Assembly: GCA_963735595.1 (NCBI GenBank)
Contig: CAVTLK010000005.1
Coordinates: forward strand, 544,001-608,000
DNA length: 64,000 bases
Direction: 5' to 3'
Source: an uncultured delta proteobacterium
Lineage (GTDB): Bacteria > Desulfobacterota > Zymogenia > Zymogenales > Zymogenaceae
In this document: positions 1-64,000 of the stretch, piece after piece
How the letters are laid out: the number at the start of each line of letters is the position of its first letter
Numbering within the stretch: position 1 is the first letter of the stretch
The notes under the pieces: model-generated
What the model was told of the DNA's origin: nothing
The model's database searches: none
Seen by the model: the letters and a program-made list of their open reading frames with translations, nothing else
Program-made: the position numbers and the translations under genes

Positions 1-3000
1 CTATATTCAGGTTTTTGAACTCTTCTGGTGAATAACCGGACAGCCTTCTTACCGCCTGATTTACATCGATGATCCTGCCATCCAGTGCAGCGATATATAT
101 GAAATCCGGGGATGTCTCAAACAGGTTCCTGAACTTTTCCTCGGATTCCCTCAGTGCTTCTTCCGCCCGCCTGCGGTCGGTGACGTCGTGGATAATGGAA
201 TGCAGAAGTTCTTTTCCTTTTGCCTCGATTTTGCTGCTGAATACCTCCACATCCCTAACGGAGCCGTCCGCCCTCCGATGATGAAACTCAAAATGAACAC
301 GTTCTAATGATCTCACTTTTTCTATCTCTTTCTTAACTTCATCGGGCGGGAGCGTGTTGATATCCTGGATACTCATTTCTTTGAGTCGTTCAATCGGCCA
401 GCCGTAAAATCTTGCCGCAGCTTTGTTCGCTTCGACAATACGCCCGGTATCCGGATCAATGATCAGCTTGACGGCGGCGTGGTACTCGAACAATTTTCTG
501 AAAAGCTCCTCGCTCTGTCGAAGTTCCTCTTCGGCTTTCCTGCGCCCGGTCAAGTCCCGGGCGATGCCTACGGTGCCGACGACCTCTCCTCGTTCATCGA
601 AGATCGGGGTCTTGATCGTCTCTATCCAGTTAATCTTCCCCTGTTTATCAGCCAGGGGCTCTTCGACGATCTTTACAGTCCCCAAACGCATGACCTCTCT
701 ATCGTCCTCCTGGTAACGCCGGGCCAGGTCTTCGGGCCATATGTCAAGATCGCTTTTGCCGATGAGATCCTCGGAGGAAAAACCGCACGATCGACCGAAA
801 GGATCGTTGACTGCGAGGAATCGGCCCTCCGCATCCTTGAGCCAGGCAATTTCGGGAATGTTGTTGATAAGGGCCTTAAGGCGGCGCTCCGATTCAAGAA
901 GGGATGCGGTGAGCTGCCCAGCTCTTCCTCGGCTCGCTTTTGTTCGGTGATGTCAGTTATCAGACCCGTAAAACCGATAACGGAACCGGCCTCAACGATG
1001 GGATTGGATGACGAGCGGACATACCGATAAGAGCCGGTTTTTGTGATAGTTCTAAATACCGCCTCTTTTTTGATTCCTTCTAAAGATTGTCTAAAGACGG
1101 AGATGAGCTTTGGAAGATCTTCTGGATGAATGAATTCGGCGAAGTTCTTCTTCATATATTCATCTGCGCTAAAGCCCGATATATTCTCAGCAACCGGGCT
1201 GATATACATGACTGTTCCGTTTAAGTCGATATTGAATACGACATCGTTGATGTTCTCCACGAGGGAACGGTATTTCTCCTCATTTTTTCTAAGCGCCTCT
1301 TCAGCCAGCTTGCGATCGGTGGTTTCTTTCATGATTTCCAAAGCGCATTGCCGGCCGTCGGGAAGCGAGATTGGCAGTGAGTGGATCTCGAGCCACGAGC
1401 CGTCCTCCATCCGGGTCTCCCGGACATGGATTGTCTTATCGGCGAGCGAGCGGGCGGCAGTGCAGTATTCGCAGGGAAAACTACTCTTCCGGTAATGCTT
1501 GTGGCACTTCTTGCCAAGCCCGCCGCCGTACTTCTCTCGAGACGCCCGGTTCTGAAACACCAGCACCATATCCTTATCGATGATGTCTATCGGATCGGGC
1601 ATCGCATTGATGATGCTTTCGTTGAACTCCTTGATGTAACCTATATCCCGTTGGGCCTGTTCCTCGCGTTGTTTTGACTCGATGGCCCGAAGTGCGTAAC
1701 CGACATCCCCGGCGACTTCCTCCAACAGCTTGATTTCCTCGGCATCGAAGAGATCTGTCCGATCGGCATAGACGTTCAGTGCCCCATAAATATTCTTTCC
1801 ATGAAAGATGGGGGTCGCGATTGAACTCTTATACCCTCTCTTCTCAGCCTCTTTTCGCCACGGCGCGTATTGTGGTACTGTTAAATCCTTTAAAACGGAT
1901 GTTTTCCCGGTCTTTATCGCCATCCCGGTCGGCCCCATCCCCGTCGCTTCACCGTCCCAGGTCATCTTGACCTTTGTGAGATACCCGTCTTCATATCCGT
2001 AATGGGCGGCCGGCACGACCCTTTTGTGGCCCTCTTCAATCATCCCTATCCAGACCAATCGGTACCCGCTCAGCTCCGAGAGAATATGACACACGTCTTC
2101 TAGGAGCTTCTCTTTGTCCTTTTCCTTTACGATAACTTGGTTAACAGTTCGGATTGATTTCAGCAGGCGATTGAGATGAGCGATATGTTCCTCGGCACGT
2201 TTGCGCTTCGTGATATCGTTCACGACAATGTAAAGGCCCTTGACCTTCCCGTCAGAGCCGATATTTGGTATATACGTGACCAGTCCGTATATCGTGTCTC
2301 CGGAGGATACTTCGATCGGCGCCTCGAAAGTGATCCGTTGGCCGGATAGGGCTTGCTTTACGTAGGGCTTTGACCGCCGGAAGGCTTCATCCCCGATCAC
2401 TTCCGGTATCGTACGTCCCAGGATCGATTCCGGTTTTTGACCGTGCCACCGTTCATACTGGGCATTGGCAAACAGATAGCGGAGCTTGCGGTCCACTTGG
2501 GCGACGGTGCCGGGCAGGTTATCGGCAATGGCCGAGAGAAGTTTTTCTCGTTTTAGAAGCTCCTCCACGGCCCGCGCGATCGCGGTGATATCGTTTCTCT
2601 TTTCCTGTCCATCCGGCCTATCCCGATCTATCTTCTCCTGCGCTTTTCCGAGCGAGACACGAGCTTTTTTTCGCTCGATGCCGTACAGCAGAGAACGTAT
2701 CAGCGCAAATGCGGTGATATGCCCTTTCACAAGGTAATCCTGGGCACCCGCCTGTAGCGCAGATAACGCGATGGACTCATTTTCAGTAACGGAACAGACG
2801 ATTATGGGGACATCGGAGGCAACGGGTTTCAGCTTTTTTAGCGTATCAATACCTTCACTGTCGGGGAGGTTAAGGTTAAGGAGGACAATATCAAACCGTT
2901 TTCTCGCCAAGATATCCTGCGCCGATGAAAGCCGATCGACCGTTTCCACGATGAACAGGCCTTTTTGCCCTTTGGCAAGCAGGTCCGTGATTGCCCGGGC

Positions 3001-3051
3001 ATCGAGGACATTGTCCTCGACGACGAGGACCCGTATCGATTCTTTTTTCAT
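1..3051 (-). CDS. Large sensory protein: receiver + PAS + GAF + multiple PAS domains; runs off the left edge; one frameshift near 918
   Basis: N-terminal receiver (VLVVEDN...LLNLNLPDSEG), PAS/PAC repeats ending DITxRKRAEE, and a GAF segment. After ...AEEELG, adding one G in a G-run continues the frame (QLTASLLESERRLKALINNIPEIAWLKD...) through further PAS domains to base 1. Confidence 0.85.
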
Positions 3052-3725
3052 CTGAATATCTCTCCCGTTGTACGATGCAAGGTTGCCTTCATAAGATATG
3101 AAAAGAGGGAAGCGGATTTACTATTGAACGGTGCAATGAGAAATATAACTGTAATTATATAATATCTTAGGGCGTTTGTCGAGATACCATCGGTACCTTA
3201 TATGTTCATATATGCATGTATCCTCGATAATTATGAGATGTTCGGCTCTTTTTTTGTACATATCCATACGTTCAAACCGAAACCTTTATATAGGAGTTAC
3301 CACTTTAAAATAGTGAAGACAAATCCAATCGGATAATACCCTGCCTCGGAAATCGAGGATGACAGCAAAGGGGTTTCAGTTATTTCAGGCATTTGGAGCC
3401 TGTAGAAATAGAAATATAGGAATTGGTGGGAGCGATCCGCACGCGATGGAAGCGGACTTGCCGGCAGTTACCGTCCGAGTTGCCGCGCTGCCTTCGGCTT
3501 CTCGAAGGGGGAAATTCCGTGTTGATGTCAAGGAAGTTTCAGGACAAGTTCGGCATGGGGATCATCGCGCTCATCATCAAGAGAAACGAGATCAACAAAG
3601 CGAATAGTGCTGAAGCACGGAAGAAACTGATCGAGGAGTTCGAGATCAACGCGGCGATGCTTGACCGGGGCCTGGAATACCTGATAATCTCTAATCATTA
3701 TAGCGGTTTTTTTAATTACTGCCGG

Positions 3726-5345
3726 CTACTTGGCCGGGCATTGAATCTTCTTCAGCTTTTCGGCATAGACGAAGTTGTCGTCGTTTTCGGGGTTGTGGCA
3801 GGAGATACAGTCGGTCGCCGAGGTGAGGTGGCGCATCTTGTTGGCCGTGTTGTCCTTGACGTGCAGGCTCCCCGGTCCGTGGCAGACCTCGCACTGGACG
3901 CCCAGGAGGTCCTTCGCCGTCAGGATATTGTTGAATCCCCCGGGCTTGCGGTAGCCGGTGGTGTGGCAGGCGATACAGTTCGGCTCGAACTGCCGCTCGT
4001 CTTCCCGGAGGGTCTCATAGGCCTTCACGTGTGCGGTCCCGGAGACAAAGGAGTATATCCTGGTGTGGCATACTTTGCAGCTTTCCATCCCCACGTAGTG
4101 GGGCTCGACCGAGAGAGAGGAGGTATCACGCCTGCCTTCCTCGAGCAGCGATTCCTTTTCCTGGTTCTTTATCTCCAGGAGCTTGTCGGCGTACTTCTTG
4201 AAAATACCCCTTACATCCGGGTCGTCCGCAAGGCTCGCATCCAGAGCGATCAGGGACGCCGTCACGGTGTTCGGATGCTCCGCATCCGGCCCCTCTCCCA
4301 GCTTTTCGAGCCTCTTATTTACCTGCTCCATTTCGTCGGTGACGACCTCTTCGATCGCTGCGACGTCCTTACCCTCTTTCTTCTGGGCCTCGATATCGGC
4401 AATGAAGATATCGAGCTGCTTCTTCCTCATGATCAGCTCCCGGTGCTCGAAGGAGTCCGATTTTTCGCTTCCTGCAATAAAGAAGTTATAGGGGCGTTTG
4501 GTATCGCCGATCGAGAAATCCAGCCGGTCGATATACTTGCCCCGGGCGAATATCTCGGTAATCAGGGTGTTTTTCTCGGTGATCGGCTGGTAGAGGTTGA
4601 TATCGCCCCCGTGGCCCACGATAATCAGGTCGACGGCGTCAAAGCCCTTCGCCAGGACCTTGGCGTCGTTGGTGCCGGTATGGGCGAGCACCACGATGAA
4701 GTCGGCCTTGTTCTCAAGCTCCCGTATGACGGCGGCCAGCGCGTTCTCCGGATCGGATAGGATGATCCCGAGCTCCTCCTGACGCGTGGCCTTAAAGTCC
4801 GTATCCTTCCCGATGACCGAGGTTATGCCGACCCGAAATCCGTTGACCTTGACGACGGTATAGGGCTCAAAGACGTACTTATTGGTCTTCGCGTCCAGTA
4901 CGTTGGCGGCAATAAACGGGAAATCGGCCGTCTTTTCGAGGTCCTTGAGGTAGTCCAGACCCAGCGCGAATTCCTTTTCGCCCAGCCCCAGGGCGGTCCA
5001 TCCCATCGCGTTATACGACTCGATGATCTTCCTGCCCTGGATAGCAAGCGTGATGTCGGGGTCGTCGCCGTAGTTATAGTCATGGAACAACAGGTCGCCC
5101 GCGTCCAGGAGGAGAAGGTCCTTAACTTCTTCCCGCACCGTACCGATATATGTCGCCTTTCTTGGCAGACCGCCAATTTGGTTGGATTTTCACCCACAGG
5201 GCTCGGTCTCGCCGAGGACATCGTTGCTGTAGACGATCGTGAAGTCGGCGGCCGGCGGCGTGTAGTTATCGCAGTACGATACGCCCATAAAGATGAAGAA
5301 GAGAGCCAGAACTATCGCGATGTTGGGCCGGAGGGTCTTACGCAT
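3726..5345 (-). CDS. UshA-like (5'-nucleotidase N-terminal fold) selenoprotein fused to a tetraheme cytochrome c domain; Sec at codon 52
   Basis: ATG at 5345 follows GGAG. Signal peptide, then ...YSNDVLGETEPCG-TGA-KSNQIGGLPRKATY, in frame with track ORF 3726..5138. Four CxxCH motifs: CKVCH, CIACH, CEVCH, CISCH. Confidence 0.85.
5162..5176 (-). promoter_or_regulatory. Putative bacterial SECIS hairpin
   Basis: UUGGC-GGUCU-GCCAA stem-loop starts 13 nt after the in-frame UGA (5192-5190). The apical GGUC resembles the E. coli fdhF SECIS. Confidence 0.75.
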
Positions 5346-5571
5346 CAAGGTACTCCAAAGATATTTTTGTTATTATACGATATGGGGGGGAAGCTGTCAA
5401 TACCGGATGCGTACCCACCCCGCGGGATACATGCCGTTTACCCCCGAAATTTGTCTTGAATAACACTATACGAATGATACAATATACTATGTGCCGTCCC
5501 CGGACGTGACATGGATTTCCGGAGCCGTACCCCGCGTTAAACAGAGCGGATCTTTTTGAAGAGGTGTCGTA

Positions 5572-7338
5572 ATGAAGAAAGAATGGCAAGAGGTCTTTTC
5601 CAAATACCTGAACCGCCGGGATTTCCTCGGCTCGGCGTCAAAAACGCTGCTCGCGCTGGCGTCCGTCCCGCTTCTCGGTTCCCGGGCCGCCGCGGCCGTG
5701 CCGATGGGCCTGGGCATTACGGCGTCGGGGCCCGGCCCCAGGACGCTGCTGACTAACGGGCTGGTTGTCGACGGCACCGGCACGGCGGGATACATCGGGA
5801 GCGTGCTGATTTCAGGCGATACTATCACTGACGTCGCTCCCGGTACGCTAAGCGCGGGCAATGCTGCGGTCATCGACTGCACGGACAAGGTAATTGCCCC
5901 CGGCTTTATCGACGCCCATTCGCACATGGACTGGTACCTGCCGGTCGCGGGGCACGACGATCTCAAGACGCCGTTTACCGCGCAGGGGATCACCACGTTC
6001 GTGGCGGGCAACTGCGGATACGGCGTGGCGGGTTTCAAGAAGGACACGCCCCACCGGGACCTCATCACCGCTTGGAAGAAGGGGTTGTTGGACGTCACGT
6101 GGGACACGATGGAGGACTACTTTGCCCGGCTCAGACAGGTCGGGATGACCCATAACCTGGTCAATCTCGCCGGACACGGCACGACCCGAACCTCCATCCG
6201 CGGCTTTGAGGCCGGACCGATGGCGGATGCGGAGATGACGGAGATGCTCTCGCTCCTTGAGGCCGCGATAGACCAGGGGGCTTACGGCGTCTCATTCGGC
6301 CTCCAGTACGAGCCGGGCCTGTTCGCGTCGACCGGCGAGATCACCAGGATCTGCGAGCTCGTGAAAAAGAAGGACAAGGTCGTCACCGTCCACTCGAAGG
6401 CCTACTCGACGCTCTCGGGCACCTACCCGATGAAACCGCTCGGGGCGCCCCACAACCTGATCGCCCTCAAGGAGATGCTGGATATCGCCAAGCAGACCGG
6501 GGTCAGGCTCGAGCTCTCCCACCTGATCTTTGTCGGGTCCCTGACCTGGAAGAACTACGACACGGCGCTTAAGATGATCGATGATGCAATCGCCGACGGC
6601 GTTGACGTGGCGTTTGATACCTATGCGTATCACTGCGGCACGTCCCACATTAACGTCTTCTTCCCGCCCGAGTTTCTGGCGAGGGCGCCGGAGGTCTACG
6701 ACGACGAGGCCGCGCTCAGAGGCATCAAGCTTCAATTCACCTTTATCGTCAATGTCCTCGGGTTCGGGTTTGACGACATTCAGATCACTTACGCCGGCGT
6801 GGACGATCTCAATCAGTATAACGGCATGTTCCTCTCGGAGATCGCCCGGGCCCGTGGGATGGACGATTTTACCAACTTCTTTGATATCGCCAAGCGGTCA
6901 AACGGCGTCGCACGGGTGCTCAACCACCGCTATTCCAACGTTGAGATCGTCGAGGAGCTGATGAAGCACCCGAGGTCGCTCTTCATGACCGACGCCTCCG
7001 TGGAGGAGACGGGGGTGCAGAACCCGGCCTGTTTCGGGTGCTTCCCGAGGTTCCTGGAGTGGTCGCGGGATAAAAAACTCCTCACGCTCGAAGAAGCGGT
7101 CAGGAAGATGACCGGCGCCACGGCCGAGCGGTTCGGCGTTGTGGATCGCGGGTTATTACGGAAAGGGGCACCGGCGGATATCACGGTCTTTGACTGGAAC
7201 ACCGTCAAGGACAACAATACGGTGTCGGAGACCAGCAACGCCCCCACGGGTATCGAATACGTCTTCATCAACGGGAAGAGGGTATTGAAGGGCGGGGTCG
7301 TCGATCCCAAGATCAAGGCCGGGGTCGTGGTCGGATAG
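5572..7338 (+). CDS. Tat-exported amidohydrolase, N-acyl-D-amino-acid deacylase family
   Basis: NRRDFL Tat motif; PGFIDAHSH, VAGNCG and G.L.KGAPADITVFD motifs. Confidence 0.85.
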   Translation: MKKEWQEVFSKYLNRRDFLGSASKTLLALASVPLLGSRAAAAVPMGLGITASGPGPRTLLTNGLVVDGTGTAGYIGSVLISGDTITDVAPGTLSAGNAAVIDCTDKVIAPGFIDAHSHMDWYLPVAGHDDLKTPFTAQGITTFVAGNCGYGVAGFKKDTPHRDLITAWKKGLLDVTWDTMEDYFARLRQVGMTHNLVNLAGHGTTRTSIRGFEAGPMADAEMTEMLSLLEAAIDQGAYGVSFGLQYEPGLFASTGEITRICELVKKKDKVVTVHSKAYSTLSGTYPMKPLGAPHNLIALKEMLDIAKQTGVRLELSHLIFVGSLTWKNYDTALKMIDDAIADGVDVAFDTYAYHCGTSHINVFFPPEFLARAPEVYDDEAALRGIKLQFTFIVNVLGFGFDDIQITYAGVDDLNQYNGMFLSEIARARGMDDFTNFFDIAKRSNGVARVLNHRYSNVEIVEELMKHPRSLFMTDASVEETGVQNPACFGCFPRFLEWSRDKKLLTLEEAVRKMTGATAERFGVVDRGLLRKGAPADITVFDWNTVKDNNTVSETSNAPTGIEYVFINGKRVLKGGVVDPKIKAGVVVG

Positions 7339-7365
7339 GATGGATCGCTGATGTAATTAATTATA

Positions 7366-7398
7366 ACGGCGCTGCCCGGTTTACCCGGGCAGCGCCGT
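7366..7398. terminator. Hairpin between convergent genes
   Basis: ACGGCGCTGCCCGG...CCGGGCAGCGCCGT inverted repeat. Confidence 0.6.
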
Positions 7399-7435
7399 CA
7401 CAGCCTCAGTTACGGGGCCCCCTCGAAGGGCGCCC

Positions 7436-9115
7436 CTATTTTTTCGCCCCTTTTGCCCGCTCCAGCTCCATCTCCCTCAGCTTCCGCCGCAGGACCTTTC
7501 CGATCACGCTCTTCGGAAGCTCGTCCATGAACTCGACGGCCTTCGGGACCTTATAAGCGGCCAGGTTCTTCTTGCAGTAGTCGATGACCTCGTCGGTGGT
7601 CAGCACCTCTCCCGGTTTGACGACGATAAACGCCTTGATCGTTTCGCCCCGGTACTTGTCCGGCACTCCCGCGGCGCACGCCTCCAGGATCTTCGGGTGC
7701 TCGTAGAGGAGGTTGTCTATCTCAACGGGGTAGATATTATACCCACCGGCGATGACCATATCCTTTTTCCGGTCCACGACGGAGAGGTAGCCGTCTTTAT
7801 CGAAAGACCCGATGTCACCGGTATAAAACCACCCGTTCTTAACGACCTCTTTGGTCTCGTTGGGTTTGTTGTAGTATCCCATCATCAGCTGGGGGCCCTT
7901 GATGATAATTTCACCCGTCTCGCCGGGCCCGAGCTCTTTCTTGCCGGTATCCGCGTCCATGACCTTGACGTCCGTGTCGGGCAGCGGGATACCCACGGTT
8001 CCCGCCTTTATCGTCCCGCTGCTGGGGGTCATGGTCGCCGCCGGCGAGACCTCGGTCATCCCGTAGATCTCGGACATGGTGGCGCCGGTAAGATCCTTGA
8101 GGTCCCGCAGCGTCTCCGGCGCCAGGGGCGCGGCGGCGGAAAAGAACCCTTTTATGAAGGCGAGGTCCATCTTGCGGAATTCCGGGTCGTTGAGGAGGCC
8201 GACGAAGATCGTTGGAACGCCGGGCAGCCACTGCGGCCTGGTCCGCTTGAGCATCTCGATGATCCCCTTCGGCTCGGGACGGGGTATCAGGATCTGCTGC
8301 CAGCCCATCCAGATGATGAAACAGCTGATGAAGTTGCCGGCCGAATGGAACAACGGGTAGGTCGCCACCATCGAATCCTTCCCGAACTCGAGATCGGGAA
8401 ACCATGCTCGAACCTGCTGCACGTTCGCGGAGAGGTTCTTGTGGGAGAGCATGACGCCCTTGCTGACACCCGTGGTCCCGCCGGTGTAGATGATCGTGGC
8501 GAGGTTATCCCACGCGCTGGCGTCCTTGACGGCGTCCTTCGGGTATTTCTTTATCAGGCTGCTGAACTCGTGGACGGTTTCGGTTTCCTCGATCTCCCGG
8601 TGCATCGCCTTTTTCACGTACGGGAAGAGCTGCTTTTTAGGAAACGGCAAGTATGAATGAATATGACAGGCGATTATCTTCTTTATCTTGGTCCGGGGCA
8701 TCAACCCCAGCATGCGGGGCACCAGGAGCGACATGGTGACGATGATTTTTGCGCCCGAGTCGTTGAGCTGGTACTCAAGCTCGCGCTCGGTATAGAGGGG
8801 ATTGTTCTGCGCGATGACCGCCCCGATGCGGAAGATCGCGAGGTCCGCGATGACCACCTGGGGGATGTTCGGGAGACACACCGCCACGTTGTCCCCTTTC
8901 TTCACGCCCAGGCCGATTAGCGCCTTCGCGAAACGGTTGACCATATCGTTGAGCTCTTTATAGGTGTATTTCTTGCCCATATATTCGAGGGCAGGGCTGT
9001 TCGGATAGTTCTCCGCAGTCCTGGTCAGCACCTGGGAGATAGTGACCTTCTCGTAGTCAACGCTTCGGGGAACACCGGGGGGGTAAAACTTGTACCATAC
9101 TTTTTCCGCCATCAT
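7436..9115 (-). CDS. fadD: Long-chain fatty acid--CoA ligase
   Basis: AMP-binding motifs YTGGTTGVSKG, YGMTE, GWFYTGDIG and PKSVIGKVLRR. AAGGAG RBS before ATG 9115/9112. Confidence 0.9.
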   Translation of the reverse strand: MMAEKVWYKFYPPGVPRSVDYEKVTISQVLTRTAENYPNSPALEYMGKKYTYKELNDMVNRFAKALIGLGVKKGDNVAVCLPNIPQVVIADLAIFRIGAVIAQNNPLYTERELEYQLNDSGAKIIVTMSLLVPRMLGLMPRTKIKKIIACHIHSYLPFPKKQLFPYVKKAMHREIEETETVHEFSSLIKKYPKDAVKDASAWDNLATIIYTGGTTGVSKGVMLSHKNLSANVQQVRAWFPDLEFGKDSMVATYPLFHSAGNFISCFIIWMGWQQILIPRPEPKGIIEMLKRTRPQWLPGVPTIFVGLLNDPEFRKMDLAFIKGFFSAAAPLAPETLRDLKDLTGATMSEIYGMTEVSPAATMTPSSGTIKAGTVGIPLPDTDVKVMDADTGKKELGPGETGEIIIKGPQLMMGYYNKPNETKEVVKNGWFYTGDIGSFDKDGYLSVVDRKKDMVIAGGYNIYPVEIDNLLYEHPKILEACAAGVPDKYRGETIKAFIVVKPGEVLTTDEVIDYCKKNLAAYKVPKAVEFMDELPKSVIGKVLRRKLREMELERAKGAKK

Positions 9116-9543
9116 CTGCTCCTTATTGGTATTTCGTACAATATACAATAGGCCACGCGGTATTGTTACGGCCCCGATCGCGCCCCTGTGGCCGTGCCTT
9201 TTTCTAAGGGAATAATTATGTACCAGTCAAGATGTGGAGCAACAAAACGAGGATATAGTATCAGGATTTTTGCATACGTGCAAGTTTTGTTGTCGTCGGG
9301 GCCGGGGAAAACAGGGCCGATCCCACGGCCGCAGCTCCGGAACTTACTAACGGCGGACGGGCGTTGGGGGAAGCAGCGATCGTCCAGGGGGACGGACGGG
9401 TGCCCGTCGGGTGCGGGTGGTCGTTATCGGGGATCTATGGTCTGAGATTGTGGAAGGGTGGCGCGGCAGATAGGACCGGCGGATTTCACCGGTTCCGGCG
9501 GCCATGACATCGAGGGAATCGACGCGGCGCCTGAGCCCCGGCC

Positions 9544-9987
9544 TCAGTAGTTATAGTACGTGTCGTTGTAGTTGTCGTATACGTTGTAGTACATGTCGCT
9601 GTAGCTGTCGGAATAATTGTAGTAGTTGAAGGCGTCCGAATAGTTATAGTAGGTGGAGTTCGTGTAAGCGGTGTACGTGTCGTTATAGTTGTCGTATACG
9701 TTGTAGTACATGTCGCTGTAGCTGTCAGAATAATTGTAGTAATTAAAGGCGTCCGAATAGTTATAGTAGTTGTTATAGCCGCCCCCGCCGCCGTCCGAGT
9801 AGTTATAGTAGAGGTTCGCGTACCCGCCGTAACACTCGTCCTGGCCCTGCGTTACGACGGCGGTGACGCCGAGGGTGCCCAGCAGCGCGGCGCCCTTGGC
9901 CATACGCACCAGCGCCTCGCGCCGGCTGAGCTTCTCCGGCCGTTTCGTTACTTCTTCCTGGGATGTTTTCTTCTTCTTGTCTTTCAT
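9544..9987 (-). CDS. Tyr/Asn/Asp-repeat protein with SRRE leader; candidate RiPP precursor or secreted repeat protein
   Basis: Leader KLSRREALVRMAKGAALLG followed by a core of YxN/YxD triplets. An internal duplication differs only at synonymous sites. Own sigma70-like promoter. Confidence 0.8.
   Translation of the reverse strand: MKDKKKKTSQEEVTKRPEKLSRREALVRMAKGAALLGTLGVTAVVTQGQDECYGGYANLYYNYSDGGGGGYNNYYNYSDAFNYYNYSDSYSDMYYNVYDNYNDTYTAYTNSTYYNYSDAFNYYNYSDSYSDMYYNVYDNYNDTYYNY
9556..9768. repeat. Intragenic duplication: 96-bp unit, 117-bp period (9556-9651 and 9673-9768)
   Basis: Both copies encode YYNYSDAFNYYNYSDSYSDMYYNVYDNYNDTY. The 4 nucleotide differences are all synonymous third positions. 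Confidence 0.95.
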
Positions 9988-10096
9988 CGGTGCTGCTCTC
10001 GGGTATTCGTTTTCTGGATACGAACCGTTGTGATGAGATCCCCCGCCGATGGCTGTTACCCAATGTCAGCGGCGTCCCCCTGTTTATGTTAAATAT

Positions 10097-10125
10097 ACTA
10101 TACGTGATGCGGCCCGATGTGTCAA
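10097..10125 (-). promoter_or_regulatory. Sigma70-like promoter of the Tyr-repeat gene
   Basis: TTGACA-17 bp-TATAGT on the minus strand. Confidence 0.7.
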
Positions 10126-10337
10126 CTGATTCCGCGCGAGAGCGCCGCGTTTTAACGCGGGTAATTTGCCGTGCGTGATACAGATCGATACGCACGTTCA
10201 TACTGCTTCGGGGAATACGCCCGCATGTCTTCGCCACATTTTCCCGACAATCCTCTTGACTTTCTTGGCCATCCGGCTAATATACTATGTTATTACTTTG
10301 ACCGTTCGGAGCACGTCCGAAAATAACGGGAGCACCC

Positions 10338-11099
10338 ATGACGGAGCCAAAAAAGGTCTTTTCGCGGCCCAAAAGCCTCACCGATAAACCGTATCATTTC
10401 TGCCCCGGCTGCAACCACGGCATCATCCACCGCATCGTGGGGGAGGCGCTGGACGAATTCGACCTCGTCCCCCGGACGACCGCCGTTGCCTCGGTGGGCT
10501 GCAGCGTCTTTCTCTACGATTACTTTGCCATCGACGTGCTGGAGGCGCCCCACGGCAGGGCGCCGGCCGTCGCCACGGGCGTCAAGCGGTCGCAGCCGGA
10601 CAACATCGTTTTTACCTATCAGGGCGACGGCGACCTGGCCTCCATCGGGATGAGCGAGATCGTGCACGCCGCCAACCGCGGGGAGCCGATAACGGTGATT
10701 TTCGTCAACAATACCGTCTACGGCATGACCGGCGGCCAGATGGCCCCCACGACCATGCTCGGCCAGAAGACCACTACCTCGCCTTACGGCCGGGAGTATT
10801 CCCAGGACGGCTACCCGATCCGCATGGCCGAGATGCTTGCGACGCTGGAGGGCGCGGCCTTCGTGGCGCGCGTTGCCGTCAACAAGCCCAAGAACGTCAT
10901 CGCCGCTAAGAAGGCGATCAAGAAGGCCTTCAGGATGCAGATAGAGGACATCGGTTTTTCGTTCGTCGAGGTCCTGTCCACCTGCCCTACCAACTGGCGG
11001 ATGACGCCCAAGGAGGCGGCGTGGCGGGTGGAGGAGGAGATGGTGCCCTATTTCCCGCTGGGCGTTTTTAAAGAGCGGACGATGTCTGACGTTATGTAA
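10338..11099 (+). CDS. 2-oxoacid:ferredoxin oxidoreductase beta subunit (TPP-binding)
   Basis: [40 protein letters not shown] and CPTNW motifs. Confidence 0.92.
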
Positions 11100-11213
11100 A
11101 GGAACCACCCACGGAATACGGAGTTTTCCGTGGGGCCCGGTTAGAAGAGAGGAGTACGACAACAGCGCTTCCGGCTCGGGCAGGTTACATAGGCACTTAT
11201 AAGGTATCCTTTA

Positions 11214-11771
11214 ATGTACTTTGACACAACGATGGCCGGGTTCGGCGGCCAGGGAATCATGCTCATCGGTAACCTCTTCGCCTACGCCGCGATGGAGGAG
11301 GGCAGGCAGGTCACCTACATGCCCACGTACGGCGTGGAGATGCGGGGCGGCACCGCCAACTGCACCGTCGTCATTTCCGACACCGTCATCGGCTCGCCCA
11401 TCATAGGCCACCCGATGAGCGCTATCGTCATGAACCGGCCGAGCCTCACGCGATTCGGGCCCACCGTCAAAGAGGGGGGACTGGTGCTCATCAACGAATC
11501 GCTGATCCCGGACTCCCTCGAATCCCGGCCGGACCTCAGGCAGGTCCGAGTCCCGGCCAACGATATCGCACAGAAGCTGGGCAGCGACAAGATGGCCAAC
11601 ATGGTGATGCTCGGCGCGTTCCTCGAGCTGATCGGGGTCGTTCGGCCCCAGTCGATTTTCGATTCCTTCTCGCACGTGCTGGACGAACGGTACCACCGCC
11701 TCATTCCCAAGAACGTCGAGATGATCACTGCGGGCATTGAATTTGCCGCCAACAACGGGGGAAAGCCATGA
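11214..11771 (+). CDS. 2-oxoacid:ferredoxin oxidoreductase gamma subunit
   Basis: AGFGGQG, YGVEMRGG and NMVMLGA motifs. Confidence 0.92.
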   Translation: MYFDTTMAGFGGQGIMLIGNLFAYAAMEEGRQVTYMPTYGVEMRGGTANCTVVISDTVIGSPIIGHPMSAIVMNRPSLTRFGPTVKEGGLVLINESLIPDSLESRPDLRQVRVPANDIAQKLGSDKMANMVMLGAFLELIGVVRPQSIFDSFSHVLDERYHRLIPKNVEMITAGIEFAANNGGKP

Positions 11772-12343
11772 CCGAAGACCTCAAGGTAGGTGAAAAGATC
11801 AAGCTCCTCAGGGAGAAGAAGAAACTCTCCCTGCCCGACCTCGCCCAGAAATCGGGCTTCTCATCGGCCATCCTCTCCCAGATCGAAAACCACATGATAT
11901 CCCCGCCGCTGGGCACGATTATCAAGCTTGCCAAGGCGCTGGAAGTGGAGCCGGGCTATTTCTTCAAGGAAAAACCGAAATCCCCCTACGTGATCGTCAG
12001 GAAAGACGAGCGTGTTTCGGTCTCGCGGGTTGCCAGCAAGGAGGGGGTCAGCTACGGCTATTCCTATGAGTCGCTGGGTGCCGACAAGAAGGACCGTAAG
12101 ATGGAGCCCTTCATCGTGACGCTCGATCCCGAGTCGCTCAAGAAACCCGCCCAGTCCACCCACGACGGCGAGGAGTTTATCTTTGTCCTGGAAGGCGAGA
12201 TGGAGGTAACCCTGGGCGACCATTCGGACGTGCTTGCCGCCGGCGATTCGATCTACTACAGCTCGACCATCCCCCACCGGGTGGGCGCCAAGGGGGATTC
12301 CCCGGCCAAGATACTGGCGGTGCTTTACACCGGGGCAAAATAA
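11768..12343 (+). CDS. XRE-family HTH regulator with cupin domain
   Basis: N-terminal HTH (LSQIEN..SPPLGT); cupin HDGEEFIFVLEG...GDSIYY...PH. Confidence 0.9.
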   Translation: MTEDLKVGEKIKLLREKKKLSLPDLAQKSGFSSAILSQIENHMISPPLGTIIKLAKALEVEPGYFFKEKPKSPYVIVRKDERVSVSRVASKEGVSYGYSYESLGADKKDRKMEPFIVTLDPESLKKPAQSTHDGEEFIFVLEGEMEVTLGDHSDVLAAGDSIYYSSTIPHRVGAKGDSPAKILAVLYTGAK

Positions 12344-12402
12344 ACAGAACCGGGTATATCCGCAGGGCCCCGGGCGTACCGTGGGGAGAGTCCTGGAATC
12401 AT

Positions 12403-12437
12403 GTCATTGCGAGCGACGTGGCGGACAGCAATCCCCT
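12403..12437 (+). repeat. Half copy of GTCATTGCGAG palindromic element
   Basis: GTCATTGCGAG...GCAATCCCCT; same family as copies at 19354, 46896 and 60781. Confidence 0.6.
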
Positions 12438-12521
12438 GACTATGAGGTGCAGGCGCCGTATCGCATTGATAACCCGACGGTGCTGCTGCGAATCTAAGGC
12501 CGTCCATTAAAGGAACGAAGT

Positions 12522-13433
12522 ATGTGGATCAAGAAACCGGGACCGGTCACCGACCGGATTGTGCTTCTGGGCAGGGAAGAATCCTGCATCTATCTCGTGA
12601 AGGGGGTCAAGGGGGCTGATCACGCGATCATCGGCGGGGGGATGATCCATATCGTGCCGGAAGTGCTCTCCCAGCTCAAGACGTTCGGCATCGACGAGGA
12701 CGCGATCACCCGGCTCCTGGTGCTGCACACCCATTTTGACCACTGCGGCGCTGTGCCGGTGCTGCAAAAGCGGCTCAAAAACCTGAAGGTCTATACCTCC
12801 CCCCGCGGAAAGGATCTCCTGGCCAACCCGGACGTCGCGGCCCAGATCAAGGCCCTCAACGAGGGAATGATCGCCATGAACAAGATGGAAAAAGAGGCAC
12901 AGGAGTTCGGACTGGTCTTTGACGGCATCCGGGTGGACGGGGTCGTCTCGGGGGGCGACCGGGTCGAATGGGGGGGCAACGGCATCGAGATCATCGACGC
13001 GCCGGGGCATTCGTCCTGTTCCATCGCGGCGTACCTGCCGGCGGACAAGGCGCTCTTCGCGTCGGACGCCGGCGGCATCCCGTACGGCGACACGGTCTTT
13101 GCCGCCGGTAACAGTAATTTCACTCAGTTTCAAGAGACCCTCGAGAAATTTGCGGCCTACGACGTAGCGGTCCATCTCTCGGAGCACTACGGGGCGTTCA
13201 CCGGGGCCGAGGGGAAAGGCTTCATACACCGCGCGATCGCCGCGGCCAAGGATACCCGCGCGCTCCTGGAGGAATCATACACGAAGACGCGCGACATCCC
13301 GAAAAGCACCGTTGAGATCACCGATTCCATGATGGGCGGTAAGGGTGAGGGCTATTTCCTGCCCCGGCCGGTGGTGGAGATGGTGGTGGGCCAGATGCTG
13401 CGCCACATCGCCAAGACTATCGACGGGAAGTAG
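12522..13433 (+). CDS. Metallo-beta-lactamase-fold hydrolase
   Basis: HTHFDHCG, PGHS and SDA motifs. Confidence 0.85.
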   Translation: MWIKKPGPVTDRIVLLGREESCIYLVKGVKGADHAIIGGGMIHIVPEVLSQLKTFGIDEDAITRLLVLHTHFDHCGAVPVLQKRLKNLKVYTSPRGKDLLANPDVAAQIKALNEGMIAMNKMEKEAQEFGLVFDGIRVDGVVSGGDRVEWGGNGIEIIDAPGHSSCSIAAYLPADKALFASDAGGIPYGDTVFAAGNSNFTQFQETLEKFAAYDVAVHLSEHYGAFTGAEGKGFIHRAIAAAKDTRALLEESYTKTRDIPKSTVEITDSMMGGKGEGYFLPRPVVEMVVGQMLRHIAKTIDGK

Positions 13434-13775
13434 GATTCGGCCGGATAATAAGGGCTTATTGGATACCTGTAATGAAACCGTATACCGTACTGATATATAA
13501 CAACTGCCGGTGAGGCGCCGGTCCGGGGCCCGGGCGGTCCCGCGGCAGCGCTTCACCGATCGCTCCCGCCGGAAAGGGCTAACCATTCACACCCTCTCCG
13601 CGGTGGCGGAGAGGTCCGTGCACACAGATCCACAGATTCCCAACACCAGTATCGATTGTGGCCGGGCGGCACCGGACGCCGGCATGTCCGCGATCGCGGA
13701 TCATGCACGGGAAAAGACCGGGACGCAGATCCGCGTTTTTCTTCCCCGGACAATCATGAATAAAGGAGAGATACG

Positions 13776-14357
13776 ATGAAGATCGATGCGCGCGGGCTCG
13801 ACTGTCCCGAGCCCGTGGTCAAGACAAAACAGGCCCTCGGGATGATCGACGAGGGAACCGTCGAGATCCTCGTGGACAACGAGGGGGCCGTCGGGAACCT
13901 CCAGCGGCTCGCGCAGTCGCAGAAGCTTGCCTGTTCGGTCGTCAAAGAGGGGAAATGCTGGCGCGTGCGCGTCACCAAGGCGGGGTCGGACGCCGACGCG
14001 CCCGCAGTCTGCGCCCCTGCAGTCGGAGAGACGTTCCTGATCGTCGGTACCGACTCGCTCGGAAAGGACGAGGCGCTCGGGAAGGTCCTGATGATCCGGT
14101 TCTTCGAGACGATGGCGGCGGGTAATGACCTTCCCCATACGGTCTTTTTTCTCAACGCGGGGGTCCGCCTGACAACCACCGAAGACAGCGTCGTACCGCA
14201 GCTGCGTAAGCTCGCCGAAGAAGGCGTCAACGTCTTTTCGTGCGGCACCTGCCTGAAGTTCTATGAAATCGACAAGGAGCTTAAAGTCGGCAAGACCGGC
14301 AGCATAGACCAGGTGGTGGACGCCGTGACGGGGACGCTCCGGGTGGTGTGGGTGTAG
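13776..14357 (+). CDS. yedF: Selenium metabolism protein YedF (TusA/SirA + DsrE-like domains)
   Basis: IDARGLDCPEP TusA motif, then LGK.LM..FF, FLNAGV.L and SCGTCL.FY. Confidence 0.85.
   Translation: MKIDARGLDCPEPVVKTKQALGMIDEGTVEILVDNEGAVGNLQRLAQSQKLACSVVKEGKCWRVRVTKAGSDADAPAVCAPAVGETFLIVGTDSLGKDEALGKVLMIRFFETMAAGNDLPHTVFFLNAGVRLTTTEDSVVPQLRKLAEEGVNVFSCGTCLKFYEIDKELKVGKTGSIDQVVDAVTGTLRVVWV
14298..14357 (+). repeat. yedF 3' end, copy A of a direct repeat (copy B at 16355-16414)
   Basis: 60-bp alignable segment with a 28-bp perfect core GGGGACGCTCCGGGTGGTGTGGGTGTAG. Confidence 0.9.
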
Positions 14358-14375
14358 GAGGGATAAAGCGGATGA

Positions 14376-14421
14376 GGGGTCGGGTCTTTGGATTATGACG
14401 TATATCCAAAGATCCGATCCC
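14376..14421. repeat. GGGGTCGGGTCT-type palindromic element
   Basis: GGGTCGGGTCTTTGGAT...ATCCAAAGATCCGATCCC. Related half-sites at 19932 and 22099. Confidence 0.65.
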
Positions 14422-14496
14422 GGAGCTTCCTGCGGCGTGGCGTTGCTCGTCTTCGGTTATAGGAATAGGTAGTATGTTCCTTAACCCACGATACCG

Positions 14497-16074
14497 CTAA
14501 ACGGTTCCCTTATCCTTTGCCGGTACGGTCGGGTAAAGCTCTTTGGAGCAATCAGGACAAATTCCGTGAGTAAAGTTGGCGTCGGAATGATCCCTGATGT
14601 ACTCCTCTATTTGATTCCAGTATCCCTTATCGTCCCTGATCTTTTTACATTTCGCGCAGATAGGCAATAACCCCGACAGCGTCTTGACCTTCTCGAGAGA
14701 TTCCTCCAATTGACGAATAAGCCGCCCCTTTTCCTCCTCTATTGTGTTCCGTTTGAAGGCAATCCCTATGCTTACGGCAATCCCCTCGAAGAAATCGATC
14801 ATCTCCGTCGTGAGCATGTCATTTCGTTTATCGTTCAATTGAAGAAGCCCTATTATTTCGCTCTCGGATCGAAGAGGGATGAGGGCAACCGATTCATATC
14901 CGTCGATGAAACAACGGCCCCTGAGGCCCGGGACGATCTTCTTCTTTGACAAGGCGTCAAGGTCGGGTTTGCCGTTCGTCCAGAAGCTCCCGTTCCTGGT
15001 ATAGTCCGGGAGTATATGATCTATCTTCCCGGAAATCACGCTACCGCACAGGCATTCCAAGGAAGGGGCGGCCTGTAAATCTCTGACTATTTCTCCCGAT
15101 TTATCGCGTGCGCAGAGATGCGTTTCAGCCTCAACGAAGCTTGCGTTAAATCCGCTTGTCTCGTAATAGGGGAAATCATCCCCTTCTTTCAGGCGTATTC
15201 CGACAGCGTCAAAACCGGTATAGTCCTTGATCAGGAGAAGGATGAGCATAATCCTGTCTTTCTTTTCGCCTACCTGGTTGAGCACCTCCAGTATCTCGAC
15301 CACCAGTCTCTGGCGGTCCTTTTCTCGCCTCCACTCGGTGATATCGCGTCCGATACCCTGTATCGATATGAGCTTCTCTTGAACGTCGTGCTTTGGAGTC
15401 AGCTGCAGCTCCAGCCAGAGTAACGTTCCGTCTTTACGCAATAAACGGAAGTCAATTAGGGGCGTCAGGTTATTCGTCTTTTCGAAGTAGTCTTTCACTT
15501 TTTGTTGGTCTTCCGGATGCACGATACTAAAAAAGAGATCTCTCCGGGCATAGAACTCTTCCGGACGGTAACCGGTGATACCAGTCGATGACGGGCTGAC
15601 GTAGTCAAACCCTCTCGTCGGTGAGAGGCGGTAGCGGAATATGAGGTCCCGTGCGCTTTCGGCCAGGAGCTTGAAGAGCTCCCTCGTCTCCCTGATCGAC
15701 TCATCGGTTATTTTTTTTGCGGTAGTGTCCCTCCTGGTCTCGATGATTCCCTTGATACCGCCGCCGTCGTCAAAGATCGGATACGCATGTATGGACCAGA
15801 CCCTGCCGTCGGGAGAGACAAACTCGTTTTCGCGGGGGGTTTTTACTTCGAGCGCTTCGGTCAGGGGACAACCCGGACAGATCTCGGACGCGCCGGAGAA
15901 GACCTCCCCGCACCGTTTTCCAACCAGCTCTTCGGAGGAGATACCGACCGATTGGCCCGCACATGTATTGGCCCAGAGTATTTTTCTGTCGGTGTCTATA
16001 TAGATGATGGATTCCGGTATGCCGTTAAGGATGACCTTTTCCAGGTCTATGATTTCTTTGGTTGTCTCTCGCAT
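14497..16074 (-). CDS. PAS-PAS-GAF sensor with a C-terminal Cys-rich domain; no kinase domain
   Basis: PAS/PAC motifs, GAF (TGFDAVGIRL...GYESVALIPL) and C-terminal LSGLLPICAKCKKIRDDKGYW...FTHGICPDC. Likely start MRETTK at 16074. Confidence 0.85.
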   Translation of the reverse strand: MRETTKEIIDLEKVILNGIPESIIYIDTDRKILWANTCAGQSVGISSEELVGKRCGEVFSGASEICPGCPLTEALEVKTPRENEFVSPDGRVWSIHAYPIFDDGGGIKGIIETRRDTTAKKITDESIRETRELFKLLAESARDLIFRYRLSPTRGFDYVSPSSTGITGYRPEEFYARRDLFFSIVHPEDQQKVKDYFEKTNNLTPLIDFRLLRKDGTLLWLELQLTPKHDVQEKLISIQGIGRDITEWRREKDRQRLVVEILEVLNQVGEKKDRIMLILLLIKDYTGFDAVGIRLKEGDDFPYYETSGFNASFVEAETHLCARDKSGEIVRDLQAAPSLECLCGSVISGKIDHILPDYTRNGSFWTNGKPDLDALSKKKIVPGLRGRCFIDGYESVALIPLRSESEIIGLLQLNDKRNDMLTTEMIDFFEGIAVSIGIAFKRNTIEEEKGRLIRQLEESLEKVKTLSGLLPICAKCKKIRDDKGYWNQIEEYIRDHSDANFTHGICPDCSKELYPTVPAKDKGTV

Positions 16075-16354
16075 CTTGGTCTTCCTCTCTTGGCGTGTGT
16101 TCAGGAACTCCCTTTGAATAATCTTTCTTAGCACATCAAATACATTATACACCATAATTGCGGCTCTGGTATCGGCGCTATCGTTAAAGATCGTGGGGGA
16201 TCTAATCGGGTATAGACCCGGTCCGGTAATCGAAGCCGGCGGCTAAGGGGCAACCGGCTATCTTAGCCTCCCGTGGCCGAGAGACATTTAGAAAGGGAAA
16301 CGGCGGGTGCAATCGCGTCCGAAGAAAGCGGACCTCTACAGTCCGCCCCTTCGC

Positions 16355-16414
16355 GGCGGTATCGACCGTGTGCTGGACGCTGTGATGGGGACGCTCCGGG
16401 TGGTGTGGGTGTAG
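16355..16414 (+). pseudogene. Stranded duplicate of the yedF 3' end
   Basis: Encodes GGIDRVLDAVMGTLRVVWV* versus yedF GSIDQVVDAVTGTLRVVWV*. Confidence 0.85.
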
Positions 16415-16482
16415 CGAAGGATGAAGCAGGGGGGGCGAGGCGGCGTCGAAAAGAGGTTAGAGCCGGGCAATAGGCAAGCCGG

Positions 16483-17343
16483 TCAGTTGACGCCGAATAT
16501 CCTGGCGTCGCCGGGCACCTTTCGAATCCTCTTTATCGACCGAATATCGTCGTCCTCATAGCCCAGCTCGTAGGACCCTCCCCCTCCGTCGGGAAGCATG
16601 ATATAGACGAGGCCCCTGTCGTGGCGATAGTATCTGAAATAGCCGCTTCTGGTACCGTCCTTGAATACTAACTGGTAGACCCGCACCTCTTCCTTATCCT
16701 GCTCGTCACGGGACGTAATCCTTATCTGTATCAGGTTCCCGAGGAAGCCGCCGTCCCGGCTGTCGGTGGAGGCGCCGTCCCCCGACGCGGGCGAATTGAA
16801 CGTAATATCGATCTTCTTGTTAAGGAAGCCGTCCGGCGATTGCCTGCCCCGGTCGATTCCGTAAAACAGGAGAGACAGCGCCAGCAGGGCCAGGACGGCA
16901 CCGAGAACCCGCCTGACCCTTCGTCTCTTCAGGAATGTTCCCCACCCTTTGAAAACGGACCGGAATGATTGGCCGATCGCCTCCACGGAGTACTCGATGA
17001 ATCCCGGCTCCAGCTCTTCTTCAACGACCTGCCGGACGATATTCGCGCCGCAGCCGGGGCAGAGCACCATCTTCTTGTTCTCGGGCACCTTAATTTCCCC
17101 GCCGCAGTTTTCGCACCGTGCGCGGATGACCCTGGTATCCGTATCCACCGGGACCGGGCTGCTATTGCCTGCCGGTCTGCCCGGGGACGATCCTTTTGAT
17201 TTTCCGGCCGTTAACGATATAACGGGTTTCCTGATGAATATGCTTGCCCTGCACCTGGGGCAGGCAACGCGTTTGCCTGATTCGGGGATCAGGTCATCGC
17301 TGATAGACCCTTTGAATTTGCATACCGGGCATAATATATCCAA
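16483..17343 (-). CDS. Zinc-ribbon (MJ0042-type) membrane protein
   Basis: CPVC..CPRC and CENC..CPGC ribbons followed by one TM helix. Confidence 0.75.
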   Translation of the reverse strand: MDILCPVCKFKGSISDDLIPESGKRVACPRCRASIFIRKPVISLTAGKSKGSSPGRPAGNSSPVPVDTDTRVIRARCENCGGEIKVPENKKMVLCPGCGANIVRQVVEEELEPGFIEYSVEAIGQSFRSVFKGWGTFLKRRRVRRVLGAVLALLALSLLFYGIDRGRQSPDGFLNKKIDITFNSPASGDGASTDSRDGGFLGNLIQIRITSRDEQDKEEVRVYQLVFKDGTRSGYFRYYRHDRGLVYIMLPDGGGGSYELGYEDDDIRSIKRIRKVPGDARIFGVN

Positions 17344-17481
17344 TATGAGGCCTCAAACGAATATATAGTTGTATTTTACTATCATATTTTGCATAACCTT
17401 CCAACAACAAATACAAAATACATTGCGCCGAGACGCCGGGATCGGGCATCAAAAAAAGACGAACAGAATGCAAAAAAAAGC

Positions 17482-17517
17482 TTGACACGCATTCCATAAA
17501 TGAATATACTGTTCGCT
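17482..17517 (+). promoter_or_regulatory. tetR promoter with overlapping operator
   Basis: TTGACA-17-TATACT overlaps ATGAATATACTGTTCGCT, which is nearly repeated at 18164. Confidence 0.7.
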
Positions 17518-17531
17518 ATTGAGGGCATCAC

Positions 17532-18146
17532 ATGATTCAGACGAAGAAGGACGACGTAAAAAAGAGGATCGAAGACGCGGCACTCGTCGTCTTTGCGGCG
17601 AAGGGTTTCGAGGGAACCACCATGGCCGATATCGCGCGCGAGGCGGGCCTGTCCGTCGGCAACATCTACCGTTATTACCGGAGCAAAGACGCGCTATTTT
17701 ACGCAGTGCTCTCCCCCGATTTCGTGTGCGACTTCACAAGCCAGATCGGCATGAAGATGAAGACGGCAGAGGGCGTTGAGCTGGACAAGGTCAAGGAGTT
17801 CCGCCCCATGCAGATTCGGGACGAGGCGTTGAAATCTTTTTTTGCCGATAACCGGCTGCGCATCGTCATCCTCTTCGTCCATGCGGCGGGCACGCAGTAC
17901 GAGGGGTTCAGGAAGGACCTGGTCAACTTCACCATCGACACCGCCCTCCGGTACCTGCACACGGTAAGCGGCAAGCCGCTTGACCTGACCCCGGCCAAGC
18001 GTCGGGTGCTCGCCCTCATCTACGACAACATGTACGGGGCCATCGCCGGCATCCTGACCCGGTTCGAGGGCAGGGACGATATCGCGGCGGCCTACGACTG
18101 CTTTTTCGACTATCACTATATGGGCATCGCGAAGTTTCTCAGTTGA
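17532..18146 (+). CDS. TetR/AcrR family regulator
   Basis: FAAKGFEGTTMADIAREAGLSVGNIYRYYRSKDAL HTH. Confidence 0.92.
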   Translation: MIQTKKDDVKKRIEDAALVVFAAKGFEGTTMADIAREAGLSVGNIYRYYRSKDALFYAVLSPDFVCDFTSQIGMKMKTAEGVELDKVKEFRPMQIRDEALKSFFADNRLRIVILFVHAAGTQYEGFRKDLVNFTIDTALRYLHTVSGKPLDLTPAKRRVLALIYDNMYGAIAGILTRFEGRDDIAAAYDCFFDYHYMGIAKFLS

Positions 18147-18163
18147 GTTTTTTTGTCTATAAA

Positions 18164-18181
18164 ATGAATATAGTATTCGCT
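18164..18181 (+). promoter_or_regulatory. Second putative TetR operator
   Basis: ATGAATATAGTATTCGCT containing the GAATA-nnn-TATTC palindrome. Confidence 0.65.
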
Positions 18182-18200
18182 TTTCGTTTCAGATCTTAAT

Positions 18201-19403
18201 GTGGGGGAAATGGAGATGAAAGACAAACGGGAGAAGGGCCGGATGTGCGGTGTGGGGGGCGCCGACGTTAAGCGGGCGGGGGCGGCCGGGGCGTGCGGCG
18301 TGCGCGGTGGTGCGCCGGAGCCGTCCGGCAGTACGGCGAAGCGCGGTACAGCAAAGGGCGGCACGGGATTTAGCATACGGCCGATGCGCGCCGGCCACCG
18401 GCGGTCGCTCGACGCGGCCCTCAAGATGGGGCACTGCGCGCCGGCGGTGATGGCGGCGCTGATCGCCGACGGCGACCCCGGCCGGGAGAGCGCCGTTATG
18501 TTAGCCTCGGCGATGGCCGGCGGTATCGGCAACAGCGGCCGCGAGTGCGGCGCGCTGACCTCGTCGATCCTGTACCTGGGCGACCGGTACGGGGAAGGGG
18601 AAGGGGCCGGGCCGGGCGGGGTGCCGCTGTCGATCTCATTGTCACAGCGGCTGATCGACCGGTTCGGGGAGGTGCACGGCGGCATCCATTGCGAGGAGAT
18701 CAGGAAGGGCGGGAAAAACCCGCTGCCCTGCATGCGGGCAATGGTCAGCGCGCCGGAGCTCGTCCGGGAGGTCATCGGCGCCGACGTGACGCCCCCCGGC
18801 GATGCGTGCCCCGACTGCCATACCTCCGGCCTGCCGGCGGCTTGCGGGGAACGGCCGTTCCACTGTGTACGCCGCGTCTTTTCGGAGCTTTCCGGCATCG
18901 TCCCCGAGTGCGGGCGGCTGACGGATATGACCTACCCGTTCGTCGGCGGGTTCGCGCTCTCGGGCGGGACGTGCACGGCCGCCGCCGCGGGGGTGCTCGC
19001 GATAGGCCTTGCGACGGGCCGGATCGAGAACAGCTACCGCCGGGTCTTCGCGATGATGGCGAGGATGTTAATGGGCGGCGACATGATGGCCGACGATGTA
19101 AATAATTTCAACCCGGCCATAAACCGGGGCCAGGTGCTCATGGAGTGGTTTGCCGAAACGTATGGGAGCGTGCGCTGCGCCGACCTGACGGGGATCGATA
19201 TCCGGGAGCCGAAGCGGCCGGCCGCTACTTCTCCGAAGGCGGCATCGACCGCTGCGAGGCGATCGCCGCGGCGGTGGCGACAGAAGGCACAGGGAGATTA
19301 TCGGGGACCGGGGGTAAGGTTGGGGCGGCAATGGGGCGGGTACGTCCCTCACCGTCATTGCGAGGAGCGGCAGCGACGAAGCAATCCCCTTGTTGTACGG
19401 TGA
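18201..19403 (+). CDS. Tandem C_GCAxxG_C_C-family putative redox protein; C-terminus frameshifted near 19210, true end uncertain
   Basis: Two repeats: HCA..GGIG..CGA..GIHC and HCV..GGFA..CTA..GSVRC. An alternate frame supplies RYFSEGGIDRCEAIAAAV. Confidence 0.7.
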   Translation: MGEMEMKDKREKGRMCGVGGADVKRAGAAGACGVRGGAPEPSGSTAKRGTAKGGTGFSIRPMRAGHRRSLDAALKMGHCAPAVMAALIADGDPGRESAVMLASAMAGGIGNSGRECGALTSSILYLGDRYGEGEGAGPGGVPLSISLSQRLIDRFGEVHGGIHCEEIRKGGKNPLPCMRAMVSAPELVREVIGADVTPPGDACPDCHTSGLPAACGERPFHCVRRVFSELSGIVPECGRLTDMTYPFVGGFALSGGTCTAAAAGVLAIGLATGRIENSYRRVFAMMARMLMGGDMMADDVNNFNPAINRGQVLMEWFAETYGSVRCADLTGIDIREPKRPAATSPKAASTAARRSPRRWRQKAQGDYRGPGVRLGRQWGGYVPHRHCEERQRRSNPLVVR

Positions 19404-19446
19404 CAGTCAGGGGATTGCCGCGCACCCTCCGGGTGCTCGCAATGAC
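19354..19446. repeat. Full GTCATTGCGAG...CTCGCAATGAC palindromic REP/MITE-like element
   Basis: Terminal inverted repeats plus internal GCAATCCCCT/AGGGGATTGC. Confidence 0.8.
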
Positions 19447-19521
19447 ATGAAAATGGATTAGCTTATTCAGGAGGTTTTCATGAAACGGGCGGCCTGAATG
19501 CCGGTGTGCGGATTTGAGGCG

Positions 19522-19605
19522 GAATTAAGGGGACATAATACTTAATTAATTGACCCTTAGCTTAAATTATAGAAATTGTAATTAAGTTTTGTGTCCCCTT
19601 AATTC
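19522..19605. repeat. GAATTAAGGGGACA-type palindromic element
   Basis: GAATTAAGGGGACATAATACTTAATT...AATTAAGTTTTGTGTCCCCTTAATTC; relative at 35175. Confidence 0.8.
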
Positions 19606-19636
19606 GTGAGATTTACCAAAACAAAGGAGAAAGACA

Positions 19637-19915
19637 ATGGAAAACAAGGAACTGTACGAGAGGGCCAAACGGCGTGTCAAGGCGCGGATGGGCTTTTACA
19701 CCCACCTGGGCATCTATGCCGCGGTGAACGTGGTGCTGTTTGCCGCCAACTGGAACGAGACGGGGACGTACGATTTGCGTGGTTCACCTGGCCGCTGGTC
19801 GGCTGGGGCATGTGCCTGACCTTTCATTTCCTTTCGGTATTCGTGTTCCGCGGCGGGATCACCGAGCGGATGATCCAGCGGGAGATGGAGAAAGAGGCGA
19901 AGGGTAGGGAAGTAG
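19637..19915 (+). CDS. 2TM-domain small membrane protein; frameshift near 19770
   Basis: YERAKRRV...GFY.HL..Y..VN, then in a shifted frame WF.WPL.GWG..L.FH.L.VF...ERMI.REM. Confidence 0.75.
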
Positions 19916-20000
19916 GGAATGAGGGCAGGAAGGGGTCGGGTTCTTGGTATGAATGGATTAGAACCGGAGATTCGGCACCCGGCTTCTCCTGTTCCTCGTA

Positions 20001-20029
20001 AAAAAACGGCGGCATTTGCCGCCGTTTTT
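20001..20029. terminator. Bidirectional intrinsic terminator
   Basis: AAAAAACGGCGGCATTTGCCGCCGTTTTT. Confidence 0.8.
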
Positions 20030-20082
20030 CTTACCTGCACCGATCACTTCCATCCGTTCCGGGTTTCTCGACAGTACTTCTG

Positions 20083-20334
20083 CTAGAACCCGCTGCCGAA
20101 TCCCGATCCGCCGGAGTTGTCGTGGAAGTTGTTGTTCATATCCCCCGGGACCGCGCCGCTCCCCGGCAGGGTCGCCGCGCCGTTGTTAGAATTCCCAAAA
20201 TGGCTGGAGTCCGAAGCAGCGGGGGGGGGCGGAGGCGGCGGCGGCGGAGGCGGATCCATGGAAACGGCGAAAGCAAACGCCGCGAGTAAGGAAACTGCCG
20301 TAAGGGCAAAGAATAAAATTCGTAAAGCTTTCAT
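20083..20334 (-). CDS. Small secreted protein with a poly-Pro tract and G/S/N-rich tail
   Basis: AAGGAG RBS, signal peptide, poly-Pro run with mixed codons, C-terminal GSGFGSGF. Confidence 0.7.
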   Translation of the reverse strand: MKALRILFFALTAVSLLAAFAFAVSMDPPPPPPPPPPPAASDSSHFGNSNNGAATLPGSGAVPGDMNNNFHDNSGGSGFGSGF

Positions 20335-20482
20335 ACAACGCTCCTTTTACTGAATCAACGGTTCAAGTATATGGGCATATCTCCGCCGAGTCAATATTTA
20401 TCTTGACAAAAGATAAGATTATTTTACTATAACATCAATATTATCGTCGTTCCATAACCTCTCAGAGCACATGGAGGATAGC

Positions 20483-21958
20483 ATGCTCAAGAAAATCGTC
20501 CTGATCTGTCTGGCAACGGCCGTCCTGGCGGTTCCGCTGTATGCCGCGGAGTGGCAGGACAACCCCGTTTTCATCCGCGGTGTTCAAAAGAACACGATCT
20601 TCACCTACTACGGGACAAGCTTCGGCGGTGGTGACTTCAGCTCGAGGTCCCATGTCCTCGAGACAATCCCCTACGCCCGCCTTGTCATGGCCGACAATGA
20701 TGCCTATATTCATTCCCTTTATGTCGGCTACGTCCATAACCTCTCGGCCGAGCGGAATTTCGGCGCCTTCGTCAGCCATGGCCTGACGTGGAGCAGCTCC
20801 GACGGTCTCTATTACCAGACCTTCCCCACCACCGGGAACTACTACACCGAGAGCTACCGGGATAAGGTCCTCAACTGGGACACGCGCCTGGACCTCGTCT
20901 ACTCCCAGAAGCTCACCGACCGCCTGGCGCTCGGCGCGGCCTTCACGTTTGCCTACACCGACCTCACCGAGAAGACCCATTACGATACGATCGATAGTTC
21001 GGCCGGTTTTGGATTCCGCACGTACGAGTACGCCCTCACCAGCAGCCGCTACAATCTTGCCGGGACGATCGGGGCGGCCTTCAAGGCGACCGATTCCCTC
21101 GAGCTCGACCTGGCCCTCGAAGCGGGCGGTTTCTTCGGGACAAAGGGGTATGAGGAGCACCTCCTCAACTATGAGGATCTCGGCGAGCGGCACGACTACG
21201 ACAACACGGGCGGCCTCGACGGGTTTACCGTCAGGACCAGGCTCGACGGGAAATTTAAGCCCTCGCCCTCGTTCACGATTCCCTTCCGGTTTGCCTATAC
21301 CCACGCCCGCGGACTGGAGAAGTACGACGGCTTCGGGACCTATACGCCGTCGGCGGGCGCCGCGGGCCCCTACTGGAAGGACTACCGCTCCTACTACAAC
21401 ACTAACCGCTTTGACCTCGGCGCGGGCGTGAACCTCTACCCGAAGGGTGACAAGGGGATGGAGGTCTTCCTCTGGGCGCTCTACGCCTATAAGTATGGGG
21501 ATGAGCACCGGTTCAGCACCACCGACAAAACCGGCGTCGGCTTCAACAACGACATGACCGATACCGTCGTGAGGTTCAACAACCATACGGTAGGCCTCTC
21601 GGCCGGCGTAAACGTGCCGATCACCGACGCGCTGAAGCTCTCCGGCGGTCTGAGCTACTCCTATACCTTCCTCAACCTCCGCGAGAATCAGAATTACTAC
21701 CGTAACCTGGCCCAGATCAGCTACTACGACTACGACGGCACGGGATATGAGCGGTCTCTCGCGGCAAACATCGGGATATCCTATATCACGGGCAACCTCA
21801 AGACGACTCTCACCACCTCGATCCCTATCCTCTACAAATCGGATTACCGCCTGGGCGGCGCGCACACCTTCCCCGCCCTCTTTGGGGGCGACCCGATCGG
21901 CTACACCTCAGAGCGTCGCGATTATTCGATCATCCTGTCGATGTCCTATAGCTTCTGA
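20483..21958 (+). CDS. Putative outer-membrane beta-barrel protein
   Basis: Signal peptide, alternating Tyr/Gly-rich amphipathic strands, C-terminal SMSYSF. GGAGG RBS. Confidence 0.75.
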   Translation: MLKKIVLICLATAVLAVPLYAAEWQDNPVFIRGVQKNTIFTYYGTSFGGGDFSSRSHVLETIPYARLVMADNDAYIHSLYVGYVHNLSAERNFGAFVSHGLTWSSSDGLYYQTFPTTGNYYTESYRDKVLNWDTRLDLVYSQKLTDRLALGAAFTFAYTDLTEKTHYDTIDSSAGFGFRTYEYALTSSRYNLAGTIGAAFKATDSLELDLALEAGGFFGTKGYEEHLLNYEDLGERHDYDNTGGLDGFTVRTRLDGKFKPSPSFTIPFRFAYTHARGLEKYDGFGTYTPSAGAAGPYWKDYRSYYNTNRFDLGAGVNLYPKGDKGMEVFLWALYAYKYGDEHRFSTTDKTGVGFNNDMTDTVVRFNNHTVGLSAGVNVPITDALKLSGGLSYSYTFLNLRENQNYYRNLAQISYYDYDGTGYERSLAANIGISYITGNLKTTLTTSIPILYKSDYRLGGAHTFPALFGGDPIGYTSERRDYSIILSMSYSF

Positions 21959-21992
21959 TCCGTCGCCCGGTAAAGACCGGACGGCATAACGA

Positions 21993-22022
21993 CGGGCCCG
22001 TTATCATCGGGCCCGTTTTTTT
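21993..22022 (+). terminator. Intrinsic terminator
   Basis: ACGGGCCCG-TTATCAT-CGGGCCCGT followed by a T-run. Confidence 0.8.
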
Positions 22023-22031
22023 GTCCGTCAT

Positions 22032-22108
22032 CGAGCGGATGATCGAGAGGGAGATGGAGAGAGAGGTGAGGGGAGGGAAGTAAGAAGAGAAGGAGGGAGG
22101 GGTCGGGT
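22032..22108 (+). pseudogene. Stranded duplicate of the 2TM gene 3' end (copy A at 19863-19941)
   Basis: ERMIEREMEREVRGGK* versus ERMIQREMEKEAKG.. Both copies are followed by GGGGTCGGGT. Confidence 0.8.
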
Positions 22109-22154
22109 CTATAAAGTGAAACAAAACTAAAGATACGCCCCTCTCTTCCCAGAA

Positions 22155-22676
22155 TTAAGGATCACGTTGTGGCATCTTAGGTTTCTTCGAAGGTTTAAGC
22201 CATATATAGGGTGAAGCGTATATTTTTCTTAGGTATTCTTCCCGCTCACTAATATCCTCAAGTTTCTTATTTTCCGATCTAATCTGTTGATAATAATTCA
22301 ACGCTTGTTTTGAAGCTCGACGAACAAATCGTATCGGTAAAAAAAAGAAGGCTGCCACAGCTATCAGTCCAACGCAACTTACGATAAGAAAGCCGTACAG
22401 GGATTCGGTAGGAATTAGGAACTGAGCTAGTATTTGAAGGGCGAATCCCACTAACATGAGTATCGCCCCGGTCCGTGCCTCGATCCCCTGTATTAACCAA
22501 GAAAGTAATAGGTCACAGGCGCCGGGAGAGTAACAGAAACCCCACAAACCCAAGCTTTTTACGTCGCTATATACGCTATCCGGTTTCTTAAATATAAAGC
22601 TACGAGCTATGAAAATGGCACCTAACGCATCTATAAGCATACCGCTTACAGCACAAACGACATTTACCTTCATCAA
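22155..22676 (-). CDS. AT-rich hypothetical membrane protein
   Basis: 173-aa ORF with about 3 hydrophobic helices; visibly lower GC than its neighbours. Confidence 0.65.
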   Translation of the reverse strand: MMKVNVVCAVSGMLIDALGAIFIARSFIFKKPDSVYSDVKSLGLWGFCYSPGACDLLLSWLIQGIEARTGAILMLVGFALQILAQFLIPTESLYGFLIVSCVGLIAVAAFFFLPIRFVRRASKQALNYYQQIRSENKKLEDISEREEYLRKIYASPYIWLKPSKKPKMPQRDP

Positions 22677-22707
22677 TTACTACTGCCTTTAAAACCGATT
22701 TGTTTCC

Positions 22708-23073
22708 TTACTTCTTTTCCTCCCTCCACCCAATCTCCACCAGCCAGAGTCCGTCGCCGGACTTGACGAGCTGGGAGAAGCCCTCGAATCCTTCCACGTC
22801 CGACACCATGATCCAGGGCGACGCGTTGAGGGCGGCGAGTGCCTCGGGGGTGGCATTTCCGTCGTCGGCGAACGCGAGCCTACCGCCGGGCGCAAACCGC
22901 GCGTGGCGGGCGGCCGTGATCACCGGCAGCATGAATTCGGTCGGTTCACGCCGGGAAACGACCTGTTCTTCCCGGAGATAGTCGGTCATAACTTCATTCA
23001 TCTTCTTTCGTCGGTCGGCTGTCATCTCTTTTAGCCCTCCCTTTTTCACCTGCCGTCTTTGTCCCCGCGGCAT
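22708..23073 (-). CDS. Hypothetical protein (start may be the internal Met after GGAGG)
   Basis: ORF only; no recognised motif. Confidence 0.45.
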   Translation of the reverse strand: MPRGQRRQVKKGGLKEMTADRRKKMNEVMTDYLREEQVVSRREPTEFMLPVITAARHARFAPGGRLAFADDGNATPEALAALNASPWIMVSDVEGFEGFSQLVKSGDGLWLVEIGWREEKK

Positions 23074-23185
23074 TCGTCGGGAATAGTACTGACACTATAC
23101 GTAATTATACCTTTTATTTACGGGAGATGGGTTTATTTAATTACGTACGGTGTCGCCACAATTCCCCGAAATCCCCTTAACCCCC

Positions 23186-24923
23186 TTAACCCGAATAGGC
23201 CTTCAGGGAATACTCCAGCACCATCCGGTGGGTGTTGAAGAACGAGCCGTTGATGGCAATCGCGTTGCGCATGACGTTTATCCAGTCGTCCCGCTCGTGG
23301 TAGAACATCGGGATGATGACATACTCCAACTTGCCGTAGAGAGACTCGGCGTGTTCCCTGTCGCTGCTTTCCTGCTCGCGCGCCTGCCCGACGGCCCACC
23401 CGGTAAGCCCCTCGATGCACCCCTCGATCCACCAGCCGTCCAGGACGCTCAGCGACGGTACGCCGTTGTGGGCGGTCTTCATACCGGACGTCCCGGAGGC
23501 CTCGAGGGGCTTCTTGGGCGTATTGAGCCACAGGTCCACGCCCGCCACCAGCAGCTTTGCCACCTCGATGTCGTAGTTCTCGAGGTAGACGACCTTGATA
23601 TCGTTCTTGAGCTGCCGGGAGAGGTCGACTATCCGTTTAATCAGGTCTTTGCCCGGCCAGTCGTGGGGGTGCGCCTTGCCGCCGAAGATGAGCTGTATCG
23701 GCCCGGCCTGCCTGGAAATCTCGATGAGCTGGTTTACGTCGTGAAAGATCAGGTCGGCCCGTTTATAGGCGGTGGCCCTGCGGGCACACCCGATGGTCAT
23801 TATATGCGGGTCGAGCCCGGCGCCGGTTCGGCCGTTCACGCAGTCGATGAGCCGGACCTTCGCCTCCTGGTGGGCCGCCCATATCTCGTCCTTGGGGATA
23901 CTCAGGGCATACCGGAGGCTGAACGATTCGCGCTGCCATCCGGGGATATAGGTATCGAAGAGCCTCGCCAGGCCCTCGCACACCCAGGTCGCCGAATGCA
24001 CGCCGTTGGTTATCGAATCGATCTGGTAGCCGGGGAACATCTCCCGCGATACCTTCCCGTGCTGCTTGGCGACCCCGTTGTGATAGCGGCTGAGGTTGAG
24101 CGCAAGCAGGGTCATGTTCAGCGCGTCGTTGCCGCCGATTTCCCGGAGGAAGTCAAGCGGGACGTAGTCGCCCAGGACCTGCTGGACGAGGTCGTAGGGG
24201 AACTGGTCCATCCCGGCCGGAACGGGCGTGTGCGTGGTGAATACGCATTGTTTCTTTACGCCGTGGATGTCCCAGACGGGGTCGCAGTCCCTTTTTGACT
24301 CGTTGAGGAGCGTGAGCACCAACAGGGCCGAATGCCCCTCGTTCATATGATACCGGTCGAGCGAGGTATACCCCAGCTCCCGCAGCATCGTCAGGCCGCC
24401 GATCCCGAGGATCACCTCCTGGCAGAGGCGGTAGCGCCGGTCCCCCCCGTAGAGGTGGTAGGTCAGCTCCCTGTCGGCCCCGGCGTTTTCCGGGACGTCG
24501 GCGTCCAGGAATATCACCGGCAGGCAATGGCCGGCTACCCCCCGCACGGTGTACATCCACGCCTGGATGACGACGGGCCTGCCTTCTATCTGCACCGTGA
24601 CGCGGGCGGGCAGGAGGGCCAGCAATTCGCACGGGGTTCCACTCGTCCGGCAGCTCCTCCTGGCATCCCTGGTCGTTGATCTTCTGGCGGAAGTATCCCT
24701 TTTTTGTCAGCAGGCTGACCGCCACCATCGGCACGCCCAGGTCGGCGCACGACCGTATCGTATCGGCGGCCAGGACCCCCAGGCCCCCGCTGTAGGTCGC
24801 GATCCGTGAGTCGATGCCTATTTCCATCGAGAAATAGGCCACCCTCCGCTCGTCCTTTAGAAGTATATCCCCCGGAGGGCAGTCTTGCCCGAAATCCCGC
24901 CTGGCCGTATCATCCATGTTCAT
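23186..24923 (-). CDS. glgP: Alpha-glucan phosphorylase; frameshift near 24630
   Basis: [18 protein letters not shown] in ORF 24153..24923; [16 protein letters not shown] and EASGTSGMK in ORF 23186..24625. Confidence 0.9.
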
Positions 24924-26229
24924 TACCCGCCAGGGAGCTTTGCACCTGCGAGATTTCGACCTCTTTCTCCTGCCCCGTCTTCATGTCCTTGATCTTGACC
25001 ATCCCGCGGGAAAGCTCGTCGGGCGCCACGATGACGACCTGTGCGGCGCCGGACCTGTCGGCATAGGCGAATTTCTTCTTGAGCTTTCCGCCGTCGGTAT
25101 AGACGTCGGTATTGACCCCGGCGGCCCGCAGCTCGTGGGCGATCTTCATCGCCGGGCCCATCTCGGCCTCCCCGAAGGCGATGACCAGCACCGCCGCGGC
25201 GGACCCCGCATCGGCAAACAGACCCGTCTCGTTTACCACGTCTATGATGCGCTCCAGCCCCAGGGCCATGCCCGTGGCCGGCACGTCGATGCCGGTGAAG
25301 AGCCCGATCACCCCGTCGTACCGCCCGCCGCCGGCGAGGCTGCCGATCTTTGGGGCGGTGACCACCGTCTCGAAAACCGGGCCGGTATAGTAGGCAAGGC
25401 CCCGGGCCAGGCGCGGGGCAAACGAGACGCGCGTGGGGTCAATGCCGGCCTCGGAAAGGAGCCGGAATATCTTCGTGAGGTCTGCGAGCGCCCCGGCCGC
25501 GAGTTCGTTTCCGGAAAGCTCGCCGCCCATGCGGGCGAGGTCGGCCGCCGCGTCCCCCGTTGTCCCGGTGAGCGAGAAGAGCGAGTCTATCGCCGCCGCC
25601 GAAAATTTCGCCTCGGCAAACTCCGCCCTGACGGCCTCCTCTCCGACCTTATCGAGCTTATCCAGGACGCGCATGGCAGCGGCGGCGCGCGTCTCGTCGA
25701 TGCCGATGTGCGCCATGATCCCTGCCAGGAGCTTCCGGTGGTTGACGAGCGTCACCGAGCTCTTGAAGCCCAGGTCGCCCATGACATCGGTAATGAGCGC
25801 GATGATCTCGGTGTCGGCCGCAGCGTCCCTGACCCCGACGATATCCGCGTCGCACTGGAAGAACTCACGAAGCCTCCCGCGCTGGGGCTTTTCGGCCCGC
25901 CAGACCGGCTGGATCTGGTAACGCTTGAACGGCATGACGATCTTGTCCTGATACTGGGCGATGACCCGGCACATGGGCACGGTCAGGTCATACTTGAGGG
26001 CCACCTCCCTGCCCCCCTTGTAGGCCAGGTCAAAGATCAGCCCCTCGCCCTCGTCGCCGTATTTGCCGGTGAGGATATCGTAATACTCCATGGCGGGGGT
26101 GGCCAGCGGGGCAAAGCCGTAGGTCTCGAACCGCTTCTTGATGATGCCGATGACGTGCTCGCGCACGCGCATATCGTCGGGGAGGAAATCCCGGGTGCCC
26201 TTCATGATCCGTGGTTTGATGATGTCCAT
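24910..26229 (-). CDS. hisS: Histidine--tRNA ligase
   Basis: [41 protein letters not shown] and GGGRYD motifs. Confidence 0.97.
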
Positions 26230-26408
26230 GTCGGTCTATTTTTTCCTGTATTGAATTGGGTGGCGGACGTCCCTTTTGTATCAGAAGCGGCCAGAAAAGT
26301 CAACAAACGGCGCCCGGCCCGTGTTTCGGTTCACCGCGCGGCAAAGGCGCCGGCCGGCTGCCCGCCATGAGTGTGCTGAAATATACCGAAATATGCCCCA
26401 TTTTTTTC

Positions 26409-26652
26409 TTGACAACCGATAAATAGCCGTGCGAAAATAACCAAAAATCGGGTATTGGTGCCCGAGTGAAGGTGCTGCCGGAGAGGGAGTTTGACTGCCT
26501 TCCTTGAGGTGATCAGCGAACTTAAAGGCGGCTTTTTTATTTTCTGATTCTCGTGTTTAACATACTGTTCTGTGCGCCGAGGTCCTTCAGCATTTCTCAC
26601 TTCCACCTCCCCAGAAGTTCAGTGTTAGCAGGAGAGTAAGAAGGAGTTGAAG
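26409..26652 (+). promoter_or_regulatory. Promoter and conserved structured 5' leader of RRM gene 1
   Basis: TTGACA at 26409. Blocks 26474-26556 and 26579-26652 are conserved with 34645-34819. Confidence 0.7.
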
Positions 26653-26949
26653 ATGCAGGAAAACAAGTTGTTTGTCGGAAACCTCACCTACTCGGTCACG
26701 ACCGAGGAACTCACCGATCTCTTTTCCAACCACGGCACGGTTGTCGAGGCCAAGGTTATCGAGGGAAAGGGCTTTGGGTTTGTCGAGATGTCCTCCAAGG
26801 AAGAGGCCGACGCGGCCAAGGAGGCCCTGAACGGCACGGACTTTTCCGGAAGGACCCTGAACGTGGATACGGCAAAGCCGCCGCGAAGCAGGGACGACAG
26901 GGGCGGCGGTAACCGGGGCGGCGGCGGCGGAGGCTTTCGCCGGTACTAA
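26653..26949 (+). CDS. RRM RNA-binding protein with Gly-rich tail (copy 1)
   Basis: RNP2 LFVGNL and RNP1 KGFGFVEM. AAGGAG RBS favours ATG 26653. Confidence 0.95.
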   Translation: MQENKLFVGNLTYSVTTEELTDLFSNHGTVVEAKVIEGKGFGFVEMSSKEEADAAKEALNGTDFSGRTLNVDTAKPPRSRDDRGGGNRGGGGGGFRRY

Positions 26950-26967
26950 ACCAATCGGTTTTTAGCC

Positions 26968-26999
26968 AAAAAAAGGAGGGAACTATCCCTCCTTTTTTT
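26968..26999 (+). terminator. Intrinsic terminator
   Basis: AAAAGGAGGGA-ACTA-TCCCTCCTTTTTTT. Confidence 0.85.
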
Positions 27000-27172
27000 A
27001 TTGGGCGCGAAAATGCGTTACAGGACACACTCGGTATGGAGTAACGGCTTAATCGACTATGAGACACCGGGTCGCTGATCTCCTTCTCCTCGCGTGGGAG
27101 GCGCGCCGGTTTATGACCTCTTTTCGGGGAGGTGGATTCAAGGATTTTTCGCAGCGGGGGGGGCCTTGACGA

Positions 27173-27472
27173 TTATTCCTTTCGCCTGAGGTCCTCCCGG
27201 AAGTTGAGGGCCACGTAAAGGTTAAAGGCCACCTCCGGCGGGAACAGTGCGACCCGATCGCCGTCTTTGACGTGATCGTCGAAAGCGGCGATCGTTCCGT
27301 TTATCATGATCATCCTGACACAGTCCTTCGTGATACCAACGATGGATACGATCTCCTCGACGGACGAGCCGTCTTCGACCTCCAGGTCTATTTCGCCTAC
27401 CGGGCCGCAGTCAATACGTTCCCTCAGGGAAGCAAAGAGCTTTGCTGTTATCTTGATCGTGTTCAGGGTCAT
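27173..27472 (-). CDS. MoaD/ThiS-like protein lacking the C-terminal GG, with an extension
   Basis: I.AKLFASLRE...GDRVALFPP followed by EVAFNLYVALNFREDLRRKE. Confidence 0.75.
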   Translation of the reverse strand: MTLNTIKITAKLFASLRERIDCGPVGEIDLEVEDGSSVEEIVSIVGITKDCVRMIMINGTIAAFDDHVKDGDRVALFPPEVAFNLYVALNFREDLRRKE

Positions 27473-27565
27473 TCCAGCACCCTCATGGGTTAGTACGCAG
27501 ACACCCGTTTACGGGCCCGTAAAGTGAGACGGATACTATTCTTCCGCGTGCCTGATCGCACCGTA

Positions 27566-27802
27566 TCAGCCGCCGGCGATCGGGGGGAATATCCCCACCC
27601 GGTTGTCCTCGCTCAGCGGGGTTTCTTTTGTTCCATGAATGCCGTTGACGAAAATGATCTTCTTGATGTTATCGGGTATCCCCAGCAGGGCAAGGATATC
27701 CCCCACGGTGCTTCCGCGGGGGATATCCATGATAGCGTGTCCTGTGCGTTCATCCGATGAGTATTTTCTGAATCCGGCAAAGAGTTTTATCTCGACCTTC
27801 AT
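27566..27802 (-). CDS. moaD: MoaD/ThiS sulfur carrier
   Basis: VEIKLFAGFR...RVGIFPPIAGG. Confidence 0.88.
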   Translation of the reverse strand: MKVEIKLFAGFRKYSSDERTGHAIMDIPRGSTVGDILALLGIPDNIKKIIFVNGIHGTKETPLSEDNRVGIFPPIAGG

Positions 27803-27900
27803 GGCTTACGGGAGTTGTTTCCATTCATAGCGAAATCCCGGCGTTATCCCCGCGCGGCTCTGCGATCGGAGGCGGCGGCGCCGGCCCGTGGTATTCGGGA

Positions 27901-29631
27901 CTAAAAGTTGAAAACCTCATCGAGTTGGGCGTCGGTAACCTCGAACACCTTGCCGTGCGGTTTCAATGTCTCGGTCAAGAAGAATTTCGGCAGGCGATCA
28001 TCCGCGCTGGTCAACCCGGCCTTCCGGTTAAACTCCCGCTCCGTCTTGAGTATCCGCTTGCCGAGAGCAAGCACGTCATCGGCGGTGAGTTTCAGCCCGT
28101 ACTGGGCGTTGAGCATCTCATAGATGCCCTCGAAACCGGCAGGGATGTCCAGGATCGCGAAGGCCACGAAAACGCACATACCCGCGGTATCCAGGGCGGC
28201 CGTGGCTATTTGGAGGTTCCTGGATGTATCGACCTGCCCCTCCGGTTTCAGGGGATCCACAAAACCTCCAACCTTCAGGATGTTGGGGGCGATCGCGTAT
28301 CCGGCGGTATGGTCGGCGCCCATCGTCGAGGTGGCATAGGTGACCCCGATGCCCATAATGGGCCTCGGATCATACGCGGGGAGCCCCTGACCCTTCACCA
28401 CGGGCACCCGGGACACGTTGTACGCCTTGCCGACGGATGCCGCACCGTTACCGAGGATTAGGCCGAGCTCCGAACCTTTTGGCACTTCCTTGATCAATTC
28501 AATAGCCCCCTTGGCATCACCGAATTTCTTGACGCCGGCCTCCATCGCCACGGCGACCGCGTCCCCCCATTCGATAGTGTCCAGGCCGTAGTCGTCACAA
28601 TGGCGGTCTATCTGGGCGATTGCGTCCAGGTCATCGATCCCGCAGTTGGCCCCGTTTGCCCATATCGTCTCGTACTCCGGTCCCTTCGTGACGTACTTGC
28701 CGTCCTTGTCGTGGTAGATGCGGGAACACTGGATTACGCATCCGGGCATGCACCCGTGGGCGATTTTCCCGCCCCGTTCAAGGATCACGTCGTGCTGCCT
28801 TTCACCGCTGATCTTTTCCACCCCCTCAAATCTCCCCTCGGAAAAGTTCCGTGTCGGGTAACCGCCGGCCTCGTTGATGATGTTTGCCAGGACGTTCGTT
28901 CCATAGGTTGGAAGGCCCTGACTGGTAACGGGATGGGTCTTGAGGGCATCCAGAAGCTTCTTCGATGCCTTCTTGAATCCTTCGGGATCCACGGGTTTGG
29001 CATACTGCCCGCCGCTATCGTCGATGACAACGGCTTTCAGCCCCTTTGATCCCATGACAGCTCCTACTCCTCCCCGGCCCGCGTGCCGCGTGGGACGATT
29101 CTCACGGTCCGTGATCGCAACGGATGCCGCCTTGAGGAGCATTTCCCCCGCTTGTCCGATGGAAGCGTATCCGACCTTCTGCCCGAACTTCGCGGTAAGA
29201 TGTGCCACGGTGTCGTAGTTACCCAAGCCCTTCAGATCGTCTGCGGGCTCGATCGTGCCTCCGTCCTTGGACAGGATGAGCTTATAAAACTTGTTTCCCT
29301 TCGGTTTCCCCTCCACGACCACCGCGGCGATCCCCATCCTGCCGAGTTTGTTGCCCACCACGCCGCCCGAGTTGGATTCCTTGATGCCGCCGGTTAGCGG
29401 GCTCTTGCACCCCACGGATAGACGTCCGGCGTTCGGGGCGGGCGTGTTATTCAGGAGACCGGGGGCAAACACCAGCTTATTCTCGGGTCCCAGGGGGTCG
29501 CATGTCGGCGGCACCTCCGCCGCCACGATGGTTGAGGTAAGACCCCTGCCGCCCAAGCCCCGGTAGGCTTCGGGTACCGATTCTACCCTGACCGTAAGAT
29601 CATCCATGTTGACCCGTAAAATCTTGTCCAT
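27901..29631 (-). CDS. aor: Aldehyde:ferredoxin oxidoreductase (tungsten family)
   Basis: KSPLTGGIKESNSGG, AGRGGVGAVMGSKGLKA, CMPGCVIQC, GPEYET, GLDTIE and DRLP motifs. Confidence 0.93.
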   Translation of the reverse strand: MDKILRVNMDDLTVRVESVPEAYRGLGGRGLTSTIVAAEVPPTCDPLGPENKLVFAPGLLNNTPAPNAGRLSVGCKSPLTGGIKESNSGGVVGNKLGRMGIAAVVVEGKPKGNKFYKLILSKDGGTIEPADDLKGLGNYDTVAHLTAKFGQKVGYASIGQAGEMLLKAASVAITDRENRPTRHAGRGGVGAVMGSKGLKAVVIDDSGGQYAKPVDPEGFKKASKKLLDALKTHPVTSQGLPTYGTNVLANIINEAGGYPTRNFSEGRFEGVEKISGERQHDVILERGGKIAHGCMPGCVIQCSRIYHDKDGKYVTKGPEYETIWANGANCGIDDLDAIAQIDRHCDDYGLDTIEWGDAVAVAMEAGVKKFGDAKGAIELIKEVPKGSELGLILGNGAASVGKAYNVSRVPVVKGQGLPAYDPRPIMGIGVTYATSTMGADHTAGYAIAPNILKVGGFVDPLKPEGQVDTSRNLQIATAALDTAGMCVFVAFAILDIPAGFEGIYEMLNAQYGLKLTADDVLALGKRILKTEREFNRKAGLTSADDRLPKFFLTETLKPHGKVFEVTDAQLDEVFNF

Positions 29632-29690
29632 GGCAATCTCCTTCATAATGTATATGAAAGCATAGTGAGGTTAAAGAGCGTGATGAAAAT

Positions 29691-29826
29691 AAAAAAAGGA
29701 AGAAACCCCGACGAGCCTGTGAACTGCTTCGTCGGCCTCTCTTCCTTTGCAAACACGGCAGGGTAGCGAATTGCTTCGCGACCCCTATCGTCCCGGACAT
29801 CCCAGATGGATCTCCGGGATCGGAAG
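29691..29826 (-). ncRNA. Moco/Tuco-type riboswitch candidate with terminator
   Basis: Minus strand: CUUCC...GGAAG P1, UCCCGGA/UCCGGGA P2, AGGG-GCGAA-GCAA-UUCGC-CCCU GNRA hairpin, CCGUGUUUGCAAAGGAAG 3' segment, then a CCGACGA/UCGUCGG hairpin and U-tract. Located upstream of aor-moaD. Confidence 0.7.
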
Positions 29827-29909
29827 CGCCTATCTATATGTGTACGGCTTAATTTGTATACGAATTATGAGTATTTGTCAAGAAGTTTTTCCCTGGCTAT
29901 AAATATCTC

Positions 29910-30626
29910 TTACGATGCTGCTATTACGTGCGCGCGGAAGACGCTTCCCCGGCCCTTCGGGCACGCCGCCCTGCACGTGCGGCAGGTGTAGAGCGAATAT
30001 CCCTTCTTGGTGGTAATCGAAGATTTCGACCGGCACAACTTCTGGGTGACGCCGGCATCCCCGACCGCGCCCGCCGGGCACGCCGTCACGCAGGCGCGGC
30101 AGTCATCGCACCCCAGCCTGTACGCGGCGACGGCGTCGCCGTCAAGGTCCCGGTCGACCAGCAGGGCGCCCAGCGTGATCCGGTTTCCGAACCGGTCGTT
30201 GGTAAGCAGCGTGTTTGTGCCCATCACGCCCAGCCCCGCCAAGACGGCCGCGTGCTTCAGGGAGAGGATCCCCCGCCCCTCGCGCTTTTCTTCATCCCAG
30301 TACTCGTACGGCTCGCTCGGGACGGGAACCGTTCCGACCCCCTTGTCCTCAAGCAGGATCGCCAGGTCGCGCGTGAGCCTGAACACCTCCGAAAGCGTCG
30401 CCTCGTTGGCCCACGTGTAGGGGACCGGGCCGGGCGCGCGCATCGCCCCCTCGGGCAGCCGCCTGGCAACGACCACCACGGACCGTGCGCCGGCCCAGAT
30501 GTCGGCCGGGGCAAACCCCGGCGGCGCCTGGGAAAACCGGGAGACCGGCGCGACGCCGCAGAGGTCGGCGCCGGCCTTTGCGGCAAGTCTTTTAATGCGG
30601 GACGCAGTTATCATCGGCATGCTCAC
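29910..30626 (-). CDS. QueG-like (epoxyqueuosine reductase family) 4Fe-4S protein
   Basis: GADLCGVA, SLKHAAVLAGLG.MG.N.L and CDDCRACVTACP motifs. Confidence 0.8.
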   Translation of the reverse strand: MSMPMITASRIKRLAAKAGADLCGVAPVSRFSQAPPGFAPADIWAGARSVVVVARRLPEGAMRAPGPVPYTWANEATLSEVFRLTRDLAILLEDKGVGTVPVPSEPYEYWDEEKREGRGILSLKHAAVLAGLGVMGTNTLLTNDRFGNRITLGALLVDRDLDGDAVAAYRLGCDDCRACVTACPAGAVGDAGVTQKLCRSKSSITTKKGYSLYTCRTCRAACPKGRGSVFRAHVIAAS

Positions 30627-30862
30627 TTTCGGTGGGTAACGAAAAAACTGACTATATCATATTTCTGATATGGGTCAAAGGGCGTTCAATGATTATGACC
30701 AAACTTTAGCGGCCGCGTTCCCCCTTGTCGCCCGCAGATCGGCACACGGAGCCGTCGTCGCGACGCTCGGCGTGTATTTTTTCCTTTTCATGTGGGCGGC
30801 AATATGTTCAAATGGGGCATCCTGCCGTTACGCCATATTAATCTGTTGAGGGGCATATTTCT

Positions 30863-32548
30863 ATGGTTCAATCCTACGACGTCATCGTTATCGGATCGGG
30901 TTTTGCCGGCCCCGTCGCCGCTATGAAGTGCGCGGAAAACGGACTGAAGACCCTCATGATCGAGCGGTCGGAGAAGGTCGGAGAAAAGGTCATCTCGGGC
31001 CTCACGATTCCCATTTACGGGTTCCTGTTCGGGCCAAAGTTCATCCGGGACGGAAACCCGCCGATCGAACGGCCCGTGGACGGCATCATCAACTATATCG
31101 TCAAAGATATCGACACCGGAGATATAGAGGTCGACGATACCCTCATGATCCCGAAACCCCTCTCACCGATCGTGGCGTTCGGCTACAACGCGTACTGCAT
31201 GCCGTTTTGCGAGTGGGAGGCCAGGAAAGCGGTGGAGGCGGGCGCGGAGCTTCTCACCTCGACCACGGTCACCGACCTGATCGTGGAGGGCGGGATAGTT
31301 GCCGGCGTGGTCATCGAAGGCGGCCGGCGCATCCGGTCGAAGATCATCATAGACGCCGAGGGGTCGCAGGGGCTCGTGGCCGTGCGCGCCGGCGTCCGAA
31401 AAAAGTACCCGCCTGAAACGATCTCGCTTGCCGATACGTACGACTACGAGATGCCCAAGGACGCGGTCGACAGGCTCATGGGCTATTCCATCCGCTTTTC
31501 GTGGGGATGGGACGAGCAGCGGATCGCCCCGCCGCTCGGCCACGGAAACGGGCTCATGGTGTGGCCCTACCGGGAGAGCCTCCATTTCATGCAGGACCAG
31601 TGCCTGAGGCTCGACGAGGGGCGGGTGGTGAATCTCAAGAAGGCCTTCGACGAGTACCACGCCAATGTCACTTCAAAGCTCCCCTGGTGGGCCGACGATA
31701 TCGCCCCCCACATAACGCTGAGGGCCCGGATGTGGGAGGGGTTCGAGATATTCGTTGGCCTTGACGACAAGCTTGCCGCCATGCCGAACCACACCGACGG
31801 GATGATCCTGATCGGGGACGCGGCGGGCCTGGAGAGCACGGAGCTGTGCGACGGGGTGCCGGCGGCCTGGTTTTCCGCAGAAATCGCCGCCGACGTGGCG
31901 ATAAAGGCGGTCAAGAGGGGCGACGTGTCGGCCCGGTTCCTTTCCCGATACGACAGGAAGATACGAAGACACCCGATCATCCAATGGTCCATCAGGGCGA
32001 CCAACAGGTACAACCTCCGAAAGGCTCAAGCCAGCCATGACGAGAACGAGCTCAGGAGATACGTCCACCAGGGGTGGGGCCTGGCCGCGCTCGGGGAGAT
32101 AAGCACCCCGATTTTGCGGGTGGCGCTCGTCGAGATCGTAAAGAACCCGCGGGTTATCGCCAGGTGGCTGGCGATGTTTTTCCGCTACTACCATAACTGG
32201 CATTACGAGCGGTTCGACTACGGCACATCGCGGAACGAGCCGGTCAAGACGGGCCCGAAGAAAACGGGAGACGGGGGGAGCGGATTTGCGTTTGCGTGGG
32301 GGCTCCTGGATTCTTCTCTTTTCATCCTGGGACCGGTTATCAGGTTCCTGGCCCTGCTGTCGATCCTGCCCGTGTGGCTTGCGAACCCCCTGGCGCGGCT
32401 GGTGCTTCCCGTCGTCGAGCCGCTCTATTCGGGGGGCGTACGAATAACGAAGGGCGTGGCGGCGCGCCTGAGCGAGCGTCTTGTCGCCTATACCGTGAAC
32501 GCCGATCCGTCGGTCTTCGGCGGCAGGCCGAAAAAAGGGAGGAACTGA
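30863..32548 (+). CDS. FAD-dependent oxidoreductase (FixC/geranylgeranyl reductase family) with a hydrophobic C-terminus
   Basis: YDVIVIGSGFAG, IDAEG and LIGDAAG motifs. Confidence 0.8.
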   Translation: MVQSYDVIVIGSGFAGPVAAMKCAENGLKTLMIERSEKVGEKVISGLTIPIYGFLFGPKFIRDGNPPIERPVDGIINYIVKDIDTGDIEVDDTLMIPKPLSPIVAFGYNAYCMPFCEWEARKAVEAGAELLTSTTVTDLIVEGGIVAGVVIEGGRRIRSKIIIDAEGSQGLVAVRAGVRKKYPPETISLADTYDYEMPKDAVDRLMGYSIRFSWGWDEQRIAPPLGHGNGLMVWPYRESLHFMQDQCLRLDEGRVVNLKKAFDEYHANVTSKLPWWADDIAPHITLRARMWEGFEIFVGLDDKLAAMPNHTDGMILIGDAAGLESTELCDGVPAAWFSAEIAADVAIKAVKRGDVSARFLSRYDRKIRRHPIIQWSIRATNRYNLRKAQASHDENELRRYVHQGWGLAALGEISTPILRVALVEIVKNPRVIARWLAMFFRYYHNWHYERFDYGTSRNEPVKTGPKKTGDGGSGFAFAWGLLDSSLFILGPVIRFLALLSILPVWLANPLARLVLPVVEPLYSGGVRITKGVAARLSERLVAYTVNADPSVFGGRPKKGRN

Positions 32549-32549
32549 T

Positions 32550-32819
32550 ATGACAACGACGTCACAGAGATTCCCGGGAGTCGAGTGGGTAAAGGCGGCG
32601 GCCGACTTCGTCTCGGTCGACGATGAGAGGTGCAACGGGTGCGGCGACTGTATGAAGGTCTGCCTGGCCGGATGCTTTACCGTCGAAAACAAAAAGGCCC
32701 GGGTGAGGAGCCTCGACGAGTGTATGGAGTGCGGCTCCTGCTGGTACATCTGCGACCGCGAGGCTGTCCGCTTCTCGTGGCCGGAGGGGGGAAAGGGCTT
32801 CAGGACGAGGTTCGGGTAG
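32550..32819 (+). CDS. FixX-like 2[4Fe-4S] ferredoxin
   Basis: CNGCGDCMKVC and CMECGSCWYIC; FSWPEGGKG. Confidence 0.88.
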   Translation: MTTTSQRFPGVEWVKAAADFVSVDDERCNGCGDCMKVCLAGCFTVENKKARVRSLDECMECGSCWYICDREAVRFSWPEGGKGFRTRFG

Positions 32820-33078
32820 GGGGATATAGGAACATGCACTAAATTCGTTTCTTCGGTCAAGGACTTCGTCGACTCGGTGAGCGAAGTATAGGACCGCTCT
32901 TCCTCAACCGCGATCTCAAATCCTTTTTCCGCGTTTGTCCTGAATAGTCTCACCTTTGTCTTTTTCGACCGAATTCTTAGCTAAAATTTTTTTATTGACT
33001 TTCCAAATGGAAAGCCGTATAAATTAAATTAAATGAAGCTCTCCATCAACAAAATACTGTTTCTTCGGAGGGTATCGC

Positions 33079-34335
33079 ATGAATAAGACTTATTTTGATG
33101 CACACTGCCATATCTTTACCCTGCGGTTTGGATTGAAAGAGGCCAGGAATATGGTTCACGACATGCTCGACGGAACCTATCCATGGCATCCGCCCCTCGC
33201 CGCAACAGAGCTGACTAAGTCCGAGCGGTCGGGCATTAAAGGCTTTTTGAGACAATTCTATGAGCTAATATCGGCGTCATTCGGCTCGGAAGAAGAAAAC
33301 CTTGACTTTCTTCAGAAGGAATCCTCAAAGGCCATGCTCGGTACCGAATGGCGCATAGCGCCGCTCATGATGGATATTTTTTACATTTTCGCTTATCCAT
33401 TAGGTAAAGGGCAAACGGCTGAGCAAAAAAGGGGGATAACTACGGGACCTATTGAAAAAGCCGAGTTTCAAGAGGCCTGGGACGAAATCCTTGACGATCT
33501 CACAGATCATATATCATCGAAAGTGCGCGGCGCTGGATTGGCGAAAGGTAATGAGCTTACTATTTCCCTTGATGCGATAGACGCTGAAAGAGATGTAGGA
33601 GGGACCGTAAGGTTTAGGACCGGTTTAGTTAGGGCAGAAGGGTTTTATAAAACGGAAGGTTATTGCTTTCACTTGAACAACCTGGTAAATCTGGTTGAAC
33701 GACGTAAGGGCGAGTTATACCCCTTTATTGCGGTTGATCCGCGCAGGCCGGGCATAATCGAAGAAATCGTCGGTGGGAACTATATCGACAATAAGGGCCC
33801 ATTTTACGGGGTAAAGCTTTACCCGCGCTTGGGCTATCATCCGCAATCTGCGCCGATGGATGCGTTGTATCGTTACTGTAACGACCGGAAAATTCCCGTC
33901 ACCTTCCACTGCGGAAAAAGCGGCTTTCCCCCGGGTAACGAATGGAAATATGCCGACTTTGGAAATCCCCTGAACTTTGAACCTATTATCCAACAATATC
34001 CGGCCCTGAAGATTAATTTTGCCCATCTCGGGAGTTCGGATCCAACCCATGACTGGGCAAACGCCATTATTGGCCTGATGAATAACTATGAAAACGTCTA
34101 TTCCGATCTGTCCTGCTACACCGGTAGAGATGACCTGCAGGCAGCAAAGAAGCTCTGGGATGATAACCCTATACTAAGGTCGCGGCTCATGTTCGGCTCC
34201 GATTTTGACGTGATGTATTTCACGGACGAGATAACGATGGCATCCTATTTTGCCAACTTTAAAAATATCTTTTCGGCAGGTGATCTGAAGCTCCTGATGA
34301 ACGATAACCCGATAACGTTTTTTGGACCGCATTAG
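33079..34335 (+). CDS. Amidohydrolase_2-family metallohydrolase, lower GC
   Basis: FDAHCH, PFIAVDPRR, GVKLYPRLG, FAHLG and MFGSDF motifs. Confidence 0.85.
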   Translation: MNKTYFDAHCHIFTLRFGLKEARNMVHDMLDGTYPWHPPLAATELTKSERSGIKGFLRQFYELISASFGSEEENLDFLQKESSKAMLGTEWRIAPLMMDIFYIFAYPLGKGQTAEQKRGITTGPIEKAEFQEAWDEILDDLTDHISSKVRGAGLAKGNELTISLDAIDAERDVGGTVRFRTGLVRAEGFYKTEGYCFHLNNLVNLVERRKGELYPFIAVDPRRPGIIEEIVGGNYIDNKGPFYGVKLYPRLGYHPQSAPMDALYRYCNDRKIPVTFHCGKSGFPPGNEWKYADFGNPLNFEPIIQQYPALKINFAHLGSSDPTHDWANAIIGLMNNYENVYSDLSCYTGRDDLQAAKKLWDDNPILRSRLMFGSDFDVMYFTDEITMASYFANFKNIFSAGDLKLLMNDNPITFFGPH

Positions 34336-34470
34336 TCCCGTCGTCAGGCAGCGGAAAGAAAAAGAGCGGTGTTTCGTCTTAGTTTGAGGTTTCATACGGG
34401 CAACCTAAACGCCACCTCATTCGGCAAGCTGCATGGGGGGCCCCGACAGGAGACGTCCGTGCCACCCAGC

Positions 34471-34486
34471 CGAGGTTCGGGTAGGG
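34471..34486 (+). repeat. 16-bp direct repeat of the ferredoxin 3' end (copy A at 32806-32821)
   Basis: CGAGGTTCGGGTAGGG at both positions; includes the TAG stop. Confidence 0.75.
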
Positions 34487-34581
34487 CGGCCGACTACCGA
34501 TTCCGGGGCCTTTTACCGGCCCGTAAGGGCCGATAATCCACGATAATTCGTCTTATTACCGAGGCCGCTCTCATTATTTCC

Positions 34582-34819
34582 TTGACATTTGATAAAAATC
34601 CGTATAAAATTAGTTAAAATCAGGATATGGATTCTGATTTGTGTGCTGCCGGAGAGGGGGTCTGACTACCTTCTTTGAGGTGATCAGCGAACTTTCAGGC
34701 GGCTTTTTTATTTTTTCATTCTCGTGTGTAATGATGTTTTCTGTTAAGAGGTCCTGTTTCTTTTCTCCCTTTAACCTCCTCAGACGACTATTGTTAGCAG
34801 GAGAGAAAAGGAGTTGAAG
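34582..34819 (+). promoter_or_regulatory. Promoter and conserved structured 5' leader of RRM gene 2
   Basis: TTGACA-17-TAAAAT; leader homologous to 26474-26652. Confidence 0.75.
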
Positions 34820-35104
34820 ATGCAGGAAAACAAGTTATTTGTCGGAAACCTTACCTATTCGGTTACTTCCGAGGATCTCACCGGGCTCTTTGCCAACCAC
34901 GGATCGGTCGTAGAGGCCAAGGTCATCGAGGGCAAGGGCTTCGGGTTCGTCGAGATGTCCACCAAGGAAGAGGCCGATGCGGCCAAGGAGGCCCTGAACG
35001 GCTCCGACTTTTCCGGACGGTCACTGAACGTGGATACGGCTAAGCCGCCCAAGAGCAGGGACGACCGTGGCGGAAGCGGCGGCGGATACCGTAGCAGGTA
35101 CTAA
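34820..35104 (+). CDS. RRM RNA-binding protein (copy 2)
   Basis: Close paralog of 26653..26949. Confidence 0.95.
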   Translation: MQENKLFVGNLTYSVTSEDLTGLFANHGSVVEAKVIEGKGFGFVEMSTKEEADAAKEALNGSDFSGRSLNVDTAKPPKSRDDRGGSGGGYRSRY

Positions 35105-35127
35105 TCCGATAGTCGATTCCGACTGAG

Positions 35128-35158
35128 AAAAGGGGGGGAATATTCCCTCCCTTTTTTT
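35128..35158 (+). terminator. Intrinsic terminator homologous to 26968
   Basis: AAAAGGGGGGGAA-TA-TTCCCTCCCTTTTTTT. Confidence 0.8.
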
Positions 35159-35174
35159 ATTGGACGCGGACACG

Positions 35175-35256
35175 GAATTACGGGGACACGTACCTAATTC
35201 ATTTCTGAAAGTATTATATACATAACCAGAAAATTAGGTACGCGTCCCCGTAATTC
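35175..35256. repeat. GAATTACGGGGACA-type palindromic element
   Basis: GAATTACGGGGACACGTACCTAATT...AATTAGGTACGCGTCCCCGTAATTC. Confidence 0.8.
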
Positions 35257-35268
35257 TCCGTAATTCGA

Positions 35269-36354
35269 TTAATCGAGCTTCAGTTCGATCCCCCGGTTCT
35301 GCGCCCGCTGGTAGAGCCAGACCAGGATATTCTCGGGCGGCTTCTCGCACTCGGCGTCGGGCCGTTGTACGAGCGTGATCGATCCTGCCGGGCAGGCCGT
35401 CGCGCACAGGCCGCACCCGATGCAGCGCTCCGCGGCCACGCGATAGGCGCCGTTATCTTCGTCGATTGCCCCCACCGGGCAGCGCTCCTCGGCGCAGATC
35501 CCGCAGCCGGAGCAGGCGGCCGGGTCTATGTGTGCGACATAGTCGCTGCGCGCCAGCAGGTGCGGCGCGCCGAGCTCTCGGATCCCCCGCAACAGGCCGC
35601 AGCAGCACGGGCAGCAGTTACAGAGCCCGAAGTGGCCCGTCTGGGTGTTGTAGAAGGCGCTGTGGACGAGCCCCCGCCGCTCGGCGTCTTCAAGGATGGA
35701 AAACGCCTCCTCTTTACTGATGTCGCGCCCCCCCAGCGAGAAATCCCCCGGTGAGCTCGGCCTGGCCGAAAAGGAGAGGCAGACCTCGATCGGCTGGTCA
35801 CACTCGTGGCCGGTCAGCTGCCGTTCCTTACGGCAGATGCACTCGTGGATGTGGAATGACTGTGCGTCGGCGATCATCTTCTTGACGTCTTCGTAGGCGA
35901 ATACCTCGCCCCGCTTGTCGATAGGCGCGTTGACGGGAACCACGCGGGCCAGGGCCGGGGCGAAGCTGCCGATTGTGCGCTGCAGCGTGGGCCAGTACCG
36001 CTCGCAGAGCGCCGCAAGCTCCGCGTCGATGCGGTACATCTGGAACTCGTATATCCCCACGACAAAGGGCATCAGCAGGTAAAACCGCCGCCCCTCCCAG
36101 CTGATACAGCCGATCTGGCCCTTTTCGGCCATGGAATCAAGGGTCGCCCCCACGTCCGTTACGGGCCTCCCGAGGCGGCCGGCTATGGTCTCGGCGTCCT
36201 CCGGAATGGCCTTGAGCAGGAGTGCGGTCTCGGCGTCTTCGGGCGAAAATATCTTCTCGAGGATCTTGATTTCCACGCCGTCGTCGGCGGGCGGAAAGCC
36301 GTTTGGCAGATCGTCGAGGCGCTTTGCCAGGCGCCGGTATACGTTGTCGGTCAT
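35269..36354 (-). CDS. 4Fe-4S dicluster protein
   Basis: [21 protein letters not shown] and [12 protein letters not shown] motifs. Confidence 0.88.
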
Positions 36355-36659
36355 GGTTTCCTGTCTATCATAGTGTATAAACGAATAATTCGCCGCGGCA
36401 TACGGACGGACTATTCCAGAGACACATGGTAATGCCCGGCGTACGAAAAGTCAACGCTAATAACTCGCATGCTGATCCGTATTCTACAGACTAACCCTTT
36501 ATGCGGCAAATTAGTAAGGGAGGCTCGTTTTCCGCGCCGGCCTGCTGACCGCGTTCAGTTAAGCCGGTGAGGGTTAAAGCGAAGGCGCGCCACCGCTCCG
36601 TTTGCGTTTCCGGGTATCTTATGATACGGTAGATAAAAAACGAAAGGAAGGAACATTCC

Positions 36660-37487
36660 GTGGGACGGGACCTCAAGGCCGAAAACCTGGCGATCTCGGT
36701 GCCGAACGCCGGGTGTGACAAGAACTGCCCCTACTGCGTCTCGCGCATGACCGGCTACGTCACCAACGACTACCCGAGGATGCTGCGCAACGTCAATAAG
36801 GTTATCCACGTCGCCCGGGCCGCCGAGGTCACGTCGGTCCTCTTTACCGGCAAGGGGGAGCCGACGCTGGTCTATCGGGAGCTTATCGAGTTGGCCGGCC
36901 TCTTCAACTTCTGGCCCCTGGAGCTTCAGACCAACGGGATAGGGCTGTCGGACGGCGACGATTCGCTGCTATCGGGGCTTTACGACGCGGGGTTTGACGT
37001 GGTCGCCGTATCCATCGACAACAGGAAAGAGCTCGACGCCTACCGTGAGCTCTTTTCGCGGATCGGGCGAGCCGGGCTGATCTCTCGCATCACCGTCAAT
37101 ATCACCGACCTCCTGGGCGAAATTACCTTTTCGGAGCTTCTGACCTACTGCCGGACAAACAGGATCTCCCAGCTCACGCTCAGGCGGATCGTTACCCCCG
37201 AAGACCCGAAGGACGCCCGGACGGCGGATTGGATCGCGCGTCACGCCCACGACAGTGACTATCGCTCGCTCATGGAGCAGGCGCGGTTATTCGTATCCGA
37301 GCACGGGAAACTTATCCGCACGCTCAACCACGGGGTGGAGGTCTACGACTGCGGCGGCGTCTCGTTCTCCTACAGCGATTACTGTATCCAGGAGCATAAC
37401 CTCGGAGACAACGTCCGCTCCCTGGTTTTCCTCGAGGACGGCCACCTCTACACCTCATGGAACTCCCCGGCGTCTATCCTCTTTTAG
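36660..37487 (+). CDS. Radical SAM protein without a SPASM domain
   Basis: CDKNCPYC, TGKGEPT and LQTNG motifs. Confidence 0.88.
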   Translation: MGRDLKAENLAISVPNAGCDKNCPYCVSRMTGYVTNDYPRMLRNVNKVIHVARAAEVTSVLFTGKGEPTLVYRELIELAGLFNFWPLELQTNGIGLSDGDDSLLSGLYDAGFDVVAVSIDNRKELDAYRELFSRIGRAGLISRITVNITDLLGEITFSELLTYCRTNRISQLTLRRIVTPEDPKDARTADWIARHAHDSDYRSLMEQARLFVSEHGKLIRTLNHGVEVYDCGGVSFSYSDYCIQEHNLGDNVRSLVFLEDGHLYTSWNSPASILF

Positions 37488-37573
37488 CAGGCGCCGCATC
37501 GTCTTCTTTTCTTGACAACAGATTTTAGTCCTGATATAGTATCCCGCATTTTATTTTAGGGACGGTAGGTGTC

Positions 37574-38347
37574 ATGATACGATCCATCCGGCGCGGCGTG
37601 ATAGCGGTCATACCCTTTTCCGGCGTACTGACGATGAAGTCGGTGGCGTCGGTCGTGGAGCTGATCGAGTATGCCGAAAAGGCGCGGCGGATCAGGGGAG
37701 TGCTGCTGAACCTCTCCAGCCAGGGGGGATCGGTCACCGCAACCGAGGTCCTGGTCATGGCGCTCAGGCGCCTCAAGGAACAAAAGCCCCTGTTTGTCTG
37801 GACGACCATGGCCGCTTCCGGCGGCTACTACGCTGCGGCCGTCGCCGACCGGATCGTGGCGGTGCCGTCGGCCGTAATCGGCAGTATCGGCGTGATCTTC
37901 CTCAAGCCCGACATCTCCGGGGTCATGAACCGCATCGGGGTCAAGGTCGAGGTCCTCAAAGAGGGCGCCCTTAAAGACGACACGCTTTTGACCAAGAAGA
38001 TGACGCCCGCGGGCAGAAAGAAGATCGAGGCCATCAACCGGGAAGTGTATAACGACTTTGTGAGCGCGGTGGCGCAGGGCAGGAAGCTGCCCGAAAAAGC
38101 AGTGAGAAAGGTCGCCACCGGCGAGATATTCACCGCCCGGCGCGGTAAAGAGCTGGGCCTGGTGGACGAGCTCGGGGATCTGAGGGCGGCGACCGACGCC
38201 CTGGCAAAAGAGGTCGGCGTAAAACCGCACCGGGTTATCCAGATGCAGGTCAGGAGGCCGTGGCTCTATTCGCTTTTTGACCGGGGCGTGCGGGCGGCGG
38301 CGGCCGACGTGATGGGCGAGCTGTTCGGGCCGGGGCTCTACTACTGA
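37574..38347 (+). CDS. sppA: Signal peptide peptidase SppA (S49)
   Basis: S.GGSV, AASGGYY, GSIGV and LGLVDELG motifs. Confidence 0.88.
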   Translation: MIRSIRRGVIAVIPFSGVLTMKSVASVVELIEYAEKARRIRGVLLNLSSQGGSVTATEVLVMALRRLKEQKPLFVWTTMAASGGYYAAAVADRIVAVPSAVIGSIGVIFLKPDISGVMNRIGVKVEVLKEGALKDDTLLTKKMTPAGRKKIEAINREVYNDFVSAVAQGRKLPEKAVRKVATGEIFTARRGKELGLVDELGDLRAATDALAKEVGVKPHRVIQMQVRRPWLYSLFDRGVRAAAADVMGELFGPGLYY

Positions 38348-38425
38348 CGAGAGGCTTCCGCCTACGCCCTGACCCCGGCCCTTTCGCGTCCGGTATCCGA
38401 ATACATATAATAATACGATGGTGAC

Positions 38426-39315
38426 ATGACCATGCATGAGATAGAAAAGAAGCTTATAAGCGACATCCTGCTGTTTGACGGTGCCATGGGAACGATGCTC
38501 ATGGAACGGGGGATCAAGGCCGGAGAGACCGCCGAGACCTGGGTGCTGGACCACCCCGACGAGATCGAGGCCGTCCACGGGCCTACTTTGCCGCCGGGGC
38601 CGATGTTGCGACAACGGCGACCTTCGGCGCCACGTCGCTGAAACTTGCGCACTATAAGCTTTCCGACCGGGCCGCCGAGATCAACCGGAAGGGCGCCGAG
38701 CTCGCCAGGAAGGCCTGCCCCGCGGGCAGGTTCGTCGCCGGGGACATCGGCCCCACCGGAAAGCTGTTCAAACCCGCCGGCGACGCCGACGAGGCCGAAT
38801 TGGCCCTGTGTTCGCCGAGCAGGCCAAGGCGCTGGCCGAGGGCGGGGTGGACTTCCTGATAATCGAGACGATGATGGACGTGAACGAGGCGCTCATCGCG
38901 CTCTCGGCGGCGCAGGTCGACGGGGCTTCCCGTCTTTGCGACGATCTCGTTTGCAAGAAGCCCCGCGGTTACTTTACGATCATGGGCAACAAACCCGCGG
39001 ACGCCGCGCGCGCGCTGGTCGACGGCCGGGGCCGCGGCGGTGGGGACAAACTGCTCGCTTCGCATCGGTGACATGATCGATGTGGTGGCCGAGATGGCAG
39101 GCGCAATCGATATCCCTATCATCGCCCAGCCCAACGCGGGCAATCCCGAGACGGAGGGCGGCGTAACGACCTATATCGACGGGCCGGAGGTCTACGCCGA
39201 ATGACGCCGGAACTGATCGGCGCCGGTGCGCGGGTCGTCGGCGGGTGCTGCGGCACGACGCCCGGAGACGATCCGGCGGATGCGGGAGGTCATCGACACC
39301 CTGCCGCCTTCGTGA
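38426..39315 (+). CDS. Homocysteine S-methyltransferase domain protein (MetH N-terminal-like); several frameshifts
   Basis: FDGAMGT, AGDIGPTG, GVDFLIIETM, GTNC, QPNAG and VGGCCGT motifs are spread over different frames. Confidence 0.8.
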
Positions 39316-39394
39316 GGGCGGCCCATTCGATTAAGACGATACTTCGGAACGGATAGCAACGGTCACCTAAACCACACTCAGGAGGTTACTATCT

Positions 39395-40899
39395 ATGGCG
39401 GGAAAAGACATTTTCAGAAACCCCATCGACGCGAATCACATCCTCAAGGGGCTGTCGACGGACGAGCTGCGTAATCTGGCCAAGAAGGACGAGCGTACCA
39501 CGAAACACGGCAGCGCCGCATACATCAGCGTCGTCAGGAACCGTTCTGCCAAGTTCACCGAGGTCGTCTTCGGCGACCCAACGCCCGAGCAGGAAAAGAT
39601 CCTCAAGGACGTCCAGGAATACCTCACGTGGAAGACGATGATCCAGGTGGATCGGGACATGTGCATCAACCCCGACCACGTGATTTTCTGCCGGCTCCTG
39701 ATCACCGAGGAATACGCCCGCATTGCGTACATGTGGAACGAGACGCTGTTTGAGCCGAAAAATCCGAACCGCGAGCCCGACCAGACTATCGATATACGTT
39801 CCCGAGTGGCGGGAGCGCAAGGTCCTCGTCCAACCCGACCTCGGGCGTCACCTATGTCCTCGGGCACCGACTACCTGGGCGAGAACAAGAAGGCCCACCT
39901 GAGGATGGGGATGTACCGGGCCAAGAAGAAGGGGGGGCTGGGCCTGCACGCCGGCAGCAAGATCATCAACGTCAAGACCAAGGACGGCAAGCTCGTCAGC
40001 AAGGGGGCCATCCTCTTCGGGCTGTCGGGCACGGGCAAGACGTCGCTCTCGTGCCATAACCACGGGCTTACCGGTGACGAGGGGATCGTCATCCGCCAGG
40101 ACGACGTCATCTTCATGCTGCCGGACATGTACTGCGTGGGCACCGAACGCAACTATTATATCAAGACCGAGGGCCTGGAGCCGAAGGGCCAGCCGCTGCT
40201 TTTCGCCGCCGCGACCAGCAAGCGCGCCATCCTCGAGAACATCTGGGTCGACCGCGACGGCGCGATCGACTTCTTTGACTACAAGATCACCAGCAACGGC
40301 CGGTGCGTCGTCTACCGGGAGGACGTGGGTTATCACCGACAAGGACATCGACCTGCCCAGGGCCGATATCATCATCTTCATCACCCGGCGAAACGACATC
40401 GTCCCGCCCGTCGTGCGCCTGAGCCCGGAGCAGGGCGCGGCCTTCTTCATGCTCGGGGAATCCATCGAGACGTCGGCCGGCGACCCCACCCAGGCGGGCA
40501 AATCCAAGCGCGTCGTGGGGACAAACCCGTTCATCGTCGGCGACGAGGCCGAAGAGGGAAATATCTTCCTGAAGTTCCTGCGAAATAATCCGGACTGCGA
40601 GTGCTTCCTCATGAACACCGGGCGCGTCGGCGGGGCCGACGGCGAGAAGATCACCGTTCACCGACTCCGCGGCGATCATGCGCGAGATCGCCCGGGGCGA
40701 GATCGAGTGGGAAAAAGACCCGCACTGGGGCTACGAGGTGGCCACGTCGGTGCCCGGTATTGATATTAAACGCTTCGACCCGCACCGCTTCTACGACGAC
40801 AAAGAGTACCGCCGCCTCACCGAGGTGCTCAGGAAGGAGCGGGAGGCGTGGCTGGCCAAGTTCGAAAGCCTGGACCCCGATATCCTGTCGGCGATATAG
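39395..40899 (+). CDS. pckA: Phosphoenolpyruvate carboxykinase (ATP); several frameshifts
   Basis: YLGENKK, LHAGSK, FGLSGTGKT, QDD, YIKT, NPF and LMNTG motifs across ORFs 39395, 40074 and 40678. Confidence 0.85.
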
Positions 40900-41107
40900 G
40901 GATCCGATCATAATGAGTGACACCGCGGGGGGCCGATGCCCCCCGTTTTTTTAGACTCTGCGTATCCAACGGCCCCGGAAACTCAGCGGGTCCAAGACAA
41001 CGGCTTGATTGCGACGACGCCGTATTTAGGTATGTCCTTTATGAAACCTATGGATTATAATTAATCATTGTATCGTTTCAATTCCATGACACATATCTGG
41101 TGGTCCG

Positions 41108-41839
41108 ATGAACAAGAACAGAAAAAAAAGGACAGCAGTATGTCAGATTACCCACCGGGAATACCCGATGGAGGAGCTGGTGCCGGCATCCCTGATCAGC
41201 CAGGCCTCACTCGATCTGGTAAAGGAACAGCACCCCGACTGGGACCCGAACGGCTATATTTCGATCGTTGAGCTTAATCGTTTGAGACACGAGCACGTCC
41301 AGCGTATGCTCGAAAAAGAGAAGGGTGAGATGACGCACCTGGAGCGGGAGGTCTTGAAGAGTATCAAGAACGCGCAGATCCTCTCCAGGAATGTTGAGAA
41401 GGACATCCAGGAGCGGTACACGCTCGGACAGAGGGTCGCCGACCGGGTGGCGGAGTTCGGGGGGAGCTGGGGCTTCATCATAGCGTTCTTCGTCTTTTTC
41501 ATGGTGTGGATACTTATCAATATAGCTGTCCTCGTCCAGAAACCGTTTGACCCGTATCCCTTCATCCTCCTGAACCTGATCCTCTCGTGCCTGGCGGCGA
41601 TCCAGGCGCCGGTCATCATGATGAGCCAGAACCGCAAGGAGGCCAAGGACCGGACCCGTTCAGAAAACGACTACCAGGTGAACCTCAAGGCAGAGATCGA
41701 GATCAAACAGCTCCACGAGAAACTTGATCACATCATCATCCACCACAACCGCCGCATCCTCGAGCTGCAGCAGCTGCAGGTCGATCTCTTGGATGAGATC
41801 ATCGACACGCTGCATGAAAACGGGAGTAAGAGGAAGTAG
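41108..41839 (+). CDS. DUF1003 membrane protein
   Basis: AD.VA.FGGSW.FI and FDPYPFILLNL.LS.LAAIQAPVIMMSQNR motifs. Confidence 0.9.
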   Translation: MNKNRKKRTAVCQITHREYPMEELVPASLISQASLDLVKEQHPDWDPNGYISIVELNRLRHEHVQRMLEKEKGEMTHLEREVLKSIKNAQILSRNVEKDIQERYTLGQRVADRVAEFGGSWGFIIAFFVFFMVWILINIAVLVQKPFDPYPFILLNLILSCLAAIQAPVIMMSQNRKEAKDRTRSENDYQVNLKAEIEIKQLHEKLDHIIIHHNRRILELQQLQVDLLDEIIDTLHENGSKRK

Positions 41840-41890
41840 GAGGAAGAACCGGGGAGCCGTCTCCGGGATTAGACATGAGAGGAACCGAAA

Positions 41891-42214
41891 ATGATAAGCC
41901 GAATATGGCACGGCTGGACGAGCCGCGAAAACGCTGACGTCTACGAGGCGCTGTTACGTACCGAGATCTTCGTGGGAGTCGCCGAGCGGGCGATCGACGG
42001 CTATCGGGGGATCCACCTGTTGCGCCGTGACGTTGGTGAGGACGTCGAGTTCGTGACGATCATGTGGTTCGAGTCGCTTTCGGCCGTGCGGGCGTTTGCC
42101 GGGGAGGACTACGAGGCCGCCGTCGTGCCGCCGGCCGCGCGAAAGCTCCTGTCCCGTTTTGACGACCGCTCGGTGCATTACGAGGTGATCGAGCACCCTA
42201 ACCGGCAAGGCTGA
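41891..42214 (+). CDS. Antibiotic-biosynthesis-monooxygenase-like dimeric barrel protein
   Basis: ISRIWHGWT...FAGEDYE.AVVP...FD..S.HYE. Confidence 0.8.
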   Translation: MISRIWHGWTSRENADVYEALLRTEIFVGVAERAIDGYRGIHLLRRDVGEDVEFVTIMWFESLSAVRAFAGEDYEAAVVPPAARKLLSRFDDRSVHYEVIEHPNRQG

Positions 42215-42336
42215 GAATCCGGGCGGGCGCGGGGACAGCGGGGGCGGCAGTATCTCTAGGTGAAAGGGTACCGTCGGATACGAAATCGCTCGAATCTCTG
42301 CACCTTGATTCAAACCTTACTCGGGTGGAAAAAAGA

Positions 42337-43191
42337 ATGGATAAGAAACCCTATATTGTCACCGGCGCAAACGCCGGCATCGGCAAGGCGATCGCAGTCA
42401 AACTCGCCGGCATGGGCCGGCGCGTGGTCATGGTAAGCAGGGACGCCGAAAAGGGCCGTATCGCGGCCGACGAGGTGCGCGCCGCTGCGAAAGGCACGGG
42501 GGGCGGCTCGGTGGAGCTGGTGGTCGGCAGCCTCAACACGGTCGCCGACGCCCGGCGGCTTGGAGAGACGATCCGGGACCGGTATCCGACAATCGGCTGC
42601 CTCGTCAACAACGCCGGGGTCTGGATGACCAAAAAGGTCTTGAATGCCGACGGGATCGAGACGACCTTCATGGTCAACCACCTGGGGCCGTTCATCCTGA
42701 CAAACCTCCTGATTCCGAACCTTGAGGCCGGCGCGCCGTCACGAGTCGTCAACGTCAACGCGGGGCTCTACGTCTTCGGCAGGCTCGACCTCGAAAAGAC
42801 GCCTGCGGGCGCCGACTTCGGCCGGTTTTTCACCTACTGCAATTCCAAACAGGCGAATCTCCTGTCTACCGTGGAGCTGGCGCGGCGGCTCGATCCGAAG
42901 GAAGTGACGGTCAACGCCCTGCACCCCGGCGTAATCAGGACGGGCCTGGCGCAGGGGGATACGGCCGGGATACTCCGTCCCGCCGTCAGCGCGTGGAAGC
43001 GGTTCATGAAGACGCCCGAGGAGGGCGCGGCCGCGCCGGTATGGGTAGCAACGGAGCCGGAGCTTGCCGGGGTGACGGGGAGGTTCTTTTTTCTGACGAA
43101 AGAGAAAGATATCCTCCCCAAGGCGCAGGACCCGGAAACGGCGGTGCGGCTGTGGGAGCTGAGCGCGAAGATGAGCGGGGTGGGGGGGTGA
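42337..43191 (+). CDS. Short-chain dehydrogenase/reductase
   Basis: VTGANAGIG, NNAG, YCNSK and HPG motifs. Confidence 0.9.
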   Translation: MDKKPYIVTGANAGIGKAIAVKLAGMGRRVVMVSRDAEKGRIAADEVRAAAKGTGGGSVELVVGSLNTVADARRLGETIRDRYPTIGCLVNNAGVWMTKKVLNADGIETTFMVNHLGPFILTNLLIPNLEAGAPSRVVNVNAGLYVFGRLDLEKTPAGADFGRFFTYCNSKQANLLSTVELARRLDPKEVTVNALHPGVIRTGLAQGDTAGILRPAVSAWKRFMKTPEEGAAAPVWVATEPELAGVTGRFFFLTKEKDILPKAQDPETAVRLWELSAKMSGVGG

Positions 43192-43223
43192 TCCCCCATC
43201 CGCGAGGCGTGGAGAGCGGCGTC

Positions 43224-43481
43224 CTATTTTTCTGCATCCGATGAATCCTTCCCACCGCCCGCGAGCCTTTCCGCGATGATCTTCGTGGTGCCGGCCACGA
43301 TCGGGAATATCGAAAGCAGCATGACCAGCGCGAGGACGGCGACGATGATATTTGCGGCCACGCTGCCCGAAAACGGCTTCTCGGACGCGAGGTAGGTCAC
43401 CAGGATCACGAGCGCCATGAGGATAAAGGGCACGGCCAGCATATACCAGCCGATCCTGAGCAGTTTTCTTCCTGAAATCAT
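43224..43481 (-). CDS. Small two-TM hypothetical protein
   Basis: GAGGGAG RBS before ATG 43481; two hydrophobic helices. Confidence 0.6.
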   Translation of the reverse strand: MISGRKLLRIGWYMLAVPFILMALVILVTYLASEKPFSGSVAANIIVAVLALVMLLSIFPIVAGTTKIIAERLAGGGKDSSDAEK

Positions 43482-43509
43482 TACGCTCCCTCTCACATAA
43501 AATCCCTGT

Positions 43510-44265
43510 CTATTTCGGCTCCGCATCCCGGCTGGGGCCGGGGTCATAGACGATCTTTGTCGTAAACGTCTTCGGCATCGGCGCGGTGAACGTCATCTCG
43601 GCGCCGGTCGTGGGGTGGGCCAGCGTCACCGAGTATGCCCAGAGCATGATCCCCTTAACGACGTCCCCGGCCCTGCGCCGCTCGCCCGGTATCTGTTTTG
43701 CGCCGTACTTGATGTCCCCCACGATGGGGCAGCCGATTTCGGCAAGCTGTGCCCTGATCTGGTGTTTCCTGCCCGTGATCAGCTGCACCTCGACAAGGCT
43801 CGTCTCCACCCCGATCTCGATGATAGTATAGAGCAGGCGCGCTTCCTGCGCGCCGGGGGTCTCGGGATAGACGACCTTCATCATCGTCCCGGATTTCGCC
43901 AGGAAATGGGTCAGCTCCCCGAACGGCAGCTTCGGCATCCCCTCCACGAGCGCCCGGTAGGTCTTTTTCGTCTCGCGTTCCCGGAACTGTTCGGAGAGGC
44001 GGCCTGCGGCCTTGCTCGTCCGCGCGAATACGATCACCCCCCCTACGGGGCGGTCCAGCCGGTGCACCAGCCCGAGGTAGACGTCCCCCGGCTTGGCGTA
44101 TTTTTCGGCGAGATACCGCTTGGCCAGGTCCATCAGGCAGATGTCCCCCGTCCGGTCGGCCTGGGTGAGCATGCCGGTTGGTTTTACCATTGCCAGCAGG
44201 TGGTTATCCTCGAAGAGGACCAGGTTCCCGATCATCTCGAATGTCCAGTCGATTGCGATTCTCAT
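43510..44265 (-). CDS. RluA-family RNA pseudouridine synthase
   Basis: VHRLDR, TGRKHQIR and IVGD.KYG motifs. Confidence 0.92.
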   Translation of the reverse strand: MRIAIDWTFEMIGNLVLFEDNHLLAMVKPTGMLTQADRTGDICLMDLAKRYLAEKYAKPGDVYLGLVHRLDRPVGGVIVFARTSKAAGRLSEQFRERETKKTYRALVEGMPKLPFGELTHFLAKSGTMMKVVYPETPGAQEARLLYTIIEIGVETSLVEVQLITGRKHQIRAQLAEIGCPIVGDIKYGAKQIPGERRRAGDVVKGIMLWAYSVTLAHPTTGAEMTFTAPMPKTFTTKIVYDPGPSRDAEPK

Positions 44266-44352
44266 CTTTATCCGGCAGTTAATGTGTGATATAAGGATAC
44301 ATCAGGACGGTCGTTTTTTCACCTTAAAAACGTATCGATACGGGGCTGACGC

Positions 44353-45063
44353 GTGAAGGAGAGCAAGCAGGGCGATCAGGGAGCTCTTTTCCCGGTCGGG
44401 GATCGGCCTGTCCGACTTTCAGGTCGACCGGTTCTGGCTCCTCTACGCAAAGCTCGTCGAAAAAAACCCCGAGGCCGACCTGACGCGCCTGGTGACCTTC
44501 GAGGACATCGTCGTCAAACATTTCATTGACTCGGTCATGCCGGGCCGCCTCGCCGATCTCCCGTCGCCGCTCCTGGATATCGGGACGGGGGCGGGGTTTC
44601 CGGCCCTGCCGCTGCTCATCATGAATCCCGGCCTTTCGATGGTGCTTTCCGAGCCGCGCAAGAAACGGGTCGCCTTCATCCTGGAGATGATCGACCTGCT
44701 GGGCCTTGCCAGCGCCGAAGTCTACCCCCACAAGGTCATGCCCGATTTTCCCCTGTCCGTCTCCGGCGTGATCACGCGGGCGCTGGAGGCCGCCGAGGAT
44801 ACGCTCCTGCGCTGCGCGCCGTTCCTGGCGCCGGGCGCGCGGGTCATCCTCATGAAGGGGCCGGCGGGGGCGGGCGAGAGTCAGACCCGGCCCTGGCCGG
44901 GGCGGGGGCCTTCTTCCGGCTCGAACGCGACATCCCCTACACCGTGCCCAATACGCCCTACGAGCGCAGGCTCCTGGTCTTCGGGCGCACCGGCGAGGAG
45001 TGGACCTCCGGGCGGGCGGGACGGGGACGCCCCGGAGCACGGGGCGGGTCGTCGATATCGTGA
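44353..45063 (+). CDS. rsmG: 16S rRNA m7G527 methyltransferase RsmG; frameshifts near 44370 and 44880; possibly fused to the downstream TrmH domain
   Basis: LTR....HFIDS, LDIGTGAGFP, E...KR.AF, RA and MKG motifs; a shifted frame gives YTVPNTPYERRLLVF. Confidence 0.8.
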
Positions 45064-45803
45064 GCGAGGCCAACGAGCGGTTCAGGGAGTTCAGGGCGCT
45101 CCTTACCGGCCGCGGCCTCAAGAAGGAGGGGACGGCCCTTATCTCCGGCGCCAAGGTCATCGACGAGATCGTCGGCCGGCACCCGGCCGACATCGTCGGG
45201 TGGATCGGCACCGGCAAGGCCGGCGGGCCGCCGGAGGCGCTTGCCGGCGTGCCGTGGTACCGGCTCTCCGGCAGGCTCTTCGAGGAGCTCGACGTCCACG
45301 GCACGGGCGGGCCGCTTATCCTGGCGGCGGTGCCCCAGCTGCCCGAGTGGCAGGATTCGGAGGAAAACGAGGGGCTCACCCTCTTCGTCCCGTTCCAGGA
45401 CCCCGCCAACGTGGGGGCGGTTATCCGGTCGGCGGCGGCCCTCGGGGCCGGACGGGTGGTGCTCCTTGCCGGGGCGGCAAATCCGTACCACCACAAGGCG
45501 GTGCGGGCGGCGGGCGCGGGACTGTTCCGCGTGCCGCTGATGCGGGGGCCCTCCATCGAGGCGCTCACGGTCAGGGCGGTGCCCCTCTTTACCCTGTCGG
45601 CGGAGGGCGAAAATATCGCGAAGACGACCCTGCCGCGGACGATGGGGCTCCTGGTGGGCGTCGAGGGGCCGGGGGTGCCGGAGCGGTTCCGGCAAAAGCG
45701 GCTCATCGGCATCCCGATGGAGGCGGGCAGCGAATCGCTCAACGCCGCGGTGTCGGCGGCGGTGGCGATGTACGAGTGGTACCGGAGGCATCATACGAAA
45801 TAA
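45000..45803 (+). CDS. TrmH/SpoU-family RNA methyltransferase
   Basis: QDPANVGAVIRSA, GVEGPG and IPM...ESLNAAVS motifs. Confidence 0.88.
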   Translation: MDLRAGGTGTPRSTGRVVDIVSEANERFREFRALLTGRGLKKEGTALISGAKVIDEIVGRHPADIVGWIGTGKAGGPPEALAGVPWYRLSGRLFEELDVHGTGGPLILAAVPQLPEWQDSEENEGLTLFVPFQDPANVGAVIRSAAALGAGRVVLLAGAANPYHHKAVRAAGAGLFRVPLMRGPSIEALTVRAVPLFTLSAEGENIAKTTLPRTMGLLVGVEGPGVPERFRQKRLIGIPMEAGSESLNAAVSAAVAMYEWYRRHHTK

Positions 45804-45861
45804 ATCTGCGGCTGTCTTATGCGGATGCGATAATTCTGATACGCACTGAGGGAGTACTTCC

Positions 45862-46857
45862 ATGAAGGCACTGGTAACCGGCGCGGGGGGATTTATCGGC
45901 TCGTTTCTGAGCAGGGGGCTGATCGAGCGGGGCTATTCGGTCCGGGGGCTCTTCCTGCCCAACGAGGACACGGCGGCGGCCGAACGGCTCGGCGTCGAGG
46001 TCTTCCGGGGCGACCTGACGAAACCGGAGACGCTCAAGGGGGCCGCCGACGGCGTTGACGTCGTCTTCCACCTGGCCACCCGCGTGGCGGACTGGGGAAG
46101 TATGAAGGTCTTCCGGTGCGTCATGGTGGAGGGCACCGGAAACCTCCTTCGCGAGGGCCGCGGTACAATAAAACGGTTTGTCTATTTCTCCTCGGTCGCG
46201 GCCCTCGGCCTCGGCCGGGATATCGACGGGCTGAATGAAGCCGCGCCGCGCGTGGTATGCGGCGTCCCCTACTGCGACACGAAGGGGGAGGCCGAGGACC
46301 TGGTCGCCGGATTCTGCGCGGAGGCCGGTATCGAACATGTCATCGTGCGGCCCGCCAACGTCATCGGGCCGGGAAGCGTCTGGGTAACGGACGTGCTGGA
46401 CGCCTATTACCGCGGGCCGCTGCCGCTGATAGACGGGGGCAGGGCGCCGGGTGCTTTCGTGTGGGTGACCAACCTCGCCGACGGGGCGATCGCGGCGGCG
46501 GAGCTGCCCGCCGCGGCCGGCAAGACCTACCACTTCCGTGACGACTACCGGATCACCTGGGAGGGGTATCAGCGGTTCCTGGGCGGCCTGATCGGCAAGC
46601 GTCCCGTGGGGAGCCTCCCCTTTGCCTTCGCATGGAAGCTCGGCGCGGCCCTGGAGGCGCTCCTCTCGCCCCTCGGCATACGGCCGCCCCTCACGAGGCT
46701 CGCCGCCGGCGTCATGGGCAGGAACCTCGACGTGGATACGGCGCGGGCCAAAAAGGAGCTGGGCTGGAAGAGCAGGGTCGGCGAGGCCGAGGCGCTTGCC
46801 GAGATCGAGCGGTGGGTGAAAGAGGTCTATATACCGGGGAGGAAAAGGAAGCGGTAA
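45862..46857 (+). CDS. NAD-dependent epimerase/dehydratase
   Basis: VTGAGGFIG, FHLA, YCDTK and RPANVIGPG motifs. Confidence 0.9.
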   Translation: MKALVTGAGGFIGSFLSRGLIERGYSVRGLFLPNEDTAAAERLGVEVFRGDLTKPETLKGAADGVDVVFHLATRVADWGSMKVFRCVMVEGTGNLLREGRGTIKRFVYFSSVAALGLGRDIDGLNEAAPRVVCGVPYCDTKGEAEDLVAGFCAEAGIEHVIVRPANVIGPGSVWVTDVLDAYYRGPLPLIDGGRAPGAFVWVTNLADGAIAAAELPAAAGKTYHFRDDYRITWEGYQRFLGGLIGKRPVGSLPFAFAWKLGAALEALLSPLGIRPPLTRLAAGVMGRNLDVDTARAKKELGWKSRVGEAEALAEIERWVKEVYIPGRKRKR

Positions 46858-46860
46858 TCC

Positions 46861-46934
46861 CCGCTACCGCTCCTCGCAATGTCGGTGGAGTTGGTGTCAT
46901 TGCGAGCCGACGTAAGTCGGCGCGGCAATCCCCC
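46861..46934. repeat. GTCATTGCGAG-family element halves
   Basis: CTCGCAATGTC followed by GTCATTGCGAG...GCAATCCCC. Confidence 0.6.
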
Positions 46935-46985
46935 GACTGTCACCATGATCGGTAACTCACCGGAATAATAGCGGACTATTTACCC

Positions 46986-47606
46986 ATGGAAATCATCTAT
47001 ATCCTCGACCTTTTCGGGACGTTCACCTTTGCCGTCAGCGGGGCGCTGTCGGCGGCCGGCAAGAAGTTCGACCTCTTCGGGGCGCTGTCCGTCGGGTTCG
47101 TGACGGCCGTGGGCGGCGGGACGGTCCGTGACCTGACCCTGGGGGCGACGCCGGTCTTCTGGCTCACCGACGTGAATTACCTGCTGGTGATCGCGGCGGG
47201 CGTCTTTGTCGTTTTCCTCTTCGCCCGCCACGTGCTCGCGTACGGCAGGGTGCTGCTGTTCTTCGACGCGCTGGGCATCGGGGTCTTCACCCTCATCGGG
47301 ATCAACCGGGCGCTGGGCGCCGGGGTCCTCCCGATCTTCGCGGTGCTCATGGGGGTGGTCACGGCGGTGGTGGGCGGGGTGCTGCGGGACGTGCTGGTCA
47401 ACGAGGTCCCGCTGATCTTCCGGAGCGAGGTCTACGCCACGGCCTGCCTGTTAGGGGGAGCGGTCTATTTCCTGCTGGCTGCCTCCGGCGTGCCGCAGGC
47501 GGTCGTCTATTTCTCGACCGCCGCCTTCGTTACGGGGTTGAGGCTCCTGGCCATCAGGTACCGGTTTCACCTGCCGGTGGTGAAGGTGGGGAAAGAAGGG
47601 CGGTGA
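46986..47606 (+). CDS. Trimeric intracellular cation channel (UPF0126/YadS) family protein
   Basis: FAVSGAL, TAVGGGT.RD and GG.LRDVL..EVP motifs. Confidence 0.9.
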   Translation: MEIIYILDLFGTFTFAVSGALSAAGKKFDLFGALSVGFVTAVGGGTVRDLTLGATPVFWLTDVNYLLVIAAGVFVVFLFARHVLAYGRVLLFFDALGIGVFTLIGINRALGAGVLPIFAVLMGVVTAVVGGVLRDVLVNEVPLIFRSEVYATACLLGGAVYFLLAASGVPQAVVYFSTAAFVTGLRLLAIRYRFHLPVVKVGKEGR

Positions 47607-47665
47607 TTTCGAAACCCCTTTAGCTTTTCCCTCGTCGTGAAGCAGCCTTCACCAATTCGGCTCCC

Positions 47666-48365
47666 TCACTGTCTCCCCGCCTTCTCGTACGTTTCCGTCC
47701 TGCACCCCAGCGACTCGAACTTTTCCCGCGCCGCGGCCAGCTTATCGGGCGAATCGTACTTGAACCGCATCCCCAGCTCCAGCAGGTGGGCGGCATCGTC
47801 CGCGGGCATCGAGAGCTTCTTTGCCAGGAGCGCCACGACGTGCTCCCGCTGCTTTTTGTCCTCCGGCGGGTAGACCTTGAGGCGCAGGGTCACGCCGAAG
47901 GCGTGGCCGCAGAACCGGCAGACGCGGGCTTCCTTGTAGACGTCTTTCGCGCAGCCGGGGCATTTCTTCGTCGAGGGCTCTTCGAGACTGCGGCGTCCGG
48001 GGATGGCCCCTCGGGCGCCCGAATGTGTCCCGGTCTCCCCCGGGGGAGACGCCGGCGCGGCGTCTCCTCTCGGACGAGGCCGCGTCAAACCGGGAGGATG
48101 CCGACCGCCGGTTTTCACGCCCGTTGTTTGTCTCCGCCTGCCACCGGGCGGTCCACCCGTCTATCAGCAGGATAGCCCCGATGAAAATCGCGGCCGCCCC
48201 GACGATAACCGAGATGAACGGGACGGGCTCGGGCGCCTGTCCGGCCCTCAGTTTTTCAAGTACGTTCAGTCCCCCGGCAAAGAGCAGGAGGAGGGAGACG
48301 GCGATGAGGACCCATCCCGCGATGATCCGCCGCTGCGCCATAGTGGTCGACTGATTATTGCTCAT
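47666..48365 (-). CDS. Membrane protein with a zinc ribbon; frameshift near 48120
   Basis: Two N-terminal TM helices in ORF 47742..48365; KKCPGCA..EARVCRFCG in ORF 47666..48118. Confidence 0.65.
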
Positions 48366-48402
48366 TGTCTGAAACCCTAATCAACGGGCGTCGCCGCGGA
48401 TT

Positions 48403-49262
48403 TCACGCGCTCCGATCCCTCAGCCGCGGGTCCAGCGCGTCGCGGATTCCCTCGCCCAGGAGGTTATAGCCCAACACCGTCAACAGGATCGCCAGCCCCG
48501 GGTAGAGCGACAGCCACCAGGCCACCTCGATGGAGTCCTTACCCTCGGTGAGGATATTGCCCCAGCTGGGGGTCGGGGGCTGGACGCCGATGCCGAGAAA
48601 CGAGAGCGCGCTCTCGGTGAGGATGGCGCCGGCCACGCCGAGGGTCGCCGATACGAGGATGGGCCCCATGGCGTTGGGCAGTATGTGTGAGAAGATGATC
48701 CTGAAGTCCCCGGCCCCCTGGGAGCGGGCCGCCAGGACGAAGTCACGTTTCGTGAGCGTCAGGAACTCCGCCCGCACGAGGCGGGCCACCCCCATCCAGC
48801 CGGTGATGCCGATGACGATCATGATATTATAGATGGAAGGCTCAAGGATGGCGATGACGGCAAGGATCAGGAAAAACGACGGGAAGCAGAGCATCACGTC
48901 CACGAACCGCATGACCGCCCCGTCGAGCAGGCCCCCGTAGTATCCGGCCACGGCGCCCAGCATCGTCCCGATCAGGATGGCAATGCCCACCGCCACGAAC
49001 CCGACCTTGATCGATATCCGCGACCCCCAGACCATGCGGGAAAAGACGTCGCGCCCCGATTCATCGGTTCCGAAATAGTAGGTCGAGTCGGGAGGGGAAA
49101 GGAGGTGATCCCTGTCCGGCACGTTGGGGTCAAAGGGGGAGATCAGGGGGGCGGCTATGGAGACAAAAAAGAAAAAGCCCACGATCACCAGTCCCGAGAC
49201 GGCAAGCCGGTTCCTGAAGAATCTGCGCCAGAAATCGGAGACGGATGATTGGTGGGTTTCAT
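48403..49262 (-). CDS. oppC: Peptide ABC transporter permease (OppC/DppC type); probable frameshift right after the start
   Basis: FW.RF.RNRLA, FGTD.GRDVFSR, an EAA-like loop, LSFLG.G..PPTPSWG and LDPR. Confidence 0.88.
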
Positions 49263-49305
49263 GCGACTTCTCTCTGTGCGGAACCCGGCCCGGCCGCCCG
49301 GGGCG

Positions 49306-50016
49306 CTATTCCTTCGCCTTTTCCTGCAGCTCGGCAAGCGTAATGATACCCTTCTCGATCAGGAGCTTGACGAGGGCCTGCAGGATCTTTCGCTCTACCG
49401 GCGCGGCGGCAGTCTCGCCGCCGGCCGGGACGTCGGGTTCAATGGATTCCGGGACGGGAATCGGTTTTACCTCCTCGGTTATGGTCACCTCTTCCCCGTC
49501 ACGGATAATGGTCATCCCCTCGTCAACGCCGACGGTCATGGCCTCGGGCTGCTTGGGGGCGTAATATTCCACGTCGATCCCGTAGAGCTGGCGCATGCCG
49601 TAGATGAGGCCCTTCTCGCGCGACAGGACCGGCTGCACCCGCATACCCGCCGAGAACTGGATCTCCTCGATGGCCGTGAGGTCAAGGGGGTTGGCCATCG
49701 CCACGAAGAGGGACCGCTTGCCGCCGAAATCGCCCACCTTTACCGGCACCGCCTTGAACTTCTTGACGGTCTCTTTTGGCACCAGCCGGAGAACCTCGGG
49801 GGGGACGCTCGCGTTTTCCAGGTTGATCACCGGCAGGTTCAGGTGATATTTCAGGGCGGCCAGCAACTTATCCTCAGTGATGATCCTGAGGCTGATAAGC
49901 GCCTCCCCCAGCTTGCCTCCCCAGTTTTCCTGATAACGGAGTGCCCGCGAGAGATCGTCCCGGCTGATGATGTTTTTCGAGACGAGAAACTCGCCCAGTC
50001 TCATTTTTGACTGCAT
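49306..50016 (-). CDS. Stand-alone MshEN/T2SSE N-terminal domain protein without ATPase
   Basis: [24 protein letters not shown]...[21 protein letters not shown] and L.VAMANPLD; own ATG at 50016. Confidence 0.8.
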
Positions 50017-50024
50017 GACCGCAC

Positions 50025-51000
50025 CTATCCTTTTCTGATGCGCGGATCGACAACGGCATACGAGATATCCGCCAGGAGATTTCCCAGGAGCGTCAGGACC
50101 GCGCCGATGACAAGTATCCCCATGATCACCGGGTAGTCCCGCGCCATCACGCTCGAATAAAAAAGGCGCCCCATTCCGTAGATCGAAAAGATGCTCTCGA
50201 AGATCACGCTCCCCCCGATAAGTCCCGGCACGGACAGGCCCAGGATCGTGATGACCGGCATGAGCGCGTTTCTCAAGGGCGTGCTTGTAGATCACGACAC
50301 GCTCCGGCAATCCCTTTGCGCGCGCCGTGACGATATAGTCCTGCCGGATCACCTCAAGCATCGTGCTCCTCATGTAACGCGACAGGCCGGCCAGCCCGCC
50401 GAAGGCCGAGAGCGTCACCGGCATGAGCAGGTGTTTGGCCACGTCCCATATCCGGGCGGGCAGGCTCATGGTATCGTGCATGATTGATTTTACGCCGGAT
50501 ATCGGCAGCCACCCGAGGTCTATGCCGAAAAGACGCATCATCAACAACGCCAGCCAGAACGTCGGGACGGCAAAGCCGACGAAAACGAAGACGGTCGACG
50601 CCTTGTCGAAGAAGGAGTCCTGGTTGGTTGCCGAAAAGACCCCGATCGGTATGGCCACGACGATGATGAGCAGCATGGAAAGAACGTTGATCCCGATGGT
50701 GATGGGGATGGTCTCTTTGATCTTGTCGGAGACGGGCCTGCGGTCGGGAGAAAAGGATTCGCCAAAATCCAGCCTGACGATACGCTTGAGCCAGTTGTAG
50801 TACTGGATGTGGAGCGGTTTATCCAGGCCGTACAATTTCGTCAGCCGCTCCTTGGCCTCGGGGGTTGCCTTCGGGTTTTCGGCGGTGGCAAGATCGGTGG
50901 GCTTGCCCGGTGCAAGCTGCATTACTCCAAACGAGATAATGGTGATTCCCAAAAGGATCGGGATCATCAGGAGGAGCCGCTTGACGATGTATCGCGCCAT
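50025..51000 (-). CDS. oppB: Peptide ABC transporter permease (OppB/DppB type); frameshift near 50272
   Basis: YI.KRLL, GLDKPL and QDYI.TARAKGL; a shifted frame gives RNALMPVIT...RDYPVI...DPRIR. Confidence 0.88.
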
Positions 51001-51015
51001 GATAGCCGCCCCCAA

Positions 51016-52653
51016 CTACCGCAGGTCGGTGTATCGCTGCAGTTCCCCGGGTACATACCACTGGTTGAAATTGTAGCTGATGCCGGCGGGCGCCGGCTCT
51101 ATCCCCTTGAAGCGGGCCTGGATGGCCGGCAGCGCGTAGGGGACGTACAAAAAGACGTAGGGAGCCTCGTCGGCCAATATCTCCTGCATGCGGTCGTAAT
51201 ACTCTTTCCGCTCATCCCTGTCGAGCGTCCGCCTGCCCTCTTCGAGGAGTCGGTCCACCTCTGGGCTGGCAAACGAGATGTGGTTGAGCTCGTTGGGGCC
51301 GATCTTCGAGGAGTGCCAGACGTCGAAGAGATCGGGGTCCTGCAGGATATTCCAGGCCAATATTACCGCCTCAAAGTCCTTCGGCTCGATAAACTCCGAG
51401 AGGAAGGCCGCCCACTCCACGATTCTGATGTTTACCTTTATCCCCACGTTCTTGAGCTTGTTCTGGATGAGCTCGGCGGATTTGGCGCGCAGCTCGTTGC
51501 CCTGGTTGGTGACGATGGTAAACGAAAACGGAACGCCGTCTTTGTCGAGGATGCCGTCGCCGTCGGTATCTTTCCAGCCGGCATCGGCAAGGAGGTCCTT
51601 TGCCTTTTCGGGGTCATAGTCGTAGCGCTGGACACCCGCGTTATACTGCCAGGTGCCGGGCTTATACGGCCCCGTGGCGATCTCGCCAAGGCCCAGGAGG
51701 ACGATATCAATGATTTCCTGTTTGTCGATCGCGTACGATATGGCCCGGCGCACCCGTTTGTCGGCGAACTTCGGGTCCTTCAGGTTAAAGCCGAGGTACG
51801 TGTAGCCGTCGGCGAGGTATTTATAGGTCACGAAATTCTGCTTGAACGACACGTCGTCGGTCTGGTGCTTATACTGGATGGGGGAAAGTCCCATCCAGTC
51901 CACCCCGCCCGATTTCAGTTCGAGGAACATCGTTGCGGTGTCTGGGATGATGCGGTAGATGACCTGGTCTATGTAGGGCCTGCCCTCAAAATAGTCATGA
52001 TACGAGCCCAGGACGATCTTTTCTCCGGTGGACCATTCCTTGAAGCGGTAGGGGCCGAGGCCGACGGGGTTTCTGCCCAGCTCCGAGGTGGTGATGTCTT
52101 TACCTTCGAGCAGGTGTTTCGGCATAATCCAGATACCCCAGCTTATCAGTGCCGGGGCAAACGGCTCATTGTACGTCACGATAAAAGTGTAGGGGTCCGG
52201 GTTTTTCGCCTCCCTGACCAGCAGGAAGTCGGCGGCATAGGCCGTCGGCGTGTTCGGGTCGATCATCAGCTCGTAGGTGAACATCACGTCGTCGCTCGTA
52301 AAGGGGACGCCGTCCTGCCACTTCACGTCCTTTCTGAGGTGAAAGGTGAAGGTGAGGTTATCTTTGGAGACCTCCCACGACTCGGCCAGGTCGCCCACGA
52401 TGGTATAGTCCTTGTCGTATTTCACCAGCCCATTATAGATAAAGCCGGCCACCTCGTGCGACGAGCTGTCCGACGAGATGATCGGGATCAGGTTGCTGGC
52501 GTCGCCGATTGACCCAATGATGATGGCGTCTCCATAGGCCGGGCCCGTGTCCGTCGATCCGTTTCCGATTGGCGAGTCGTTCTTGCAGGAGGGCACAAAC
52601 AGGATGAAGAGGGAAAGGACGGCGGCGAGCGCGGGACCGATCGGCTTTCTCAT
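51016..52653 (-). CDS. oppA: Peptide ABC transporter substrate-binding lipoprotein
   Basis: Lipobox-like VPSC; LAESWEVS.D.LT.TFHLR.DVKW.DG and GPY motifs. Confidence 0.9.
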   Translation of the reverse strand: MRKPIGPALAAVLSLFILFVPSCKNDSPIGNGSTDTGPAYGDAIIIGSIGDASNLIPIISSDSSSHEVAGFIYNGLVKYDKDYTIVGDLAESWEVSKDNLTFTFHLRKDVKWQDGVPFTSDDVMFTYELMIDPNTPTAYAADFLLVREAKNPDPYTFIVTYNEPFAPALISWGIWIMPKHLLEGKDITTSELGRNPVGLGPYRFKEWSTGEKIVLGSYHDYFEGRPYIDQVIYRIIPDTATMFLELKSGGVDWMGLSPIQYKHQTDDVSFKQNFVTYKYLADGYTYLGFNLKDPKFADKRVRRAISYAIDKQEIIDIVLLGLGEIATGPYKPGTWQYNAGVQRYDYDPEKAKDLLADAGWKDTDGDGILDKDGVPFSFTIVTNQGNELRAKSAELIQNKLKNVGIKVNIRIVEWAAFLSEFIEPKDFEAVILAWNILQDPDLFDVWHSSKIGPNELNHISFASPEVDRLLEEGRRTLDRDERKEYYDRMQEILADEAPYVFLYVPYALPAIQARFKGIEPAPAGISYNFNQWYVPGELQRYTDLR

Positions 52654-52855
52654 GGGAAATCTCCACGAATCTGAAATAAATTAATCATATCGTGATAGTG
52701 GCCTCGGGTCAAGGAATTAATCCCCGGGTCGTCGGCCGTGGCGGCGGGAGGCCCCCTTCCCCGCGCAGACCGGCGGACCGTTTTTTGCGGGGATATTTTT
52801 TGTTGCCCGGCCGTCTTTGGGGTACGCTGTTTTTATCTATCCACTAAAGGAGTAC

Positions 52856-53167
52856 ATGAACATGATAAGCGAAAGCAACGCGGCCGCGGTGATGGAAAAG
52901 GCCGTCTCGCGGATCGAGGAGATCTTTCGGGCCGCCCTGCGGATCGAGGATGCCGTAAACAGGATGGCGGGGGAAGGGAAGGCCCCGGCCGGTACGGCGG
53001 CCGCCGCCGGCGCGCTGGAGGGCCTTTCACGGGAGATCATGGAAATCAGGAACCTTCAGAATGAGAATACAATGGCGCTGCGCGCTGTCCGCGAAGACGT
53101 CGAAAAACTCCTCGCGTTACGCTCCGGCGGCTTCACCGATATGCTCGGGCCGGACGGCCTGCGGTGA
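52856..53167 (+). CDS. Hypothetical coiled-coil protein
   Basis: AAGGAG RBS before ATG 52856; helical composition. Confidence 0.55.
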   Translation: MNMISESNAAAVMEKAVSRIEEIFRAALRIEDAVNRMAGEGKAPAGTAAAAGALEGLSREIMEIRNLQNENTMALRAVREDVEKLLALRSGGFTDMLGPDGLR

Positions 53168-53311
53168 GGGCGGCCGTTTCTCCCGGTCGCGGTATTTCTT
53201 AATGCTCCGCGCAGCGCCGCCGATTGTGCCGTGCGGGTGATCCCACAAAAGGACGATCGCAAAACAGGGGGGTATCGCCCCCCTATTTTTTTGGGCCATC
53301 AATACGCCTGG

Positions 53312-53851
53312 CTATTTCTTTGAACCTTCGAATACGCACGACTCGTCGCCCCTTGCGACGCATGCGGTCTCGATAATCTGCATTTCCTTAAAGCCCGCCG
53401 CGTGGAACATGGCCTCGAGCGCGCCGGCCTGAAAATCGCACACGGTGACGGTCGTCTTTTCCTTGAAACCGAGCACGAACGGAGAGTAGTGGAGGACAGT
53501 GCGGAATACCCCGTTCGCGCCGTCTATTTTTTCTATTACGTTGAAACCCCACCCCCGCTTTCCCGCCGTATCGGCGTAGAACTTCACGAGGTCGTCGCCG
53601 GTCAGTTTAAGGAGATCGATCATGATCTTGGACATCGACATGCCGATATCGTATCCGGCCCTGCGCATGAAGACCTTGGCGAGGTTGATGCCGCCGAGGT
53701 CGGCGGCGGAGCGCATCATGTTGCCGAAGGTCCCCTGGGGAGTGATGACGATCCGGTTGCCGAGCATGGTAAACATGCCGCCTTCGTCAACGGTGATGGA
53801 TTGTTTGATCTGTTCGAGGGTTTCCTCGGGGTTAGGGGGTCTGTAAGCCAT
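53312..53851 (-). CDS. V4R (4VR) domain protein
   Basis: GWG, C....G and ET.C.A.GD..C.F motifs. Confidence 0.85.
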   Translation of the reverse strand: MAYRPPNPEETLEQIKQSITVDEGGMFTMLGNRIVITPQGTFGNMMRSAADLGGINLAKVFMRRAGYDIGMSMSKIMIDLLKLTGDDLVKFYADTAGKRGWGFNVIEKIDGANGVFRTVLHYSPFVLGFKEKTTVTVCDFQAGALEAMFHAAGFKEMQIIETACVARGDESCVFEGSKK

Positions 53852-54154
53852 AGCAGTCTCCTTTTCCGTCAGTATATAGATGTATTAGGGATTCTGTCAT
53901 GTAGTCTCAGTCTAAATACTTGTATTCCATCTATTAGTTAAATGCAATAAAAAACATGATAGAATATTCATATGCATACCTATGTGAAGCATTCGTACAC
54001 ATATTTTTAACGTCTTAGAAAGGCTCTCCCGCCGCGGGCTCGATACGGACGATCCTCATTATGCGTAGTGAAACAGTCCCGACAATCTCCTTGACCGGCG
54101 TTGCCCGGATACTCTATAATCAATAAATCCATACCCATGCCGGACGGGCAATCC

Positions 54155-55216
54155 ATGAAGATCCTCCATACGGCCGACCTCCACCTGCGCTCCGAGAACG
54201 ATGAGCGGTGGGCGGCGCTGACGGCAGTCGTAGAAATCGGAAAAAAGCAGAAGGTCGACGTCCTGGTCATCGCGGGCGACCTCTTCGACAGCGCTTCAGC
54301 CGCCGGGAGGCTCTACGATAAGCTCCGCCCCGTCTTCTCCAACGCCGGTTTTCCCACCCTGATACTCCCCGGCAACCACGACCACGATTCCTACCCCACG
54401 GGGATATTTCTCGGCGAAGGGGTCAGCGTCCTCTCGTCCCTGAGGGACCCCGTCGAGATCAGGGGCGTACGGTTCTGGGGACTTCCCTTCGTGCCCCGGG
54501 AGCAGCACGGCGTGCTCGCGCTCCTCCACTCGATCAGAGAGCTGGTTACCCCCGAAAAGGCCAATATACTCCTTTACCACGGCGAGCTGACAGACAAGAT
54601 CTTCGATCGTTCCGACCTGGGAGACGAGGGGGCCGAGCGCTATATGCCGGCACGGTTGTCCCATTTCGCGGATTTCGATTTTGCCTATGTATTGTCGGGC
54701 CACTTTCACACCTCCTTTGACATCTTTCGGTTCGGGGACGGCGGCTACTTCGTCTATCCCGGATCGCCCGTATCAGTCACCAAAAGAGAGACCGGGCAGC
54801 GCGCCGTAAACCTGTTTGAAATCGGCAAGACGCCCGCCCGGTTGGAACTGGACACCGCGCATTTCGTGTGGGCGGAGATCGCCTGCAGCCCCTTCTCGGA
54901 CGAGGACCCGGTTTCAGCGGTCAAGCAATGGATCGGCCGGCTCAACCCGAACGCGGCGCCGCTCCTTTCCGTAACGGGACTCATCGACGGCGCGCGGCTG
55001 GGGACCGACGAGACGAAGCTCATTACCGAGATCAGGAAGGCCGCGGGAAAACGGGCCGAAATAGACTACCGTGTCAAGGATATCTCCACGATCCTGGCCG
55101 ACGATCTCTTTGCCGCCTTCAGGGAGCGGCTCGCGACGGCGCCGGATCTTGACGAGGAGGGGAGGGAGCGCATCACGAGGATGGTCATCGGGGCCATGAT
55201 GGAGGCCGGCCGGTGA
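54155..55216 (+). CDS. SbcD/Mre11-like metallophosphoesterase
   Basis: HTADLHL, AGDLFD, PGNHD, GHFH and YPGSP motifs. Confidence 0.9.
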   Translation: MKILHTADLHLRSENDERWAALTAVVEIGKKQKVDVLVIAGDLFDSASAAGRLYDKLRPVFSNAGFPTLILPGNHDHDSYPTGIFLGEGVSVLSSLRDPVEIRGVRFWGLPFVPREQHGVLALLHSIRELVTPEKANILLYHGELTDKIFDRSDLGDEGAERYMPARLSHFADFDFAYVLSGHFHTSFDIFRFGDGGYFVYPGSPVSVTKRETGQRAVNLFEIGKTPARLELDTAHFVWAEIACSPFSDEDPVSAVKQWIGRLNPNAAPLLSVTGLIDGARLGTDETKLITEIRKAAGKRAEIDYRVKDISTILADDLFAAFRERLATAPDLDEEGRERITRMVIGAMMEAGR

Positions 55217-57534
55217 AGATTTCCGAATTCCACGTGATTCGCTACGGCCCGGTTCACTATAAAGATCCTTTCGCGCCGTCGGACTTCACCCTCTTCTGGG
55301 GGAAGAACGAGCGGGGCAAGACCCTGACGATAGACGCGCTGGTCAAGCTCCTCCTGGGCAAAGAGGCAAAACGGTTCGACAGGATCGAGCGGGTGGACGG
55401 GCAGCCCTCCGGCCACGTGGTTGTAACCATCGGCGGCAAGCCGGTGAAGCTCGCGGCTAAAGAGACCCTGACCGACGTCTGTGACCTTTCCGAGGCCGAG
55501 TGCCGCAACGTCTTTATTGTCAGGGCCAGTGACCTTTCCATCGGCAGGGACGAAAAGGAGCCGGAGGCCGATTTTTACGCCGCCGTTACCGACCGGCTGA
55601 CCGGCCTTAAGACCGAACAGATCACCAAGATAAAGAAGGCCCTCAGGAATGCGGGTAAGCTTACCCCCAAGGGCGACGACATCCGCGATACCCAGGCCGA
55701 GCCCGTAAAGAAGCGCCTGAATAGTGCGAAGAAACTCATCGAGACAATAGCCGCCATTGAGGACCAAATCGAACGGGAGCATTTCGACGAAATGGAGGAA
55801 ATGCTCATAGCCCGCCGTGACGAGAGGCAGATCATCGAGCGGGAGATAGAGGGCTACGAGTCGGCGCGAAAGCGGGAGCTCTACGAAAAGGGCAGGGCGG
55901 CCTACGAGCAGCTGGCTGCTTCCCTCATGAAACTGGCCGAGCTTGAAAAGGTTACCGAGGAAGACGAACGGGCATGGAGCGACGCCGACCGGGACCTTGC
56001 GCGGCTCATCGAGTCACGGGGCCGGACTGCCGACGCCCTGGAGACTCTCAAAAAGCGGCGGGACGATCTCGGCCAGCACATGACGGCCAGGCAGCGGGAC
56101 CTGGCCCTGCTCTCCGATCGGAAGAAGCGGTTGGACGACGAACTTGTGCCCGAGCTGAAGAACTACGAGATCAAGAGCGGAGACGCCGCCCGCAGGTCGG
56201 GCAGCCGGCGGTTTTACACCGTCTGGGCGTTGTCTTCGGCCGCCGTCCTGAGCGGCTGCCTGTTTGGGTTGGCCGCACGTCCGTCACCCGGCTGGTACGT
56301 TCCGGCGGCCCTGTCGGGCGTGTCGCTCCTGGTTGCGCTCGCGTATCTCTTCTTTTCCGTCAGGCAGGAGGCGTGGCTTTCGGGCATGTACCGGCGCATC
56401 GCGGTCGCCGCCTCCAAATATAAGCTCGCCGCGCCGACCATCGACGGGGTATTCGCGAAGATCCAGGAATTTTCAGACGGGTACCGGAGTGCCGAGGCAG
56501 AGCTGAACCGCCTGTCGGCCACGCGTGATGCCTGCGACGACGAGATCGCCAAAACGACCGGGCGTGAGCTTCCCGAGATAGAACGGAAAATCGCCGACGC
56601 GCAGCGCGTTATTGAGACGATCAGTATCAAGACGGGGTTTGAAAACCCCGCCGACCTGCGGAAGGCGCTCCGCGGCAAGAGAGAATACGAGGAGAACAGG
56701 GGGAGGCAGGCCGCGCTGCTCAGGAGCCTTTTCGGAGACCAGAACCTATCGTTGAAACAGTACCTGCCGTTCTGGAAAAGCGGTATTGAGGCCCTATCAG
56801 TCTTCGCGGACGCCAGGACCGATCTTGTGTATGATGACGCGGCCGTGTCGTCGCTCAAGGCAAAACGGGCCCAGGCCGAGGCCGCCGTCGACAGTATGAA
56901 CGCCACCCTCTCACAGATGAGGCGGGAGCTTTCCGCCGTCGGGCGGGACGCAGACGGTATCTTCGGGGAGATAACCGGCCCCACCCCGATCGAGACATCG
57001 GCCGATCTTATAATGACCAGGCAACGGCTTGGGTCCCTGATCGCGGGCATCGAGGCCGACCGGGACGATGCCCAGGCGGCGCTGGCCGTTTTCGACAGCA
57101 TCGAGGCCGAGGAACGCCGGCAGGTCTCGCAGCTTTTCGGTGAGGAGAGCCCCGTATCGGACTACTTTTCGACGATTACCGGCGGGCTCTATGCCGCCGT
57201 CCTGTTTAATCCCGCCGACGGCCTCATCAGCGTCGAGAACCGCGACGGGGCCGTGCTTACCGCCGACAAGCTCTCCTCCGGCGCCTACGACCAGCTCTAC
57301 CTGGCGGTTCGCCTGGCGCTGGGCCGTCGTATCGCCCCGGACGGCGCGGGCTTTTTCATCATGGACGACCCCTTTATCCGCTCCGACCCCGACCGGCTTG
57401 CGCTGCAGATGCGGATGCTGGCCGATATCGTCCGGGAGGGGTGGCAAGTCCTCTACTTCTCCTCCAAGGGCGAGGTCAGGCAGGCCCTGGAAAAGGAGAT
57501 CAAAAAAGACGCCGTGACGCTCATCGACCTCTGA
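55213..57534 (+). CDS. SbcC/YhaN-like coiled-coil ATPase with central TM helices
   Basis: GKNERGKT Walker A, LSSGAYDQLYLA.RLA signature and MDDPF. Confidence 0.88.
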   Translation: MKISEFHVIRYGPVHYKDPFAPSDFTLFWGKNERGKTLTIDALVKLLLGKEAKRFDRIERVDGQPSGHVVVTIGGKPVKLAAKETLTDVCDLSEAECRNVFIVRASDLSIGRDEKEPEADFYAAVTDRLTGLKTEQITKIKKALRNAGKLTPKGDDIRDTQAEPVKKRLNSAKKLIETIAAIEDQIEREHFDEMEEMLIARRDERQIIEREIEGYESARKRELYEKGRAAYEQLAASLMKLAELEKVTEEDERAWSDADRDLARLIESRGRTADALETLKKRRDDLGQHMTARQRDLALLSDRKKRLDDELVPELKNYEIKSGDAARRSGSRRFYTVWALSSAAVLSGCLFGLAARPSPGWYVPAALSGVSLLVALAYLFFSVRQEAWLSGMYRRIAVAASKYKLAAPTIDGVFAKIQEFSDGYRSAEAELNRLSATRDACDDEIAKTTGRELPEIERKIADAQRVIETISIKTGFENPADLRKALRGKREYEENRGRQAALLRSLFGDQNLSLKQYLPFWKSGIEALSVFADARTDLVYDDAAVSSLKAKRAQAEAAVDSMNATLSQMRRELSAVGRDADGIFGEITGPTPIETSADLIMTRQRLGSLIAGIEADRDDAQAALAVFDSIEAEERRQVSQLFGEESPVSDYFSTITGGLYAAVLFNPADGLISVENRDGAVLTADKLSSGAYDQLYLAVRLALGRRIAPDGAGFFIMDDPFIRSDPDRLALQMRMLADIVREGWQVLYFSSKGEVRQALEKEIKKDAVTLIDL

Positions 57535-57567
57535 TTGCTTCCGTAGCTCCGGCCGTCCCGCCCCCCC

Positions 57568-58953
57568 TCAATACTGCTCTAGCGCCCGCGCCAGCGGCTT
57601 GACCATCTCAGCCTTTATCATCGTGCCGTATATCTTTTTCCGCATCGGCGGTATACGCGCTAGCAGTGTCAAAAAGAAATTGATCCTCCGAAACTTTTTG
57701 TCCGCCTTCTGGGGAAACGCGAAGAGCCCGTGCTCCCGGTAGTACCGGTAGTCGGAGACGAACGGGAACCGGAGCCTCCCCCACACGTCGTCGCGGAAGA
57801 TCTTCCGTCCCGCGACACCCATGAACGTCATCGACCGGACGTACCCCGTCTCGGCGGCGTCCACGAGCCTTCCGGCAAGCCCGGTAATGAGGCCGGAAAG
57901 CCGGGCCGAATCCGCGATCTCGTCCGAGACAATATCCACGAGGCTTGCCCCCTGGGTCTCGAGGTAGCCGCGCAGGGCCTCCGCCAAGGGAGCGTTTGCA
58001 GACAGGGGGCCGGAGACGAGGCAGGCAACCTGCTTTCCTTCGAGAACCGGGATATGGGTCATGAAGAACGAACGGTCGAAGAAGAGCTTGAACCGCGACG
58101 AGAGGTAGCGCCCTTTGACCGACCCGGCAAGCACGAGGATATCTGCCGGGATCACCGTTTTTCGGTAGAATTCGATGAAGCCGTCCTTTCCCGTATAGGC
58201 GCACGTGTTGTCCCATCCGCACCTAATGCAGCCCAGGCACCCGCCGGCGATATCGATATCGTTGAGGTTGACGACCTGGGGCTTCGTAGAAAACGAGCGG
58301 CAGAAGGTGTCGATCATGCCGGCGAGATTAGGCTCGTCTCCGGAAATGTCGGTGATGACGGTGATGCGCTTTGCGCCGGGGTCGACCGCGGCCGCGGGGG
58401 GCGACGGTTTAAATCGGAACGCGGTGGCCGGGACCGGATAAAAAAGGCGGCTCGTCGGGGTCTTCGTTTTAACAGTGCGGAAGAAATCTTCGGCAAAGAG
58501 GATGAGCCGCCGGCGTTCCGCTTCGCTCATGAGATCGTGCATCTCCGGCGAATGATAGCCGACATACGACATTCCGAGGTCTTCCGATACCGCGCGGATA
58601 TAGCTGTGGGCGGTCTGGTCGTAGAAGTGGATCGAGGTGGAGAGGGACGCGGTATATTTGCCGGCGAATGCTCTTCCGGCCTCGCGCTCTCCTATCAGCT
58701 CGATGAACCGCATCAACCCCGCGTGGACGACCAGGTAATAGAGGGGGAACGCCCAGAGGACGGCGTCCGATTTCTTCACGGAGTCTATGACCGCCGAGAA
58801 GGCCGCCGGATCGTTCTCAATCTTCCTGATCTGCTGGGCGACCTGGAAGGTCGTATAGTCATGTTCGGGAAACTTCTTGATGATGTACTTGACATACTGC
58901 ATCGTGACTGACTGGTCGCCCTTGGGACTTCCCGCGAGAATCGTGATCTTCAT
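57568..58953 (-). CDS. Tandem flavodoxin-fold NAD(P)H-dependent oxidoreductase with Fe-S cysteines
   Basis: ILAGSPKG and FPLY; second domain with CLGCIRC. Confidence 0.8.
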   Translation of the reverse strand: MKITILAGSPKGDQSVTMQYVKYIIKKFPEHDYTTFQVAQQIRKIENDPAAFSAVIDSVKKSDAVLWAFPLYYLVVHAGLMRFIELIGEREAGRAFAGKYTASLSTSIHFYDQTAHSYIRAVSEDLGMSYVGYHSPEMHDLMSEAERRRLILFAEDFFRTVKTKTPTSRLFYPVPATAFRFKPSPPAAAVDPGAKRITVITDISGDEPNLAGMIDTFCRSFSTKPQVVNLNDIDIAGGCLGCIRCGWDNTCAYTGKDGFIEFYRKTVIPADILVLAGSVKGRYLSSRFKLFFDRSFFMTHIPVLEGKQVACLVSGPLSANAPLAEALRGYLETQGASLVDIVSDEIADSARLSGLITGLAGRLVDAAETGYVRSMTFMGVAGRKIFRDDVWGRLRFPFVSDYRYYREHGLFAFPQKADKKFRRINFFLTLLARIPPMRKKIYGTMIKAEMVKPLARALEQY

Positions 58954-58987
58954 TTTCTATACCTCACTGTTTATACCGCGTTCTTAT

Positions 58988-59842
58988 TCATATAAACCGG
59001 ACATCGGCCGGTTTCCTGTCCACGGTCGTTACATACTTGAACTGGGGATACCCAAGAGTCAGTGCCGCGAATATTCGGCGTCCCCTTGGAATATCGAGGA
59101 GCTTCTCGACCGTTGTCGGGGCGAATTGGATAAACCCGTTGATGCAGGTCCCCAGTCCCAGTACATGGGCCGAAAGCATTAAATAGTGCTGGGCCGCGAG
59201 GCAGTCGTCCCGGGAGGAGGCGTTGCGTACGGGCGCATGGATTACGACAACGACCGGCGCCGCCCGCAGGACCGGGTTTTCGTTTTTCCGAGCCCGCTCC
59301 AGCAGCTTCCTGAACTTTGCCGCGGCGGTTTTCAACTCGCCGGCCTGGCGGGGCGCCACGAGCGACAGCGCCGATATCACCGCAGGATTCAAAACGACCA
59401 GCAAACGCCGGTAATGGTTCAGTACCGCTTCCTCAATCCGGTGCAGCGTTGTTGGATTCGAGACGACGACGAAGCCCCGGTCCTGTTTGTTCGTGACCGA
59501 GGGCGACATCCGCGCCGAGTTAACGATTCTCTCCAGCGTGTCCCGCTCAACAGGTTTCTTAGAAAAGTGCCTGATAGAGCGTTTGGACGAAAGGAGGTTT
59601 TCCAGTTTGTCGGCGGACACCGGGGCGGCTGAAACCGGCTTAAATGATCCCATGTCCATCCGGTTATGCGTGACGGCGCCGTTAGGACAAACGGCGACAC
59701 AGTGGCCGCAGAAAATGCAGTTTTCAGGATAGATGACCTCGGGTACGGTGCCCCTACTGAAGGTCGTTACGCCGTGCATACAGACTGTCACGCACTGGCC
59801 GCAACGGTGGCACTTGCCGCTGTTGTAGCTAATTACTTCCAT
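58988..59842 (-). CDS. Nitroreductase with an N-terminal 4Fe-4S domain
   Basis: CHRCGQCVTVC, CIFCGHCVAVCP, KRSIRHF, LGLGTC and LGYP motifs. Confidence 0.9.
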   Translation of the reverse strand: MEVISYNSGKCHRCGQCVTVCMHGVTTFSRGTVPEVIYPENCIFCGHCVAVCPNGAVTHNRMDMGSFKPVSAAPVSADKLENLLSSKRSIRHFSKKPVERDTLERIVNSARMSPSVTNKQDRGFVVVSNPTTLHRIEEAVLNHYRRLLVVLNPAVISALSLVAPRQAGELKTAAAKFRKLLERARKNENPVLRAAPVVVVIHAPVRNASSRDDCLAAQHYLMLSAHVLGLGTCINGFIQFAPTTVEKLLDIPRGRRIFAALTLGYPQFKYVTTVDRKPADVRFI

Positions 59843-60407
59843 GGACTTCTCCGTTCTTCTTTCTAGTAAGCCTCTTTTCAGTATCGTCGCACCAGCCGGC
59901 AATCGCTCGCGAAACGGCAATCCCGTACCTCACGGTCGAGAGCCAGAGAGTCAGCGGGCTCTCGTCTCCGGCAGTCTCATATTCGGCCAGTCGCCGCTCG
60001 ATGCGGGTATACCTCTCGAGAAGCTCCTCGCGATAGGAGCGCTCCTGCCTGATCTTTTCGATAATGGAATCCCTCGGGATGAGGTTGCTGAAGAATAGCT
60101 TGAGCAGAAATTCGTTGCGCTTCGGCTCGCCGCCCGGCGGGAGAGTGAGCCATTCGGTCAGCTGGCGTTTCCCCTCATCCGTGATCGAATAAACCTTCCG
60201 GTCGGGTTTACCCTTTCCCCTTGAAACGTCGACGGTTACCAGCCCCTGACTCTCCATGTGCCTCAGGACGGGATAGATGTGGCCGTAATTTTCCTGCCAG
60301 AAGTTGGAGATGGAAGAGTCGGTCATCTTCTTGATGTCGTAGCCGGACATCGGCGCCAGGGACAGGAGGCCGAGAATGGCGTATTTCGTCTTGTTTTCCT
60401 TCGGCAT
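59829..60407 (-). CDS. PadR-family regulator
   Basis: YAILGLL..PMSGYDI....FW....IYP.L and RKVYSIT..G. AAGGAG RBS before ATG 60407. Confidence 0.92.
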   Translation of the reverse strand: MPKENKTKYAILGLLSLAPMSGYDIKKMTDSSISNFWQENYGHIYPVLRHMESQGLVTVDVSRGKGKPDRKVYSITDEGKRQLTEWLTLPPGGEPKRNEFLLKLFFSNLIPRDSIIEKIRQERSYREELLERYTRIERRLAEYETAGDESPLTLWLSTVRYGIAVSRAIAGWCDDTEKRLTRKKNGEVHGSN

Positions 60408-60429
60408 GTCTTTTCTCCTTATAGCAGTA

Positions 60430-60456
60430 TGATATATATCAGAGTGATATATATCA
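60430..60456. promoter_or_regulatory. Putative PadR operator: two tandem palindromes
   Basis: TGATATATATCA-GAG-TGATATATATCA overlapping minus-strand TTGATA-17-TATCAT. Confidence 0.75.
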
Positions 60457-60540
60457 AGAAAAAAGTGACCCACATCCTTTTTTATCGGTGTCTTCGTGCA
60501 CCCCCGGTTCAATTTTCCTGCACGTCCGCAGTAGCAATTC

Positions 60541-60615
60541 ACCACAAAGGCACAAAGACACGAAGGAGGAAGAGAAGACCCTTCCCGTATTCTTTGTGCC
60601 TTTGTGTCTTTGTGG
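60541..60615. repeat. CCACAAAG-type palindromic element with 9-bp subrepeats
   Basis: CCACAAAGGCACAAAGACACGAAG...CTTTGTGCCTTTGTGTCTTTGTGG. Confidence 0.75.
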
Positions 60616-60746
60616 CGGGCCTGTCCGTACGACACGCCGGCCGGAGAATAACACCCGTTGCCGTCGCCGGAATTGGCCTTGCCTTTTCATTACGATGTCT
60701 GGTAGTATAAAAACAGGCGCCAATGTAGCCGCCGGAGGCAGCCGCG

Positions 60747-60943
60747 AGGCTGCTGACAAAGTACGGAATTTTAGAGGGCTGTCATCGCGAGGGCCCAAAG
60801 GGCCCGTGGCGATCTCGGATGCTGATATACATACTAACATGATTACGGGTAGTTACTGCGTCCGGGATTGCCACGGTCGCTATCGCTCCCTCGCAATGAC
60901 AAGAACACCGTTATTTCTGAAAAACGGGTTTGTCAACACTCTG
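60747..60943. mobile_element. Nested MITE-like element
   Basis: Outer ends AGGCTGCTGACAAA / TTTGTCAACACTCT, an inner GTCATCGCGAG...CTCGCAATGAC element (60781-60900), and flanking 16-bp repeats at 60731 and 60950. Confidence 0.6.
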
Positions 60944-60983
60944 GCGGCAGCCGGAGGCAGCCGCGTATTTGAGGAGCTTTCGT

Positions 60984-61807
60984 ATGACCTTTCGGCCTGC
61001 GTGGTGGATCAGGTTCCTGGCGATGACATGGCCGCTGACCCGTATCGCGGGGCGAATCTATCCCATTGCCCTGGTCGGACGGCTGCTCACCTTCGTGACG
61101 CTCCCCTTCTTTTCGCCCGCGCAAACAGAGTCTCACCTATATACCGATCAACCGGGAGGTTTCCGGGGAAGGCCTTCCGCCTTTCTGCCGCGTACTATCA
61201 CGGCCGATCTCATCGCCGGGTCGTCCCACCGCGCCGATTATCCATCGACTGTACGTGCCGCATGGACCGGGAGTGCGTCGATCATGACGCGGGCGTGGGG
61301 TGCATGCTGCTGGGCGACGGCGCGGCCGAGATAGACGGAAGGATCGCGCGCCACGTCACGAAGAGGAGGCCCTGGCTCACCTGGACCGGGCGCTCGTAGA
61401 CGGCCTGATGCCGTTGGTCGGCCGGGCCCCGATCGACAATTATATGTGGGGGGTCGCAAACCGCGGCAGGCTCCTGACCGTCTGTTTCTGCTGCCGCTGC
61501 TGCTGCACGATCCTCGGGTCGGCCAGGTACCTGCCGGCCGAGATACACGCGTCGATCATGCCCGTGCCGGGAGTGACGGTCACGACAGATGCGGCGGCCT
61601 GTACGGCGTGCGGCGCCTGTGTTCGGGAGTGCTTCATGGGAGCGCTCACGCTCGTGGGCACGACGGTTGTTCGCGACGAATCGCGATGCAAGGATGCGGG
61701 CGGTGCGCGTCGATTTGCCCCGCGGCGGCCATAAAGTGACGGTAGATCAGCAAACGGCCCGCGCTCAGGTGTCGGGCCGTATCGGGAAGTTTGTCGATTT
61801 CCGATAG
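60984..61807 (+). CDS. 4Fe-4S dicluster protein; multiple frameshifts
   Basis: GAGGAG RBS; CTCR, CFCCRCCC, CTACGACVREC and GCGRCASICP in different frames. Confidence 0.75.
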
Positions 61808-61877
61808 ACGCCGACGGGCGGACGTCTGCCGAGAGGTCCGGCGGAATATCACCGGTCAAATACAGGATTATATAACG

Positions 61878-63404
61878 ATGAAACTCGATGAATTTCAGAC
61901 GCTCGATCGAATCATCCACCCCGCGTCGGTCGCGGTGGTCGGCGCGTCCAGCAGCCCCGGAAAATTCGGCTGGCTCTACCTCAAGGCGCTGATCGATCTC
62001 AATTTTTCGGGCAGGCTCTTTCCCGTCAATGATCACGCCGACGAGATCCTCGGGGTCAAGACCTATTCCTCCCTCGCAGAGCTTCCCGAGGTGCCCGACC
62101 TCCTGGTGGTTACGGTGCCGGCCCGGTTCGTTGCCGACTACCTCGAAGAGGCGCTGGCCCTCGGCATCCCCGGGGCGGTGGTGATGTCCTCGGGATTTAC
62201 GGAGCTGAGCCAGGAGGGCGCCGCCATGCAGGCGCATATCGCCGATATCGCCGCGCGCGGGATTCGGATTATCGGCCCCAACTGCTTCGGGATCTACTCC
62301 CCCAGGGCCGGTATCACCCTGATCCCCGGCTCGGGATTTTCCCGGGATTCGGGGCCGGTCGGGTTTTTTGCCCAGAGCGGCGGGATGACGGCCGACCTCG
62401 GCCAAATGGCGATGAGCCGGGGGATTCGTTTTTCGGCGATGATCAGCTACGGCAACGCCGTGGACGTGGACGAGATCGAACTGCTGGAATATTTTGCCGC
62501 CGACCCGAACACCCAGTTTATCGCTTCCTATATGGAGGGGGTCAAGGACGGCAGGCGGTTTTTTGAGCTGGTCGACAAGGTGGCAAAGGTAAAGCCGGTC
62601 GTCATCTGGAAGGCGGGGATCACCGAGGCGGGGGCGCGCGCGGCGGCAAGCCATACCGGATCGATGGGGGGAAGCCGCGAGCTATGGGAAAGTCTCTTTT
62701 CCCAGACCGGGGTGATCGGCGTCCGGGGATTGGAGGAGATGCTGGACGTCCTGATGATGCTGGCCTACGTCTATCCCCGCGGGGGCAGGAACGTCGCGAT
62801 TGTCGGCGGCGGAGGGGGGCTGGCGGTGGAGGCCTCGGACCTGGCGGAGCTCTCGGGACTCAGGCTTCCCCGGTTCCCGGCCGAGGTGAGCGAGCGGATC
62901 GCGGCCCTGCTGCAGGGGGCGGGGTCGGCGCCCACCAACCCGGTGGACGCGGGAAACCCGGTGGTGCACCCGAGCGTCCTGATAAAGATCATGAAGATGG
63001 CAGCAGAGCTTCCCGAGGTCGATACGCTGATGGTGGTGCAGTTTCTCTTTCACGTCTACATCCTGTTTCGGCGAATGTCCGGCCAGGCCGATATCCCGCT
63101 CTCGACGTTCGCGACGTATCCCGTCCTGGCCGAGGGGATACGGGAGATCTGCAGCGAGTTCGGTAAACCGGTCATCGGCGTGTTTCCCGAAACGGCGACC
63201 TCCGAAAACGACGATGAGGTAGAGCTCGAGATCGAGTGGCGTAAGGCACGTCACGCCCTGCTGAACGCCGGGGCGCCGGTCTACCCCTCCATGGAGCGGG
63301 CGCTCAATGCCCTGGCCAAGGTGGTGGACCACCTCGAGTACCTCAAGTCGCGGGGGATCGTGCCCGCGCCGATCGGGGAGCGCTGCGTTGTGACGCAGTA
63401 TTGA
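61878..63404 (+). CDS. CoA-binding acyl-CoA synthetase (ADP-forming) alpha-type subunit
   Basis: SVAVVGAS, IIGPNCFG, QSGG, SYGN, AAASHTGS and NPVD motifs. Confidence 0.9.
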   Translation: MKLDEFQTLDRIIHPASVAVVGASSSPGKFGWLYLKALIDLNFSGRLFPVNDHADEILGVKTYSSLAELPEVPDLLVVTVPARFVADYLEEALALGIPGAVVMSSGFTELSQEGAAMQAHIADIAARGIRIIGPNCFGIYSPRAGITLIPGSGFSRDSGPVGFFAQSGGMTADLGQMAMSRGIRFSAMISYGNAVDVDEIELLEYFAADPNTQFIASYMEGVKDGRRFFELVDKVAKVKPVVIWKAGITEAGARAAASHTGSMGGSRELWESLFSQTGVIGVRGLEEMLDVLMMLAYVYPRGGRNVAIVGGGGGLAVEASDLAELSGLRLPRFPAEVSERIAALLQGAGSAPTNPVDAGNPVVHPSVLIKIMKMAAELPEVDTLMVVQFLFHVYILFRRMSGQADIPLSTFATYPVLAEGIREICSEFGKPVIGVFPETATSENDDEVELEIEWRKARHALLNAGAPVYPSMERALNALAKVVDHLEYLKSRGIVPAPIGERCVVTQY

Positions 63405-63502
63405 CGACACGCGATAAGCAGGTTTTCGGGGGCCGTCAAGGAGAAGAGGAACTCCTGAATTTTGGTGATACGTGTCGCGTTCGTAATAGACTAACAGATA
63501 GT

Positions 63503-63822
63503 GTGACCAATGAAAGGGATAAGGCCCCGCGCGAGCGCAGCGCCACGATCAGGCAAGATATTATCGAACTGATGAAACGGGGCCCGGTGACCCCCTTTGA
63601 CCTCTCGGGGCTGCTGCGGGTCTCGGAGCGGGAAGCGGCCTTTCACCTGGCGCACGCGCTGGAGACGGCGGAGCGAAATACCGGATAGAGGTCGCACCCG
63701 CCCACTGCAAGTCCTGCGGCTTCGTCTTTAAGGAACGCAAGAAGGTAACCAAGCCCTCCCGCTGCCCGGAGTGTAAAGCGACGAGGGTCGAGGCGGCGGC
63801 CTATTGGATCAGGTCACCGTAG
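63503..63822 (+). CDS. HTH-Zn-ribbon transcriptional regulator; frameshift near 63675
   Basis: TIRQDII.L..HL.H, then in a shifted frame PAHCKSCGFVF...KPSRCPECK. Confidence 0.75.
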
Positions 63823-64000
63823 GAGTGCCTTCGGTGTGTCTTTGACCGACAGGGGATGCGGTGGGACCTTTTGCAGGAGAACGGCGGCATTCTCGCGGGA
63901 GCGAAATCGGCCGTCTCGCGGCCCGCCGCCCGACAAATCCCCGCTATTGCCTTAATTTGCTTGAAACAACCGTTTTTTTATGGTATCTAAACGTTCTATG

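Follow-up and report, generated by a model that had tools for sequence, protein, structure and literature searches.

The Tyr-repeat gene and its locus

The gene under study lies on the minus strand of the window (the whole 64,000-nt stretch of DNA that was analysed) and encodes a 147-aa Tyr-rich protein, with genes for an acyl-CoA ligase and for a 2-oxoacid:ferredoxin oxidoreductase (beta/gamma) as its flanks (Table 1). The open reading frame, the quoted leader (aa 19-37) and the gene's own sigma-70-type promoter were all recovered as the initial annotation had described them, and the flanks confirmed that no modifying enzyme or exporter adjoins the gene. The leader runs from S-R-R-E-A-L through a hydrophobic stretch (aa 32-45) to T-Q-G-Q-D-E-C. 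The 95-aa core has 33 Tyr and exactly 22 Y-x-N/D sites with zero overlaps, while 20,000 shuffled cores of the same composition gave a mean of 8.9 and a maximum of 16; when the second duplication copy was removed, 13 sites were left against a shuffle mean of 5.3 and a maximum of 12. The triplets cover 66 of the 95 core residues, so the earlier count of 22 non-overlapping triplets was right and the statement that the core consists "almost entirely" of them was somewhat overstated. The duplicated 32-aa block is identical at the protein level in its two copies, and the 4 nucleotide differences between them are all synonymous, as had been noted; the chance of such a result is 0.0004 for all changes, or 0.011 if only transitions are considered.

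Table 1 Positions of the precursor gene and its features in the window
Feature	Position	Strand	Basis or remark
Precursor gene, 147 aa; unlinked (satellite) Tyr-repeat family member	9544..9987	(-)	28 homologous clusters
Sigma-70-type promoter TTGACA-17-TATAGT	10097..10125	(-)	109 nt upstream of start; 11/12 match
Basic, variable n-region (aa 1-19)	9931..9987	(-)	5/8 amino-acid changes vs G003 ortholog fall here
Conserved leader, Tat-type signal (aa 20-52)	9832..9930	(-)	Identity to paralogs and G003 ortholog
Cys52, candidate lipidation site, box Q-D-E-C	9832..9834	(-)	Invariant in 26 aligned family members
Core (aa 53-147), 22 tandem Y-x-N/D, predicted crosslink sites	9547..9831	(-)	Triplet count
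Duplicated 32-aa block, copy 1 (aa 74-105)	9673..9768	(-)	
Duplicated 32-aa block, copy 2 (aa 113-144)	9556..9651	(-)	Four synonymous differences

The same 32-aa duplication was found in the orthologs of two genomes of the same genus (G002 and G003) and of metagenome contigs L111 and L117, which also have the flanks of the window in common. The TTGACA element was kept 103-111 nt upstream in 3/3 orthologs with a start found (G002, G003, L111), and a promoter-like site with at least 9/12 matches was seen at 13/14 precursor copies, a count made without shuffle control. Directly 3' of the gene there was no terminator-like site (fold z -1.3). Comparison with the G003 ortholog gave a dN/dS of 0.026/0.168, with a leader dN of 0, and comparison with the G002 ortholog gave 0.087/0.92. 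The precursor gene is real: purifying selection acts on it, and relatives keep it in synteny. One metatranscriptome contig spans 9799-10002, where it differs at 11 of about 204 nt, and has a depth of 2.7 (word shares at most 0.16), but it was not counted as evidence because contigs cannot show transcription.

Pfam and NCBIfam gave no match to the precursor at E up to 10, PADLOC gave none at 0.001, and the atlas returned only unnamed clusters (at most 0.90, low recognition). The AlphaFold model had a pLDDT of 42 and a core without order, which says little about amyloid; this low-confidence model places a helix at aa 22-47 in the leader. Elsewhere in the window, a UshA-like (seleno)protein at 3726-5138 (-) scored above the NCBIfam cut-off, and since the called ORF begins within the family model, there may be a selenocysteine codon further upstream. 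In the region 20083-21958, the minus strand holds an 83-aa Pro-rich ORF that looks secreted, and there is also a 495-aa Tyr-rich protein that resembles an outer-membrane protein and was unmatched in NCBIfam. A 275-aa protein with a radical SAM motif at 36660-37487 (+) had no NCBIfam match at 1e-10.

Paralogs and a radical SAM cassette in the same genome

Protein search gave 28 clusters, all of them with the same leader and a Tyr-rich core. Only three ORFs in the 3.6-Mb genome (G000) reach at least 8 Y-x-N/D per 30 aa, and the leader is common to all three. The other two stand in tandem on a different contig (G000:C2:452.5-453.6 kb), and 26 and 27 of 33 leader residues are identical to those of the precursor, as compared with 33/33 in the G003 ortholog. 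The word "orphan" in the initial annotation therefore holds for the locus and not for the genome. The paralog pair lies directly upstream of its enzymes in a radical SAM (rSAM) cassette (G000:C2:447.5-453.6 kb), in the order rSAM1 (343 aa, its C-terminal cysteines conserved), a 290-aa protein, a DynA/DarE/anSME-like rSAM/SPASM-GT9 fusion and an Lgt paralog. The precursor is a detached extra copy whose sister copies adjoin a radical SAM set. The proposal that the peptide becomes a poly-cyclophane in trans thus gains direct genomic support from paralogs beside two radical SAM enzymes, the crosslinks themselves being predicted.

Among 41 related genomes, peptide matches were found in the own genome and in 8/9 genomes of the same family, as against 0/31 of other families. 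The 290-aa protein (hereafter pseudo-rSAM) occurred only in peptide-bearing genomes, 7/9, and the two misses were at contig edges or incomplete. The same cassette layout with one to five precursors was seen in G002, G003, G005, G006, G007 and G008; in G009 the cassette is cut after rSAM1, and in G001 the contig is cut inside the precursor. G005 also has an unlinked precursor copy elsewhere, which has 21 triplets and lacks Cys. An AriB-like gene, followed by an ATPase-like fragment, is about 0.9 kb away from this copy (L028:9819-13297). In G002 (L019:7150-9999) rSAM/SPASM, GT9 and Lgt form one 949-aa frame, which may be a real fusion or an assembly indel, and in G005 the Lgt start overlaps the GT9 stop. 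In the window's own family, a pilin-like gene follows the cassette Lgt on the opposite strand (L030:13019-13540 and equivalents), with a weak PilA match in the G007 copy.

All four enzymes of the own cassette carry single-base indels (1.4-8.2 per kb), as would be expected if the cassette were truly pseudogenised and the satellite peptide a leftover that is no longer matured. We read these indels as assembly errors, because the flanking housekeeping genes also have 0-5.6 indels per kb, the cassette has no in-frame stops, and its dN/dS against G003 is 0.01-0.28 (0.01 for rSAM1). The similar indel rates of the KamA, AspK and FadB-like genes and the open cassette frames in metagenome contigs L116 (to the contig end) and L119 also argue against a leftover, which we consider extremely improbable. 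Scattered single-base insertions break many genes, among them the KamA, AspK and FadB-like ones, within G000:C2:444000-470000, so gene calls in that region are unreliable.

A SPASM pair at G000:C2:474-477 kb was also considered as maturase and was rejected, since it is SynChlorMet-like and comes with a PqqD and a Cys-rich precursor of its own. This SynChlorMet-like cassette (G000:C2:472900-477500; L017:12928-17527) contains a ScmF-like rSAM (355 bits, cut-off 400), a second SPASM rSAM, a double PqqD/ScmD, a nucleotidyltransferase-like gene and an 84-aa Cys-repeat precursor.

Distribution of the cassette across phyla

When rSAM1 was used as bait in GTDB genomes, 95 loci were confirmed and the best 80 were kept. 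According to the record titles, the loci range over Bacteroidota, Acidobacteriota, Nitrospirota, Spirochaetota, Chlorobiota, Planctomycetota, Elusimicrobiota, Fibrobacterota and others, and the window's own family accounts for 5 of the best 80. Besides the bait, which is in every locus, the best 80 of the 95 loci have the pseudo-rSAM (77), the DynA-like enzyme (75), GT9 (51) and Lgt (4); the missing DynA-like enzymes are at contig ends, and Lgt is part of the cassette only in the window's own family. A Tyr-rich precursor with R-R-x-A-L/I/M-K-R was found by regex in 68/80 loci and by eye in two more (L065 and L080), which makes 70 of the best 80 loci. Most of the 10 loci in which no precursor was seen appear to be at contig ends. 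No peptidase or ABC exporter recurred as a cassette part, and the cassette was not found in viral contigs. A Thorarchaeota-titled record (L097) has a full cassette with precursor, where transfer or mis-binning is possible. A second DynA-like rSAM/SPASM gene is present in L046, L048, L049, L050, L061 and L079, and L079 additionally has a second, diverged pseudo-rSAM.

In 77 precursors, Tyr was followed by N/D/S at +2 in 1213/2066 cases against 703+-16 in shuffled sequences, position +3 was depleted, and 612 sites were exactly 3 apart against 118 expected. Three kinds of core occur, with Y-x-N/D, Y-x-S or Y-x-R triplets. The core net charge is -10 (taken from the G003 ortholog of identical length), and cores are Arg-rich in G007-G009 and acidic in the sister genera. 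The Arg-rich Y-x-R cores of genus g5 (L025:9976-11001, L026:3952-4900, L029:1817-2161) have a net charge of +11 to +18. Fusions of the precursor to Peptidase_S74 (two) or Lcl_C (one) were observed at L093:8595-9350, L080:11890-12666 and L108:6603-7583. A search of 7,999 candidates gave no longer, fused precursor forms, and this null result is weak because fusions are present in L080, L093 and L108. Peptidase_S74 and Lcl_C are trimerising domains, and their fusions hint at trimeric fibres.

The initial annotation had offered, as an alternative, a Tyr/Asn-rich amyloid-like or structural protein that is exported by Tat without modification and works independently of any cassette. A Tyr/Asn-rich low-complexity core, an own promoter, the lack of an adjoining enzyme and the few members with Peptidase_S74 or Lcl_C domains would suit such a protein. 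We nevertheless regard it as highly improbable: family members stand beside the cassette in 70/80 loci, the pseudo-rSAM is confined to peptide-bearing genomes, and the leader is more conserved than a signal peptide needs (dN 0 against G003). The lack of an ordered core in the model points the same way, weakly where amyloid is concerned. The export part of that alternative is probably true together with the cyclophane reading and is not a rival to it.

The main rival as to function is that the same biosynthesis gives an envelope barrier against phage DNA entry like that of the HXS system, which would be compatible with the explanation preferred here. The logic of HXS is alike: a precursor with a signal peptide and aromatic-x-small repeats is served by two rSAM enzymes and a helper (available text of PMC13128918). 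A patchy spread across phyla, several variable precursors per genome, the Arg-rich cores of G007-G009 and the AriB-like neighbour of the unlinked G005 copy would also agree with a defensive role. However, PADLOC at 1e-10 matched only 4 of the 127 nearest flanking ORFs, which were mechanically picked with no control set, and the matches were apparently to generic domains; the core is acidic while HxsA is basic and DNA-binding; and the own-family loci are syntenic among housekeeping genes. We therefore consider a phage barrier rather unlikely.

Proteins of the cassette

The 290-aa protein fell into no known family, and above the Pfam and NCBIfam cut-offs the cassette proteins had no match other than generic rSAM, SPASM, GT9 and LGT domains. 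The DynA-like enzyme scored best on the DynA, anSME, DarE, DarW and cyclophane-synthase models, far below the curated cut-offs (at best 142/450 bits for DynA, 108/650 for DarE and 108/650 for DarW), and it is closer to DynA and anSME than to the cyclophane-synthase models. It is homologous to ChlB (E 9e-16) and matched the YhhB, AmcB, GrrM, FxsB and XyeB models, also far below the cut-offs. It keeps eight SPASM cysteines like anSME, while ChlB is without the first set. rSAM1 had no characterised family match beyond its first 100-130 residues.

The pseudo-rSAM belongs to a family with 358 representatives at 50% identity. Its model had a pLDDT of 96, and the best fold match was ChlB (Z 13.9, rmsd 3.9, 269 aligned), although anSME and CteB-type entries came within about 1 of it, in effect a tie; Foldseek alone gave no match at E 0.001 or better. 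The CxxxCxxC motif was found in 0/137 rows (first 120 residues), and the C-terminal cysteines are kept. As this motif is missing while the fold of the model matches rSAM/SPASM, the protein is a predicted pseudo-enzyme of the rSAM/SPASM fold.

Two active rSAM enzymes, one of them unmatched over most of its length and the other with anSME-like cysteines, could also indicate that the cassette acts on the same substrate by other chemistry, such as a Tyr-O ether of the DarE type, epimerisation, hydroxylation, dehydrogenation or an HXS-like composite that needs both rSAM enzymes. HXS, the nearest analogous system, gives +8 Da and not a plain -2 Da crosslink (available text of PMC13128918). Such chemistry is less expected from triplets that stand head-to-tail without overlap, and from a covariation at the position that governs X3 specificity in triceptide enzymes (see below); we give it a minor share of the probability.

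Covariation of an enzyme residue with the third triplet residue

What defines triceptides is a bond from an aromatic residue to C-beta within a three-residue motif, and D214 of HtkB and H204 of HaaB influence the preference for the third residue, X3 (available text of PMC11499958). In the gene sequences of the supplement to PMC11499958, this residue stands directly after D-F-L-L-P or D-F-G-L-P, and column 194 of the DynA-like enzyme aligns (HMMER) to the Asp of ChlB DFLLPD. We scanned the enzyme columns against precursor class in 21 N/D and 22 Ser loci, with mixed and Arg loci left out, and column 194 was the top covarying column (0.91 vs 0.60 bits). Over the 55 loci with at least 5 sites, 20/20 loci with Tyr or Thr at this column had 74-100% N/D at X3, and 30/30 loci with Leu, Ile or Val had at most 62%; in the other 5/55 the residue is Lys, Asp or Arg, and Lys or Arg occurs in 3 N/D loci. 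In the own genome it is Tyr, which fits Y-x-N/D.

However, the class changes only three times on a tree built without the column-194 columns. Independent pairs gave 2.8/3 in the same direction and none opposite (sign test p 0.25), and with mixed loci included, leave-one-out prediction succeeded in 51/55 loci for column 194 vs 49/55 for the next columns, which is a small lead. With only three independent switches, the tracking of precursor X3 by column 194 is suggestive and not significant, and it gives a one-residue test. In rSAM1, no column split the precursor classes cleanly.

Leader, probable export and possible further modification

The twin-arginine motif S-R-R-E-A-L is followed by a hydrophobic region with a mean hydropathy of 1.9. 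The Tat consensus has Phe where the precursor motif has Ala; in 74/77 precursors this position was Ala, with a regex that allowed A, F or V, and a K-R-x-A-K tail after the motif is conserved in the same set. In the best 80 of the 95 loci, tatA was present in 10 and tatC in 5, although some Bacteroidota tatA neighbours may be the housekeeping copy. The tatA-tatC pair comes directly after the precursor in L076, L088, L096 and L107, tatC comes after the precursor in L123, and in L108 tatA separates the precursor from rSAM1. All of tatA, tatC and lspA are present in the own genome, and family leaders end in a lipobox-like Cys or in A-x-A sites. We infer that the leader doubles as a Tat signal and an enzyme leader.

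It might instead be an enzyme-recognition helix only, with a product that stays inside or exits otherwise. The Ala in place of Phe and the conserved K-R-x-A-K extension would agree with this, as would the non-canonical processing of HxsA (available text of PMC13128918). Against it stand tatA/tatC directly after the precursor in three Spirochaetaceae and two Bacteroidales-type loci, the tatA of L108, the lipobox-like or A-x-A leader ends and the lack of a recurring peptidase or ABC exporter, which together make a purely recognitional leader unlikely.

Lipidation of Cys52 by the cassette Lgt paralog is speculative. The canonical lipobox is [LVI][ASTVI][GAS]C, and Q-D-E-C is not canonical; even a relaxed box was found in 0/11 own-family precursors, as against 13/34 Cys-bearing leaders overall. 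The cassette Lgt is 43-45% identical to the lspA-linked Lgt. A His of E. coli Lgt has a catalytic role, and at its position there is Gln in the cassette Lgt and Tyr in the lspA-linked copy. Three Lgt homologs were found in G000 (C2:129250-130029, C4:292333-293094 and C2:447497-448253), of which only that at C2:129250-130029 keeps the E. coli-type His motif. As for GT9, the median Ser content of the core was 0.234 in the 44 loci with GT9 vs 0.092 in the 15 loci without, kinship not corrected, and these Ser-richer cores hint that GT9 glycosylates Ser.

Proposed pathway and role

The explanation that we favour, with moderate confidence and from comparative sequence evidence, is that the gene encodes an extra precursor for the cassette under a promoter of its own, and that this precursor would receive Tyr cyclophanes in trans and then be exported. 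It is very likely that the helical R-R-x-A-L/M-K-R-x-A-K leader is recognised by the cassette enzymes and that these modify the peptide in trans, with the SAM-less pseudo-rSAM/SPASM protein probably serving as a scaffold or leader-binder. The DynA/DarE-like rSAM/SPASM enzyme would then, as seems reasonably probable, abstract a C-beta hydrogen of Asn/Asp and join this carbon to the ring of the Tyr two residues earlier, which would give up to 22 tandem three-residue cyclophanes with -2 Da each. The second rSAM enzyme would add a further modification. It is likely that the leader acts as a Tat signal and that the rigid product leaves through Tat. More speculatively, GT9 may glycosylate Ser and, at a similarly low level of confidence, the Lgt paralog may lipidate Cys52, and such a product would be an acidic, rigid, membrane-tethered envelope rod.

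The most likely role is an envelope or surface structural element and not a small diffusible antibiotic, because there are an export signal, lipobox variants, a glycosyltransferase and fibre-type fusions, and no recurring peptidase or ABC exporter. A wider reading, which we offer tentatively and think somewhat doubtful, is that Tat-signal peptides are turned into long poly-cyclophane rods of at least 20 strained rings, glycosylated by GT9 and lipid-anchored in some lineages, with several separately promoted precursors feeding one machine. In the window's own family a dedicated Lgt paralog would then read the non-canonical Q-D-E-C box, the dead rSAM paralog would be a scaffold, and the precursors, some of them far from the cassette, would be interchangeable subunits of a cell-envelope material.

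If this is true, radical SAM ring formation builds not only short antibiotics but also, in many uncultured and gut-associated bacteria, long, rigid, exported protein polymers, and the cassette would provide a processive enzyme set for tens of Tyr cyclophanes. It would also bring a second rSAM enzyme, a large pseudo-rSAM family and possibly a new lipidation route. Satellite precursors such as this one are missed by neighbourhood-based mining. In the literature searched, no description of the system was found, and the main triceptide surveys, which were outside that search, may include the enzyme among their uncharacterised clusters; the available text of PMC9062424 and PMC10288494 does not show the system, and their readable supplements contain none of the motifs. 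What the analysis adds is a satellite locus that is conserved, covariation between enzyme and substrate, the trend of GT9 with Ser and the connection with Lgt.

Comparison with known systems

The TIGR04114/PF27846 family has a superficially similar S-R-R-E leader, and the initial annotation had linked the precursor to such targets. This link was not borne out: neither the precursor (NCBIfam, E up to 10) nor the scanned relatives matched TIGR04114, there was only an atlas lead of 0.83, and the family is a Cys-Xaa-Xaa-Xaa target while the precursor core is Tyr-based, with one Cys only in the precursor.

HXS (HxsA/B/C/D; TIGR03976-03979) is alike in its exported aromatic-x-small precursor, its two rSAM enzymes and its non-catalytic helper (available text of PMC13128918). 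It differs in that the cassette enzymes are not HxsB/HxsC orthologs (26-59 bits on the HxsB model vs a cut-off of 370), and in that the present system has a helper of pseudo-rSAM fold, Tyr and not His, no peptidoglycan-binding domain and an acidic core; the precursor core contains no His, and the 290-aa protein gave no HxsD match.

DarE, DarW, DynA and MicB are alike in that DynA is the best NCBIfam model for the cassette enzyme, at 142 bits, and the DarE-like MicB makes Tyr triceptides (available text of PMC12912966). Their products are short and proteolytically released, whereas here there is a 95-aa tandem array and no recurring peptidase.

The triceptide enzymes (XncB-XyeB, OscB-GrrM, MscB-FxsB, ChlB, YxdB, YhhB, HtkB and HaaB) are alike in their aromatic-X2-X3 triplets and in an rSAM/SPASM enzyme homologous to ChlB without an N-terminal RRE extension; suggestively, the residue at the X3-specificity position of the cassette enzymes also varies with X3. 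Among them, YxdB makes a crosslink from Tyr C3 to Asp C-beta, and XncB and OscB make aromatic-Asn links (available text of PMC11002830). The present system differs from them in having up to 20-50 sites per precursor, a Tat-type leader, unlinked precursors, a second rSAM enzyme with pseudo-rSAM, GT9 and Lgt partners, and an enzyme that scores below the curated cut-offs and has eight SPASM cysteines.
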